Source: Malacoraja senta
Lineage: Eukaryota
DNA length: 64,000 nt
NCBI GenBank assembly: GCA_038087875.1
Contig: CM075993.1
Location: 10,728,001-10,792,000, forward strand
Reading direction: 5' to 3'
In this document: in pieces, positions 1 through 64,000 of the stretch
How the letters are laid out: each line of letters starts with the position of its first letter
Position numbering within the stretch: the first letter of the stretch is position 1
Translations under genes and position numbers: made by a program
Notes under the pieces: model-generated
Databases searched by the model: none
The model's input: the letters and a program-made list of their open reading frames with translations, nothing else
What the model was told of the DNA's origin: nothing

Positions 1-668
1 AGGTTAAAAGAATTTGGTTCAACAAATTAAAAAGTAAAATGGTGTCTCTCAGTACATTAGACCACAGCTGATAAGCAACAAATTGCAGCAAAATAAATGT
101 AGGAATGTGTGATTTCTGTGTTTACCAGTAGATATTGGTTCCAGTTTGTGCAATACCAGCAATATAACAGTATCGTTTTTGTTTTGGAGGTACACATGGA
201 AACAGGCCATTCGGCCCAGCGTGTTCATGTCAACCATCGATCACCCATTCACACTAGTTCTATGTTATCCCACTTTCCCATCCACTCCCTACACAATAGG
301 GGCGATTTACAGAGGGCCAATTAACCAACAAACCCGCATGTCGTTGGGATGTGGGAGAAAACCAGAGCTCCCGAAGGAAACAGAGCATTTGTCGACCCTG
401 GGCCTGCACTCGCTGGAGTTTAGAAGCATGAGGGGGAACCTCATTGAAACGTACAGAATAGTGAAGGGCTTGGATAGAGTGGATGTGGAGAGGATGTTTC
501 CACTAGTGGGAAAGTCTAGGCCTGAGAATTAAAAGACGTTCTTTTAGGCAGGAGATGAGGAGGAATTTCTTTAGTCAGAGGGTGGTGAATCTGTGGAATT
601 GTTTGCCACAGATGGCTGTGGAGGCCAAGTCAGTGGATATATTTAAGGCAGAGATAGATAGATTCTTG

Positions 669-862
669 TGTTAAAGAAGGAACTGCAGATGCTGGAAAAT
701 CGAAGGTACACAAAAATGCTGGAGAAACTCAGCGGGTGCAGCAGCATCTATGGAGCGAAGGAAATAGGCTGAAGAAGGGTTTCAGCCCGAAACGTTGCCT
801 ATTTCCTTCGCTCCATAGATGCTGCTGCACCCGCTGAGTTTCTCCAGCATTTTTGTGTACCT
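669..862. mobile_element. Penelope-derived foldback repeat with a hammerhead core (representative copy)
   Basis: Inverted arms, CTGAAGA-stem-GAAACGT at 769-795, and a 14-bp TSD tagatagattcttg. Relatives at ~11820, 22362, 27640, 28303, 31840, 36715, 39370, 47022, 48705, 49310, 57443 and 58870. Confidence 0.8.
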
Positions 863-1513
863 TAGATAGATTCTTGATTAGTACAGGTGTCAGGGGTTAT
901 GGGGAGAAAGCAGGAGACTGGGGTTAGGAGGGAGAGATAGATCAGCTATGATTGAATGGCGGAGTAGACTTGATGGGCCAAATGGTTTAATTCTACTCCT
1001 ATCACTTATGATCTTATGAAACCCACGCGGTCACGGGGAGAACGTGCCAACTCCACCCAGACAGCACCCGGGATCAGGATCGAACCCGGGTCTCTGGCGC
1101 TGTGAGGCAGTGGTTCTACCACTTGAGCCACTGTGCTGCCCATATACATAGTCAGTAGCAATACACGGTACAATTCTTAGATGATTACGCAGGCGCACCT
1201 GACAATATTGAAGGGGCCAATAAAGTGGGCCATTTTGCGATTACCAATAGCCCAAAGCTGTGTCAGCTGCTCATATGTCAAAGATTGGAGTTGAAATGAA
1301 ATGCTGTTGATCTATTTACTTTTTCCTGTAACAGCGAAACATTATTCTGTATCCCAAACTTTTGATGAGTGATTTGTGAATTTTGTAAGGGTCAATTTCC
1401 GATACCTGACCAGCTGTAAACCAGGGGTTGCCTGTATTGTATCATCTTTATATTTAACACGAAAAACATTAAAAAAAATTCTAAAATAGCCACGCAGCCT
1501 GCATGTACTTTCA

Positions 1514-1808
1514 GGGATACAGCGTGGAAACAGGCCCTTCGGCCCACCGAGTCTGTGCCGACCAGCGATCACCCCGTAACCAAACAATATCCTACACACA
1601 CTAGGGACAATTTACCATTTATACAAGCCTATTAACCTACACACCTGTACGCCTTTGGAGTGTGGGAGGAAACCGGAGCACCCGGAGAAAAACCCGCATG
1701 GTCACAGGGAGAATGTACAAACTCTGTACAGACAGCATACATAGTCGGGATCGAACCCGGGACTCTGGGGCTGTGAGGCAGCAACTCTACCGCTGCGCCA
1801 CCGTGCCG
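1514..1808 (-). mobile_element. HE1-type tRNA-derived V-SINE
   Basis: tRNA-like head with A/B boxes (GGTTCGATCC), central V-domain-like core and a LINE-like 3' tail. Confidence 0.85.
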
Positions 1809-2570
1809 CTGAGCTTTGATTCCTGTTAACACAGGCCAGATTAGTTGTTAATGATTTTAAACTGGCTGAAACGTCACCTATCTACGTCCTCCACAGATGC
1901 TGCCTGATCCACTGAGTTACTCCTGCACTTTGTGGGTTTTTTGGGGGGTAAACCAGCATCTGCAGTTCCTTGTGTCTCAACTGAAACTGGCTGTTTTCCA
2001 ATGATGAATTTTCACCTGACGTCTGTTTCTGTTGCTATTCTAAACCCAGTGACGTTTCCCTTGGTTCCCCCATTCACACTTAGGCTTGGCTCACTGCCCA
2101 GTGCCATGTACTGGAATGTCACCTTCATTCGTGGGCCAAACACATACCCACCACGTTGCCATCAGCGTAGGAAGCCGAGGGGTGACCTTGTCATCGAGTC
2201 ATAGAGAGTGATAGAGTGCTACAGTGTGGAAACAGGCCCTTCGGCCCAACTCACCTACACCGGCCAACAATGTCCCAGCTACACTAGTCCCACTTGCCTG
2301 CACTTGGTCCATATCCCTCCAAACCTGCCCTATCAATGTACCTGTCTAACTGTCACTTAAACGATGGGATAGTCCCAGCCTCAACTACCTCCTCCAGCAG
2401 CTTGTTCCATACACCCACCACCCTTTGTGTGAAAAAGTTACCCCTCGGATTCCTATTAAATCTTTTCCCCTTCACCTTAAAGCTATGTCCTCTGGTCTTC
2501 GATTCCACTATTCTGGGCAAAAGAATCTGTGCGTCTACCCGATCTATTCCTCTCATGATTTTGTACACCT

Positions 2571-2605
<35 letters not shown>

Positions 2606-3471
2606 ACCCCCCCCCCCCCCCCCCCCTCCACCCCCCTACACAACCTAGACCCCAGCCTACTCAACAAAGACCCAGATAACTCAACCCAGCCTACTTGTCG
2701 AGGTTCATTAAAGCATGAGGGGCACGGATAAGGGGAAAATCACGATCTTAATCTCAGGTGGAGGAACGAGCTGCTGGAGGAAGTGGTAGAGGTGGGTGCG
2801 ATTATGACATGTAAGAGATATTTGGACAGGGACATGAAGAGCAAAAGTCTGGTACCGGCCCAGGTAGGTGGGACCAGCTGAGTTGGGCATCTTGGCCAGC
2901 ATGGGTGAGTCGGGCTGGAGGAGCCGTTTCCATGCTTGATAGGTCTATGACTTCACAACATATAGAAACATAGAAAATAGGTGCAGGAGTAGGCCATTCA
3001 GCCCTTCGAGCCAGCACCGACATTCAATATGATCACGGCAGATCATCCACAATCAGCACCCCGTTCCTGCTTTCACCCCATATCCCTTGATTCCAGTAGT
3101 CCTAAGAGCTAAATCTAACTCTCTCTTGAAAACATCCAGTGAATTGGCCTCCACTGCCTTCTGTGGTGGAGAATTCCACGTGTAGATCGGTTATTGCATG
3201 CTAGCCAATCATAGTGCTTGTTAGTAGTAGCCCCGTCTAATACATACTTTATAATATTAAGAATCCGCCTACGTAGGGCAGTAGATGTAGCCGCTCGGAG
3301 ATGTACTACAGATCCTATGCTGTAAGTGTTTAATAAAGATGTGTTGTATCTTTACGTGCGTTTGAGTCCTGTAATTACATGGTGTCAGATCGTGACTCAG
3401 ACTCACTCCGCCCCTCTTTTACTTTTATCAGTTTTATTTTATCACTTTGTTCTCTCCGTCGTGGCTAATTC

Positions 3472-6400
3472 GTGCCGCAGACTACTGTATCACTACTGCT
3501 TAATCTAGCGGGTCCAGAGGCAATGAATCGTGCTGACAACTTTGACCTTGCTCCTGCTATTGTGGATGGCAACGGGCAGGTCCAAGTCCCTGCCGAGACT
3601 GTAGATGACCCCGTGGTTCTCCTCAGAAAATTTAGAGAGCTGTGTGATCTGCCGTCAAACCACATAATTGAACGGACGAAGTTCTATGCTCGTTTGCAGC
3701 AGGCTGATGAACCTATTGAACTATTTATTAGCGGCTTGAAACACATGGCTGTGCACTGTCGCTTCGGTGAGTTGACTAATGAACTTGTTAGAGATAAGCT
3801 TGTCGGGGGCATGATCGATAGCAAACTGAGAGCTGAGCTCCTTCGCAACACCGAACGAACTATTGTCCAAGCGATTCATTCATGTCGAATTTCAGAGATT
3901 ACTGCTCCCCATGCTGATCCTGATTTTTTCAACCCACGACAGCAGCACGTCAATCTTACTGACCACCCCTCCCACAATGCCCCTAAGGTGCCTGCTGCTC
4001 TATGTCAGAATTATAATTATTTTCATGCAAAGGGTCGCCAATTCTGCATAGTTTACGGAAAGACCTGCAATTATTGTAAAAAGCAGAACTACTTTGCGAA
4101 ATGCTGCCGTTCTCGTGGGACTGCCAATCCTTCAAGGACAATCTTGGACCTGCTTCAACAAGAGTTCTCCGATACTGACTCCCCAGAGCCTGAAACATCC
4201 TCCCACGAGACACTGCTGATAACAGTTCTGCTATTCACTCCCTCCTCCCTTCGTCTAATGAGCTACTCGACCCTGAAGTGACCCTGAAGTTCATAAATAA
4301 CAGACCCACACTAGCCAAAGTGGATACAGGGGCAAAGGCCAACGTCATGTCGATAAGGGAGTTTAACTAAATCCGAAATGCCGAACAAATGCTTAAGGAC
4401 TCCTCAACGCTTCGGGCTTATGGGGGAGAGATCTTACATCCACTGTGCACAGTAGATGAGCAGACGCGCCCCCTGTAGTTTTACATTGTAAAAACAAAAC
4501 TCAGAGACTCTGCTTGGTATCAATGCATGCCACGACCTAGGCCTGGTGTATTTTGGACATGCGGTCCACAAACTATGCCTCACTGACGAGCCAGCACAGC
4601 AACTGCTCTCCCAGTACAAAGACCTGTTTAATGATGGACTTGGCAAGTTGCCTGTAAAGTATCGAATCACACTTGATCCTACAGTCACACCTGTAGTCCG
4701 AGCACCACATCACGTTCCACATACCATGTGCGACAGAATACGTAATGAACGCATGGTCTCAATGGGAGTCATTGCCGAAGTTACCGGCCCGTCTCACTGG
4801 GTTTCCACCATGGTCGTTGCAACTAAGAAAAACAAAGAGGAGATATGTATCTGCATCAATCCCAGAGATCTGAATACTGCAATCAAGCGCCCCCACTACC
4901 CAATGAGAACTACAGAAGATGTTGTTGCACAGATTGGAAATACAGCAGTGTTCTCAGTCCTGGATGCCAAAAGCTCCTTTTGGCAGATCCCATTAGACAC
5001 GGACTCATCCAACCTCACTACTTTTTGCACAACCTTCGGCCGTTTCAAATTTCTAAGGATGCCCTTCGGCATCAACTCCACCAGCGAAGTTTCCCAGTGC
5101 ACCATGGAACAACTATTTGCAGAGTACACGTGCGCTATCATTGTTGATGATATCTTCTTCTATGGTCGCGACCTGGCTGAATATGATGCTAATCTGAAGA
5201 GAGTGCTCGACTGCGCCAAAGACATTAATCTCAAATTGATTCCACTAAAGTGCAGGTTTCGAGTTCCCGAGGTCACTTACATCAGACATGTTTTCACCAG
5301 CAGTGGCCTCAAGCCTGATCTACTGAAAACCACAGCCATCAACGAACTGCCTGTTCCCACTGATGTCACGAGTTCGCAACGATTCCTCGGCATGGTCAAC
5401 TACCTGGGTAAATTTATTCCTAACCTCAGCGGGTTATCGGCCCCACTGCGCAAGCTGACACACAAAGATAGGGCATGGTCCTGGTACCCGCAGCACCAAA
5501 GGGCTTTTGACACGCTCAAGCTACAACTGGCCAGCGCGCCAACACTTTCATATTTCGATCTAGAATTACCAGTTACTATCTCCTGCGATGCGTCCCAGTA
5601 TGGGCTAGGCGCGGCACCCACTACCCAATGAGAACTACAGAAGACGTCGCTGCACAGATTGGAAATACAGCGGTGTTCTCAGTCCTGGATGCCAAAAGCT
5701 CCTTTTGGCAGATCCCATTAGACACGGACTCATCCAACCTCACTACTTTTGGCACATCCTTTGGCCGTTTCAAATTTCTAAGGATGCCCTTCGGCATCAA
5801 CTCCGCCAGCGAAGTGATCCCGCCACTACCGACGGCGGGATCAAGCCAGTCTCATATGCATCCCGTACCGTGACTGATACCGAACAGCGATATGCTCAGA
5901 TTGAAAAGGAACTGCTCGCGGTTGTTTTCGCATGTTCGAAATTCAAGGACTTCATTTTAGGTAAGACCATCACCATCGAGACTGAGCACCAACCCTTGGT
6001 CACTATTTTGAACAAGCCGATTCATGCGGCCCCAGCACGGCTGCAACGGACGATGATGCAGCTGTAGCGCTTTGACTTCCACATCGTCAACATGAAAGGT
6101 AAAGACATGCACATAACAGACATGCTATCCAGAGCCCCGCGCAGTACCAGTGAGTTTGTCCCTACTGATCGCTTACGCTGCCTTGCCGAACACACGGCTG
6201 CGGACGAGACTTTACAATTGCTGTCCACAGTCATACGGAACGGTTGTCCCCACAAACGGTCAAATACCCCGCTCGAGATACGCCCCTACTTCCTAGTTCG
6301 TGACGAGTTAGTGCTACAGGACGGAATCATAGTCAAGGGCCACAAGGCGGTGGTCCCAGCCGCACTACGGGTCGAATACTACAACGACATCCACAGGGGC

Positions 6401-7300
6401 AACGCCGGCACGAAGGCCACCCTCCAACGGGCTCAAAGTGTGTTTTACTGGCCCGGAATGACAAAATACATACGTGAAAGAACCAAAACAGTTTAGCACC
6501 ACACCAGCAGGAGCAGCCTCTTCTGCCCCATCCAGTTCCTCCTCTTCTGTGGTCCTCGCTGGCTGCCGACATCTTCGACTGGCATTGGAAACACTATCTA
6601 GTTCTTGTTGATTCTTACTCGGGATGGTTCGAACTAGACCGACTGCAAACCATTTCCTCTGAGTCAGTGATCGAGAAGCTGCAACGCACCTCTCCGTGCA
6701 TGGCTCGCTCCCCTGCTCGTATCCAGACTGACAATGGCAGGCAATTCACCAGCCAAGCGTTTAAGAACTTTGCTGAAAGATGGGACTTCCGACACATTAC
6801 CAGCAGCCCAGAGTTCCCGCAGTCCAATGGACTGGCCAAGCGCACTGTTCAGAGTGCGAAACAATTTATGGAACGTTCCTACCTTGCCAAATCCGACGTA
6901 TACCTGGACTTGCTCAATCTATGAAACATTGCATGGGACAACATCCGAGGCTCTCCTGCCCAGTGACTAGTGTCTCGCCAGACCCGTGTACCCCTTCCTG
7001 TCTCTCAGCAGCTACTGCAGCCACGCGTCCGCTCCCCGCCCGCGGTGCAGAAGCAGCTACAATTCAAGCGTTTCTACGACAAGTCCAGCAAGCCACTCAA
7101 ACCACTTGAGCATGGACAAGTGGTTCGCCTGCAAACCGACAAGGGCCATACACGACTGGGGCACATTTACGGACCCGTCCAAAGAACCACGTTCGTACCT
7201 GGTCGAAGTGGACGGAGTCATCTACAGACGCAACCGTCAACATATCCTTCCAGTGAAGGAACCGCGTCCTGCAACTACAGGTCCTGATGCCCCGCCTCTG
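3472..7300 (+). pseudogene. Gypsy gag-pol, disrupted
   Basis: ORF pieces 3472-4281 (gag, CNYCKKQNYFAKCC), ~4315 (KVDTGAKANVM), 4546-5631 (RT), 5705-6067 (RNase H, YAQIEKELLAVVFA) and 6092-7287 (integrase, TDNGRQF, PQSNGLA, PRSYLVE). Confidence 0.9.
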
Positions 7301-7708
7301 GTGTTGGCTCCCACAGCCGTTCCAGTGAATCCACCACCAGCCGTTACTTCTGCCGGGGGGTTCCCCGCGTCGGTTGATGCCTGGTTCGCCTGTGGCATCT
7401 CCCGCCAGGCCTGCCGGGTCGCCGGTTGTGTCCCCACTCCCTTCCCCCGTCTGTTCTCCCGCGAAAGGAGGTGAGGCGGTCTCCTACCGCACGAGGGCTG
7501 GGCGGGTTTAGAAGCCACCTGTTAGATATGGTGATTTTGTATAATCTTGCTCGCATATTCTTGGCATCACCTCACCATATTGTATAAGGCACCGGAGTTT
7601 CTTTATTTTCTTTATTTTCTACAAGAAGAGATGTAGATCGACTATTGCATGCTCGTCAATCATAGCGCTTGTTAGTAATATCCCCGCCTAATACATCTAT
7701 CTATCTAT

Positions 7709-10170
7709 GCTGAGGAAGAGAATGGGGTGCTGAGGAAGAGAATTTCTTGGAATGTATGCGGGATAGTTATCTAAATCAACATGTAGAGGAACCAACGAGA
7801 GAGCAGGCTATTTTAGACTGGGTATTGAGTAATGAGGAAGGGTTAGTTAGCAGTCTTGTTGTACGTGCCCCCTTGGGCAAGAGTGACCACAATATGGTTG
7901 GTTCTTCATTAGGATGGAGAGTAACATTGTTAATTCAGAAACAATGGTTCTGAACTTAAAGAAAGGTAACTTTGAGGGTATGAGACGTGAATTGGCCAAG
8001 ATTGACTGGCAATTAATTCTAAAAGGGTTGACGGTGGACATGCAATGGAAGACATTTAAAGACTGCATGGATGAACTACAAAAATTGTTCATCCCAGTTT
8101 GGCAAAAGAATAAATCAGGGAAGGTAGTGCATCCGTGGATAACAAGGGAAATCAGGGATGGTATCAAAGCGAAGGATGATGCGTACAAATTAGCCAGAAA
8201 AAGCAGCATACCGGAGGACTGGGAGAAATTCAGAGACCAGCAGAGGAGGACAAAGGGCTTAGTTAGGAAAGGAAAAATAGATTATGAAAGAAAACTGGCA
8301 GGGAACATAAAAACTGACTGCAAAAGTTTTTATAGATATGTAAAAAGAAAGAGATTATTTAAAACAAATGTAGGTCCCTTGCAGTCAGAAACAGGTGAGT
8401 TGATCATGGGGAACAAGGATATGGCAGACCAATTGAATAACTACTTTGGTTCCGTCTTCACTAAGGAAGACATAAATAATCTGCCGGAAATAGCAGGGGA
8501 CCGCGGGTCAAAGGAGTTGGAGGAATTGAGTGAAATCCAGGTTAGTCGGGAAGTGGATTTGGGTAAATTGAATGGATTAAAGGCCGATAAATCCCCAGGG
8601 CCAGATAGGCTGCATCCCAGAGTACTTAAGGAAGTAGCTCCAGAAATAGTGGATGCATTAGTAATAATCTTTCAAAACTCTTTAGATTCTGGAGTAGTTC
8701 CTGAGGATTGGCGGGTAGCAAACGTAACCCCACTTTTTCAGAAGGGAGGGAGAGAGAAAACGGGGAATTACAGACCAGTTAGTCTAACATCGGTAGTGGG
8801 GAAACTGCTAGAGTCAGTTATTAAAGATGGGATAGCAGCACATTTGGAAAGTGGTGAAATCATTGGACAAAGTCAGCATGGATTTACGAAAGGTAAATCA
8901 TGTCTGACGAATCTTATAGAATTTTTCGAGGATGTAACTAGTAGCGTGGATAGGGGAGAACCAGTGGATGTGGTGTATCTGGACTTCCAGAAGGCTTTCG
9001 ACAAGGTCCCACATAAGAGATTAGTATACAAACTTAAAGCACATGGCATTGGGGGTTCAGTATTGATGTGGCTAGAGAACTGGCTGTCAAACAGGAAGCA
9101 AAGAGTAGGAGTAAACGGGTCCTTTTCACAATGGCAGGCAGTGACTAGTGGGGTACCGCAAGGCTCAGTGCTGGGACCCCAGCTATTTACAATATATATT
9201 AATGACCTGAAGGAGGGAATTGAAGGCACTATCTCCAAGTTTGCGGATGACACTAAGCTGGGGGGCAGTGTTAGCTGTGAGGAGGATGCTAGGAGACTGC
9301 AAGGTGACTTGGATAGGCTGGGTGAGTGGGCAAATGTTTGGCAGATGCAGTATAATGTGGATAAATGTGAGGTTATCCATTTTGGTGGCAAAAACAGGAA
9401 AGCAGACTATTATCTAAATGGTGGCCGACTAGGAAAAGGGGAGATGCAGCGAGACCTGGGTGTCATGGTACACCAGTCATTGAAAGTAGGCATGCAGGTG
9501 CAGCAGGCAGTGAAGAAAGCGAATGGTATGTTAGCTTTCATAGCAAAAGGATTTGAGTATAAGAGCAGGGAGGTTCTACTGCAGTTGTACAGGGTCTTGG
9601 TGAGACCACACCTGGAGTATTGCGTACAGTTTTGGTCTCCAAATCTGAGGGAGGACATTATTGCCATAGAGGGAGTGCAGAGAAGGTTCACCAGACTGAT
9701 TCCTGGGATGTCAGGACTGTCTTATGAAGAAAGACTGGATAGACTTGGTTTATACTCTCTAGAATTTAGGAGATTGAGAGGGGATCTTATAGAAACTTAC
9801 AAAATTCTTAAGGGGTTGGACAGGCTAGATGCAGGAAGATTGCTCCCGATGTTGGGGAAGTCCAGGACAAGGGGTCACAGCTTAAGGATAAGGGGGAAAT
9901 CCTTTAAAACCGAGATGAGAAGAACTTTTTTCACACAGAGAGTGGTGAATCTCTGGAACTCTCTGCCACAGAGGGTAGTCGAGGCCAGTTCATTGGCTAT
10001 ATTTAAGAGGGAGTTAGATGTGGCCCTTGTGGCTAAAGGGATCAGAGGGTATGGAGAGAAGGCAGGTACAGGATACTGAGTTGGATGATCAGCCATGATC
10101 ATATTGAATGGCGGTGCAGGCTCGAAGGGCCGAATGGCCTACTCCTGCACCTAATTTCTATGTTTCTATG
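7709..10170 (+). mobile_element. 5'-truncated young CR1/HER1-type LINE
   Basis: Endonuclease end (LDWVL, SDHNM) followed by a 721-aa open RT ORF and a 3'UTR with a (TTTCTATG) tail. Confidence 0.95.
7914..10079 (+). CDS. CR1 LINE ORF2 reverse transcriptase, N-terminally truncated
   Basis: Motifs KSPGPD, NYRPVSLTS, YLDFQKAFDKV, GVPQGSVLGP and KFADD. Confidence 0.93.
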   Translation: MESNIVNSETMVLNLKKGNFEGMRRELAKIDWQLILKGLTVDMQWKTFKDCMDELQKLFIPVWQKNKSGKVVHPWITREIRDGIKAKDDAYKLARKSSIPEDWEKFRDQQRRTKGLVRKGKIDYERKLAGNIKTDCKSFYRYVKRKRLFKTNVGPLQSETGELIMGNKDMADQLNNYFGSVFTKEDINNLPEIAGDRGSKELEELSEIQVSREVDLGKLNGLKADKSPGPDRLHPRVLKEVAPEIVDALVIIFQNSLDSGVVPEDWRVANVTPLFQKGGREKTGNYRPVSLTSVVGKLLESVIKDGIAAHLESGEIIGQSQHGFTKGKSCLTNLIEFFEDVTSSVDRGEPVDVVYLDFQKAFDKVPHKRLVYKLKAHGIGGSVLMWLENWLSNRKQRVGVNGSFSQWQAVTSGVPQGSVLGPQLFTIYINDLKEGIEGTISKFADDTKLGGSVSCEEDARRLQGDLDRLGEWANVWQMQYNVDKCEVIHFGGKNRKADYYLNGGRLGKGEMQRDLGVMVHQSLKVGMQVQQAVKKANGMLAFIAKGFEYKSREVLLQLYRVLVRPHLEYCVQFWSPNLREDIIAIEGVQRRFTRLIPGMSGLSYEERLDRLGLYSLEFRRLRGDLIETYKILKGLDRLDAGRLLPMLGKSRTRGHSLRIRGKSFKTEMRRTFFTQRVVNLWNSLPQRVVEASSLAIFKRELDVALVAKGIRGYGEKAGTGY

Positions 10171-10192
10171 TTTGTTTGTTTGTTTGTTTCTT

Positions 10193-10549
<357 letters not shown>

Positions 10550-11229
10550 TATATAAAACTCTGTGGCTGCCTGACTTGTGTCCGCCTGACTTCTGTCTGC
10601 CACCAAATCCCCTTTGATACCGCCCCAGGCCCACACAGCACGCGGAAAGGCCCATGTTTTTTACCATTTCCAAAGAGATGACATTTATCTTTACGAATAG
10701 CCACTCCTGATTAAATTCGGTCGTGTTTATGTACACGTTTTTAAAATAAAATCCATCCCCCCCCCACCCCCACTCGATTTTTCCCGATTTTCTCCGAAAA
10801 CAACGCCATCTTTTTTTCGCCGATTTTCACCCCGGGGTCTGAAGCACGTTCGGGGACCAGACCCAACGGGTCTGCACTTGGTCTAGTACTTTATAATATT
10901 AAGAATCCGCCTACATAGGGCAGTAGATGTAGCCGCTCGTAGATGTAACGTACTGCACATCCTATGCTGTCAGTGTTTAATAAAGATGTGTTGTATCTTT
11001 ACGGGCGTTTGAGTCCTGTAATTACACCACGGATTCACAACTCTGGGTGAAAAAGTTCATCCTCATCTCAGTCCTAAATGGCCAACCCCCAATTCTTATC
11101 TCAGAAGCTCTAACCCTCTGTAGTGTTCATGAAGCTTCAAGGTAGACAGGGAATGAAGGAATATTGACCACATTCAGGGAGAGGAGATTAGATTATTTTG
11201 GCATCATGGTTATCTAGCACAGATCGGGA

Positions 11230-11750
11230 TGAATCACGGCACGGTTTGGGAACAGCTCCATCCAAAACTGAAGGAAGTTGCAGAGAATTGTGGACGCAGC
11301 CCAGGCCTTCACACAAACCAACCTCCCTTCCATTGACTCCATCAACACCTCACGTTGCCTCGGCAAGGCCAGCAGCATAATCAAGGACCAGTCTCACCCC
11401 GGACACTCCCTCTTCTCCCCTCTCCCATCGGGCAAGAGGCACAGAAGAGTGAAAACGCACACCTCTAGATTCAGGGACAGTTTATTCCCAGCTGTTATTA
11501 GGCAACTGAACTGTCCACTCACCAACTAGAGAGCAACCCTGAGCTGCCATCTACCTACCTCATTGGAGACCTTCAGACCTAAAAGTCTTTAATCGGACTT
11601 TACTGGGCTTTATCTAGCACTAAATGCCATTCCCTATATCCCGTATCCATACACGATGGATAGCTTGATTACCATCCTGTATTGGTTAGCACGCAACAAA
11701 AGCTTTTCACTATACCACAGTACACGTGAGAATAAACTAAATTAAATTGT
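11230..11750 (+). mobile_element. Rex1/Babar-type LINE 3' fragment (relatives at 44125-45930 and 57160-57430)
   Basis: ORF 11278-11529 (SIIKDQSHPGHSLFSPLPSGKR...RFRDSLFP) resembles the C-terminus of this LINE clade, followed by an (AAACT) tail. Confidence 0.7.
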
Positions 11751-13699
11751 GGGCCAAATGGCCTTTCCTGTTCTCTATTCTCCTGTATGTCATTGCTATC
11801 CCAGTCTTTCATTCATCCCAGTCTGAAGAAAGGTCTTGACTCGAAACGTCATCCATTCCATCTCTCCAGAGATGCTGCCTGTCCCGCTGAGTTACTCCAG
11901 CATTTTGTGTCTATTTCTACATAATTCAAGTGCCTCATTAACACTACAAAGGCTTTTCCCTGTACCTCGGTACATGTGACAATAAACTGAACTCAAACTC
12001 ATGTCTCTTGCACGTCTTTGCAATTTCACGACAAATTAGCTCCTCAATATTCTTCCCACCAACTAATCCCAGTCACATACCCAGCCTTTATTTCCCAAAT
12101 CCAAGCCGATTCTATTCATTATTTCAGAACATCTTTCCTCTCCCAGTACTTCTAGATTCTTTCTTGAACATTGTAGACACTTGTATATTGAGAACACACA
12201 CACACGACTGTATTTTACTTGCAATGGCACCATAATGCTATTTGCCTCAACCTCCTATACTTGTGAGAAGCTATACTTGTTTATACAACATATACTAAAC
12301 ACATTGACTTTCTACTTAACCTAGTCTTGGCTAAAAATCATTTTGCGGTCTGTTGCAATTCTTGTCACCTGATTTTCTCTCTCTCTCTATTTCCATGTAA
12401 ATTTGAGTGCCCTGTGTATGAGACAGAATGTGGAACAATACAGCACAAGGTCAGGCCATTCGGCCCACAATGCCTGTGCCGAACATGATGCCAAGACCAA
12501 CTCCTATCTGCCTGCACATAACCCATAGCCCTCCATATCCAGGTCGGCTCATGGATATGCAGGGAATGGAGGGATATGGATCACGTGCAGGCAGAGATGA
12601 CTCTAACTTTAAGGGCTGCACGGTGGTGCAGCGGTAGAATTGCTGCTATATAGCACTGGAGGCCAGCGTTCAATCATGACTACGGGTGCTGTCTGTACGG
12701 AGTTTGTACGCTCTCCCCGTGACCGCGTGCGTTTCCTCCAGGTGCACCGATTCCCTCCCACAACGTGCAAATTTGTAGGTTAATTGACATTGGCTAAAAT
12801 TGTAAATTGTCCCCAGTGTGTGTGTGTGTGTGTGTGTGTGTAGGATAGTGCTAGTGTACGGGGTGATCGCTGGTCGGTGGGACTAAGGGTCTGGGACTAA
12901 GGACAGTTTCTGCGCTGTATCTTTAAACTAAAAAATTAAACTGCACTTGGCATCACGTTTGGTGCAGTGTGGGCCGATGGGCTTGATCTTGCTTTCTATG
13001 TTCTGGTAAAAACAGCTTTGCTAAGATCATGGTACAAAGTGGGGCCTCCGTGGTGTGAAGGAGGCGATAGGTCAAAAGAGCTGTAGTGAAGGGTATAGAC
13101 TGAGCGTTTCAGTGTGGCACGCTGCCAATAGCAAAACCCGAGCAAGGCTGAATGTCCAGAGAGTTTGGTATGACAGATATAGATAATAGGAGCAGGAGGA
13201 GGCCATTCAGCCCTTCGAGCCAGCACCGCCATTCACTGTGATCATGGCTGATCATCCACATGGTGGTATAGATGGTGTGGTACTTTATTTGACACATGTT
13301 CTGAGGTACAATGAAATTCCACGGCGGGCGAGTCCTAGGTCTATGGACCACGATTGACTGGGAGAGACAGGGACATGTTCCTGCTAGCTAGGTTGAATGA
13401 ATTGATCCTTTATTAGGCACATTTACTTGTTACAGTGAAATTCTTTGTTTGCTTACAGTACACAAACATGCAGAGAGTCGCCACATGATGGCACCGACAG
13501 TTACAAAAGTATGTAGCCCCGATGGTCCTTCTTGCTTCTCTCTCCCCCCCTCCCCCCTCCCCCCTCCCCCCTCCCCCACCACCCCTCCACCCCGGGACCC
13601 TCATGTTCCAGAGTTTTAGAGATAAAGAAATGAAGCAGCAGGATGTTAAATGATGATTCATAAGTGAGAGGAGCAGAATTAGGCCATTCGGCCCATCAA

Positions 13700-13960
13700 G
13701 GATGGCATGGCGACGCAGCGGTAGAGTTGCTGCCTCACAGCGCCAGAGACCCGGGTTCCATCCCGACTATGGGTGCTGTCTGTACGGAGTTTGTACGTTC
13801 TCCCCGTGACCGCGCTGGTTTCCTCCCACACTCCAAAGACGTACAGGATTGTAGATTTATTGGCTTGGTATGAATGTAAATTGTCCCTAGAGCGCGTAGC
13901 ATGGGTGTGCAGCGACTCGGTGGGCCGAAGGGCCTGTTTCGGCGCTTATCTCTAAACTAA
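13700..13960 (+). mobile_element. HE1-type SINE inserted in a HER1 LINE tail
   Basis: Same family. The LINE tail resumes after the SINE. Confidence 0.85.
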
Positions 13961-14110
13961 AGTCTGCTCCGCCATTCAATCGTGGCTGATCTATCTCTCC
14001 CTCTCAACCCCATTCTCCCGCCTTCTCCCCATGACCCCTGATACTCGTACTCATCAAGATCTCCTGATTGCTCCTTGTTTTGCTGAGAAACAGCACAGCA
14101 GAACGAGTAA

Positions 14111-14315
14111 AGGGCCTGTCCCACTTGGGCGTCATTTGCGCGTCATTTACACAACATCATTTACGTGTCGTGACTCGCACGTGATGCGCGCATGGTGCGT
14201 GGTGACGTAAGCAATGACGCGCGGCTGCGCGCGGTGCCCCAGGATTTTGGGATGTACAAAATCTTTGCGCTCCATCTGCGTGACGTACAAATGATGCCCA
14301 AGTGGGACAGGCCCT
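14111..14315. mobile_element. PIF/Harbinger MITE (205 bp)
   Basis: TIR AGGGCCTGTCCCACTTGGGC and TAA TSD. The empty site gagTAActcagcggg is seen in other repeat copies. Confidence 0.9.
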
Positions 14316-14855
14316 TAACTCAGCGGGACAGGCAGTATCTCTGGTTGAAGGAATGGGTGAACTTGAGCCTAAGGACCCGAAACGTCACCCATCTCCAGAG
14401 ACGCTGCCTGTCCCGCTGAGTTACTCCAGCTTTTTGTTTCCATCTTCAGTTTAAACCAACATCTGCAGTTCCTTCCTACACAGCAGAGCGAGTGACTGAT
14501 GAGAAGGTGCTGGCAAAGTGCTTGATAGAGCACCAGAGCAGAAGCAGAATGGATTGCAGTTCAGAGCTGGGGACAATGTCCTTGGCAGCTTGACTCTGGT
14601 GGACATGTGGGTGACACAAATCTGCATGAAAAGCGAGATAAAAGTCTGGCGACGTGAATAGCAACAGAGGACAACATTATTTTTTTAACAGACCAGATGA
14701 AATGCCTCTCTCTGTATCTGCCTCAATCACCACTTCTGGCAGTGTGTCCCAGCCACTAATCACAGTGGAAACAATTTGCTCCACACATCTTTGAACAATG
14801 ATGATTCATAAGGTTATAACGATAGGAGCAGAATTAGGCCATTCGGCCCATCAAG

Positions 14856-15145
14856 GGCGGCATGGTGGCGTAGCGGTAGGGTTGCTGCCTTACATCGCCG
14901 GAGACCCGGGTTCCATCCTGACCAAACGGAGTTTGTACGTTCTCCCCGTGACTGCGTGGGTTTTCTCTGGGTGCTCTGGTTTCCTCCAACATTCCAAAGA
15001 CGTACAGGTTTGTAGGTTAATTGACTTGGTATCAATGTAAATTTTCCCTAGTGTGTGTAGGATAGTGTTAATGTGCGGGGATCGCTGGTCGGTGTGGACT
15101 CGGTGGGCTGAAGGGCCTGTTTCTGCGCTGTATCTTTAAACTAAA
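14856..15145 (+). mobile_element. HE1-type SINE
   Basis: Same family, with an (AAACT) tail. Confidence 0.85.
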
Positions 15146-15602
15146 CAAAAATGTAACAATTTCATTTTTCCATATCTGTACATACAAGAATTAAACACTC
15201 TTGATTTGACTCTTGAATATCAGCTTTTTCACCTGAGGTTTAAAATGATTAAAAGGATTTTAACAGCAAGGCTGAAGAGAATGGCGGCAAGATGGCGCAG
15301 CAGTAGAGTTGCTGCCTCACAGTGCCAGATGTTTCCTCCCAAACTCCAAAGACGTACAGGTTTGTAGGTTAATTGGTTTCAGTTAATATTGTAAATTGTC
15401 CCCAGTGTGTAGGATAGTGTGAGTGTACGGGCATCGCTGGGTGGTGCAGACTCGGTGGACCGAAGGGCCTGTTTCCGTGCTGTATCTCTAAATTAAACTA
15501 AGAAACCACGTTGCTTCTTTAATCAATTGAGATCTTGCAATACAGATATTGTCAGAGTTGTGGAGGCAAATACAGCTGGTTCTGTTGTGATGAATAAAGG
15601 TA

Positions 15603-15963
15603 TGCCCCTGTCCCACTTTGGTGGTTTTATTAGGCTACTAGGTTGTTGCCACATGGTCCCCGGGGTCTCGCCTGTATGGTCGTGTCGTCTCCTCAGTCAC
15701 CCAAAGAATCGTAGCGTTTTTCTGGTCGCTGCTGGATTTTGAAATGTTTAAAACTTTTCGGCGACAGTTGACTTGACGCCAATGAGCGTAGCTTGACTTC
15801 TCCTGACGTAGGTTGTCGCCAGGATGACGCGGGTGCTGACTTCAGTGAATTCCATTGGCGACTACCTACGTCAACCTGCTTGATTGTCCAGTCGCCAGTT
15901 TTTCGGCGACCTGCTACGACTATGACAGTCGCCGAAAAAAATCGCCTAAGTGGGACAGGCCCA
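15603..15963. mobile_element. Harbinger-type MITE, related family
   Basis: TIR (t)gcccctgtcccactt / aagtgggacaggccca. TAA on the right side only. Confidence 0.75.
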
Positions 15964-18289
15964 TAAGGCTGTATGGCCTGATTTTGGTAGTTAGGAAGTC
16001 ACCTTAAATTGGGATTAATGCCATTCAGATTGATGCCTGGAAGCTCTTCACTCAAGGGCAATGTAAACTGGAAATCCACTCTCCAAAAATATTAAATATT
16101 TCTTGATAGAAAACAGATAGACAACAGAAAATCTCAAAAATGAGGCATACATATTTTTGGACTCAGGATGGGTAAATGGTTAGGATCCATTCCATCCAAT
16201 ATTTCAAGAGTTAATTCTGTAGGAGTGCCTCGGGTTTATGATACGATAGAACTTTATTTATCCCAGGAGGGAAAATGACACATTGGTCTGGAAAAATCTA
16301 AGTCAAATTATTTTGATACAGGTTAGCAGAGCTCATTAATGTCACTCACCATGAGATATCAATTATTTGACATATTTTAAGAGCTTCAGCCCTGGATTGA
16401 AATCATCTGGCTTCAATTCTGCCATGGGAGAGCACCACAAGACAATTTTTTACCGAGTATCATCGAAATGCAAACACTACAGGCAGTTCTTTAGCTTCTA
16501 GTCTTGTGACTTGGATTCTAAGTCTGAATGCAACTACTGTAATTCCTAAGATTTACACATTCTTACTATAATACCATGGCTTGAGGTGTGACTAACTTAT
16601 GTAGGCAACTTTCATGAAAACGATTCATCACCTGTGCATGGAGTAACACAGCACGGAAACAGGCCCTTCCACCAAACTTGTCCACGCTAAACATTTAAGG
16701 TGAAGGGGAAATCATGAGAGGAATAGATCGGGTAGATGCACAGAGTCTCTGGCCCAGAGTAGATGAATCAAGGACCAGAGGACATAGGTTTAAGGTGAAG
16801 GGGGAATGAGTTAATAGGTATCTGAAGGGCAACTTTTTCACGCGGGTGTACGGAACGAGCTGCCAGAGGTGGTAGTTGAGGCTGGGACTATCCCAACGTT
16901 TAAGAAACAGTTAGACACATACATGGATAGGATAGGTTTGCAGGGATATGGACCAAATGCTGGCAGGTGGGACATGTGCAGCCAGGACATGTTGGCCAGT
17001 TGGGCCAAAGAGCCTGTTTCCACGCTGTAACACTCGATGACCAAGAAGCCCATCTACGTTAGTCCCATTTCCCCATGTTTGGCCCCTATCCAAATCTTTC
17101 CTACCTCTGAACCTGCCAAATTTATTTTTAATTTTACCATTGTACTATCACTTCCTCTGGCAGCTCGTTCCATATGCTCACCGTCCTCTGAAAGAATTTG
17201 ACGCTCTAATGTATTTTAAATCTTTCCCCTCTTACTTTAATCCTATGCTCTCTGGATTGAGACACTCCTATTGTGGGACAAAGATTGAGACTACTCTATT
17301 TATGCTCCTCATTATTCTATAACACTTTATAAGATGCACAATGCACTTTACAAAGCCTTTTATTTGCAAATTTTTGCTTAATGATAATTTTGGGTGGCAC
17401 AGCGGTAGAGTTGCTGCCTTATACCGCCAGAGACTCGTGTTCGATCCTGACTATAGGTGCTTGTCTGTACGGAGTTTGTACGTTCTCCCTGTGACCTGCG
17501 TAGGTTTTCTCCGGGATCTCTGGCTTCCTCCCACACCTCAAAGAAGTACAGGATTGTAGGTTAATTGGCTTCAGTAAAATTGTGAATAGTTCCTAGTGTG
17601 TGTAGGATAATGTAAGTGTGCAGGGATCGCTGGTCGGCGCGGACTCGGTGGGCCGAAGGGGCTGTTTCCGCGCTGTATCTCTAAACTATAGCTATTAAAA
17701 AGCTATATTTTCCTGGAACTAATACCACACGCAGATCAAGGAATGCTGCAGGTTAAATTGGGGAACTCTACCTAATACCACCCCGGTGGAACTACAGACA
17801 AGCAAAGACCACTTCTCGTTCTGGCATTTAATTTTTATTTGAGACTCATTATAAAAAAGTCCACACTGAATAATAAAACCCACCAAGTTTACTTTACAGA
17901 ACATCAGTACACAATCGCATTCAAATGTTAAAACACTTATCATAGGAACCCATCCTATTCATTTAGCTGCAGGTACATACAATATTGTCAGGGTCTTTCA
18001 AATATTCTCTCAAATGTTTAGAGTTAATTAAAAAAAAACATTAAAAAATTTCCAAAGCCTTTGTGGAAAAGGCTAGAGAGGAGGGGAGTGTGATTACGTA
18101 TTTTAATTTACATTGCAATAAAATTATTGATGGACACTGGTAGGTGTTATTGACAAACTAAGGTAATAAAAAAATTGTCTTCCTAGAAGGATTGAAGAGT
18201 TTTGATGCAACATGATATACAGTGTTGGGCACAAATTAACGTGTGCTCACAGTTACTGCAAACTCTGCATTCCACAGGACCCAGATTAA

Positions 18290-20989
18290 AAAGAAACACT
18301 GAAGTAGTTTATTAACAATGAACAATAAAGTGCAGCTCTGGAGACAGTAATACTGCTGCAAATATGCTTTCTCTTCCACAGTAACATTTTGTTTTTTGTA
18401 AACCGTACACATTGATCATTTTATGAAATAAAATTCATTCAAAATCCACAGGGAATACGTTTTTTTTTGTGATCATTCGTATCTGTACTGCAAGCTAAAG
18501 CCCAGTTTTGCCAACTTTACTGTTGCAGTTGTGAACAAGTTCACAATAAGAAAGCATTTAATACCAATGCAAATTGTTTCTTTTAGAAACCTCACTCTTG
18601 CCATGCGGAAAGTGAACTTCCTACGGGCTTCCGCGATGTACTTATAATTTAGCATAGCTACAGTTAAGAAAATAGCAAAAAACATTTTTTGAATACATCA
18701 GAGCATATACTCCACTGTAGGGCTGCGTCAAGAAGCATTATTTGATAATAGTCATTACAGGCTGAAGATTGTTGTTCATGAAGACAGGCATGTGTGTACA
18801 CATTCTTACAGCAATTGCCAATAAAATGTCACAAGTCAAGACTCTGGAGAGTTTGATGCATCTCTGATCATATCCAGTGGTTTTCCTTTCAATAAAACTT
18901 TCGTTAAAATCAAAGACATTAGTTGGATGTCTTTAGACAATGAAATAGTAGGCAGCTTGTCAACAGTATGCTAATGGAGGTTTGCGTGTTAAAGAGCAGC
19001 AGATAGATTCTCTGCCATTACCACGCAATGGCTATAGCTATGGTATGTAAGAAACATTCATCTGTCCAGTGCTCTGGCACCCCGTGTATATCGACCTCTG
19101 TACGAGAAGCTTTGAAGAGGATGGTGGAGAGGAGGGTTAATAGCGCTGTATAGGAAATCTGATTACGTTTCTTACACTGTCCACAACAGACACAGAGGCA
19201 AAGGTTTGTATCGGGAATCAAGTGACAAGGGCAGTACAAAGTCCAGAGGGGTTGTCAATATAGAACATACATTGGGACCGAAGATAGACACAAAGGTGCT
19301 GGAGTGACTCAGCGGGTCAGACAGCATCTCTGGAGAAAAAGGATGGGTGATGACCCTTCTTCAGACTAAAAGGAGAGAGGAGGGGAGCTGGAACATATGC
19401 AATAGAACATACATCATGACCTACATCAGTGAGAGGGTGGGGGCTCAACAGTACGCAGGGGAAAGGTGTCCGTGGTTAGTTGGTGTCACCTGGGAAGATA
19501 CTGGCGCTCAAGTGGGGCTTCAATTAGGAGCAGGACAGAGTCGGGCAATACCAGAGACCGCATCCAATCAGTCAACACCCAGACCTGGCCACTCATCCCT
19601 TGCACTTATCTTGCCGGCTTCCAAATAATGGGCATCCTTTAGTTTAGTTGAGAGATACAGCACGGAAACAGGCCATTCGGCCCACCAAGACCGCGCCAAC
19701 CAACGATCGCCGCACACTTACACTATCCTACACTCACTAGGAACAATTTACAATTATACCAAGCCAATCAACCTACATGCCTTTGGAGTGTGGGAAGAAA
19801 CCGGAGATCCCGGAGAAAACCCACGCGGGTCATGGGGAGAACGTACAAACTCTGTACAGACAGCACCCGTAGTCAGGATGAAACCCGGGTCTCTGGCGCT
19901 GTGAGGCAGCAACTCTACCGCTGTGCCACCCATCCTCCTCCGCTTACCCGCACCCTTTACAATCCAGTCGCCTATTCTGAGCGCTTTGACCCCGTTCTCT
20001 ATCACCAGCTCTTTCATCACTCTGCCTCTCAAGGAGCTAATTCCTTGCTGGCACATGGCCCGTGGGTATTGAGTGGCCCTTGATCCATCACAGCTAAGCA
20101 TATAGTGCCTCAGCTCCACATTCTCTCACAGAGGCTTTCAGTTAAAGGGAGAGGCAAGTGTCACAGGCAAACAGCAGGGTCCACATCAGATTTTTCCATC
20201 TTGACACAACATCAATAAGTCCCAGTGCTACAAACAATCCGCATCTAACTCACGCCCCAAGTCTAGGCTGGCCGATGCAATCCATCGCAAGAAAGGTTCA
20301 CTGGACAAACATCGAGATACAAGTCATCTTCGTAGCTTTTAGTTCAGGGCAAGCGGCCAAACAAAACAGCATTCGGAGAAGTTCAACCTGTCCAGGGCCA
20401 CTGCTTTCAACATTCACGTTAACCTGGCTAGGCCAATCTGCATAGCCAAATTGAAATAGGAAAAAATGAGATCCAGATGTAGTTGCTTTAAAGAGGAGAG
20501 CGGAGAGAAGGACAAGAGGACAGAAGGCTAAAGCATTTGGAAATGGGAACACAAACACAACTTGCAAGGAGTTTGCTGGCATCAAAGGTGATTTTGGCTG
20601 TATTTATACTGTATGGATGGTTCCCAACACTGACAATGGTTCTACAGTAGGCAGTCCAGATTCAACAAGTCCACACCGCATAGTCCTGCATCTCCAATTC
20701 CTCCATTTTCTGTCACAATGGTCAACATGAGCCAACTGGGCTTGGGCGGGTTTTGGGGGGGGGTGGGGGGGAGGGGGGAGATGGGAAGAGCGAAGTGAGG
20801 GGGTGGGCTAGGGATGGCACTTGTGTATCTGCCCACCTCACTCGGGGAAGACCAACAGGCTATCTGCAAACAGCGAGCTCTCGGCAGCAGCAGCAGGTGG
20901 AATTATTTTCAGAGGCTGATCAACAATGTGCTTTCGGGAAAGCAAAGAAGGTTGCCCTAAGGATGCTGCAGTCTGTCATTTTAAGTCCA
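18290..20989 (-). other. Probable RAB8B 3'UTR ending near an AATAAA signal (18313-18308)
   Basis: Mostly repeat-poor AT-rich sequence downstream of the stop. Minus-strand AATAAA is followed by a GT/T-rich tract. The end point is inferred. Confidence 0.5.
19640..19930 (-). mobile_element. HE1-type SINE within the probable RAB8B 3'UTR, sense to the gene
   Basis: Same family. Confidence 0.85.
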
Positions 20990-21085
20990 TCAAAGCAGCG
21001 CACAGCGGAAGAAGCTGCTTTTCTTTGACTGGTTCTTGGCGGTGATTTTAACTTGACCACCTCCTCCTGGAGGGCTGTTTTCATT
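20990..21085 (-). CDS. RAB8B: RAB8B-type last coding exon, NENSPPGGGGQVKITAKNQSKKSSFFRCALL*
   Basis: AG acceptor at 21087-21086 and TGA at 20992-20990. The SFFRCxLL CAAX prenylation tail is typical of Rab8. Confidence 0.93.
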   Translation of the reverse strand, partial: NENSPPGGGGQVKITAKNQSKKSSFFRCALL

Positions 21086-24000
21086 CTAGAAACAGAAATA
21101 TATTGTTACAAATGTCTAAAGACAGACTGGTAAACAGCATTCATAAGATTTTAAGACTTTAAAGATACAGCGCGGAAACATGCCCTTCTGCCCACCAAGT
21201 CCGCGCCAACCAGCGATCACCCCGTACACCAACACTACCCCACACACCAGCGACTATTTTATAACTTACCAAAGCCAACTGACCAACAAACCTGCACGTT
21301 TTTGGAGGGTGGGAAGAAACTTGAGCGCCCGGAGAAAACCCATGCGGTCACAGGGAGAATGAACAAACTCCATACAGACAGCACCTGTAGTCAGGATTGA
21401 ACCCTGTCTCTGGCGCTGTAAAGCAGCAACTCCACCGTTGCGCCACCGTGCCGCCCTTAATGTATCTTATCACACTGCTGTTGTATAACAAAAAATCCTG
21501 AACCTTCTCGAAACCATCCCCGTGACGTCTGATAACATTTCAGTCACTTAGATTAAGAAATGATTTCCAACCAGGTTTACTCTCTTGCCTATTCTTCTAT
21601 TGGTGCAGGGTGGAAGGAACAGGCAATTGAAGAAAATGAAACAAGGATGTTGCCAGGACTAGAGGTTTACGAGGATGTTGCCAGGACTAGAGGGTCTGAG
21701 CTCCACGCTGGGTCTCTATTCCTTGGAGTGCAGGATGATGAGGGGTTTTCTTATAGAGTTGTATAAAATCACTAAAGGAATAGATCGGGTAGATGCACAG
21801 AGTCTCTTGCCCAGAGTAGGGGAATCAAGGACCAGAGGACGTAGGTTTAAAGTGAAGGGGACAAGATTTAATAGGAATCTGAGGGTGGTGGGTGTATGGA
21901 ACAAGCTGCCAGAGAAGGTAGTTGAGGCAGGGACCACCCCAACTTGTAAGAAACACCTACAGATACAAGGATAGGACAGGTTTGGAGGGATATGGGCCAA
22001 ATGCAGGCAGATAGGACTAGTGTAGCTGGGACATGTTGGCAAGTTGGGCCGAAGGGCCTGTTTCCACGCTGTATCACTCTATGACTCTAAACAAATGATT
22101 TTGGGAATCACTAGTCCATTACAGAGATTTTCCTGAAAAGTTCTCAAATGGTTTACAAAGCTTCAGGATGAGGGAGCAGTGGCCTTTCCCCCCTCTTAGC
22201 AAATCCACAGGCAACCATTTAAACATCAGACAATCCTTTGGTCTGGAAAGACTGGGGACCCAGGAAGCATAACATCTACTTAGTACAAGCTGGATTACTG
22301 CAGCGTTTAAGTTTAATTAAAGGATTTCTGATGAAGCACAATTCCAACAAAGCTTTGCCCAGGGTACACAAAAATGCTGGAGAAACTCAGCGGGTGCAGC
22401 AGCATCTATGGAGCGAAGGAAATAGGTAACGTTTCGGGCCGAAACCCTTCTTCAGACTCTTCAGCTTTGCCCACATTGTTTTCTCTAGCATGCACAGGAT
22501 ATTTGTAAATGGCAGTCTTTAGCATTGCCAGCCTAATTTAAACCAGAGTTGAATAACTTTGAAGGGCAGCATGGTGGTGCAGCGGTAGAGTTGCTGCCTT
22601 ACAGCGCCAGAGACCCGGGTTAGATCCTGACTACAGGTGCTGTTTGCACAGAGTTTGTATGTTCTCCCTGTGAGTTTTCCCTGGGTGCTCCGGTTTCCTC
22701 CCACACTCCAAAGACGTACATGGTTGCAGGTGAATTGGCTTCGGTCAAAATTGTAAATTGTCCCTAGTGTGTGGGATAGTGTTAGTGTATGGGGTGCTCG
22801 CTGGACGACGCGGACTCAGTGGGCCGATGGGCCTATTTCCGCACTGCATCTGTATCTCCAAAGTCTAAGCTAGCAAACAGAAACAGAAACTGATCTTTCA
22901 AAACAGAACAGAACAGACCAGTGAGCCGAGTCACCATCCACTTGCCAGCTCTGTCACAGGCAGTCACTGTGTAGTGTTTGCAATTTGATGGAATGGGATA
23001 GCAACATATAGAGCAGGTCGAAGCGTCAGGTTTAACACATGGTTCCCACTTCCTACACTGGCTTGACCTTCATGGTATGAAGGAATTTTAAGTGGTAGAT
23101 GGAAGATTTACAAGGATGTTGCCAGGACTTGATGCCCTGAGCTATGGAGATAGGATGGGCAGGCTGGAGTACCAATGGATCAAGGGTGATCTTACAGAGG
23201 TGTATAAGATCATGAGAGGTATGGATAGGGTGGATGAACAATCTTGTACCCAGTCGAGAATCAGAGAGGGAAAACATTTCAAGCAGAGGTTAAAAATTTA
23301 ATAAGAACCCGAGGGGCAACGTTTTCCACACAGAGGGTGGTGGCTTTTGGAATGAGCAGCCAGAGGAGGTTGTTGAGGCAGGTACTACAACAACATTTAA
23401 AAGACATTAGGATACGAACAGGGACGGGAAAGATTTAGAGGGACGTGGACCAAATGCGGACAAGTAAGACTATTGCAGATGGGGCTTCTTGGTCGGCACC
23501 GGCAAGTTGGGCCGAAGAGCCTATTTCCATAAAGAGTCATAGTAATTCAGTGTGGAAACAGGCCCTTTGACCCAACTTGCCCACACCGGCCAACATGTCT
23601 CGGCTACACTAGTCCCACCTGCCCGCATTTGGTTCATATCCCTCCAAACCTGTCCTATCCATGTGCCTGTCTAACTGTTTCTTAAATGCTGGGATAGTAT
23701 GACTGTATGACTCGGACTCTTAAAGATATCAACATTGAGAACACTTCTCTATTAAGAGCTTGGCATGATACCAACTCATGAGTAAGATTTACCAGCCTGA
23801 CACCCTGCTGTGCTGGATCACTGATTAGTACGAAGGCACATTCCTCGCAGCACACTACATGCGAGTGAGACTATTGAAGATGGCTACATGGCATTAGCTG
23901 TGCGTGGCTATCCTGCCCATTGCACACAAAAAATAATGCAAGGGTTCATTCAAGCTTCACCCATACTAGACCTGAGCTTTTACAGTTTGTGACTTGCTTC

Positions 24001-24398
24001 TCTGGTAAAGACACAATAACAGTAAAAAGGTAGAAGCCTGTTCTATACAATGCAAAATGCCACGACTGTTTGCTTTGGTGCCACACAGCACTGGAGAGAC
24101 TCATGCCGCAGTGTTACACCAGAGAAAGATCCCAGGCATGAGTGGGTTAACGTACAATAAGCATTTGACGGCACCAGGCCTGTTTTCGCTGAGTTTGGAA
24201 GAATGAGGGGGGGTGGGACCTCATTGAAGCGTACAGAATGGTGAAAGGCTTGGAGAGAGTGGATGTGGAGAGGATGTTTCCACTAGTGGGGGAGTCCAGA
24301 ACTAGAGGTCATAGCCTCAGAATTAAAGGGCGTTCCTTTAGGAAGGAGAGGAGGAGGAATTATTTAGTCAGAGGACGGTGAATCTATGGAATTCATTG

Positions 24399-25762
24399 TA
24401 GACTGTGGGCCGAGGTGCTTTCTCATTTCATTTTCTGATCCAAATCACGTGTCTACCTATATTTATAACATATTGTGTAAAAATATTATAGAAATCAGAC
24501 CTGAAACTCGTCAAGAACAAAACCTGAACATATTTTTAAAAGATGAGAAAAACCTCAAATTTTCTGAGTAGTAATTGTCCAATCAAAGCACGTTTGACAT
24601 TGAGTCGGACGGCAATTGACCAATCACGCACTTTGTTTCATGCTAGCTAGGCAGCGAGCACACTGGGATCATGGCTGCCTCCTAATTACATCACAACAAT
24701 AGCAAGGTTTCGAAGGAAGAAAGGTAATGCAACCACTTGCTGATTATTTTGTTTTACAACTGATTTATCTTTGTAAAGTTATGATGTTGCGAACTGTGAA
24801 ATAAAAATGCAATATAAAAATGTAGAGCTAGGGTTAGGGTCAGGGTTAGGATTAGGCATTTTCCTCTCAGTGGAAGAGGGTTAGGGTTAGGGCAGGGGAC
24901 GGCAACCTACAGCCCAAGGGCCAGATCCTGCCCGTAACCCAAAAACATCCAGCCCGCAGGCGTATTTTTTTTTCTGAGGACTTCCGTGACGGAGCTGGCA
25001 CTATGGGGGTGCTGAAGGCGACCTGAGCAGCAGGGGTGGAAGAGAGGATTTCAGTCAGTCGGCCGGGCTGTCGGCCGGCCGGTGTTGCATCAGGCGGGCG
25101 GGCGTTCTGATGGAGCTGGCACTATTGGGGTGCTGAAGGCGGCCCGGGCAGCATGCAGGGCAGTGCTACTCCCCACCATGTTGACACTCGGTCTAATCGT
25201 GGCGTCGGGTGGACTGCTGCTGATGATCCAGAAGGGCATGCTGGCCGAGGTGGACGCGCTGAGCGGCCACATATACGGAGCGGTCCCAAAGTGGTTCCAG
25301 CTCCAGCCGTGGGCAGCTCTGGAAGGGGGCGGGTTAGGGTTAGGGGTAGGCATTTTCCTCTCAGTGGAAGATGCCTTAACCTTCCCCCAGCCTGGCACTG
25401 CCCCAGTCCCACTATGGCCATGACCCCCACTCTGCACACTGGCAGTCAGTGGGGTTCCGTAAACGGGGAACTGCCCTCACCCATTAATTAGGCGGGTTCA
25501 GGAGCCGGTGAAACCCGGGACCTCTGCAGCAATCCCGTATTCAATGTTCCCATACACAGCTATATATTATTGAGCACAAGAGGGCACTGTTACTTTTTCT
25601 AATTAGCTTCATTAATTAGTGTGCAACTTTTTGCACTGTTGAGTTATGAATTCCTTATCAGTGATGTTTTATCTAATTCTGTGCCAAATTTTAAGTCGAT
25701 ACCGGACATGGGTCATGAAAGTTAAAATCTAGAGCCCTTTTGGCACCTCGGCCCACGGCCTA
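24399..25762. mobile_element. Non-autonomous TIR DNA transposon (TAG termini, hAT-like, 1364 bp) carrying a gene fragment
   Basis: 20-bp TIRs tagactgtgggccgaggtgc / gcacctcggcccacggccta (2 mismatches). It interrupts a HER1 LINE fragment. No clean TSD. Confidence 0.75.
25124..25260 (+). pseudogene. CHST14: Captured CHST14 (D4ST1) N-terminal transmembrane fragment, VLLPTMLTLGLIVASGGLLLMIQKGMLAEV
   Basis: Close to human CHST14 as recalled ([30 protein letters not shown]). No sulfotransferase domain follows. Confidence 0.75.
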
Positions 25763-26139
25763 TCGTCACTGTGGAGGCCGTGAATGGATATTTTTACAGC
25801 AGAGATAGATAGATCCTTGATTAGTATGGCTGTCAGGGTTATGGGGCGAAGGCAGGAGAATGGGGTTAGGACGGAGAGTTAGATCAGCCTTGATTGGATA
25901 GTGGTGTAGACTTGATGGGCCGAATGGCCTTATTCTGCTCCTATCACTTATGACCTTGTGAGCAGAGTCAGGAAGAGTGGGTGAAGCACACAAGGAGGGT
26001 GCCGTTAAGCAGCAGTGAAATCGCAGCTTCTCCCAGTCCAGCACTCCCAGTGGGAAGAAACACCTCTCAGCATTTGTAAACAGGCCTGGGCACCACATTT
26101 CTACAAGAGCATCTTCCAGCCCCAGAAACATTTACGTAC

Positions 26140-26190
26140 CATTTTCCTGTTGAGCTTTGTCATGATGTCTCGTGCAAGTGTGATAAATGC
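26140..26190 (-). CDS. RAB8B: RAB8B-type coding exon (51 nt), AFITLARDIMTKLNRKM
   Basis: ttttgttgcAG acceptor and GTACGT donor. In frame with the flanking exons. KLNRKM is RAB8B-like rather than RAB8A-like (KMDKKL). Confidence 0.95.
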
Positions 26191-29100
26191 CTGCAACAAA
26201 AAGAAATAAGCGACTGTCACATGTAGCTGTGGTTACTGTGCACCGGTGGTTACAGAAATGGAGTCAATAGACAATAGGTGCAGCAGTAGGCCATTTGGCC
26301 CTTCAAGCCAGCACCGCCATTCAATGTGATCATGTCCGATCATCCCCAATCAGTACCCCATTCCTGCCTTCTCCCCATATCCCCTGACTCCGCTATTTTT
26401 AAGACCCCTATCTAGCTCTCTCTTGAAAGTATCCAGAGAATCTGCTTCCACCGCCCTCTGAGGCAGAGAATTCCACAGACTCACAACTCTCTGTGAGAAA
26501 AAGTGTTTCCTCGTCTCCGTTCTAAATGGCTTACTCCTTATTCTTAAACTGTGGCCCCTGGTTCTGGACTCCCCCAACATCGGGAACATGTTTCCTGCCT
26601 CTAGCGTGTCCAAGCCCTTAACAATCTTATATGTTTCAATGAGATTCCCTCTCATCCTTCTAAACTCCAGAGTGTACAGAGTCACGGTGTTAAAAGCTGC
26701 ACATTTAGCATCAACCCCCCTCCAAAAAAGACACAACTTCCTTTCTGATGAAAGATTGCAATGCCTCCTCTGCAAAAGTTGCTTGCTGCACACAAGCACA
26801 CAATCATGCACGGTTTAACAGGTGGTCAGCTTCATGTGTGTGATATTCCCCCCAACAGCAGCGCTTCCTGAAATGGCGTGACAAGAACACTCGAATCTAA
26901 CATGCCAGTCACTTAGAGAAATCACTTTTAGATGCAAACAAGCTGAAAACACTGAATGCTTTCACCAATTTTACTCAGAGATTCCAAACGTTTGGCATTT
27001 CTGAAGAAAAAAAGATGAGAATAATCTTGATTTTTAAAAATGGAAAAAAAAATCAAGTTACACAGCACTAGTATGCAGAAAAAGTGTTCATGTTCGTAAG
27101 TGATAGGAACAGAATTAGGCCATTCGGCCCATCGAGTCTACTCCCCCATTCAATCATGGCTGATCTATCTTTCCCTCTCAACTCCATTCTCCTGCCTTCT
27201 CCCCATAACCACGGACACCCGTACTAATCAAGAGCTAATATTTAAGGTTGATAGACATTGCTGCTGCCTGCCTGACCCACTGAGTTTCTCCAGCTCTTTG
27301 TGTCTATCTTCGGTTTAAACCAGCATCTTCCGTTTAAACCAGCAACCATTAAACCTGCACTTCCTTCCTACACATAATATTTGTCAACTTTTCCCCAGTT
27401 ATTCTGATGCAAGGCCATTGACCTGAAACACTAGGTGTTGTCTTTTCAAATGCTTTCTGATCGGCAAAGTACAGCCAACATTTTGTATTCATTTCATATT
27501 TTCAACTTCCACCATATTTTGCTTGTGTGTCATTTTGGTTTCAGAGGTCATTAGACACAGCTATATTTCAAACGAAAGGTTGCAAACGTTACTTGTCCAG
27601 AACCCAGAGCTGAAGTGTGATTCCATCATCTTTCGTTATGAAGGTAGACAAAAATGCTGGAGAAACTCAGCGGGTGAGGCAGCATCTATGGAGCGAAGGA
27701 AATAGGCAATGTTTCGGGCCGAATCCCTTCAAGGAAATAGGCAACGTTTCGGGCCGAATCCCTTGAAGGAAATAGGCAACGTTTCTGGCCGAAACCCTTC
27801 AAGGGTTTCGGCCCGAAATGTTGCCTATTTCCTTCGCTCCATAGATGCTGCCGCACCCGCTGAGTTTCTCCAGCATTTTTGTCTACCTTCGATTTTCCAG
27901 CATCTGCAGTTCCTTCCTAAAACAATCTTTCATTATGAATACTGCTTACTCTGTTCCAGATTAGATTTCCGACCTGACAGTTATAGAAACTAAACTTGCA
28001 GACATAGACACTTAAATTGTAGCAGAAAAATATTTTTTAATGTTCTTAAAGACGATTAGTGTATTTAGTGCTATATATAATTTATGTTGGATGGCACAGT
28101 GATGCAGCTGCCTCATAGCATCGGATAACCTAGTTCAACCCCAACCTAAGGTGCTGTCGCAAGTTCACAAGTATAGTAGAATTAGGCCATTCGGCCCATC
28201 GAGTCTACTCCGCAATTCAATCACGGCCGATTTCTGCCTCCTAATCCCATTTTCCTGCCTTCTCCCCATAACGACACCTGTTCTAATCAAGAATTTGTCT
28301 ATGGGAGGAGAATGGGAGTCTGAAGAAGGGTTTCGGCCCGAAACGTTACCTATTTCCTTCGCTCCATAGATGCTGCTGCACCCGCTGAGTTTCTCCAGCA
28401 TTTTTGTGTACCTAAGAATTTGTCTATCTCTGCCTTAAAAATATCCACTGACGGCCTCCACATCCCTCTGTGGCAATGAGTTCCACAGATGAACTATTCT
28501 CTGACTAAAGAGGTTCCTCCTCACCTCCTTTCTAAAAGAGCGCCTTTTAATTCTGAGGCTATGACCTCTGGTCCTAGACTCTCCCACTAGTGGAAACATC
28601 CTCTCCACATCCACTCTATCTATGCCTTTCATTATTCTGTAAGTTTCAATGAGGTCCCCCTCAAACTTCTAAACTCCAGCAAATAGAGGCCCAGTGCTGT
28701 CAAACGCTCATCATATGCTAACCCACTCATTCCTGGAATCATTCTTGTAAACCTCCTGTTGACCCTCTCCAGAGCCAGCACACCCTTCCTCAGATATGGG
28801 GCCCACATTTGTCTGCATGGAGTTTAACTGTTCTCCTTGTGACCATGTGGACATGTGACAGGTGTTCCCGGTTTCCTCCCACATCCCAAAGATGTGCAGG
28901 TTTAATCGGTTGACTGGCCTCTGTAAATTGTCCCTAATGTATAGGGTGTGGGATAATGTAGAATTAGTGTGAATGGGTGATCGATGGTCAATGTGGACTC
29001 AGTGGGCCGAAGGGCCTGTTTCCATGCTGTATCTTTCAATCAATCAATAATGTCACCATTTCACCCAAATAACCTGCATCAGTGTTACCGTATATAGAAG

Positions 29101-29306
29101 TGTTCATCTCATCGGCTATTTAATTTAATTGGAGTTGATGCATGCATGGTACAAATTGAAACAAGCTTCAAGACAGAAAAGACGATGAGAAAACCAAATG
29201 AGGTGGGAACAGGGTCGACAAAGCAAAGGATTTATGCAGAGGGAAAATAAACAAGAGAAGGCAGCTGACCAAGGAACTAAAATCATCTTTGTGAAATTAA
29301 TTTACA

Positions 29307-29612
29307 GTTTAGTTTAGTTTAGAGATACAGAGCGGAAACAGGCCCTTCGGCCCACTGAGTCTGCACCGACCAGCGATCCCTGCACATTAACACTATCCTA
29401 CACACAGTGACAATTTTCATTTATACCAAGCCAATTAACCTACAAACCTGTACGTCTTTGGAGTGTGGGAGGAAACCGAAGATCTCAGAGAAAACCCACG
29501 CAGGTCACGGGGAGAACGTACAAACTCTGTACAGACAAGCACCCGTAGTCAGGATTGAACCCGGGTCTCTGGTGCCGTAAGGCAGCAGCTCTACTGCTGC
29601 GCCACCGTGCCC
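29307..29612 (-). mobile_element. HE1-type SINE, near-consensus (others at ~12612, 17391, 21160, 22563, 32440, 37435, 42241, 48906, 56470, 59140)
   Basis: Full head, core and (AAACT)n tail. Confidence 0.88.
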
Positions 29613-30859
29613 CTTGGTGTTGGCAAGACTAGCCATTAATCCGATTGCTGGACTATTTCAGGTGCAGTTAACAGTCAAGCGTATTGCTGTGGGTCTTGAG
29701 TCACAAGGACAAAACCAGATTCAGGAAGGATATCTCTCCTCAAATACATGAATGAAGCAGCAACTGCTAGCTACAGTCAAAAGCAAACTGCTTGGGGAAC
29801 TCAGCTAGTCACAGATAGCTACATGCATGTTATCCCCAATAAAGATATCTGTGTGTCACGGACCAACCCTGTATCATAATCATGATGCCATCATTGTCCC
29901 ATGTCGTATATATAGAACTAGAGTTTAAAAAATGGAATCATAATATCACACATAGGCTAGATTGGGCCAGATTTCTCCCGAAAGAAATTGTTGAAATAAT
30001 CGACGTTTTCAGGGCAACACAAACTTCCGCAGTCATTGCGCACTTGTCCCAGACTCCACAAGTGAATATGAATTGCCCAGCTGCCTCAGGTAACCAGTTC
30101 AGTAAATTAACCAATGTCCCATTACATCCATCTGCTGTTTACTTATCTGTCAAAGGAGTTCACCCCCTACTCAATAAATTGGGCCACTTCAATTATACCT
30201 CATCTTGCACCTCTTCTTTCGTCATTCACTCTCTCCTACCTTGTCGCAGACACTATGATGTCCTTTCCTTGCCTCCCCTTTCTCAATCTGCAAACTTCAC
30301 AGTCTCTAATGTTTTTTGATCAAAGATCAGCATGAACTGCTCATTGTTTCGTCCCCAGCAGATGCTGCCAGCCCAGCCAAATATTTGTTCTAATTTCAGA
30401 ATTTTTGTAACAAATTCATTTTCAATATAAATTCGAACATAGAACAGTGCAACACGGGAACAGGCCCTTCAGCCCATGATGCCTGTGCCAAATAGGATGC
30501 TAAATTAAACATCGCCTTTAATCTTGCCCCCCGATATTAAAGCTAGGCCCTCTAATACGTGAAGATAGACACAAAAAACTGGAGTAACTCAGCAGGTCAG
30601 GCAGAATCTCTGGAGCAAAGGGATGGGTGACGTTTCGGGACACCCATTCCTTTTCTCCAGAGATGCTGCCTGTCCCGATGAGTTCTCCAGCTTTTTGTGT
30701 CTATCTTCGGTTCCTTCCTACACCCCTAGTACTTGACATTGTTATCCTGGGGAGAAGATGTGTACCCACTCAGTGGTTGGCAAGTTCAGGCTACACAATA
30801 AACACATACATTTATTTGTACATTAAATCAGTTTGCACACATTTCTCCTGGTTTCTTAC

Positions 30860-30925
30860 CTCTTCAACGTTTATGCTGGATTTTGCACTGGTTTCCAGGA
30901 ACTTAATCCCATAATCTATCGCTAA
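30860..30925 (-). CDS. RAB8B: RAB8B-type coding exon (66 nt), LAIDYGIKFLETSAKSSINVEE
   Basis: AG/GTAAG boundaries and the G5 motif ETSAK. A 91-nt intron separates it from the previous exon. Confidence 0.95.
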
Positions 30926-31016
30926 CTATTGGGAAAAGTAACACTAAGCATTAGTCAAAAGAAAAATACACCTGAACAATTAGTCTTAAAAAAAGAAACC
31001 ATTTTTGTTGCCTTAC

Positions 31017-31106
31017 CTTCTCCCCTCGCTCTTTTGACACTTGCCTTTTCTCATTCATGTCACACTTGTTTCCCAGGATCATCCTTTCCACATCCGATGA
31101 TGCATG
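31017..31106 (-). CDS. RAB8B: RAB8B-type GTPase internal coding exon (90 nt), HASSDVERMILGNKCDMNEKRQVSKERGEK
   Basis: AG acceptor at 31108-31107 and GTAAG donor from 31016. Translation contains the G4 motif NKCD in Rab8 context. Phase 0 at both ends. Confidence 0.95.
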
Positions 31107-31302
31107 CTGGAAAATACAGATAACTTATTCAGTCCCAACAAATAATAATTTAACTGCATTCATTTCAAACCTTTTGGGATTCATACCCGGATAAGAATAT
31201 ATTTTAGCAACCTCAATGTTCAGCTTTCCAACTCGGAATACAATGACTTGAAGGCATTGCAATATTATTATTATGGCGCTATTATTGTGTGTGCGCGCGC
31301 GC

Positions 31303-31304
<2 letters not shown>

Positions 31305-31391
<87 letters not shown>
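31305..31391. repeat. (TG)n microsatellite preceded by (CG)n
   Basis: Direct reading. Confidence 0.99.
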
Positions 31392-31396
<5 letters not shown>

Positions 31397-31537
31397 CCGC
31401 TTGCGTGTGCAAGCTTACGTTCTCGTGCATGTGTATATATACACACTGAATTTTTTTTCTCATTTATTATATTGTTCACAATGTACTATGTTTACACATG
31501 CTGTTGTGCTGCAGCAAGTAAGAATTTCATTGATCTG

Positions 31538-31710
31538 CAGTGCCCTCCGTAATGTTTGGGACAAAGACCCATCATTTATTTATTTGCCTCTGTACTCCAC
31601 AATTTGAGATTTGTAATAGAAAAATCACATGTGGTTAAAGTGCACATTGTCAGATTATAATAAAGGGTATTTTTACACATTTTGGTTTCACCATGTAGAA
31701 ATTACAGCTA
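31538..31710 (+). mobile_element. Isolated TIR fragment of the same Tc1 family
   Basis: CAGTGCCCTCCGTAATG... is the approximate reverse complement of 41850-42025. Confidence 0.85.
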
Positions 31711-33232
31711 TGTCTCAGCACACTGATACAAACCGTAGTAATGACCGCAGAAGGCAATTTTCAATGAAACAGCAAGAACCTGTGAAATGAGGTCTGTGAC
31801 ACTTCGGACTTCCATAGAACACAGAACATAGAAAACAATAGTTAGACACAGAATGCTGGAGTAACTCAGTGGGACAGGCAGCATCTCTGGACAGAAGGAA
31901 TGGGTGACATTTCGGGTCGAGACCCTTCTTGAGACCGATCAGTCTGGAGAAGGGTCTCAACCCGAAACGTCACCCATTTCTTCTCTCCAGAGATGCTGCG
32001 TGTCCAACTGAGTTACTCCAGCATTTTGTATCTATCTTCGGTTTAAACCAGCATCTGCAGTTCCTTCCGACATAGAAAACAACAGCACAGGAACAGGCCT
32101 TTTGGCCCACGGTATCTGTGTCGAATATGCTGCCAAGATAAACTAATTCCTGCTCTTAAACTAATCTCATCTGTCTGCACATGATCCATATCACCGCATT
32201 CCCTGCATTTCCATGTGCTTAACTAAAGGTCTCGTAAATGTCACCATCTGCCTCTAACCCTGGCAACGTAATAAACTTGCCAAGCGCATCTCCTTTGAAC
32301 CTTGCCCCTCTCACCTTAAAGCTAGGCCCTCTAGTCTTTGACATTTCCACCCTGAGAAAACTGTCCTGACTTGCTACTGTATCTATGCCTCTCATGAATT
32401 TATAAGCTGCTATCAAGTATAGGGTGGAACATCGGTAGAGTTGCGGCTATACAGCGCCAGAGACACGGGTTCGATCCTGACTACTGCGCGGAGTTTGTAC
32501 GTTCTCCCTGTGACCTGCGTACGTTATCTCCAGGAGCTCCGGTTTCCTCCCACACTCCAAAGATGCGCAGTTTTGAGGGCTAATTGGCTTGGTAAAATTG
32601 TAAATTGTCCCTAGTGTGTGTAGGATAGTGTTAATATGTGGGGATCGCTGATCGGCGCGGACACAGTGGGCCAACGGGCCTGTTTCCGCGCTGTATCTCT
32701 AAACTAAACTAAGTCTCGCCTCCACCTCCGGTGTTCCCGAGAAAACAATCAATTTTCTCTTTCCCTCACTCTCGCTTCCCTCTCCACTTTTAGTGGTAAA
32801 TGTGGCAGAATTTAATGCATTTGTAACTTAATTTCATGAAACGTTCCACATAAAATCTATTAACTTCCCAATAGTAAAATCAATGATGTAAATTCATAAT
32901 CAACACTATAATCCTTATTGTTATTTAAATTGGAATCTCTCCTCCAACTCTGGGCAAGAACAGCGAGCAAATAAAAAGCTTTTTCATGAATGTGTCCCTT
33001 TGTTTAGTGTTGGTAATAGAAATGTTAGCCAATGCATAGTATAAATACTTCTTTGTGATCCACTGAACTCTGATATTCACAATGTGAACAGGAAAACAAC
33101 AGTAAAAACCACTGTGCTGATTGCAATGAGTGACCCCAGAATGAATGTCTCTGCTCAGTTTAAAACACTGAAGACTGAATTTACTTTCTCTAAAAAGAAA
33201 ATTATATCCGAGCATTCAACTACTAACTGATG

Positions 33233-33790
33233 GTAGACACAACATGTTGGAGTAACTCAGCGGGACAGGCAGCATCTCTGGAGAGAAGGAATGGGTGACG
33301 CTTTGGGTTGAGACCCTTCTTCAGACTGACGCCTGGGGAGAGGGAGATACATAGATAAGGAAGTGTAAGGTGCGAAACCAGGACAAAGGGAATGGAGATT
33401 TAGGAAAATGTAGAATAGATCATTGTTAGCTGGGTTAAAGGTAACAACAAAGCAACCCGAGATAAAATGTAGTCAGAGACAGTAAAACTGGTCAGAGAAC
33501 AGGAAAGGGGGGGAGGGATGGAGAGAGAGGGAAAGCAAGGGTTACTTGAAGTTAGAGAAGTCAATATTCATACTGCTGGGGTGCAAGCTGTCCAAGCGAA
33601 ATATGAGATGCTGTTCCTCCAATTTGTACTGGGCCTCATTCTGACAATGGTGGAGGCCCAGGACAGAAAGGTCAGTGTGGGAACGGAAGGAGAAGTTAAA
33701 AGTGTTTAGCATCTGGGAGATCAGGTAAGTTTAGGCGGACTGAGCGGAGGTGTTCAGCAAAACGATCGCCGAGCCTGCGCTTGGTTTCGG
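33233..33790 (-). mobile_element. Penelope-like element 3' fragment with terminal repeat
   Basis: Reverse complement of the GIY-YIG C-terminal coding region and 3' repeat seen at 63700-64000. Confidence 0.8.
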
Positions 33791-34060
33791 GACAACTGGT
33801 TCATTACCCTCAGCTTGGGTAACATCTTTGCATCATCTCCCCCATCCTGGTAACACAACAGCACACAGTTGGTGTGGCTATTAGCAGCTCCTAGCAAGCC
33901 TCTCAATATTTGAAAATGGACACAAAATGCTGGAGTAACTCCGCGGGACAGGCAGCATCTCTGGGTAGAAGGAATGGGTGACCTTTTGGGTGGGGTCCCT
34001 TCCTCAATATTTGGTTGTCTTTACTCCCATTTTGTTTAGTTTATGGATACAGCGTGGAAA

Positions 34061-34819
34061 TACCACCAGGGGCGCCGCATGATTGGCAGCCCCGCCAACA
34101 GTCTGTCTGTTTTTTCGTCTATTAAAAAAAAAATTAGTGGGTGTTAAAAGTTTATGTAAATGTTCTCCGGTTTGTCTTATGTGGGGGGAGGGGGTGGGGG
34201 AAGGGGGAAACTTTGTTTTAGTTTCTTACCTTGCCGGAGATGTGTTTATTTTCCAGATCGCATCTCCGGTCGCTCTGCGGCCTACCATCGATGGAGCTGG
34301 AGGCCTCCTCGGACTGACTTGAACCCCACTGCGGGGCGTGGACTTAACATCGGAGCCGATCCCTTGCCTGGGATCGCCTGCGGATTTCACCATCGGGAGC
34401 TCACAGTCTCGGGAGAGACCGTGGATGTCGTGAGCTCCAATGATACAGAGGTTCGACCAGCCCTGACCCGGGGTCAGATCGCTCGGAACGGGGGAGCTGA
34501 CAACCCCCGATGCAGGAGCTGATCACCCCCATGCGGAGGGGCCTGACCGCCGGCCACAGGAGTCAAGAGCGTCCCGTCAACGGAGGGCCCGAGTTCCCCG
34601 ACCGCGGGAGAACAAAGAAGGGAAGAGATTTGAACTTTTTTTCGCCTTCCATCACAGTGAGGAATGTGGAGGAGTCACTGTGGTGGATGTTTATGTTAAA
34701 ATATATTTTGTGTGTTCCGTGGCTTTTCATTTGTATGACTGACTTGGCAAATGAAATTCCTCGTATGAGGCAAAACATACTTGGCTAATAAAGTATTATT
34801 GTGATTGATTGTGATTGTG
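34061..34819 (+). mobile_element. Unclassified GC-rich insertion with AATAAA and a (GATTGT) tail, splitting an HE1 tail
   Basis: Host gatacagcgtggaaa|caggccc is interrupted. AATAAA at 34787-34792 is followed by a short tandem tail. Confidence 0.6.
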
Positions 34820-35439
34820 AACAGGCCCTTTGGCCCACCGGGTCCGCGCTGATCAGTGATTCCCATACACCAGCACTATCCTACACACTATGGCCAATTT
34901 AAAATGGTGTCATGTGGATCTGACCCACTGAGTTCTTCCAGCATTGTTTTTTTGTGTGGAGTGGATAGAGAGAAACTCTTCCCATTGGCAGAAAGAAAAG
35001 CACAAGACATAGATTGAAGGTGAATGGCAAATGTAACAGTAAAAAGGATGAGGTGTTTAAAAAAATGCCTTTTTTTGGTCTGTGATGCATTGCTACTGTT
35101 TTATTAGAGGCAGAATCAATTGCAGCATTAAAAAGGGAACAGGATATGCATGTGAAAGGAAAGAATTTGCAGAGCTGTTGAGAGAAAGGTGGGGGAGTGG
35201 AACTGAACCAGATTGCTCTCACATTCACTATTCTACAGACAAGAACACAGGATGGATTTGAGAGGACAAAGTGGTCACGCTCGTGATATATCCTGTGCAC
35301 CCACACATGATTTGGCTGGAGCATGCAAGATTTGAGTCTGCAAAGAAAGTTATTGAGGCTGAATAGTCTGAGTTTGAAAGCGCTACAAATACAAAACAAA
35401 AAAAGATACAAAGTGCTAGTGTAACTCAGCGGGTCAGAC

Positions 35440-35844
35440 CAAAGATCCTATAGCGGAGCAAGATAGATCACTCCTGCTAAATGCAATGGGCTGATGTGTA
35501 GTAAGCCTTTTTACTATGCAATGGGCTGACGTGGGCCTTTTTTTCCATCCATTTCCGTAACCCGACTCGCAGTGTAATCAACGTTGCGGCGGAACAGTTT
35601 GTGTTAATAAATAAAATTCTGAAAATGAGGAGAAGATTTTTACCAAATAACTTTTATTTTTACGAGGATGTTTCCGTAACCGGCTTCCGCCTCTGCACTA
35701 GTATCTTTGCTCCGCTATGGGATCTTTGGTGCGGAGACGGAAGCCGGTAACGGAAATGGGGCCTAAAATTACCCATGAATCTGCCCATGACCGTACTACG
35801 TCTTTTTCGTCGAGTGGACTATCTTGCTTTCTATAGGATCTTTG
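35440..35844. mobile_element. hAT-type MITE (405 bp)
   Basis: TIR CAAAGATCCTATAG / CTATAGGATCTTTG with an 8-bp TSD GGTCAGAC (35432-35439 and 35845-35852). Confidence 0.9.
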
Positions 35845-38800
35845 GGTCAGACATCGTCAGTCTAAAGAAGGGTCCTGACCCAAAACATCATTACCCATGT
35901 TCTCTAGGAATGCTGCCTGACCTGCTGGGTTTGTGTCCTTGTTTTGTAAACCAACATCTTAGTTCCTTGTTTCTCCTCTCCCAACCCCACTCCATTTACA
36001 TTCCTTCTTCGTGCTTCACAATTGTTATCTCTTCAATCCTTTTGTCTCGCACGTTGTCATTTCATCTCTGGCCTTTGTCCAACCATCTGTCTAACAAAAA
36101 GCCCCCTCACCTGCATCCACCCTTTACCTGCCAGGCTTTGTTCTGCCCCTCCTCGCTTCCAGCTCCCCCCCCCCCCCTCCCTCCTAAAATCATTCTGAAG
36201 AAGGGACTCTACCCAAAACGTCACCTATCCATGTTCTCTAGGGGTGCTGCCTGACCCGCTGGATTTGTCTCTTATTTTTGTAAACCAGCATCTACAGTTC
36301 CTTGTTTCTACAAATAAGGCGGATATGTTTCTGCCATCAATTTGCCTAACCCTATATTTATGTAATGCTAAAGATAGATTCAGAGGTGCTTTCGACAAGT
36401 TACCTGGCCCACTGGAAATCTCTAGGCAGCTGACACCCCAGCAGTATGAATATTGATTTGTCTAACTTCAAGCCATGATCACAATGAATGGCGGTGCTGG
36501 CTTGAAGGGCCGAATGGCCTCCTCCTGCACCTATTTTCTATGTTTTTAAGTAGCCCTTGCTTTTCCCTCTCTCTCCACCCCCCTCCTTCCTAGTTCTCCG
36601 ACCAGCTTGACGGTATCCCTGGATTAAATTTTATCTCTGTACGCTTCGTCGTCAGCTTCTCCGAGCTAACAATGATCTATTCCACATTTTCCTTGAGGTA
36701 CATCCCCTTTGATGTTCAAGAAGGAGCTACAGATGCCGGAAAATCGAAGGTAGACAAAATTGCTGGAGAAACTCAGCGGGTGCGGCAGCATCTATGGAGC
36801 GAAGGAAATAGGCTACGTTCGGGACGAAACGTTGCCTATTTCCTTCGCTCCATAGATGCTGCCGCACCCGCTGAGTTTCTCCAGCAATTTTGTCTATCTC
36901 CTTTGATGTCTCGTTTTCACACCTTTCCCTTCCTTATCTCCGTGTCTCCCTCTCCCCTGACTCTCAGTCTGAAGAAGGGTCTCGAACCAAAACGTCACCC
37001 ATTCCTTCCCTCCGGAGATGCTGCCCATCCCGCTGTTACTCCAGCATTTGGTGTCTATCCACTGGAAATCTATAGTGGTTAAAATAAAAGTGTCCAAGCG
37101 ACGAAGCCAAAATCCCAACGCAGTAAGTGTTTAGTTTATTCTGCAGTCAGCATCTTTGTCATAGGACTGCCTCAAATAAATTGCCCAAACATGACATTTT
37201 AGCTGATGTTAACACATTTCCCAAGTTATCTTGAATGAGACTTTTTTTGATCTTTCATAATATAAAATTCAAACTATGCCAACAAATAATCATGGAGCAA
37301 AGAAAGATACTGATCAATACAATACTGGCTTTCATTTAAAAAGGTGGTGTAAAAGTTGTATGGCAGACCTGGTCATCTGCACTACTAAACTGAATCATTA
37401 TAAAACAATAAACAGCCCAACAAGGTCATGCTGGTTTAGTTTAGTTTAGAGATACAGCACGGAAATAGGCCCTTCGGCCCACCAAGTCTGCGCCGACCAG
37501 AGATCCCCGCATATTAGCACTATCTTACACAGGCTGGAGACAATTTAACCAAACCAATTAGCCTACAAACCTGTGTGTCTTTCGAGAGTGGGGGGAAACC
37601 GGAGCACCCGGAGAAAACCCACGCAGGTCACGGGAGAATGTACAAACTCAGTACAGACAGCACCTGTAGTCAGGAGCGAACCTCGGTCTCTGGCGCTGTA
37701 AGGGCAGAAGCTCTACCGCTACGTCACCGTGCCGCCCCATGGATACAAGAATGCAGATGCTGGTGTACACAAAAAAGGACAAAGTGCTGGAGTAACACAG
37801 CGGGTCAGCCAGCATCTCCGAGAGCATGGGGAGGTGATGTTTTGAGTCTGCATCCTTCTTCAGATTGATTGGGGGGAGGGGGGTGGGGGGGGGGGGGGGG
37901 GGGGGGGGGAGAAGAAAGCTGGAGTAACGAGTTGATACTGTTTTCTGTACAACAATGCAGAAAGTTCTGTTTACACAGTTCTTTTCATAGTCCTACAAAT
38001 TAACTTCCCTCACGCCTACCGAACATCCTTATGCCGTATAAGATGCGTAGGTTTATAAATACCAAAGGGAACCAGCTGGTTACAAAATTAGAGGGGAAGT
38101 GAGAATTGAAATGAGGGACAAAGGCAGTTTTTTGAGAAAAGTTAAGCTGCAAACAGAAAAGAGAATCCAAAAGTGTTCTGTAAATGGTAGATGTGCCTAG
38201 AAGGGTGGACCCACAAAGAACTAAAAAGGAACTTAGAAACATAGAAACATAGAAAATAGGTGCAGGAGTAGGTCATTCGGCCCTTCGAGCCTGCACCGCC
38301 ATTTGATATGATCATGGCTGATCATCCAACTCAGTATCCCATCCCTGCCTTCTCTCCATACCCCCTGATCCCTTTAGCCACAAGGGCCAACTTGGGGATG
38401 CTAAGGGGAAATGAGGACTTGGCACGTTTCACAAGGCAAGAGGATGTTACCAAGTAATAGTCAAGGTGGAGACAGTTGAGACATTAGAAATATGAAAAAA
38501 ACTGATGGCGGGGGGGGGGGGGAGATGTCTATCAGTAGCATTGACCTTGGAGGAGTTGATAATTTGCAGGACCATAGAGCAGAGGATTTTGTGGGAAGTA
38601 AAGGAAAAGCATGGAGAAATATTCACGGAGTACAATTAGGCCATTCGGCCCATTGAGTCTATGCTGCCATTCAATCGAGGCTGATCGCTGCCTCCTAATC
38701 CCATTTTTCTCCCCATAACCCTTGACACCCGTTCTAATCAAGAATTTGTCTCACTCTGCCAAGGACCTGGCCTCCACAGCATCTGTGGCAATGAGTTCCA

Positions 38801-38882
38801 CAGATTAACTACCCTCTTACTAAAGAAGTTCCTCCTCCATGTTGACATATTCCGGTTGTGCTGCTGCAAGTAAGAATTTCAA

Positions 38883-39082
38883 NNNNNNNNNNNNNNNNNN
38901 NNNNNNNNNNNNNNNNNNNNNNNNNNNNNNNNNNNNNNNNNNNNNNNNNNNNNNNNNNNNNNNNNNNNNNNNNNNNNNNNNNNNNNNNNNNNNNNNNNNN
39001 NNNNNNNNNNNNNNNNNNNNNNNNNNNNNNNNNNNNNNNNNNNNNNNNNNNNNNNNNNNNNNNNNNNNNNNNNNNNNNNNNN
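38883..39082. other. Assembly gap (200 N)
   Basis: Run of N with a round length, probably a placeholder size. Confidence 0.99.
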
Positions 39083-39916
39083 GGGAATTAAAACAACACA
39101 TTTGATTGCATTCCGTTATCAAACATAGTCAATGTTCGCTCTGAAGACATTTCCAGCACAACAGGGTCAGGGAGGGGGTGTGTGTGAATCAGTGCGGGGT
39201 GGATAGATGGCGGGGGTGGGGGGGGGGTTAGAAGGCAGTCGGTGCAGAATGGATGGATTGAGGCAGGTGAATTAGTACGTGTTGGTTGGAATAGGTAAAA
39301 TTGTGAGGGGAGAGAACCGGGGATGTCAGTGGTGTTGAATGGGGGGATCAGTATGGGATGGATGGGGGTAGACAAAAGTGCTGGAGGAACTCAGCGAGTG
39401 AGGCAGCATCTATGGAGCGAAGGAAATAGGCAACGTTTCGGGTCGAGACCCTTCTTCAGACTGTTCCCATTCTTCTTGAATGGGAGGATCAGTACAGGAT
39501 GGATGGGGGGGGGTCAGTACAGTGTGGATCGGAGGGTCTGTGCAAGATGAATGGGGGATCACTACAGAATGAATGAGGGGAAGGGGGAAGGTGCAGGGTA
39601 AATGGAGGGTGGGTCAGTACGGGATGAATGCGTGGATTAGTACAGGATGGATGGGGGATCAGTACAGGATGGATGGAGGAGAAGTGCAGGATGGATGGGA
39701 AAGGGGTAAGTACAGGGTGAATTGGGGAACCAGTGTAGGATGGATGGGGGGGGGGGTGGTAGGAGAATCAATGCGAGGTGGATAGGGTGATCAGCGCAGG
39801 ATGAATAGATGGGGAGGGGAGCACAGGGGATGTCAGTGAGGACTGAATAGAGGTGGGAATGGGGATCAGTGCGGGATGGAGTGGAGGGTCCCAGGATAAG
39901 GGGGTGGAGGGGGCGT

Positions 39917-39920
<4 letters not shown>

Positions 39921-39973
<53 letters not shown>
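39921..39973. repeat. (GA)n microsatellite
   Basis: Direct reading. Confidence 0.99.
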
Positions 39974-39976
<3 letters not shown>

Positions 39977-40109
39977 GCGATGTGGGGAGGAAGGAAGGTC
40001 AGCGCTCCTCGGACAACATCGCCCCGCTGCCTTGGCCGTTGGGAACTCCTCGCCACCGCCTCCCTCCTCCGCCAGCCAACAGCAAGGTGCGGGGCCGAGC
40101 GGTGCAGCT

Positions 40110-40137
40110 CAAAGATCCTATAGCTATAAGATCTTTG
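40110..40137. mobile_element. 28-bp TIR-only member of the same hAT-type family
   Basis: CAAAGATCCTATAG directly joined to CTATAAGATCTTTG, with an 8-bp TSD GTGCAGCT (40102-40109 and 40138-40145). Confidence 0.85.
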
Positions 40138-40156
40138 GTGCAGCTGCTTCAGACGA

Positions 40157-40504
40157 GTCGGAGCGAATGACGGACATCGCACAGCGGCAGCAGCGGCCGC
40201 AGCGGCCACGACAGCAGCTCCATCTCCTCCTCCTCCCGCCAGCCCTGATAAGGGCCGCTTCTTGTAAACCCGCTAACGGAGATAACCGCTTTCAAAACAA
40301 ACCCTCCCGCACTCCGAGGCCTCCCCCTCCCTCTCTCCTCCCGGCCTCGGAGTGCGGGAGGATTTGTTTTGAAAGCGTTATCGCCGTTAGCGGATTTACA
40401 AGCAGCGGCCCTTATCAGGGCGGGCGGGGGGCGGGAGGAGGGGGAGTTGGAGCCGCTGTCGCGGCTGCTGCCGCCGCTGTTTGGGGCCCGTCATTCGCTC
40501 CGAC
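40157..40504. repeat. GC-rich imperfect palindrome (~165-bp arms, ~20-nt pyrimidine loop)
   Basis: gtcggagcgaatgacgg...gaggcc / ggcctc...ccgtcattcgctccgac. Confidence 0.9.
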
Positions 40505-40736
40505 CCTTCCTCACCCCGCACCTAGTTTCTTTCCCACGCACAGCCGCCGCCGACACGAAACATCGCGTTCCTTTTCTCCAGAGATGCTGCCTGGCCCGCG
40601 GAGTTACTCCAGTTTTTTGTGTTTTATCTTCAGTACAAACCAGTATCTGGTTGCCAAGCCGGGCAAAATGACTCGGTGTTTAGGTTGCCCGGCGGCGCTT
40701 TGAGTGGTCAGTGGCACCCAGGCAACCGCTAATTTC

Positions 40737-42025
40737 GAGCCCTGTGTTTATCAACATGAGGACCAAAGTTGTGCCAATGAAAGTCAAAGAAGCCATTATG
40801 AGACTGAGATACAAGAATAAACCTGTTGGAGACATCAGCCAAACCTTAGGCTTACTAAAATCAACTGTTTGGAACATCATTAAGAAGAGAGCACTGGTGA
40901 GCTTACTAAACGCAAAGGGACTGGCAGGCCAAGGAAGACCTCCACAGCTGATGACAGAAGAATTCTCTCTATAATAAAGAAAAATCCCCAAACAGATCAG
41001 AAACACTCTTCAGGAGTGGATTTGTCAATGACCATTGTCCACAGAAGACTTCATGAACAGAAACACAGAGGCTACACTGCAAGATGCAAACCACTGGTTA
41101 GCTGCAAAAATAGGATGACCAGGTTAGTTTGCCAAGAAGTACTTAAAAGAGCAACAACAGTTCTGGAAAAAGGTCTTGTGGACAGATGAGACGAAGATTA
41201 ACCTATATCAGAGTGATGGCAAGAACAAAGTATGGAGGAGAGAAGGAACTGCCCAAGATCCAAAGCATACCACCTCATCCGTGAAACACAGTGGTGGAGG
41301 TGTTATGGCCTGGGCATGTATGGGTGCTGAAGGTACTGGCTCACTTATCTTCATTGATGATACAACTGCTGATGGTAATAGCATAATGAATTCTGAAGTG
41401 TATAGACACATCCTATCTGCTCAAGTTCAAACAAATGCCTCAAAACTCATTGGCCGGCGGTTAATGCTACAGCAAGACAATGATCCCAAACATACTGCTA
41501 AAGCAACAAAGGAGTTTTTCAAAGCTAAAAAATGGTAAATTCTTGAGTGGCCAAGTCAATCACCCGATCTGAACCCAATTGAGCATGCCTTTTATGTGCT
41601 GAAGAGAAAACTGAAGCAGACTGGCCCCCAAAACAAGCATAAGCTAAAGATGGCTGCAATACAGGCCTGGCAGAGCATCCCCAGAGAAGACACCCAGCAA
41701 CTGGTGATGTCCATGAATTGCAGACTTCAAGCAGTCATTGCATGCAAAGGATATGCAACAAAATACTAAACATGACTACTTTCATTTACATGACATTGCC
41801 GTGTCCCAAACATTATGGTGCCCAGAAATGGTGGGGGACTATATAAACACTGCTGTAATTTCTACATCGTGTAACCAAAATATATAAAAATTGCCTTTAT
41901 TAAAATCTGACAATGTGCACTTTAACCACATGTGATTTTTTTTCTATTACAAATCTCAAATTGTGAAGTACAGAGGCAAATAAATAAATGATAGGTCTTT
42001 GTCTCACATATTATGGAGGGCACTG
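40737..42025 (+). mobile_element. Tc1/mariner DD34E transposon remnant: transposase 40756-41769 (disrupted) plus right long TIR
   Basis: WTDETK, QQDNDPKH and SPDLNPIE with 34 residues between the second D and E. In-frame stop at 41536-41538 and frameshifts. Ends ...GAGGGCACTG followed by TA. Confidence 0.93.
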
Positions 42026-44473
42026 TATTTGCATGATGCACACTGATCAAACAGAATCTCTCCACGTTTTATTTTTGCACAATCGTGCAATTTCCCGGAA
42101 CCATGACACATTTCACTGAACCTCACTGAATGAATCTAAGGTGTTCTTTTAATAACCGGTAGTTTCCCACCAATGTTAGGGTCACTGGACTTCAGATCCT
42201 TGTCTTGCCACTTAAATAAAGGCACATATTACCCCCATCCAGTTTAATTTAGTTTAGTATAAAGATACAGCGTGGAAACAGGCCCTTCAGCCCACTGAGT
42301 TCACGCCGACCAGCGATCCCCACGCATTAACACTATCCTACACACACTCGTGACAACTTACATTTGTACCAAGCCAATTAACCTATAAACCTGTACTTCT
42401 TTGGAGTGGGGGAGGAAACCAGAGATCCCGGAGAAAACCTATGCAGGTCAGGGGGGAAAGCGTACAGTCTCAGTATACACAGCACCTGTAATCAGGATCG
42501 AACCCGGGTCTCCAGCGCTGTGAGGCAGCAACTCTACCAGTGCACCACCGGGCCGCCCCAGTCTTCCGGTACTTGACCAGGTGGCTGAAGATGATACAAG
42601 CATCTCTGCCAAAGCCCCTGCAATTTCTTCTCTAACGTCCCACAATGTCCTTGGGTACACTTGGTTGGGCCTCCAGGGATTTATGCGCTTTAAGATCTCC
42701 AGCACCTCCTCTTTAGTAATGTGCACATGCTTTAAGACATCACTATTCTTTGCCCTGAATTCCCATGATATTCTCCATGGTAAAGACAGATTAGAAATAT
42801 TCATTTAAGACCTCGCCCATCTTCTGTAGCTCCACGCACAGACCGCCAAATTGATCCATTACGGGGGCCCTATTTTCTCCATGTTTACACTTTTGATAAT
42901 TTATGTACCAACTCTTGGCATTCTCCTTTACCTTATCTACTAAAGCTATCACCCCCCTAATCTCTCGTGTACACCTACGTCACTTATACATTTCAAAGGT
43001 TTCATGATCCAAGCTGCTTAAACATTTGTGCCCTTTTTCCTGACTAGAGCATCAATATCCCTCAGCAACCAGGGTTCCCTAATCTTGGCAGTAATTCATT
43101 ATAATTATTCCAAACAAGCGGAACAAACGCTACCAGACCATCCAACAAGGCATATTGCAGCCTTCTAGATTCAATATTATTTTCAACTATTTCATATAAA
43201 CAGCACCGCTGCCATTTTTATTTCAGGTCCCAGTATGCACAATAATAATGTTAGGTGTAGGATTTGTCCTGCAGATGCTGGTTTAAACCAAAGATAGTAA
43301 AAAAAGCTGGAGCAACTCAGCGGGTCAGTAGAAAACCTCTTGGAAGCCGGAAACAAACCCGAGTACTGAAGGTGAAATGTACAGTAATGAAATGATGGAA
43401 AAAGTGCAAACAAAAGCTGTTCAAATTAGCAGCAGCATAAATTAGCAGCTTTGTAGGTTGAATGAGTTCAAATAATAAAACCAGAGACTTGAACGCATCA
43501 CGGTACATTATTCAATTAAAGGGCTACTGCTAAATTTTGCTTTACACTGCAACATTTCAGTGAGGTCACCCACATTTTAAATTGCTTATTAAGTTTGTGC
43601 TATTATTGTTAATATAATTCAACAGCATGAATTTCTTCTGCTCTATGCATCTTCATTTTCAAATTTGCTGGCAAACCAGTTCACAGCAATCCCACATTGC
43701 TGACTACTTAAGCCAACGTAAGTCACAGAGGTCGAACACAATGATTTACAGAACTGACTGCCGCTATACAAGAGACAAGATGTAGAAAGCTATTCTCGTA
43801 ACAAATGCTTACAGAGGCTGCTGGAACAAAGTCTCCAGTAAGCTTGTGAGTGTCAGCTGATCATGAATGAGAAGATACTCTGTGCTCTCAAGTCTTTCAC
43901 AACCCAAGATGATCAGCTGCAGCTTGTCACAGAGACTGCCCCATCATTTCCTCACAATGATAGGTCACGGCCCAGGTTTACGCTGCTTCAGTGACAGATT
44001 AATTCACCATCATGAACCAACATACTTCTGCGTGCAAACTCAAATCATTTTTGCTCGACATCAGTGGACTGGAACATGTTCAAGACTACAGCGTCCAGCC
44101 TGAATGAGTATTCCTCAGGCATCAGATTGTGGACGCAGCCCAGACCGTCGCACAAACCAACCTCCCTTCCACTGACTCTATTTATATCTCACGCTGCCTT
44201 GGCAAGGCCAGCAGCATAATCAAGGACGAGTCGCACCCTGGATACTCCCTCATCTCCCCTCTTCCATCAGGCAAAAGGTAAAGAAGTGTGAAAACACACA
44301 CCTCCAGATTCAGGGATAGTTTCTCCCCAGCTGTTATCAGGCAAATGAATCATCCTACCACAACCAGAGAGCAGTCAACTACGATCGACCTCATTAGTGA
44401 CCCTGGGACTATTCTTGTTCAGACTTTGCTGGCTTTACCTTGCACTAAACGTTATTCCCTTATCATGTATCTA

Positions 44474-45813
44474 TCTATCTATACATACATAACTAAAACT
44501 CTGATCTTGTGCTCTTCCAGTTTGTGGGGTTTTCTATTTGTTTAAAAACGGTATGTGATAGCGCTATGATTTTTTTGCCAGGTTACTCACCGTTCTCATG
44601 TGCTGCGAGTGCAACACGTTTAGTTCCGATCGGTGGTATATTGTAAAAGTTATCGAGGTTAAAAATCTTTTAAAAGATTTTTTCAGCCAGCGCCACGCAG
44701 ATTGGTCTCTTCTCCTGTCAGTCAATGCGGCGGCCAGGATGGCGACGCCCATTCCTGCCCCACCGTCAGCCGCCTCACTCACAAACTACTCTCTCCCCTC
44801 CTCAAAGTAACTTGTCTATTATCTCCCCCACCACCGGCGGCCGCGGGGGAGGGGTTCAGTGGAGGCCCTGGTTCCGTCCCTCTCTCCCTCATCACTCACC
44901 CCCTCTCCCCGCCCACTGCGGCAATGGCGGTCCCAGGTCTGTCTCCTCTGCCGTGGTAACTCACCCTCACGGCCTTCTCGGAGATCTTCTCCACCAGCTC
45001 ATCGAAACTCGTGGTGCCCACCGTGATGAACACCGACTCCACCACCCCCCCTCCCCCCCCGCGGCGGCAGCGAGCAGGCAGGGACGGGCCGAGCGGCATT
45101 TCGGACAGGACACACACACTCGTCAAGTCAATGGGTTCTAAACCACAGCTAACAATGAATGACCTGTGGAGGATGGAACTGCAGATGCTGCTTTTTATGG
45201 ATGGAGGGAGGGGAGTGACTGAGGGTAGGGGACAGGGGAGGGATGGGAGGTAAGGGAGGGATGGGGAGGGGAGGAGGAGAGGGAAAGAGTGGGGGGATTG
45301 AGGGAGAGGAAGGGGTAGGGAGGGAGAGGGAGAAAGTGGGGGAGGGGAGGAGGGGAAAACAGTGAGAGGAGGGGAGGAGGGAGCGGGGAATAGAGGAGAG
45401 GAAGGCAGTGGGGGAGGTCAGGAGGGATAGTGGGGGTTTAGGGGGAGGCGAGGAGTGGGGGGGTTAGATGGATAGGAGGGGGGGTATGAAGGGTAGCGGG
45501 GTTTTGGAGGGAGGGAGGGAGTGACTGAGGGTAGGGAAAGGAGAGGGAGCGAGAGGTGTGAGGGATTGGGAGAGGGGAGGAGGAGAGGGGAAAGAGGGAG
45601 GGTGAAGAGGAGGGGGAGGGAGTGCTAGGGATGAGAGGAAATGAGCCGTGCCGGCAGAGTTGGGGGCTATGCGTGAGTGGTGCAATGTAGCGTTGGGGGG
45701 GACGGGTTGCATGGGGAATGGGTGAGTGGTGGAACATTGCATTGGGGAACGGGTTGCGTTGGGGGACCAGGCCTCCCATGTAACAGGGACCCAACGGGTC
45801 CCACTTAGTCTAG
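44474..45813 (+). mobile_element. Non-autonomous Helitron (1340 bp) carrying a captured gene fragment
   Basis: Head TCTATCTAT...TAAAACTCT and 3' hairpin GGGACCC-aac-GGGTCCC (45786-45802) followed by CTAG. Inserted at A/T within a Rex-like LINE 3'UTR (tatctA/Tacactgtaaatgg) with no TSD. Termini are shared with 7696-10886. Confidence 0.88.
44965..45042 (-). pseudogene. ALG13: Captured ALG13 exon 1 fragment, (V)ESVFITVGTTSFDELVEKISEKAVR, followed by a GTGAGT donor
   Basis: Matches the ALG13 N-terminal signature VFVTVGTTSFD. The start-codon position reads GTG. A splice donor follows codon 26. No further ALG13 exons were seen. Confidence 0.85.
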
Positions 45814-48800
45814 TACACTGTAAATGGCCCGATTGTAATCATGTATTGTCTTTCCATTGACTAGTTAGCACGCAACAAAAGCTTTACTCGGTACCTCGGT
45901 ACACGTGACAAAAAACTAAACTGAAACTGAACTGAGCAATACGTTGACAACTGTGAGCTGATCAGAACCATTAACCAGAACCCTTGGGAGATTCACTCTC
46001 TGTTAAAATCTGATCAAAATCTTTCAAGGACACCCTCCATACTGTACAAAGTCAAGTTTAATTTCTGCAACGCTATCAGGGCTGCTAAGAGAGAAGTTCA
46101 AAACAAGAAAGAGGCTCAATTCAATCAGTTCAGTTTAGTTTAATGTCACGTGTACCGAGGTACAGTGAAAAGCTTTTTCTTGCATGCTAACCCGTCAGCA
46201 GAAAGACAATACATGATTACAAGCAATCCAGTTAAAGTGTATGATAAGGGAATAACATTTAGTGCAAGACAAAGCCAGTCAAGGATAGTCCGAGTGACAC
46301 CAAAGAGGTAGATAGTAGTTCAGCACTGCTCTCTGGTTGTGGTAGGAAGATTCAGTTGCTTGATAACAGCTGGGAAGAAACTGTCCCTGAATCTGGTAGT
46401 TTGCATTTTCACACCAATCAAGCAGATGGCAGGAGATAATGGCAAGGCCTGCAAAACATCATGGGCTACAAGCCAAAATGTATGCGGGGGAGGGGACGAA
46501 GGGGATCTAGCAATGGCACATTTCTACCCAAGGTAGTTGTGGCAGGGGCTGAATACTATTACAGGCTACGTCAAAATGGGGTTGGACCCCCCCCCCCCTG
46601 TGTTTTCACAGGATAGCTCTTCGAAAGGATGCGGGCGAATGTGCTCGATTAACTACAGAGTTCAGAAGTTTTTCTTCAGAGATAAGAGAATGGGAAGATT
46701 TGGTACATTTTAAAATCATGAATGACTTTGCAAAACTAATGGAGAACGCACAGAGAAAAGTTGTTAATTAAGAAAAGGACATACGAGCGTAAAAAGAACA
46801 AGTTAAAATGATTAAAAAATGAACAACCCGAAAGGGTGCAGAAGCAATTTCATCAGAGACGACAATGACCAGGAAATGTATTTAAATATGCTGATATCTC
46901 ATCTCTCTTTTAATTCTTCTATTTCACCCGTGGGATGGTAGGGAACTCAGCCCTAAAGTGTAGTGGAACAAAAAGGGTCAGCACATTTAAGTATTACTAA
47001 GACAAACACTTGAACAAGAAATGTGTTAAAGAAGGAACTGCAGATGCTGGAAAATCGAAGGTACACAAAAATGCTGGAGAAACTCAGCGGGTGCAGCAGC
47101 ATCTATGGAGCGAAGGAAATAGGCAACGTTTCGGGCCGAAACCCTTCTTCAGACAAGAACTTGAACAAGAAACACTTGAACATCAAACCACAAACCAAAG
47201 TTGAGAAATGGGTTTAGAATCTATTTAGGTCCACTTTGGGCTTGGGGTGAACAACCTCTTTCTGCACTCTAGGATTTATGATGCTGCCTCAGATGGAATT
47301 TTCCATCACCTACATTCATTCTTTGCTCGTTCCATACTCGTTCCATACAGCTCGTTCCATACACCCACCACCCCTTATGTGAAAAAGTTACCCCTCAGAT
47401 TCCAATAAAATCTTTCCCTCTTCACCTTAAACCTTATGCCCTCTTGCTCTCATTTCCCCTACTCTGGGCAAGAGATTCTGTGCAAGAGACCCGAGCTATT
47501 GCTCTCATGATTTTGTACACTGCTGCGGTTCACGGCGGTATTTTGGGTTATGAACAGTTCATAGGAACAGAACACTACCGTAACCTGGAGAGGTCATAAG
47601 TGATAGCAGCAGAATTAGGCCATTTGGCCCATGATCAAGTCTACTCCACCATTCAATGATGGACCTGTAATGGATTTTCATATCACAAGCATTACAAGAT
47701 ATTTAATTGTATGGATTAAGTAAAGTTTAAGAGAAGTATTGTGGAAGATAGCAAACAATCAAATGCTGACCATTCTTTGTTGTGGTCTATTCAAGGTCGA
47801 AGGCTCATTTTCATTTCTATCTACCATGGCGATATTTCTAATCAACTAAATGGATTTAAACCTGAGGGGCATTCAAGTCTGAAGTAGGTACCAACTGTAT
47901 TTGTTGTGTACATTATGAAGTAGATGACTGGAAAAAAACCATCCTTCTCCTTGCCTCTGGCATGTCTAAACTTCCACTTTTATCTGTGATAATTCCTGTG
48001 ATAATTAAACAGATCAGGAATATTTTTTGGGAAGGAGGAAGAACCAAGTGTGAACTACAAACCCCATCTGAAGACTGAGGTGAGAAAAAGCTTTTTCACC
48101 CAGAGAGTTGTGAATTTGTGGAATTCCCTGCCACAGAGGGCAGTGGAGGCCAAGTCACTGGATGGATTTAAGAGAGAGTTAGATAGAGCTCTAGGGGCTA
48201 GTGGAGTCAAGGGATATGGGGAGAAGGCAGGCACGGGTTATTGATAGGGGACGATCAGCCATGATCACAATGAATGGCGGTGCTGGCTCGAAGGGCCAAA
48301 TGGCCTCCTCCTGCACCTATTTTCTATGTTTCTATGAAAATGGAAAGAAAGACAGAAATAAAAGAATGCAAAGCATTTTGAAATCTTCAACTCTGGCACG
48401 ATACAAACATTTCCATATTTCTAGGACAATCTATTTCATGTACCATCGTGAATGTATGCAAAGGCAGGAGGTGCAGTGAGCAGAATGTGAAAACAAGGGC
48501 ACGAGAGTTAAAATCAAGAGTTTGCTTGGCTGCAAGACTATGTAGGCCACCAAGCAATTGATGATCATTAACAGACACTCGGTACGGTTCAGACACGCGC
48601 AGGGAGTTTTGGAAAACAAGTTTACAAATGAGATGGGTCAGGCAGAAGGGCAGGTGATATACTTGTGCCTTGGAGGCAATAACAGACCAATGAATCAAAC
48701 GATGGTAGACAAAAGTGCTGGAAAAACTCAGCAGGTGCAGCATCATCTATGGAGGGAAGGAAACAGGCAACGTTTCGGCCCGAAACGTTGCCCGTTTCCT

Positions 48801-49583
48801 TCGCTCCATAGATGCTGCTGCACCCGCTGAGTTTCTCCAGCACTTTTGTCTACCTTCGATTTTCCAGCATCTGCAGTTCCTTCTTAAACAATGAATCAAG
48901 CGATGTTTAGTTTAGATATACAGCGCGGAAACAGGCCTTCGGCCCACGCCGACCAGCGATCCCCGCACATTAACACTATCCTATACCCACTAGGGACAAT
49001 TTTTACATTTACACCAAGCCAATTAACCTACATAACTGTACGTCTTTGGAGTGTGGGAGGAAACCGAAGATCTAGGAGAAATCCCACGCAGGTCACGGGG
49101 AGAATGTACAAACTCCATGCAGACAGCACCCATAGTCAGAATCGAACCCGGGTCTCCGGCGCTGCATTCGCTGTAAGACAGCAACTCTACCGCTGCGCCA
49201 CCCTGGCACCCTGGATGCTAGATTTGTATGGAGGATATCCTCAAGGCAGCATTTATGGGCCAAAGTTCACCTCAAATTTAAATATGACACCTAGATTGCT
49301 AACACTTTGTGTAGGAAGGAACTGCAGTTGCCGGTTTACATGGAAGGTAGATACAAAATGCTAGAGTAATTCAGCGGGTCAGGGGAGAGGGAAACTAGAG
49401 ATATGAAAAGGTACATTCATTTGTTCCTTGTACCTTTTCATACCTATAGTTTCCCTCTCGCCGACTCTCAGTCAGAAGGAAGCTCTTGACACAAAACGTC
49501 GCCTGTTCCTTTTGTCCAGAGATGTTGCCTGACCCGCTGAGTTACTCTAATATTTTATGTCCATCTTTGTTGCTAACACTTTG

Positions 49584-52244
49584 TTGCTTTGTTGCGCGCA
49601 TTCCACTCTCTAGGCCCTCACCCCCTCATCTTCACCATGGACGTCCAGTCATTGTAGCAATGTTACAAAATTTTGAGATTTAAAAAATAAAGTCTGCAAT
49701 TTATCCCATCAGATAAAGCATAAAAAGAAGTTTAATTTGACACTTAATTCACTTTCATATCTTCAGTATTAAAAAAGTTATGGCCATTATCATACTCAGA
49801 AATTAGCATCTAGTTCCCTATTGCTTTTCCATTGACTTAACACAAAAGCTGTGATCGAGGACAGTTAAAAGCCCATAACTTTCTTAAAAATTATGGTAAC
49901 TGAAAGAAATTTTCAGGTATTATAGATTGAAGCATTCTGAAACAAATATGAAACAATCTTACTTCGAAGACATGAAAGTAAAGCATATAATTAGTTAGTT
50001 ACCTAATTGTAGCTAATTACAAAATTCAATTACTAGATCTAAACATCTATCAATTTCTTAAGAATAGATTAACATTTTTAAATAGCCTAAGTGTCCAAAT
50101 AACATTCACACAATAATTCACAATATAACATAATTTTTAAATCTAATTTTCATGAATTTACAGGCCAAATGGAAGGAATTGAATGTTTAATACCTGTAAA
50201 TTAATGGGGATTTAATTCATCTTGCGAGTGAGAATTACTGGAACGCGATCTTTTGGAACGTTCATTTGCGGTGAATTTAACCCCGTATTGGCATGAAAAA
50301 TACTGCCGTTAATTCGGGGAATAAAATCACCGTGTCGCATGACAAAATGTGAATTAAAGGCTTCTTAAGAAGCACTTTTATACATTTAAAGAAAGCACTT
50401 TTGTTTACCTGTCCATTGTGTGAAATCCGTCCCCGTTATTGGCGTTGATGCTTCAGGAGCTGCTTTTAAAATGACTCTAGCGCTGACATTGACGATTTAA
50501 TTTAAAAAAAAAATTCACAAATCGCCGGTAGGAACGATTTTGTCAGCGAAGTTTTGTACTCCAACAAAATATTTCCAGGACAAGGGAGAAACCCGCGTTT
50601 TAACCCCGCCCCCCCCTTAAAGGCGCCAAAATCGCGCACACGGCCAGTGGCAGAATTACAGCGCGACTGAAGGTAAGTTTTGTAACATACCTAGTCATTG
50701 TACACCTCCATCCCCCACCAGGATGGACTCGAAGCCCTCCGGTTTTTCCTCGACCGAAGAAGCAACCTATACCCGGCCACTGACACCCTCCTCCGCCTAG
50801 CGGAGCTGGTCCTTACCCTCAATAACTTCTCATTTGACTCCTCCCATTTCCTCCAAATACAAGGCGTAGCTATGGGCACACGCATGGGCCCCAGCTACGC
50901 CTGCCTCTTTGTCGGGTACGTAGAACAATCCTTGTTCAATACGTACCAGGGCCCCATCCCCGACCTCTACCTCCGCTACATCGATGACTGTTTTGGTGCC
51001 AACTCCTGCACCCACACACAACTGACTGACTTCATCCGCTTCACCACCAACTTCCATCCAGCACTCAAATACACCTGGACCATTCCGACACTTCCCTACC
51101 ATTCCTTGACCTCACTATCTCCATCGCAGGTGATAGACCATACCGACATCCACTACAAACCTACCGACTCCCATGGCTATCTGGACTACACTTCTTCCCA
51201 CCCTGCTTCCTGTAAGGACTCCATCCCCCACTCTCAATTGCTCCGTCTACGCCGCATCTGCTCCCAGGATGAGGCGTTCCACACCAGGGCACCCGCAATG
51301 TCCTCATTCTTCAGGAACGGGGTTTCCCCATCTCCACCATAGATGAGGCTCGCACCAGGGTCTCTGCCATACCCCGCAACACTGCTCTCTCTCACCATCC
51401 CCACTCACAACAAGGGTAGAGTCCCCCTAGTCCTCACCTTTCATCCCACCAGCCATCACATACAACAAGTGATCCTCCGTCAGTTTTGCCACCTCCAACG
51501 TGACCCCACCACTCGCCACATCTTCCCATCTCCCCCCATGTCTGCCTTCTGCAAAGACCGCTCCCTCCGTAACTCCCTTGTCAATTCTTCCCTTCCCTCC
51601 CGTACCACCCCCTCCCTGGGTACTTTCCCTTGCAACCGCAAGAGATGCAACACTTGTCCCTTCACCTCCCCCTCGATTCCAATCAAGGACCCAAGCAGTC
51701 GTTCCAGGTGCGACAGAGGTTCACCTGCATCTCCTCCAACCTCATCTATTGCATCCGCTGCTCTAGATGTCAGCTGATCTACATCGGTGAGACCAAGCGG
51801 AGGCTTGCCAATCGTTTCGCCGAACACCTCCGGTTGGTCCGCAATAACCAACCTGACCTCCTGGTGGCTCAGCACTTCAACTCCCCCCTCCCATTCCGTA
51901 TCTGACCTCTCTGTCCTGGGTCTCCTCCATGGCCACAGCGAGCAACACCGGAAATTGGAGGAAATGCACCTCATATTCCGCTTGGGCAGTCTACATCCTG
52001 GTGGCATGAACATTGAATTCTCCCAACTCTGCTAGCCCTTGCTGTCCCCTCCCCTTCATCAGCCCTCTGGTTGTCTCCTCCCACCCCCCAGCCCTCGGGC
52101 TCCTCCTCCGCCTTTTTTCTTTTTTCCTTTCTTCTCCCCACCCCCTATCAGTCTGAAGAAGGGTTTCGGCCCGAAACGTTGCCTATTTCCTTCGCTCCAT
52201 AGATGCTGCTGCACCCGCTGAGTTTCTCCAGCATTTTTGTGTAC
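49584..52244 (+). mobile_element. Penelope-like element (RT + GIY-YIG), 5'-truncated, frameshifted, with a hammerhead motif at the 3' end
   Basis: Motifs TMDVQSLYTSIP, GVAMGTRMGP, YLRYIDD and LIYCIRC...YIGET. Flanked by a direct repeat ctttgttgctaacactttg (49565-49583 and 52245-52263). Confidence 0.92.
49655..50693. mobile_element. AT-rich non-autonomous TIR transposon (1039 bp) with a 7-bp TSD, inserted in the Penelope RT
   Basis: TIRs tagcaatgttacaaaa / ttttgtaacataccta. TSD GTCATTG at 49648-49654 and 50694-50700. Removing it restores MDVQSLYTSIP. Confidence 0.88.
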
Positions 52245-55200
52245 CTTTGTTGCTAACACTTTGGTTCACTTTCAGTCATGATGCCAGAGATAAGGATGGA
52301 GCCAATGACTTGGGAACAGAGTTTGTGATGTGCTCTATAATTAGTTAACGGAAGATTTTGCTCATTCAGTGTCAAACCAACAGGCTGACATCTTTGCAGA
52401 GATCAGGAAAAGATGTGTCAGTGCAGATGAAAACCATGCCAAGAATCTGGAGGAGGAACTAGATTTAAAGTGTTTCTCTGTTGCAAACAGAACCTTCCTA
52501 TGAATGTTCTTTAGCTATACTTAATTAGTTTTTCATGTGCAAACATTCCTTTCAATTTGATGTAGTATTTAATTTCAAACTAAATATGTTTGGTGATTTT
52601 CATGATATATTTAAATACTAGTCCAGTTTATTGCCATGCAATCTAAAGCTGATAGTAAGCAACATTTTAGATTAATAGAGAGAAAATGCTGAAGTAACTC
52701 AGCGGGGAGACAACATCTCTGGATGGAATGAGTTCTCTGCCTCAGAGGGCGGTGGAGGCCGGTTCTCTGGATGCTTTCAAGAGAGAGCTAGATAGGGCTC
52801 TTAAAAATAGCGGAGTCAGGGGATATGGGGAGAAGGCAGGAACGGGGTACTGATTGGGGATGATCAGCCATGATCACATTGAATGGCGGTGCGGGCTCGA
52901 AGGGCCGAAAGGCCTACTCCTGCACCTATTGTCTATTGAATGGGTAATGTTTCGGGTCGAGACCATTCTTCAGACAGTCAGGGGAGAGGAAAACTAGAGA
53001 TATGGAAGGGCAAGGTGTGAAAATGGGGACATGTAGGAGGAACATGTAGAATAGATCATTGTTAGCTAGGGGAACGTGACAACAAAGAATATAAAGATAC
53101 AATTTGAATCAGGACAGTCAAGATTGGTCGGAGAACTAGAATGGGGGACGGATGGAAAGAGAGGGAAAACAAGAGTTACTTGAAGTTAGTAAAGTCAATA
53201 TTTTGTCAAAATGAAGCAACATTTTGTTGCCTCAAAACTATGTCCTTAACCGGAATTACAACAACATTTCTCATTCTCAGATTTAACTGCAATTTTAACT
53301 TGCTACAGACAGCGGCAACTGTCATTACTGAAGCTTAATGAACATGCTGTTTGGATAAAGTATTAATTTACAATGAGCAGAGAGATAAATAAGATGGCAG
53401 GATGCAGGGATACAGGAAGTGGTGAAATTTGACAATTAGCTCAGGACATCAGCACAACCCACCACTTCCTGTAGATACAAACTATGGCATTTTCAGTTTC
53501 AACATCTCTAAAACTAGCAAGGCACACCTTGCACCACTGCAATGAACACATAAGCTGTGTTGTTTGATTATAAACTAAGAATAATGTGTTGCAATTAAAT
53601 AGTAAGGAAAACATTCATCAAGTGATCTTTTATTTGTGCAGTTTGGATGAAACCAAAAACGGACCCTCAAGTTAATACTGTTGATGCTTTGCTTTTGTGC
53701 TTGCAATTGTTCCTTCCAATCAGCCAAAGTCAGCTCCTCTCCTCTGCATTTATTTCCTTTCAACGATTTCTGGCAGTATCCACTTCCTCTGGACTCCATT
53801 CTTTCCCCAACCCTTCCTCTCTCCCTGCGACCCCGCCTCAGGAGAGTTGAAGTGCAACATGGTTTTGCATGAAACAATGAGATAGAACGTAATCGGAAGG
53901 AACTCAGATGCTGGTTTACACGGAAGATAGACACAAAATGCTAGAGTACACCTCAGAGGGACAGACAGCATCTCTGGAATGGGTGACGTTTTGGGTCGAG
54001 ACCTGTTCCTAGTTCTCCAGCCATTCTGACTGTCCCTGAGTAAATTTTATCTCTGTATGCTTCGTTGTCACCTTCTCCTAGCTAACAATGATCTATTCTA
54101 TATTTTCATCTCTTTTGATGTCTCATTTTCACACCTTTCGCTTCCTTATCTCTGTGTGTCCCTCTCCCGACTTTCAGTCCGAAGGGTCTCGACTCGAAAC
54201 GTAATCCATTCCTTCTCTCCAGTGATGCTGTCTGTCCTGTTGAGTGACTCCAGCATTTTGTGACTATCTTTGATATTAAAAAGTGGAACAGAAAGACTAG
54301 GAGTAAAAATAGCCAGAAATTGATGCAAAACAAATCAGCTTCTCCGCTCTTTAGTATCAATTTCATTCAGTGAAGCAGCACAAGAGACTTCTGATGAGAC
54401 CCAGTCAACAAGTCTTAACACATTGTGGCTTCCCTCCTGTAGAGACCTCATTTACCAGCACTGGCTTATGGCCTGAAGGGCCTCTATTATATGCTCTCAA
54501 TCCCAATCTCCTAGAAAAGATACAATTATTGCCCAATAAAACCATTGAATCTGCACTGTGTCAACTCTTAATTTTGTAAGGAGACTTAAATAGCACACAA
54601 TACTTCAAATCCAATTCAAGCCATTCCTTCTCTCCAGAGATGCTACCTGTCCCGCTGAGTTCTCCAGAATTTAGCGTCTATCTTCGATTTAAACCAGAAT
54701 CTGCAGTTCTTTCCTTCTCAAAACCTTAACCATTCTTTTCCCACAGATGCTGTTCAGCTGACTGAATGTTAAAAGCATGCATCTTGATCGACAACTTATT
54801 GCTATTTACGTTTGCTATTGTCCAATCCATTGGGACTAATCCTGAAACTTCAAAATATTGAAAGGGTTATTATAGAAAATTATTGAAAATGGCTCTTTCT
54901 GATTTACGAAGAAATCCGCTTACGTACAGTCCAGGATGTCTAATTTAGAGATACAGCAGCACAGAAACAGGCCCTTCGCCCACCTAGTCTGCACCGACCA
55001 GCGATCCCACACATTAACACTACCCTACAAAACACTAGGGCCAATTTTACATGTACACCAAGCCAATTAACCTCCAAACCTGTACGTCTTTGGAGTGGAA
55101 GCCCTGCGAAACTTGGGGACCGTTTCTATGCACGATAAACTTCTGTGGTGTGGGAGTATGACGCACACCGAAGATGCAGGTGTAACTGACCTTCTCTGCA

Positions 55201-58200
55201 CCCCTCCACATAATATCTAGGAACACATGGAGCTAATGGAACAGCAAAATTTTCATCAACACCCTTAGTTTCACTAGTCTTGGGTACCATGTACAATGCA
55301 GCCCCAATCAATTTGAACAAATTTACTATTCTTTATAATAACTGTGGTCTTTTGGGGGAAGAAAAAAAACAACTTAATGAGTGTTTAGAGAAACAGGCCC
55401 TTTGGTCTACCGAATCCATGCCAACCATATAGTAGGTATACGGTTCAACAATATACTAGGTAGATCACCCGCATACTAGTTCTATGTTAATCTACTTTCG
55501 CATCCTATGCACTAGGGGCCATTTACAGAAGCCAATTAACCTACAAACCTGCATATCTTTGGAATGTGGGGGGAAACTAGAGCACCCGGAGAAAACCATG
55601 AGGGTCACAGAGAGAACGTACAAACATTCTGCTTCCCTTCTCTGCGGAAACAGGCCTTTCGGCTGACCGGGTCCACACCAACCAGCGACACTAACACTGC
55701 CCTACACACACCAAGGATAATATACATCTACACCAAGCCAATTAACCTAAACACCTGCATGTCTTTTGGTGGAAACCTAAGATCTCGGAACACAGGCACA
55801 AACTCCACACAAATAGCACCCGAGGTTAGAATTGAACCCGGGTCTCTGGCGTGAAAACATATAAAATTAGATAGAAATTATGGACTTAGAAAGTTTTGGC
55901 AACTGTTGATTCCCACAAGAGATTCTTTCTGTAAAAATCTTGAGTGCAGCATGCAATAAACAAATTTCCTTCGCTCCATAGATGCTGCTGCACCCGCTGA
56001 GTTTCTCCAGCATTTTTGTGTACATGCAATAAACAAACACTGTTTGACTATTCTTATTCTCAGCTCATGCCAGTAGTTTACATGCTGTAATTCAAAATCT
56101 GATTCCGTTATATTAAACTGCCAGGTACTAACTATAACCCAGAAACAGGCAGTGATTTAATGCAAGCATCAAAGAATCATAGTGTCATACAAATAGTTTA
56201 TTATTTTCAGAGAGGCTAAATGCTTAGAAAGCTAATAAAGTATGAATCGCAAAGGCAAACATGTAGAATAAAATCAGTAAAAGCAATGATCAACGTTAGA
56301 ATTCAACAAGTTTTCTGGTCAGTAAAATGAGAGATTCACAATATGCACACGACAAATAAGACAGGACAAATATATTTTCAGTAATAATTGAGAATCTCAA
56401 GATGGTATGGAGATGGTGATAGGTAATCAAAATGCAAGCTGATCAAGGAACATATATTGAAACTTGCAAAGTTTAGTTTAGTTTAGAGATACAGCCCGAA
56501 AAAAGCCCCTCGGTCCACCGAGTCTGCATCGACCAGCGATCCCTGCATATTAACACTATCCTACACACACTAGGGACAATTTAAACCAAGCCAATTAACC
56601 TACAAACCTGTACGTCTTTAGAGTGGGGGAGGAAACTGAAGATCTCGGAGAAAACCCACGCAGGTCACGGGGAGAACATACAAACTCTGTACAGACAGCG
56701 CCCGTAGTCAGGATCGAACCCGGGTCTCCGTGGCTGTGAGGCAGCAACTCTACCGCTGCGCCACCGGGTCGCCCCAGTCTTCCAGTACTTCACCAGGTGG
56801 CTGAAGATGATACAAGCATCTCTGCCAAAGCCCCTGCAATTTCTTCTCTGACGTCCCACAATCCAGAAAATTACCAAAACTCACTCTCCAAAATAAATAA
56901 CATTGGAATTTTAAATTGAAGTATCATCTTAGAAAACAGTGGTCGATTTACTAGATTAGCATTCAGAAGCCTGGGCTATTGATCTGGAGAAACGAGTTTG
57001 AACTCTATCATGGTAGCTCAGGAATTTGAATTAATGACGTAAATATCGGTGAACATGAAGCCACAATTGTTGCAAATGTTATGCCTGGATAATTAATATT
57101 CTTCAGGGAGGGAAATCTTTAATCTTTCATCCTTACTCCTTTTCGCCACATGATTCCAGACGTGTGAAAATGCACACCTCCAGACCACAACCAAATCATC
57201 CTACCACAACCAGAGAGCAGTCATGAACAACTATCCACTTCATTGGTGACCCTCGGATTATCCTTGATCGGACTTTGCTGTTTTACCTTGCACTAAATGT
57301 TATTCCCTTATCATGCATCTAAACATTGTAAACGGCTCGATTGTAATCATGTATCTGCTTTCTGCTGACTGGATAGCATGCAACAAAAGCTTTTCACTGT
57401 ACCTCGGTACATGTGACAATAAACTAAACCGAACTTAATTCACAGGTAGACAAAAGTGCTGGAGAAACTCAGCGGGTGCAGGAAACTATGGAGTGAAGGA
57501 AATAGGCAACGTTTCGGGCCGAAACCCTTCTTCAGACTGATGTAGGGTGAGGGGCGGGGAGAAGAAAGAAGAAAGGAAGAGGAGGAGCCCGAGGGCTGAG
57601 GGTAAAACTGTCTTCGGAGGGAGGAGGAGAACTTTGAAGAAGTAAGCATACTTAATTCTCTCCTGCCCTCTGAAATGGTGCAACCATTAGTTCAGGATGC
57701 ACATCAGGACAAGCAACAAAAGCCAGCCTGGACAGTGATCCTCACATCTCATTAATTAATAAATTAAAAATACTAGGCTTAGATTTCACTTGCTGCACTC
57801 TACTGTCAACCCATTTTACTTTAAATGGTCTTAAGTGATGTGTTATTGTATGAATTGCACAGTAATTCAGCAAACCAAACATTTATTTTGTGCTGTTTGC
57901 AGTAATGTGCTAACATATCGCTAGAATCAAGTGAGACATTTATATGACTGGAAAACTTGTGCAATGAACAGCAAAACCATTATTTCCAAATACGAATGTA
58001 CCCAAGTCTTGATCGCTTTCTCAGCTATCACTACAAACAATGAACTACAATAATGTAGTATGGATGCCACAGGCAATCTGTAGCTGCTTCCCACGTACCA
58101 TGGCTAACGTTGTAAGACTAAATGTCCAGGTTTGTCTTCATAACAGTTTAGAGTCTAAGGGTCCAGGACATGTATGTAATGCTGAGGCTTTATAAGGAGC

Positions 58201-59932
58201 TGGTTAGGCAGCATTTGGAGTATTGTGAGCAATTCTGGGGCCCATGTGCTAGTTCTGGAGAGGGTCTAGAGGAGGTTTACGAGAATGGTCCCAGGAATGA
58301 GTACTTTAACATATGATGAGCGTTTGTCGGCACTGGGCCTCTACTCGCTGGAATTTAGAAGAATGAGGGGGGACCTCATAGAAACACCAAATTGTGAAAT
58401 GCCTGGATATGGAGGATGTTACCACTAGTGGGAGAGTCTAGGACCAGAGGTCATAGCCTCAGAATTAAAGGACGTTCCTTTAGGAAGGAGATGGAGGAAT
58501 TTCTTTAATCAGAGGGTGGTGGATCTGTGGAATTCATAGCCACAGAAGGAGGCCAAGTCAATGGATATTTTTAAGGCAGAGATATATTCTTGATTAATAC
58601 TGGAGTCAGGGGTTATGGAGAAAAGGCAGGAGAATGGAGTTAGGAAGGAAAGATAGATCAGCCATGATTGAATGGCAGAGTACACTTTATGGGCCGAATG
58701 GCCTAATTCTGCTCCTATCACTTATGAAATGACATCATATGAAGTATTGTTTTGAGAATTGTGATACACACATCTCAATAACAGCAGTACAACAGAAAAC
58801 ATACTGAAAGAATTCAGTGGGCCAGACAGTATCAATGAAATAGATGTGTCTATCTTTGCAATTAGGATCTAAAAAGCTGGAATAACTCAGCGAGTCAAGC
58901 AGCATCACTGGAGGAAAGGAATAGGTGACGCTTCAGGTCGAGACCCTTCTTCAGACTGTATCCAAGTCTCAAGGTCCCAACTCCAGTTGAGACCATTCAT
59001 TCGGTCCAGATGAAGGCTCTCGACTCAAAACATTGTTTGTTCATTTCACTCCTTAGATATCGCCTGGCCTGCTGAGTTGCTGCAGCAGTTTGTTTCCATT
59101 GCTCTAGATTCCAGCGTCTGCTGCCTTGTGCTAGCTGTAGGCGGCACCGCAGTACAGCTGCTGCTTTACAGCGCTAAAGACCCGGGTTCGATCCTGACTA
59201 CGGGTGCTTGTCTGTACGGAGTTTGTACGTTCTCCACGTGGGTTTTCTCCAAGATCTTGGGTTTCCTCCCACACTCCAAAGACGTCCAGGTTTGTGGGTT
59301 AATTGGCTTGGTATAAATGTCAATTGTCCCTAGTGTGTGTAGGATAGTGTTAGTGTCTGGTGATCGCGGAGTCGGTGGGCATAAAGGCCTGTTTCTGCAC
59401 TGTATCACTAAACTAAACAATATTCTGTCGTTCCATGGGATGCGATAGTTATAAGGGAGTGAATATGAAAGTTGTCAAGTTCCAGCAAGTGTGTCGAAAT
59501 CTCTCATTCACAAAACAGCCTTGCAACCATCTACGAGATACATGTCATGTTCTTTCCATATACATCTCATCAGTTAAATAAAATGAATGATGAACATTTC
59601 TCATCGACTCATGCTGATCCCCAATGCCACCCAGACACCCACATATAACCTGCTCTTTCTCACATGCCCTAGAATTCTCCCCCGATTCTCCTATCAATAA
59701 GCCACAAGAAATTGCATCAGTCGATTAACTGCCAACTCACCCATATCAGAAATGAAGACATTGCTTCAAAATGCTTCATTTATCACAAAAACTATCAATT
59801 TTTTGCTGTTTATGATCTTCATTCATGGACCCACGATGGATTCGAGGACCAGAGGACATAGGTTTAAGGTGAAAATATTCAATGGGAATCTGAGGGATAA
59901 CTTTTTCACACAAAGGGTGGTGGGTGTATGGA

Positions 59933-60113
59933 CACGTATCCACGCACACACTCGCGTAACCCCGTACACACTGGCGTATCCCCGCACACACTCGCGTGTC
60001 CCCGCACACACTCGCGTGTCCCCGCACACGCCCACGTATCCGTGTACACACTCGCGTATCCGTGTACACACTCTCGTATCCCCGCACACACTCACGTGTC
60101 CCCGTACACACTG
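59933..60113. repeat. 20-bp minisatellite (~9 units, cccgcacacactcgcgtgtc)
   Basis: Direct tandem units abutting a LINE fragment. Confidence 0.9.
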
Positions 60114-60594
60114 GCAAACACATCAGAGCACGCCGTAGGGTGTTCCGTTCTCGATCACCTGGCACCATTGGCGACACGGTCCAAGGCTGGGGCTCTCTCA
60201 TCTGAAAGGACGCCCAACACCATCCTTTATAGCATTTCTTATCAGAGCAGACCAGGCCACTGCCCCCTCCCCGAGCCAATCTTAAGCCCCCTTGTCTGCA
60301 ACGTTTCTGCGCTATTTGCGGCAGGAGGTCTACCTAACTATTGTTGTATTTTGCTCACTAACGCTACGCAGGCAGGTAGAACAAATGTAGCTGAGGCATG
60401 TTGGCCGGTGTGGGCAAGTTGGGCCGAAGGGCCTGCTTCCATACGGTATCACTCAATGACTCTATACAAAATTATATTTTATAGAATTATGCTGGTGGCC
60501 TTGCCAAGACTCGATGAGCCGATATAATTGAATCATTGCTTTTACTTCTGAAAAATGGTCAATTGGACCATTCTACACTTATAGCTAATTCTTA

Positions 60595-60968
60595 AACTTA
60601 CAAAATTCTTAAGGGGTTGGACAGGCTAGATGCAGGAAGATTGTTCCCGATGTTGGGGAAGTCCAGAACAAGGGGCCACAGTTTAAGGATAAGGGGGAAG
60701 TCTTTTAGGACCGAGATGAGAACAACATTTTTCACACAGAGTGGTGAACCTGTGGAATTCTCTGCCACAGAAGATAGTTGAGGCCAGTTCATTGGCTATA
60801 TTTAAGAGGGAGTTAGATGAGGCCCTTGTGGCTAAAGGGATCAGGGGGTATGGAGAGAAGGCAGGTACAGGATACTGAGTTGGATGATCAGCCATGATCA
60901 TATTGAATGGCGGTGCAGGCTCGAAGGGCCGAATGGCCTACTCCTGCACCTATTTTCTATGTTTCTAT
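60595..60968 (+). mobile_element. CR1/HER1 LINE 3' fragment (others at ~385-1010, 2200-2570, 16685, 21640, 23100, 26270, 28170, 48065, 52730, 58170, 61465, 62780)
   Basis: Near-identical to 9795-10170. Confidence 0.92.
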
Positions 60969-63414
60969 CTGTGGCCTTAGTATATCTGTACCTGCACGAG
61001 CAGCAGGTATGAGACAGCCAAGGTAAGCACTTTTACTTTGGCCTTTAGAAGGTGAAACACAGTAGAACTCGTGGAATGCCTTGGTTGTAATTTTGTGAAG
61101 TGTTATGGGGACCAGCATTCAGGTTTTTTAATACCATGCAACGAGGATACAGCGAGGTTACCGCGCTCCTCATCTCCGAGCCAAGAATGTTGTATTAAAT
61201 CAGGAGTTAAACTGAATGTGATTGCCACGCGACAGCCAACATCCACATACAGCATGATTTACACCACTTACAAGACTTTGACAATTTAAATCACAGCTAA
61301 ATCGTACTATGAGTATCAATCAACCTGGCACATTTCCAAAATTCTGACAATTTACTACTGGGAATGCTAGCTTCTGAAACAACCTGATATTGAAAGTTAT
61401 GTTTGGATAATAAGCAGATTTTTTTAAAGTACACGTTTACAGCTGAAACCCAGACTCATAACTTCATTAGTGATAGGAGTAGAATTAGGCCATTCGGCCC
61501 ATCAAGTCTACTCTGCCATTTAATCATGACTGATCAATCTCTCCCTCCTAATCCCATTCACCTTCCTTCTCCCCATAACCTGACACCCGTACTAATCAAG
61601 AATCAATCTCTGCCTTAAAAATATCCATTCACTTGGCTTCCACAGCCTTCTGTGGCAACGAATTCCACAGATTCATCACCCACTGACGAAAGGAATTCCT
61701 CCTCATCTACTTCCTAAAGGAACGTCTTTCAATTCTGAGGCTATGACCTCTAGTCCTAGACTCTCACATTGGTGGAAACATCCCACTCTATCCAGGCCTT
61801 TCACGATTTGATAAGTTTCAATGAGATTCCTCTTATTGAAAATGAAAAAAGATAGCTAACCAAATTGGCACAATAGTTTAGTTTATCGTCACATGTACCA
61901 GGGTACAGGGGAAAGCTTTTTGTTGCATGCTATAGAAACATAGAAAATAGGTGCAGGAGTAGGCCATTCAGCCCTTCGAGCCAACTCCGCCATTTAATAT
62001 GATCATGGCTGATCATGCAAAATCAGTACCCCATTCCGGCTTTTTCCTCCGTATCCCTTGATTCCGTTAGCCCCAAGAGCTAAATCTAACTCTCTCTTGA
62101 AAACATCCAGTGAATTGGCCTCCACTGCCTTCGGTGGCAGAGAATTCCACAGATTCACAACTCTGGGTGAAAAGGTTTTTCCTCATCTCAGTCCTAAATG
62201 CAAATACACTGACTGGGCTTGTATTTGCTGGAATTTAGGATGAGAGGGGATCTTATAGAAACGTATAACATTCTTAGAGGATTGGACAGGCTAGTTGCAG
62301 GAAAAATGTTCCTGATGTTGGGAGAGTCCAGAAGCAGGGGTCACAGTTTAAGAATAAGGGGTAGGCCATTTAGGACTGAGATGAGGTGTGATGGTCTGGG
62401 CTGCGTCCATAAATCTCTGCAATTTCCTGTGGTCTTGGATGGAGCCGTTCCAAAATCATACTTGCCAACACAAAATTTAACAATTTGACAAAGCTCATGT
62501 CAAAATGGGACCAAAATCATATCTTCTCAAAAACCCTGTTGTTTTGTTTGCAGATACTATAGCAGTATTCACTGACACCGTTACAGCTTTATAAACAACC
62601 ACTTACATGCGTAAATAAGTCAAATGTAAAAAGGATCTCCACTATTAAGAAAAGGATTACTTGCAGAAGCCTGAAAAGACAATGTTTGATTTAATGTGAA
62701 GTCTGCAATCTGACAGATCAGAATAAAATGCAAAAAGAGTTCACAAGTGTTCAGTGTTTTTGAAGGCCCTGCATTTAGTCAGAGTCATACAGCGTAGACG
62801 CAGGCTATTTGGCCCATCTTGCCCATGCCAACCAAGATGCCCCATCTACACTATAAAGCTATTTATCTAAAAACCACCTGCCCGCATTTGCCACATATCC
62901 TTCTAAACCTTTCCTATCCATGTACCCGGCCAAACGTCTTTTAAATGTTGTGATAGTACCTCCTCTGGCCACTTGTTCCACATACTCAGGTTCCTGCTAA
63001 ATCTTCCTCCTCTCATCTTAAACCTATGCCCTCTAGTTCTTGATTCCCCCAACTCTGGGTAAAAGACTGTGCATCTACCTTATATTAACTTATACTCTTA
63101 TATGCCTCTATAAGATCACCGCTCATCCTCCTGCGCTCCAAGGAATAAAGTCCTAGCCTGCCCAACTTCTCCATATAGCTCAGGCCCTCAAGTCCTGGCA
63201 ACATGCTCGTAAATCTCTGCATGCTGTCTAGCTTAACAACATCTTTCCTATAGCAGGGTGACCAAAACTGAATGTTACTCTAAATGTGGCTGCACCAACA
63301 TCTTGTACAACTGCAACATAACATCTCGACTTCTATACTTAGTACCCTGACTGATGAAGGCCAATGTGCCAAAAGCTTTCTTGACCACCCGATCTACCTA
63401 TAATGCCACTTACA

Positions 63415-64000
63415 AGCCACCTCCAACAGGATCCCACTACTGGCCACTACTTCCCATTTCCACCCTTTTCTGCTCATTCGAGAGACCATTCTCTCCGAAA
63501 TTCCCTGGTCAACTCGTCCCTTCCCACCCAAACCACCCCCTCCCCCCTCGACTCCATTCAAGGACCCAAAAGAGTCTTTCCAGGTGAGGCAGAGGTTCAC
63601 TTGCACCTCCTCCAAACTCATCTACTGTATCCGCTGTTCCAGGTGTCAACTTCTCCACATCGGTGAGACCAAGCGCAGGCTCGCCGATCGTTTTGCTGAA
63701 CACCTCTGCTCAGTCCATCTTAACCTACCTGATCTCCCAGTGGCTCAGCACTTCAACCCCTCCTCCCATTCCCACACTGACCTTTCTGTCCTGGGCCTCC
63801 TCCATTGTCAGAGTGAGGCCCAGTGCCAATTGGAGGAGCAGCACATCATATTTCACTTGGGGAGCTTGCACCCCGGCGGTATGAACATTGACTTCTCTAA
63901 CTTCAGATAGCCCTTGCTTTCTCTTACCATCCCCTCCCCAGTTCTCCCACTAGTCTTACTGTCTCCCATTACATTCTATCTTTGTCCCGCCCCCTCCCCT
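63415..64000 (+). mobile_element. Penelope-like element 3' fragment (GIY-YIG endonuclease)
   Basis: ORF 63584-63910 (LIYCIRCSRCQLLHIGETKRRLADRFAEH) is similar to 51630-52035. Confidence 0.9.

Follow-up and report, generated by a model that had tools for sequence, protein, structure and literature searches.

Helitrons are rolling-circle transposons that have neither TIRs nor target duplications (TSDs). Academ elements have the ends 5'-TAG...CTA-3', and the nuclease of AcademX elements is of the XPG type. In the available part of a published account, a 3- or 4-bp TSD and a nuclease were given for AcademX, and a 9-10 bp TSD and a helicase for AcademH (PMC10045372). TIR elements that carry host sequence (Pack-TIRs) have been surveyed in 100 animal genomes; according to the portion of the survey that was accessible, 370 were present in 55 genomes, only 4 were multicopy, and the examples had 3 and 5 copies (PMC8277862). 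Academ is absent from the superfamily columns of Supplementary Data 2 of that survey, and the elephant shark is listed with 0 Pack-TIRs. In bats, the Helitron HelibatN3 includes NUBPL's promoter, 5' UTR, and first exon in about a thousand copies (PMC4224331, also accessible in part). The manner in which TIR transposons capture genes is still argued, with gap filling, end bypass, and FoSTeST under discussion.

The subject of this study was an insertion in a 64-kb stretch of skate DNA (hereafter, the window). The preferred reading, which we hold with a probability of about 85%, is that the insertion belongs to a non-autonomous TIR family (at least 160 copies, with an estimate of 380) that carries most of exon 1 of CHST14. 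This cargo would have been captured once, by template switching during the repair of a broken AcademX-type element, and the family would have spread in trans by means of a transposase that is now decayed.

The insertion and its internal anatomy

A single copy of a TIR transposon occupies positions 24399-25762 of the window; the transposon is non-autonomous, has TAG ends, and makes target duplications of 3 bp. The left TIR (24399-24418, plus strand) begins with TAG; it and the right TIR (25743-25762, minus strand) are inverted arms of 20 nt that are 90% complementary. When the arm sequence was sought at up to 3 mismatches, the 2 matches in the window were the two element ends, a result reached in 0 of 100 shuffles; the insertion and the TIRs of the preliminary description were thereby upheld. 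The left TSD is TTG (24396-24398), and the right, identified by flank comparison, is TCG (25763-25765), which differs at one base. The older repeat interrupted by the insertion (24171-25960, plus strand) is continuous across the site in other window copies. The splitting of a repeat had thus been described properly, and we take the repeat to be the 3' end of a CR1-type LINE. Rab8-family exons flank the element on the minus strand (26140-26190 and 20990-21085). The element is therefore in the last intron of a Rab8-family host gene, whose 3' exons span 20990-31106, and the cargo is antisense to that gene. The location given at the outset stood to this extent, and the gene is presumably RAB8B rather than 8A. 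Elsewhere in the window (27640-27890), two repeats placed head to head make up an inverted repeat (95 nt, 95%), with three tandem units of 35 bp.

All internal segments are described on the plus strand. The left arm (24399-24675) is common to transposase-bearing elements, with 82-86% identity to loci L153, L139, L093, and L156. It features two CCAAT boxes (near 24577 and 24618) in a putative promoter region, and the transposase ATG is at 24671. Remnants of the 5' interior of the autonomous-type element follow (24701-24829; 88-91% identity to L156); judged by this identity and the breakpoint context, they probably represent an exon end and an intron. TTAGGG-like arrays (24830-24892) then flank a duplicated right-arm piece of ca. 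23 nt (24855-24877), as recognized from internal repeats in the window. One end of a hAT-type MITE comes next (24893-24972), and this piece is also present in the sister derivatives L139 and L093. A search with the MITE end gave 1,738 first-look candidates, 14 of which were examined; one (L198, 614 bp) was a full copy with TIRs and an 8-bp TSD. Thirteen of the 14 examined matches were located in one common flank (L194-L207; L139:943-1696); the MITE piece was thus amplified by a carrier element.

The CHST14 sequence is present in two parts. One is a short additional copy of the sequence around the start codon (about -16 to +23; 24987-25022), which was recognized as an internal repeat of the cargo. 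The main cargo (25023-25331) comprises the 5' leader and coding exon 1 to about +231, with 80% identity to the host locus over q666-931. The 30-residue CHST14-like peptide that had been reported at 25163-25252 is present in frame 1, and the cargo frame agrees with the CHST14 protein of a skate at 46 of 51 residues. In the window copy, the cargo junction seen in the family is missing its first ca. 9 nt, indels follow codon 53, and the start codon has mutated to ATT (25124-25126). At the 3' junction of the cargo, a TTAGGG-like array was read from the sequence (25332-25348). The right arm (25349-25762) stems from sequence downstream of the transposase gene, with 78-87% identity to L153 and two copies in L141. 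The segment to the right of the cargo was also considered as a second cargo; this was ruled out, as it is the element's own sequence.

TTAGGG-like repeats were also found at a deletion junction in the cargo-free derivatives L093 and L139. Such arrays at element junctions are an unexplained clue, and healing of the telomerase type would be a guess. The literature search yielded nothing relevant on TTAGGG at transposon deletions (by title), and no paper among those listed dealt with CHST14.

The donor gene, the family, and the time of capture

The donor is the single CHST14 gene of the genome, on contig C1. Human CHST14 had been given as single-exon; in this genome, the gene has two exons. The exon-1 locus (L011) lies 7 kb upstream of the Sulfotransfer_2 exon (L055) and encodes the CHST14 N-terminus as far as a GT donor at +247. 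The best relatives of the sulfotransferase exon are chondrichthyan CHST14 proteins, with 96% identity to the Leucoraja erinacea cluster. In the family as a whole, the cargo extends from about -181 to +231 of CHST14, plus the short extra copy, and thus ends ca. 15 nt before the exon-1 donor. No remnant of, and no match to, the autonomous-type element was found in the 19.6 kb around CHST14. In the leader of the gene (L011:1330-1440), there is a repeat of ca. 40 bp whose number is highly variable among cargo copies. A further Sulfotransfer_2 match (L057; G000:C8:37216281-37216964) has four internal stops and is likely a CHST-family pseudogene.

A degenerate TIR pattern had 170 exact matches in the 1.94-Gb genome, compared to 0 for the control, and the right-end pattern had 76. 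A 20-mer from the cargo had 161 exact matches including the host gene, i.e. 160 outside it. Of 38 copies recovered independently, through the TIR or the right arm, 16 contain this 20-mer exactly, and about 380 copies were estimated from this proportion (95% interval 270-610); this is probably an underestimate, since the calibration loci were the best-scoring ones. TSDs were tabulated for the first loci: 3-bp duplications were perfect in 19 of 27 end pairs, and 4-bp duplications in 0. The other eight pairs comprised three with one mismatch (the window copy, L019, and L037), one with two mismatches (L015), two miscalled right ends, and two from one rearranged locus. Twenty further cargo loci were then added (13 in list order from contig C1 and seven picked). 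Element arms were located beside the cargo in 20/20, and a perfect 3-bp TSD was observed in all nine that had both ends. Overall, the TSDs were perfect in 28 of 36 end pairs and lay at different flanks; the triplets were varied and non-specific. Host non-TE sequence is thus held between TIR ends, in several copies with distinct TSDs, and its parent is unique and unlinked. In these respects, the proposal that a cut-and-paste element had captured the 5' coding end of CHST14 was correct.

The cargo copies differ from the majority sequence by a mean of 6.5% (3.8-10.3%, n=38). Against the host gene, a gap of 12 nt and a single substitution recur in 48 of 48 aligned copies, and some ten more differences were present in most of them. 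Because differences from the host gene are common to all aligned copies, one capture followed by amplification is indicated.

Several structural forms were distinguished. Two contain the hAT piece, one with a long right arm (L173) and one with a short arm (the window copy); two are hAT-less, the second of them with an in-frame loss of 33 nt. The last of these, in which membrane-anchor codons are lost, was the commonest when counted from alignment gap columns (28/48 aligned copies; 17/20 further loci). The hAT-bearing form is probably the oldest, as it holds more CHST14 sequence. In a tree of left arms (71 rows), cargo-bearing copies fell in two separate arm clades; arms were therefore likely exchanged, and the tree does not give the order of the forms. 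The cargo-free locus L037 has the short right arm and may itself be the product of a later deletion, and no pre-capture element was identified among the loci examined.

Some derivatives were of a different make. Three loci (L046, L035, and L038, about 280-1250 from the left TIR) represent a subfamily with the same left 277 bp and then ca. 1 kb of a different interior, which could be a second cargo. Unplaced contigs contained near-identical family derivatives of ca. 9.7 kb (L125-L136) with nested retrovirus-like envelope frames and back-to-back TIRs; the arrangement, repeated on many small contigs, suggests a larger tandem or segmental repeat. At L091:1673-5876, the right end of the element is present in three tandem copies at a spacing of ca. 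2 kb.

The time of capture was approached from the cargo itself. Its codon 2 specifies Gly, as in the stingray, electric-ray, and white-shark proteins; the host and Leucoraja-cluster proteins have Val. The Ser-rich stalk is skate-like. On account of these two features, the likely time of capture falls between the divergence of skates from the other rays and the split of the host from the Leucoraja cluster, unless the master element changed at the codon-2 base. Arms and cargo were found in sequencing runs of organisms B, C, and E, consistent with this timing. The cargo 5' junction was identical in 16 copies, and the same junction was found in the runs of four other organisms (B, D, G, and H). 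Among the relatives, no contig spanned the insertion site of the window copy, and four runs gave no coverage of the orthologous sequence upstream of CHST14.

The partner family and its assignment

Other elements in the genome have the first 277 bp of the pack element, followed by an ATG-initiated frame. Searches were carried out with N- and C-terminal pieces of the protein, and the best 150 of 552 and the best 150 of 469 candidates, respectively, were scored; a near-complete transposase was recovered via the C-terminal search only. Partner L153 is 8.1 kb in length, has the TSD TAA/TAA, and contains both arms of the pack element. It and two others (L163 and L166) encode a broken long protein of ca. 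1,400 aa with a TCR/CXC domain at the end. All partner copies examined were broken, and no intact transposase was found among them. A family with the ends and TSD of the anticipated autonomous partner therefore exists, in decayed copies. Long TIR pairs (L091-L104 and L125-L142) had also been considered for this role; these were deletion derivatives lengthened by nested insertions.

The relatives of the partner protein are unnamed animal proteins, of which the longer ones have 1,400-1,650 aa. In tblastn, L153 is matched by residues 118-1428 of an intact homolog, P0121, at 43-66%. For structural comparison, this homolog (67% identity over the query) was modelled in place of the skate copy. The core model (pLDDT 88.9) resembled the transposase of the P element at Z 13.6 (290 aligned, rmsd 4.6), Hermes at Z 8.3, and RAG at Z 6.3. 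The C-terminal model (pLDDT 95.9) matched Exo1 (Z 14.2, rmsd 3.8, 262 aligned), FEN1 (Z 12.6), and XPG (Z 11.8), as well as Xrn1 and GEN1. The partner is thus predicted to encode a DDE transposase, an XPG/FEN1-type nuclease, and a CXC end. When pieces of the transposase were compared with Pfam and PDB by sequence, only CXC and a weak Exo1 match (E 0.26-0.42) were returned, and no helicase domain was present in the Pfam scans. The clusters returned by an Atlas search were unnamed, and XPG ones came up only at 0.79. Some homologs of the partner protein match DUF6589, which we take to be linked to Academ; a DUF6589 search of the genome gave no matches, but neither did its control.

The features found are those of AcademX: a 3-bp TSD, TAG ends, a DDE transposase in the homolog model, and a nuclease with no helicase seen. 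The partner family was filed as AcademX-type by TSD, ends, and domain layout rather than by comparison to curated Academ sequences. The window copy has the 3-bp TSD in common with AcademX elements, as does its partner the order of DDE transposase and then nuclease; it differs from them in that it is non-autonomous and carries host cargo.

Capture of the cargo and comparison with known systems

The proposed sequence of events begins with a break in an AcademX-type element, the repair of which by repeated template switching would have generated a mosaic. Copying would have proceeded from the left arm of the element through TTAGGG-like filler to the end of a hAT MITE and the start region of CHST14. 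It would then have returned to CHST14 at -181, continued to +231, and passed through filler into the right arm of the element, duplicating the 23-nt piece. Repeated template switching is the best explanation because of the mosaic order of arm, filler, hAT, and CHST14 pieces; the FoSTeST model is offered for comparison (PMC8277862, available part). Later deletions likely gave rise to the form without the hAT piece and then to the commonest form, and amplification likely occurred in trans by the transposase of the partner family before its decay.

The point at which CHST14 was entered raises the question of whether the capture was guided, i.e. whether binding or cleavage of a TIR-like sequence upstream of CHST14 by the Academ transposase brought the locus to the broken element. 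The best TIR match on both strands of the 19.6 kb around the gene (16/20; the next best is 14/20) begins at -188, and the constant cargo start at -181 is inside it; when the 700-bp region was shuffled 3000 times, 35 of the shuffles contained a match of at least 16 anywhere. However, the shuffle test was devised after the match had been seen, and the join falls 7 nt within the motif instead of at its outer edge, where a cut would be expected. Moreover, the upstream partner at the join is another CHST14 piece, for which a near 4-nt microhomology could suffice. Guidance is accordingly regarded as unlikely, and the site at the capture boundary as an unexplained clue. Less likely again is an origin of the cargo from CHST14 RNA, by reverse transcription or RNA-templated repair, instead of from genomic DNA. 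The cargo is all exon-side, sense to the putative left-arm promoter, and ends before the intron, but it stops short of the splice donor, spans no splice junction, and lacks both exon 2 and poly(A). Template switching on DNA is in keeping with the return from +23 to -181 and with the mixture of pieces from hAT and the element.

Slightly less probable than an RNA origin is that the cargo is functional or favored, whether as a signal-anchor peptide of ca. 100 aa, as a source of regulatory RNAs against CHST14, or as an aid to spread. The majority frame reads through the 3' junction without a stop, 34 of 38 copies retain the ATG, an in-frame deletion characterizes the commonest form, and bat Helitrons that bear 5' gene ends attain higher copy numbers (PMC4224331, in the part available). 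Against this, pN/pS relative to the majority is 0.92 (uncorrected for CpG decay, and for best-scoring copies), net frameshifts affect 14 of 38 copies within the first 54 codons, and there are several stops. CpGs are reduced (mean of 18 in copies vs. 25 in the host), a deletion has one chance in three of being in-frame, and the window copy has lost its ATG. Without exon 2, it does not have the makeup of a functional CHST14 paralog. Parts of the element are covered by one sequencing run, presumed to be of RNA; this carries no weight either way. The copies show no sign of protein-level selection, and the cargo is likely a neutral, passive passenger.

The label "Pack-MULE-style", by which the element was originally described, was suggested by TIRs and gene cargo, as in Pack-MULEs. 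MULEs make TSDs of 9-11 bp, and Harbinger elements make TSDs of 3 bp with a TWA target preference. Here, the TSDs are 3 bp, the varied triplets display no TWA preference, and the partner protein has CXC together with a DDE core and a nuclease of the XPG type; the label did not hold, and derivation from a MULE or PIF/Harbinger element is extremely improbable. As doubtful as guidance is a joint reading that would combine recognition of a cryptic TIR upstream of CHST14 by the AcademX transposase, healing of the broken element with telomere-type repeats, the largest vertebrate Pack-TIR family found in the literature search, a presence across skates, and a favored loss of anchor codons. We retain a single capture by template switching, with spread in trans, as the likely account of this family.

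Pack-TIRs are a known kind of element, and the superfamily and copy number encountered here are without counterpart in the literature searched. There, no report of cargo-carrying Academ elements or of the skate CHST14 family was found; subscription papers and Repbase were largely outside its scope, and prior deposition is possible. Gene capture is thereby extended to an AcademX-type element and to a cartilaginous fish. One capture has been kept in hundreds of copies, in several forms and several related species, with donor and partner known, such that junctions and timing can be read directly. In practical work on skates, the presence of hundreds of sequences close to CHST14 exon 1 can lead to errors in annotation, read mapping, and probe design.

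Such capture had been called rarely documented in vertebrates; this does not apply to Pack-TIRs as such, given the numbers surveyed, but it does apply to the multicopy kind, with four families (PMC8277862, as far as available). Those families, which include Pack-hAT-N8_XT with the CAPSL 5' UTR and Ssk-FB4, resemble the skate family in their TIRs and host cargo, GC-rich 5' end, distant parent, distinct TSDs, and consistency with FoSTeST. The skate family differs in having about 380 copies instead of 3-5, and composite junctions with hAT and TTAGGG-like pieces. Plant Pack-MULEs (as cited in the accessible part of PMC8277862) likewise carry gene fragments between TIRs, with a bias to 5' and GC-rich sequence, and are often multicopy; the skate family is of another superfamily, with short 20-nt TIRs and 3-bp TSDs. 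HelibatN3, as far as it is described in the part of its source that was available, is alike in being a vertebrate DNA element that carries the 5' end of one housekeeping gene in hundreds of copies or more. It is a rolling-circle Helitron, whereas the skate element is of the cut-and-paste type; because the bat Helitron bears the NUBPL 5' end at such numbers, the copy scale seen in the skate has a rolling-circle precedent.

Follow-up and report, generated by a model that had tools for sequence, protein, structure and literature searches.

A 28-bp pair of head-to-head TIR remnants between 8-bp TSDs: probable excision scar of a P-like element, carried as a passenger in a larger repeat

A 28-bp unit that, with the 8-bp TSDs around it, spans 40102-40145 of the window (the whole stretch of DNA analyzed here, 64,000 nucleotides) is probably the scar that a P-superfamily element left at its donor site on excision, and that then multiplied as a passenger of a larger repeat. 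The unit is real; on present evidence, mobility of its own is not supported. The case is made below from its anatomy and a likely parental family in the same window, from copies in related organisms, from units with the same termini in metagenomes, and from comparison with described P and hAT systems.

The unit and its likely parental family

The left (40102-40109) and right (40138-40145) TSD copies, neither assigned a strand, both read GTGCAGCT, and the direct duplication around the unit ends at 8 bp. Between them lie two inverted arms of 14 bp each (40110-40123 and 40124-40137) with one mismatch, an arrangement already described in the first-pass annotation and confirmed from the window sequence. 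The mismatch involves an A at 40129, a variant position where G is common in related organisms. Measured against the ends of a 405-bp MITE elsewhere in the window, the left TIR remnant (40110-40124, plus strand) is a 15-nt match to the MITE's left end, and the right remnant (40124-40137, minus strand) matches 14 nt of its right end, or 15 nt of a left-type end; all of these lengths are within 17 nt. Because of these match lengths, the arms overlap at the junction (40123-40124, unstranded) in a microhomology of 1 nt (C, for the window MITE's own two ends) or 2 nt (GC, if both ends were left-type). The unit thus combines features of a P-type excision scar: both TSDs intact, two TIR remnants, and short microhomology.

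Matches to the 14-mer at no more than two mismatches number five in the window, against 0.66 expected and a count of five in 0/100 shuffles; they are the two unit arms, the two MITE ends and one internal MITE end. Across the 64-kb window, the unit is the sole inverted unit of 20-40 bp with a perfect 8-bp flanking repeat.

The MITE itself (35440-35844, plus strand) is non-coding, lies 4.3 kb from the unit, and is taken as a member of the same family and a model for the parent element. Its ends are alike, though imperfectly, over about 28 bp, with the outer 14 bp perfect; the unit therefore retains just the outer half of the TIR. The MITE interrupts a SINE and is flanked on the left (35432-35439) and right (35845-35852) by TSDs reading GGTCAGAC (both unstranded); this is a true duplication, since other SINE copies in the window hold the equivalent 8-mer once only. 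That the unit's arms match the TIRs of a MITE with its own, different TSD, as first annotated, is accordingly borne out for the 14-bp termini and for GGTCAGAC.

The MITE combines short TIRs with internal inverted repeats, as expected of the P superfamily. Within it, a 30-bp copy of the element's left end (35699-35728, minus strand) stands between inverted 28-bp arms (35671-35698 and 35729-35756). These arms are 89% complementary, and the internal end may be an internal inverted repeat or the relic of a self-insertion. An Rfam search gave 0 matches. SINE fragments in the window also occur as abutting inverted pairs, for example at 36748-36899, where 72-nt arms with 8 nt between them are 97% complementary.

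Copies of the host repeat in related organisms

The unit sits in an abundant repeat, compared here over 39976-40565 (unstranded), within which 40157-40504 forms a long imperfect inverted repeat (unstranded). Contigs from four related organisms (runs X1, X2, X15 and X16; 3349-5569 contigs per run) were placed on this stretch. The runs had been picked with a query of which half was a Tc1-like element, and the best share was 0.52; they are therefore probably from relatives rather than from the window's own species, and no distinction can be drawn between orthologous and paralogous copies. All 30 bins of 39976-40565 are covered in 4/4 organisms, which also contain a form of the host repeat without approximately 40153-40315. 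Summed contig depth over 40116-40135 is 427,000, 111,000, 46,000 and 133,000, with listed single contigs at 12-270, depth here not being equivalent to copy number.

Record 10 (X15) and record 18 (X16) span the unit and 31 letters or more of either flank at about 89-90% identity; X1 and X2 records also cross it but reach less far to the right. The palindrome is perfect with G at 40129, the letter found in 70-100 contigs per run; the window's A is likewise common in X15 and X16. A change at TIR position 3 (40112) is common to 18-66 contigs per run. Eighteen X16 contigs exit at 40107 into sequence resembling the right flank (consensus agreement 0.78, first letter different), apparently the empty form of the site. 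No full-length element at 40102-40145 was seen among the loose ends listed for the four organisms. The shared flanks, shared TIR mutations and apparent empty form together lead to the conclusion that the 28-mer was amplified as a passenger: it is a fixed part of a subfamily of the larger repeat, duplicated together with the sequence around it and able to decay. These same shared flanks and mutations, and the variety of junctions found elsewhere (below), speak against the initial suggestion of an extremely small mobile unit. The check proposed with that suggestion also needs correcting, as an identical junction in many copies would speak for mobility only if the flanks of those copies differed.

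Some features of these alignments are of interest in themselves. In X1, 32 contigs depart at 40117, 8 nt into the TIR (agreement 0.46), and are possibly other junction forms. A 6-nt deletion at 40124-40129, present in one contig each from X16, X1 and X2, would yield a 22-bp form of the unit and could reflect slippage in a tandem 6-mer. At 40640-40744 of the window, a SINE piece is followed by a TIR-like end (at 40744) that reads CAGGG on the minus strand. The host repeat may have its right end here and may reach, on the other side, into an N gap at 38883-39082; no partner for the TIR-like end was found in the window.

Units with the same termini in metagenomes

A pattern of two copies of the TIR's outer 11 nt, 0-12 nt apart and hence confined to units of 22-34 bp, matched 58 metagenome loci, or 38 sites after flank clustering. 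An abutting direct repeat of 7 or 8 bp with at most one mismatch is present at 17/38 sites (12 perfect). The corresponding figure is 0/24 for GTDB and viral controls (Fisher p=6e-5), which were found with a wider gap (0-30) and, with several related cyanobacterial genomes among them, are not fully independent; pairing flanks of different sites gave 10/1406. Among repeat lengths of 4-10, perfect repeats are solely of 7 bp (nine sites) and 8 bp (three sites). Abutting TSDs are absent at 21/38 sites: nine of these are prokaryote-like, one (L018/L037) has a 7-bp repeat 39 bp further out, and the remainder are unexplained or decayed.

Many of the loci are ORF-poor, and L006 adjoins exons of an Arpin-family gene, so that they resemble animal DNA; ORF-dense matches with prokaryote or phage domains are without TSDs. 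Setting aside 9/38 sites as ORF-dense or prokaryote-like leaves an animal-like set of 29. Because this cut was made partly by eye (L039 was kept and L055 dropped at equal ORF cover), the TSD count was taken over all 38 sites.

Across the 29 animal-like sites there are 25 different unit sequences, 22-34 bp long; two are 22-mers, the product that annealing at the 6-nt palindrome within the TIR should give. Matches to the window MITE's end reach 17 nt at L001 and 16 nt at four other sites. Arms in these units of at most 34 bp are mostly 11-19 nt long, with several of 18-19 nt and one, in L014, of 23 nt as measured against a parent-like end; those above 17 nt can be put down to a cut slightly deeper than that, to chance matching or to a degree of repair synthesis. 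Some sequences recur: an identical 29-mer stands at four separate sites, of which three have a 7-bp repeat, perfect at two and mismatched at one, and an identical 34-mer stands at two. The 29-mer can be explained from the parent-like end in L037 (18-nt match) by joining at a unique 2-nt microhomology. Neither the window's 28-mer (0/82 loci, metagenome and control) nor the MITE interior was found in the pattern-matched set, the latter apart from two matches of 17-20 nt in the same 82. Five sites (L001, L002, L009, L031 and L040) share flank sequence, so capture by a host repeat may have occurred there too. An extended target motif is weak (A at -3 in 14/28 half-sites, p=0.02 uncorrected for five positions) and was not used.

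Three individual cases may be mentioned here. At L037 612-684, the same site as L018, a single 7-bp direct repeat encloses a 39-bp element end and, after it, a 34-bp TIR-TIR unit; this may be a complex repair product or a nested event. At L033 1001-1032, a TIR-TIR unit with no TSD contains TTAGGG-like repeats at its junction, its immediate flanks being inverted over about 12 bp; possibly, telomere-like sequence was captured at a break. A conserved 30-bp palindrome with the same outer 11 nt and no TSD, found in seven Nostoc/Calothrix genomes (L062, L067, L072-L074, L077, L079), is probably an unrelated hairpin.

P or hAT superfamily

Target duplications are 8 bp at both window elements, and 7 and 8 bp are the sole perfect lengths at related sites. 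The 14 seven-bp TSDs have the symmetrised consensus GTA(A/T)TAC and agree with GTANTAC at 51/84 positions, against a mean of 22 and a maximum of 38 for random 7-mers from the same loci (10,000 draws). GTANTAC is the reported TSD consensus of Galileo, whose TSDs are 7 bp and occasionally 8 bp (PMC4168063); P, 1360 and Galileo are listed together as P superfamily members (PMC3698922). The other palindromic target motifs compared were those of P itself, GTCCGGAC or GGCCAGAC, the latter an early P target consensus (PMC2577343). The five 8-bp TSDs agree with GGCCAGAC at 7, 6, 4, 3 and 3 of 8 positions at best: the MITE's at 7/8, the scar's own at 4/8, and L007 and L047 at 3/8 each, so that two of the three metagenome ones match poorly. 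The fit of the 7-bp TSDs to GTANTAC indicates the P superfamily rather than hAT.

The original annotation had named hAT or P-like transposases, and the P-like candidate is strengthened by the TSD motif. A hAT assignment was considered for the 8-bp TSD, short TIR and CA...TG ends, all features shared with hAT MITEs. It does not fit the 7-bp GTANTAC TSDs of the related units, nor the TIR sequence left at the site: hAT excision is described as forming hairpins on the flanking DNA and leaving no TIR sequence behind (PMC5499845), which makes hAT unlikely, as 28 bp of TIR persist here, if the unit is an excision product.

No transposase tied to these TIR ends was found in the window's 20 long ORFs or in 150 of the 161 ORFs of at least 75 aa that lie outside 3.4-10.7 kb; the 44 ORFs of the metagenome loci contain no THAP or Tnp_P_element domain, and the MITE-end pattern has 0 matches in viral contigs and 0 in GTDB. 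As a transposase linked to these ends was not found, P membership is not proven; judged from its TSDs, the family works like a P element.

Proposed origin of the unit

The comparison that best accounts for the unit is with the Drosophila P element. Its transposase is reported to cut one strand 17 nt inside each TIR (PMC7776569), leaving 17-nt TIR tails whose end-joining gives TSD-TIR-TIR-TSD products with 1-3 nt of microhomology (PMC2895639). At P(wa), junctions of 14 nt + (AT) + 14 nt between intact TSDs make up 14/68 and are jointly the commonest, the partner class in that rank leaving almost no TIR (PMC2895639, Table 1). This type of scar is already well documented in laboratory Drosophila.

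By analogy, an element with the MITE's ends would have inserted into one copy of the larger repeat, duplicating 8 bp. A P-type transposase would then have excised it, cutting one strand at each end of the element and its partner strand some 15-18 nt into the TIR; each flank, as for Drosophila P, would thereby have kept a single-stranded TIR tail. Annealing of the tails at 1-2 nt of microhomology, followed by end-joining, would give TSD + 28 bp + TSD. Multiplication of the scarred host repeat would finally have spread the 28-mer in fixed flanks, as those flanks are seen in the four related organisms. In itself the unit would be functionless, and a transposase should not accept it as a substrate, because the inner half of the TIR is missing and two 17-nt-deep cuts would overlap within 28 bp.

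The resemblance to P(wa) junctions lies in the intact 8-bp TSDs, the head-to-head TIR remnants of no more than about 17 nt, their joining at 1-2 nt of microhomology and the total of about 28-32 bp. The window unit differs in being natural and fixed, with another TIR sequence, in a non-insect animal, and in its later amplification within another repeat. Galileo and 1360 (PMC4168063, PMC3698922) are likened to the family by TSD rather than by end sequence: the related units' 7-bp TSDs have the consensus GTA(A/T)TAC, and both 7 and 8 bp occur, whereas the window unit's TSD is 8 bp and the TIRs are short (about 28 bp), not long foldbacks. Zebrafish Pdre/THAP9 elements (PMC10983969, PMC7776569) are described as having short TIRs (13 bp in zebrafish P-like elements; PMC10983969), internal inverted repeats, 8-bp TSDs and internally deleted copies, a likeness by description and not by sequence; unlike the window scar, Pdre excision is reported with flanking deletions.

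Alternative explanations

The strongest rival, though unlikely, is that a full element, of any superfamily with 8-bp TSDs, lost all but the outer 14-15 bp by in situ deletion or by abortive gap repair, in which synthesis from a template copy breaks off. The MITE has a strong fold (z = -10.9) and may be prone to deletion; L014 retains 23 nt of one end; and at L018/L037, where 39 nt of an end and a TIR-TIR unit share a single 7-bp repeat, some synthesis or deletion must have taken place. Lengths within 22-34 bp do not discriminate between a stagger and a deletion, and their distribution was left out of the argument. Deletion nevertheless provides no reason for both ends to stop so often within about 11-19 nt at independent sites and in different element families, and the TSD motif points to the sole superfamily known for long TIR tails. 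Abortive gap repair or internal deletion had been the second suggestion of the first-pass annotation: a remnant made in place is retained from it, with end-joining of TIR tails the likelier mechanism.

It is less probable still that the 28-mer and the related 29-mer were moved in trans, as TIR-only micro-elements, by a P-like transposase. The identical 29-mer at four sites (three with a 7-bp repeat) and the 34-mer at two would suit such movement, but the 29-mer is derivable from the 2-nt microhomology in L037, and identical junctions recur in Drosophila as well (14/68). The window's 28-mer is, moreover, at none of the 82 loci, and its copies in the relatives share flanks and have spread the TIR position-3 change. 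Sequence requirements also weigh against it: D. melanogaster P is reported to need 138 and 216 bp at its ends, with Anopheles P-MITEs retaining less than 100 bp (PMC1562414). If the micro-element reading were true, these units would be far below any cis requirement in the cited papers, and the four 29-mers would be insertions rather than repair outcomes.

A chance palindrome or assembly artefact is counted as refuted, its likelihood being negligible: short palindromes with these ends do occur in prokaryote DNA (23 GTDB loci), but a TSD is present at 0/24 prokaryote and viral controls, and contigs of independent runs cross the unit.

Implications

The long staggered cut distinguishes P transposase and, in the cited papers, has been measured for the Drosophila enzyme only; natural scars would make cut depth and repair route readable from genomes, family by family, without a working enzyme. 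We lean, by a modest margin of belief, towards the view that the scars described here show the P-type stagger of about 17-18 nt to be conserved in a non-insect subfamily, with 11-16 nt of the termini conserved across distant animals. Such scars could also help in assigning orphan MITEs with 8-bp TSDs to P over hAT. For annotation, they call for caution: once captured in a repeat that amplifies, a scar becomes numerous, with the same junction from copy to copy, and may be taken for a tiny mobile element. A literature search on the exact TIR strings and on natural P-like scars returned nothing relevant among the papers listed; repeat databases were outside its scope, and the family may already be catalogued.

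Other features of the window

The window is repeat-rich DNA of animal type, with Gypsy-like, LINE-like and Tc1-like fragments, and its repeats suggest a cartilaginous fish. The three kinds of fragment and a weak GIY-YIG match were all that the transposase search recovered. The Gypsy-like pol is broken (RT, RNase H and integrase pieces) and, together with a 730-aa LINE-like RT frame, occupies 4492-6921 and 7887-10076. A degenerate Tc1-like element lies at about 40750-42025, with a Pfam HTH_Tnp_Tc3_2 match at 40884-41186 (E 5e-7, just below the curated cut-off). The GIY-YIG match, at 51573-51902 (E 4.5e-5), is possibly a Penelope-like fragment.

Follow-up and report, generated by a model that had tools for sequence, protein, structure and literature searches.

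Results

A Helitron inserted into a common repeat

The window, that is, the whole stretch of 64,000 nucleotides of Malacoraja senta DNA that was analysed, contains a Helitron lodged in a common repeat and carrying the 5′ end of ALG13 in antisense; the last coding exons of RAB8B lie in the same window (Table 1). Two further remnants of mobile elements were observed, both on the plus strand: a broken LTR-retrotransposon pol with Pfam matches to RT, RNase H and integrase in several frames (4492–6921), and a decayed Tc1/mariner-type transposase with HTH_Tnp_Tc3_2 and DDE_3 matches below the cut-off (40884–41766).

Table 1 Positions of the Helitron, its captured cargo, the interrupted repeat and the probable host gene (window coordinates)
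Feature	Position	Strand	Basis or remark
Non-autonomous canonical Helitron, ALG13-carrying subfamily, 1340 bp	44474..45813	+	Termini, empty sites, copy alignment
5′ arm: TC start, TCTA microsatellite, about 290 bp common with sister subfamilies of other cargo	44474..44765	+	
First part of ALG13 intron 1, captured, with its splice donor GTGAGT (44964–44959)	44766..44964	-	Alignment to G000:C7:5532646 onward
ALG13 coding exon 1 as captured: 78 nt after a 3-nt deletion, GTG in place of the ATG, donor in phase 0	44965..45042	-	Alignment to the gene
Captured ALG13 upstream DNA (5′UTR/putative promoter), 153 of 335 nt left; in-frame ATG at 45099	45043..45195	-	
Purine-rich 3′ arm and subterminal stretch, common with ALG13-less sisters	45196..45785	+	
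Terminal hairpin (45786–45802) and CTAG	45786..45813	+	26 of 31 aligned columns as in the end of a RepHel-coding element
Host repeat interrupted by the Helitron, left part (extends further left)	44304..44473		
Host repeat interrupted by the Helitron, right part	45814..45937		
RAB8B last four coding exons: 31106–31017, 30925–30860, 26190–26140, 21085–20990	20990..31106	-	Probable host gene

Canonical Helitrons begin with TC and end in CTRR, and a short hairpin precedes their 3′ end by about 11 nt. The element begins with TC at 44474 and ends with CTAG at 45810–45813, followed by T, and the hairpin upstream of this end has a 7-bp stem (z −2.48; 2 of 200 shuffled sequences folded equally well). 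Uninterrupted paralogues of the host repeat were present among the loci retrieved from the genome, and contigs of such paralogues joined 44473 directly to 45814, skipping everything from TC to AG, in all four sequencing runs examined (13–18 contigs each), which places the insertion at an A|T site without target duplication. The commonest empty form reads ...TCT-G-TACAC, with G where a start at 44474 needs A; given this G and the TCTA microsatellite at the 5′ end, 44474 is the most parsimonious start and 44470 a less parsimonious alternative. The termini, the fold and the paralogous empty sites confirm the Helitron hallmarks of the original prediction (5′ TC, 3′ hairpin and CTAG, A/T insertion, no target site duplication), and in all features that can be read from its sequence the window element agrees with a canonical, non-autonomous Helitron.

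The ALG13 gene and the captured fragment

A PF04101 search of the genome revealed exons 2 and 3 of ALG13 on another contig (G000:C7), near 5535748 and 5539991. A 20-mer of the window exon had 87 exact matches in the genome, and its reversed control none; one of the matches was located 3.2 kb upstream of ALG13 exon 2. The true exon 1 spans C7:5532565–5532645, with the ATG at 5532565, 81 coding bases and the donor at 5532646; it joins exon 2 in phase 0, and phases match across exons 1–3. The peptide that it encodes matches the N-terminus of Leucoraja ALG13 (P0030) exactly; over exon 2 the identity to this protein is 100%, against 80–89% for sharks and rays, which marks the genome as a skate's. 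The real locus, which had been proposed as a check, is therefore a single intact gene elsewhere, and the window piece is not that gene. No Helitron arm or remnant adjoined exon 1 of the gene on C7, so the direction of transfer was from the gene into the element. Weak PF04101 matches in clustered long single frames were also observed at G000:C13:3.65–3.99 Mb, C2:173.9–174.0 Mb and C5:78.5 Mb; these are probably UDP-glycosyltransferase gene arrays.

The captured fragment, antisense in the element, amounts to about 630 bp: 335 nt of upstream DNA, coding exon 1 with 81 nt, and some 210 nt of intron 1. In many copies the alignment to the gene extends from −356 to +272 around the exon 20-mer. On the upstream side the fragment ends within the tail of a short interspersed repeat, one that is also present upstream of the ALG13 gene. 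Because the cargo includes intronic and upstream genomic DNA, it was captured at the DNA level and is not a retrocopy; because both junctions are identical in all 10 copies inspected at the junctions, a single capture is indicated.

In the window copy, the minus strand from 45042 to 44965 reads 26 codons beginning V-E-S-V-F and running directly into GTGAGT, so that the predicted antisense frame and donor were borne out by translation. The 26-aa peptide alone was below the Pfam cut-off (PF04101, E 0.11) and had no PDB match, but the DNA of this piece aligned to the true exon 1 with an E value of 2e-47, which establishes the proposed ALG13 identity. GTG stands in place of the ATG start codon, 3 nt of the exon are deleted, and the donor is intact. 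Capture of promoter, exon 1 and the start of intron 1 had been proposed: DNA-level capture stands, whereas the upstream DNA is a putative promoter from its position and GC content only, and in the window copy more than half of it is gone (182 of the 335 nt).

Copies and copy number

For the family analysis, 60 loci were gathered (30 by exon match, 29 by 5′-arm match and 1 from a sample), and 13 were dropped before the tallies (8 without the full exon, 5 duplicates), leaving 47 copies, which were picked by best match and are not a random sample. Within the retrieved stretches, the 5′ arm was present in 37 copies, the 3′ arm in 28 and both in 19, in line with the expectation that the ALG13 piece would recur within Helitron ends. 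A CTRR end was found in 20 of the 28 copies with a 3′ arm, and the next base was T in all 20. The TC start could be resolved in 24 of the 37 copies with a 5′ arm, the other 13 being blurred by the microsatellite or by a tandem junction, and was preceded by A in 18 of these 24. Flank overlap in nine copies with both ends was 0 nt in six and 2 nt in three; the 2-nt overlap is TA, which is obtainable from an A|T site by itself.

Outside the ALG13 gene there were 86 exact matches to the exon 20-mer, some of which are assembly duplicates, and there were 434 first-look candidates in the genome; the corresponding numbers for the 5′ arm were 881 exact 21-mer matches and 3400 first-look candidates. Scaling by motif retention (5/26 for the exon motif; 9/28 for a 5′ motif shifted by one base from the one counted), and using the 881 exact 5′ motifs with two to three ALG13 carriers per 40 sampled elements, we estimate roughly 140–450 ALG13-carrying copies.

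Head-to-tail junctions, in which CTAG is directly followed by a 5′ arm without its first bases, were found at L004 (G000:C5819:1-3224), L089, L101, L126, L145, L149 and L150, as expected from tandem or circle-derived copies. Such junctions, as well as mixed cargoes, are frequent in this Helitron family.

Age and decay of the copies

The 47 copies differed from the column majority by 4.4–15.8% (mean 9.2%; window copy 10.8%), and the closest pair, after duplicates were dropped, was 9.6% apart. Since no copy among the 47 lay within 4.4% of the column majority, the copies are old and ongoing dispersal is unsupported; the original prediction that the fragments are being dispersed should accordingly read that they were dispersed.

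Non-CpG changes in the exon comprised 17 synonymous and 73 non-synonymous ones, giving a dN/dS of 1.13–1.51 with no departure from neutrality (p 0.15–0.8), although with 90 changes the power is low and selection on a few copies could go unseen. CpG sites were changed at 13.3% versus 3.6% elsewhere (p 3e-19), an excess as expected of methylated DNA. The ATG was retained in 33 of the 47 copies, the GT donor in 43 and an intact frame from ATG to donor in 26. The copies thus decay like neutral DNA.

Contigs across the ALG13 piece also exist in a second species, which differs by about 3% in unique flank; the capture is thus likely older than the split of the two. Among the contigs of this species that were examined, none spans the window insertion site.

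Sister elements with other cargoes

Forty elements were surveyed for cargo, chosen by their order in the genome among the listed 5′-motif matches on contig C1. ALG13 carriers were a minority: two by alignment, and one more truncated at the junction. In two others, an exon on the sense strand ran up to a GT donor; the frame of a copy matched skate SAC3D1 at 80–82% (E 6e-35). Sister Helitrons carrying sense-oriented SAC3D1 exon 1 together with its donor include L123, L131 and L171–L203 (e.g. G000:C1:116005693-116005938), and Helitron arms were found at most of 29 further loci of this piece that were examined. In the genome, the SAC3D1 piece gave 783 first-look candidates at the DNA level; at the protein level there were 106 matches, all within residues up to 186; these 106, as well as all three PF03399 matches, are exon-1 pieces. 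The SAC3D1 source gene was not located, as nothing beyond residue 186 of 341 appeared in the 106 matches (118 of 414 candidates scored).

A third cargo was the commonest in the sample (23 of the 40 elements, two of them near-duplicates; loci L118–L155). It is GC-rich with short tandem repeats, and in most elements has an exon-like end at a donor-like GTGAGT. Pfam analysis of 54 of its 151 cargo frames gave no match; a profile search with one reading frame gave three matches, all to low-complexity repeats of microbial or metagenomic proteins, which were rejected as spurious. Other GC-rich inserts between the same arms were seen at L124, L126, L128, L144 and L148 and are possibly further captured gene starts.

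Autonomous elements in the same genome

The genome contained 112 matches to PF14214 (Helitron_like_N), and a 1727-aa ORF combined Helitron_like_N and PIF1 domains (PF14214, PF05970). The 3′ end of elements coding for RepHel has the hairpin and CTAG|T of the window element, with 26 of 31 columns identical. An autonomous partner is assigned to the same family at ≥80% over the last 30 bases in the published bat analysis (PMC4224331); the RepHel-coding element reaches this level at its 3′ end (26/31 columns) and does not agree over the first 30 bases, by which subfamilies are defined. The common 3′ end suggests that the ALG13 family could have been mobilised in trans by a local RepHel. Counted against this explanation, what the autonomous elements share with the ALG13 family is limited to the TCTA...TAAAACTC start and the final 30 bp, so that they are no more than candidate mobilising partners.

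Uninterrupted RepHel frames of 1669–1766 codons were observed at G000:C4719:110805-115985, C3619:48580-53878 and C1:40975981-40980987. These elements sit in tandem arrays of Helitron ends and many Rep domains are near-identical; a younger autonomous Helitron family may therefore be present in the genome.

Helentrons and Helitron2 elements are likewise rolling-circle transposons of vertebrates that insert without target duplication, and are distinguished by subterminal inverted repeats, a TT target and an endonuclease domain. Membership of the window element in this group was rejected on the basis of its AT target, its TC and CTAG ends, and the lack of an endonuclease match in the one RepHel ORF scanned (1727 aa).

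Route of capture and alternative readings

We consider it very probable that the window element is a non-autonomous Helitron carrying the 5′ end of ALG13, which was likely captured once at the DNA level, likely copied by a related RepHel to an estimated few hundred sites, and is now in neutral decay. Capture would most likely have started from a Helitron 5′ arm sitting antisense about 200 bp into ALG13 intron 1, from which copying would have bypassed the end and run on through exon 1 and the upstream DNA. The product would later have gained the hairpin-CTAG arm from a neighbouring family member, and RepHel of related autonomous Helitrons in the same genome would have copied it in trans to a few hundred sites, where the dispersed copies now decay neutrally. 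Read-through capture has been demonstrated for the bat Helitron Helraiser (PMC4778049).

One-step read-through does not account for the position of the cargo between two arms that are both common with ALG13-less sisters. This central position makes capture by internal gap repair or template switching, in which ALG13 DNA would have been copied into an internal break of an existing non-autonomous element rather than taken up by end bypass, a real alternative route, and the lack of any Helitron trace at the ALG13 gene fits it as well. However, none of the loci, including the ALG13-less L097 and L099, was identified as a clean empty parent whose arms meet directly at the ALG13 junctions, and tandem CTAG|TACATAAC junctions (L004, L089, L101, L126, L145, L149) show that arms are readily swapped by read-through. 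We regard gap repair as possible but the less favoured route; it would alter the manner of capture only.

A second question is whether the window copy, or a subset of copies, acts as a mobile promoter or exon trap, which at this locus would give rise to a chimeric, truncated Rab8b in frame. The captured exon is on the same strand as RAB8B, and the ATG at 45099 opens 45 codons to the phase-0 donor, phase-compatible with the phase-0 RAB8B exon at 31106; the donor GT is widely kept among the copies, as noted above, and HelibatN3 of bats acts in this way experimentally and in vivo (PMC4778049). In the window copy, however, the native ATG is absent and the loss of upstream DNA makes splicing to RAB8B unlikely, and the CpG decay points to methylation.

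The host-gene context adds a further reservation. The host-gene scan that pointed to RAB8B covered 221 of 253 candidate frames; exon 1 of the gene lies at G000:C17:10814867-10814992, 23 kb past the window end. Exons 2–4, numbered as in the human gene, were not found, whether in the window and a further 150 kb or in 146 genome-wide matches obtained with a query of 68 aa, and assembly gaps lie on either side of the contig that holds the element, at window 38883–39082 and 15 kb past the window end. For both reasons the intron location, and even the placement inside RAB8B, depend on scaffolding across the two gaps; the window copy probably lies within a RAB8B intron. We consider an exon trap improbable, at this locus or in a subset of the copies, and regard the window copy as most likely inert, a mere passenger.

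Readings of the piece as the genuine first exon of ALG13, as a retrocopy or as a chance peptide match, for which the sub-threshold Pfam score of the 26-aa peptide might speak, are refuted practically beyond doubt by the intact gene on C7, by the 86 other exact 20-mer places, and by a cargo that includes intron sequence and an upstream repeat tail and lacks exon 2.

Discussion

The skate element shows a known anatomy of gene capture, that of the bat HelibatN3 with NUBPL, in a new lineage. HelibatN3 of Myotis bats contains NUBPL's promoter and 5′UTR, its exon 1 and part of its intron 1 (PMC4224331; PMC4778049); like the ALG13 element, it is a non-autonomous TC...CTRR Helitron with the upstream DNA, first exon and splice donor of a housekeeping gene at high copy number. 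The skate elements differ in their cargo (ALG13 and SAC3D1), in a longer coding part (27 codons versus 6) and in a lower copy number. Promoter-capturing Helitrons of bats comprise 15 genes and 4,690 copies in the published account (PMC4224331; PMC4778049), and capture of several genes by one family, as in the skate, is likewise described there (PMC4224331). For the bat elements, promoter activity and chimeric transcripts have been shown, whereas the skate elements are known here from sequence.

Heli1Xen1 of Xenopus laevis has also captured coding fragments, 17 of 19 of them from gene 5′ ends (PMC12001565). In contrast to the skate family, with an estimated few hundred copies of one cargo that are all old in our sample, it has 64 insertions in all and is probably still active. 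A capture bias to gene 5′ ends has thus been reported both in bats (PMC4224331) and in Xenopus (PMC12001565).

In the literature searched, no paper joined a Helitron with ALG13 or SAC3D1, and none was found that reports Helitron gene capture in cartilaginous fishes, though Repbase, Dfam, subscription journals or supplements of skate genome papers may already list the family. We tentatively suggest, as an idea with less than even support, that skates could join vesper bats and Xenopus as a third vertebrate lineage with repeated capture of GC-rich housekeeping-gene starts by a single Helitron family. The genes would be ALG13, SAC3D1 and one or more others; the promoter-exon-donor cassettes spread through the genome in this way would number hundreds to thousands, and some might now serve as alternative first exons, for example in RAB8B.

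For skate genomes, the hundreds of exon-1 copies of ALG13 and SAC3D1 will confuse annotation, homology searches and read mapping. More broadly, the finding adds cartilaginous fishes to the groups in which Helitrons have captured gene 5′ ends, and provides an independent lineage in which to ask why captures favour gene starts and why these amplify well.
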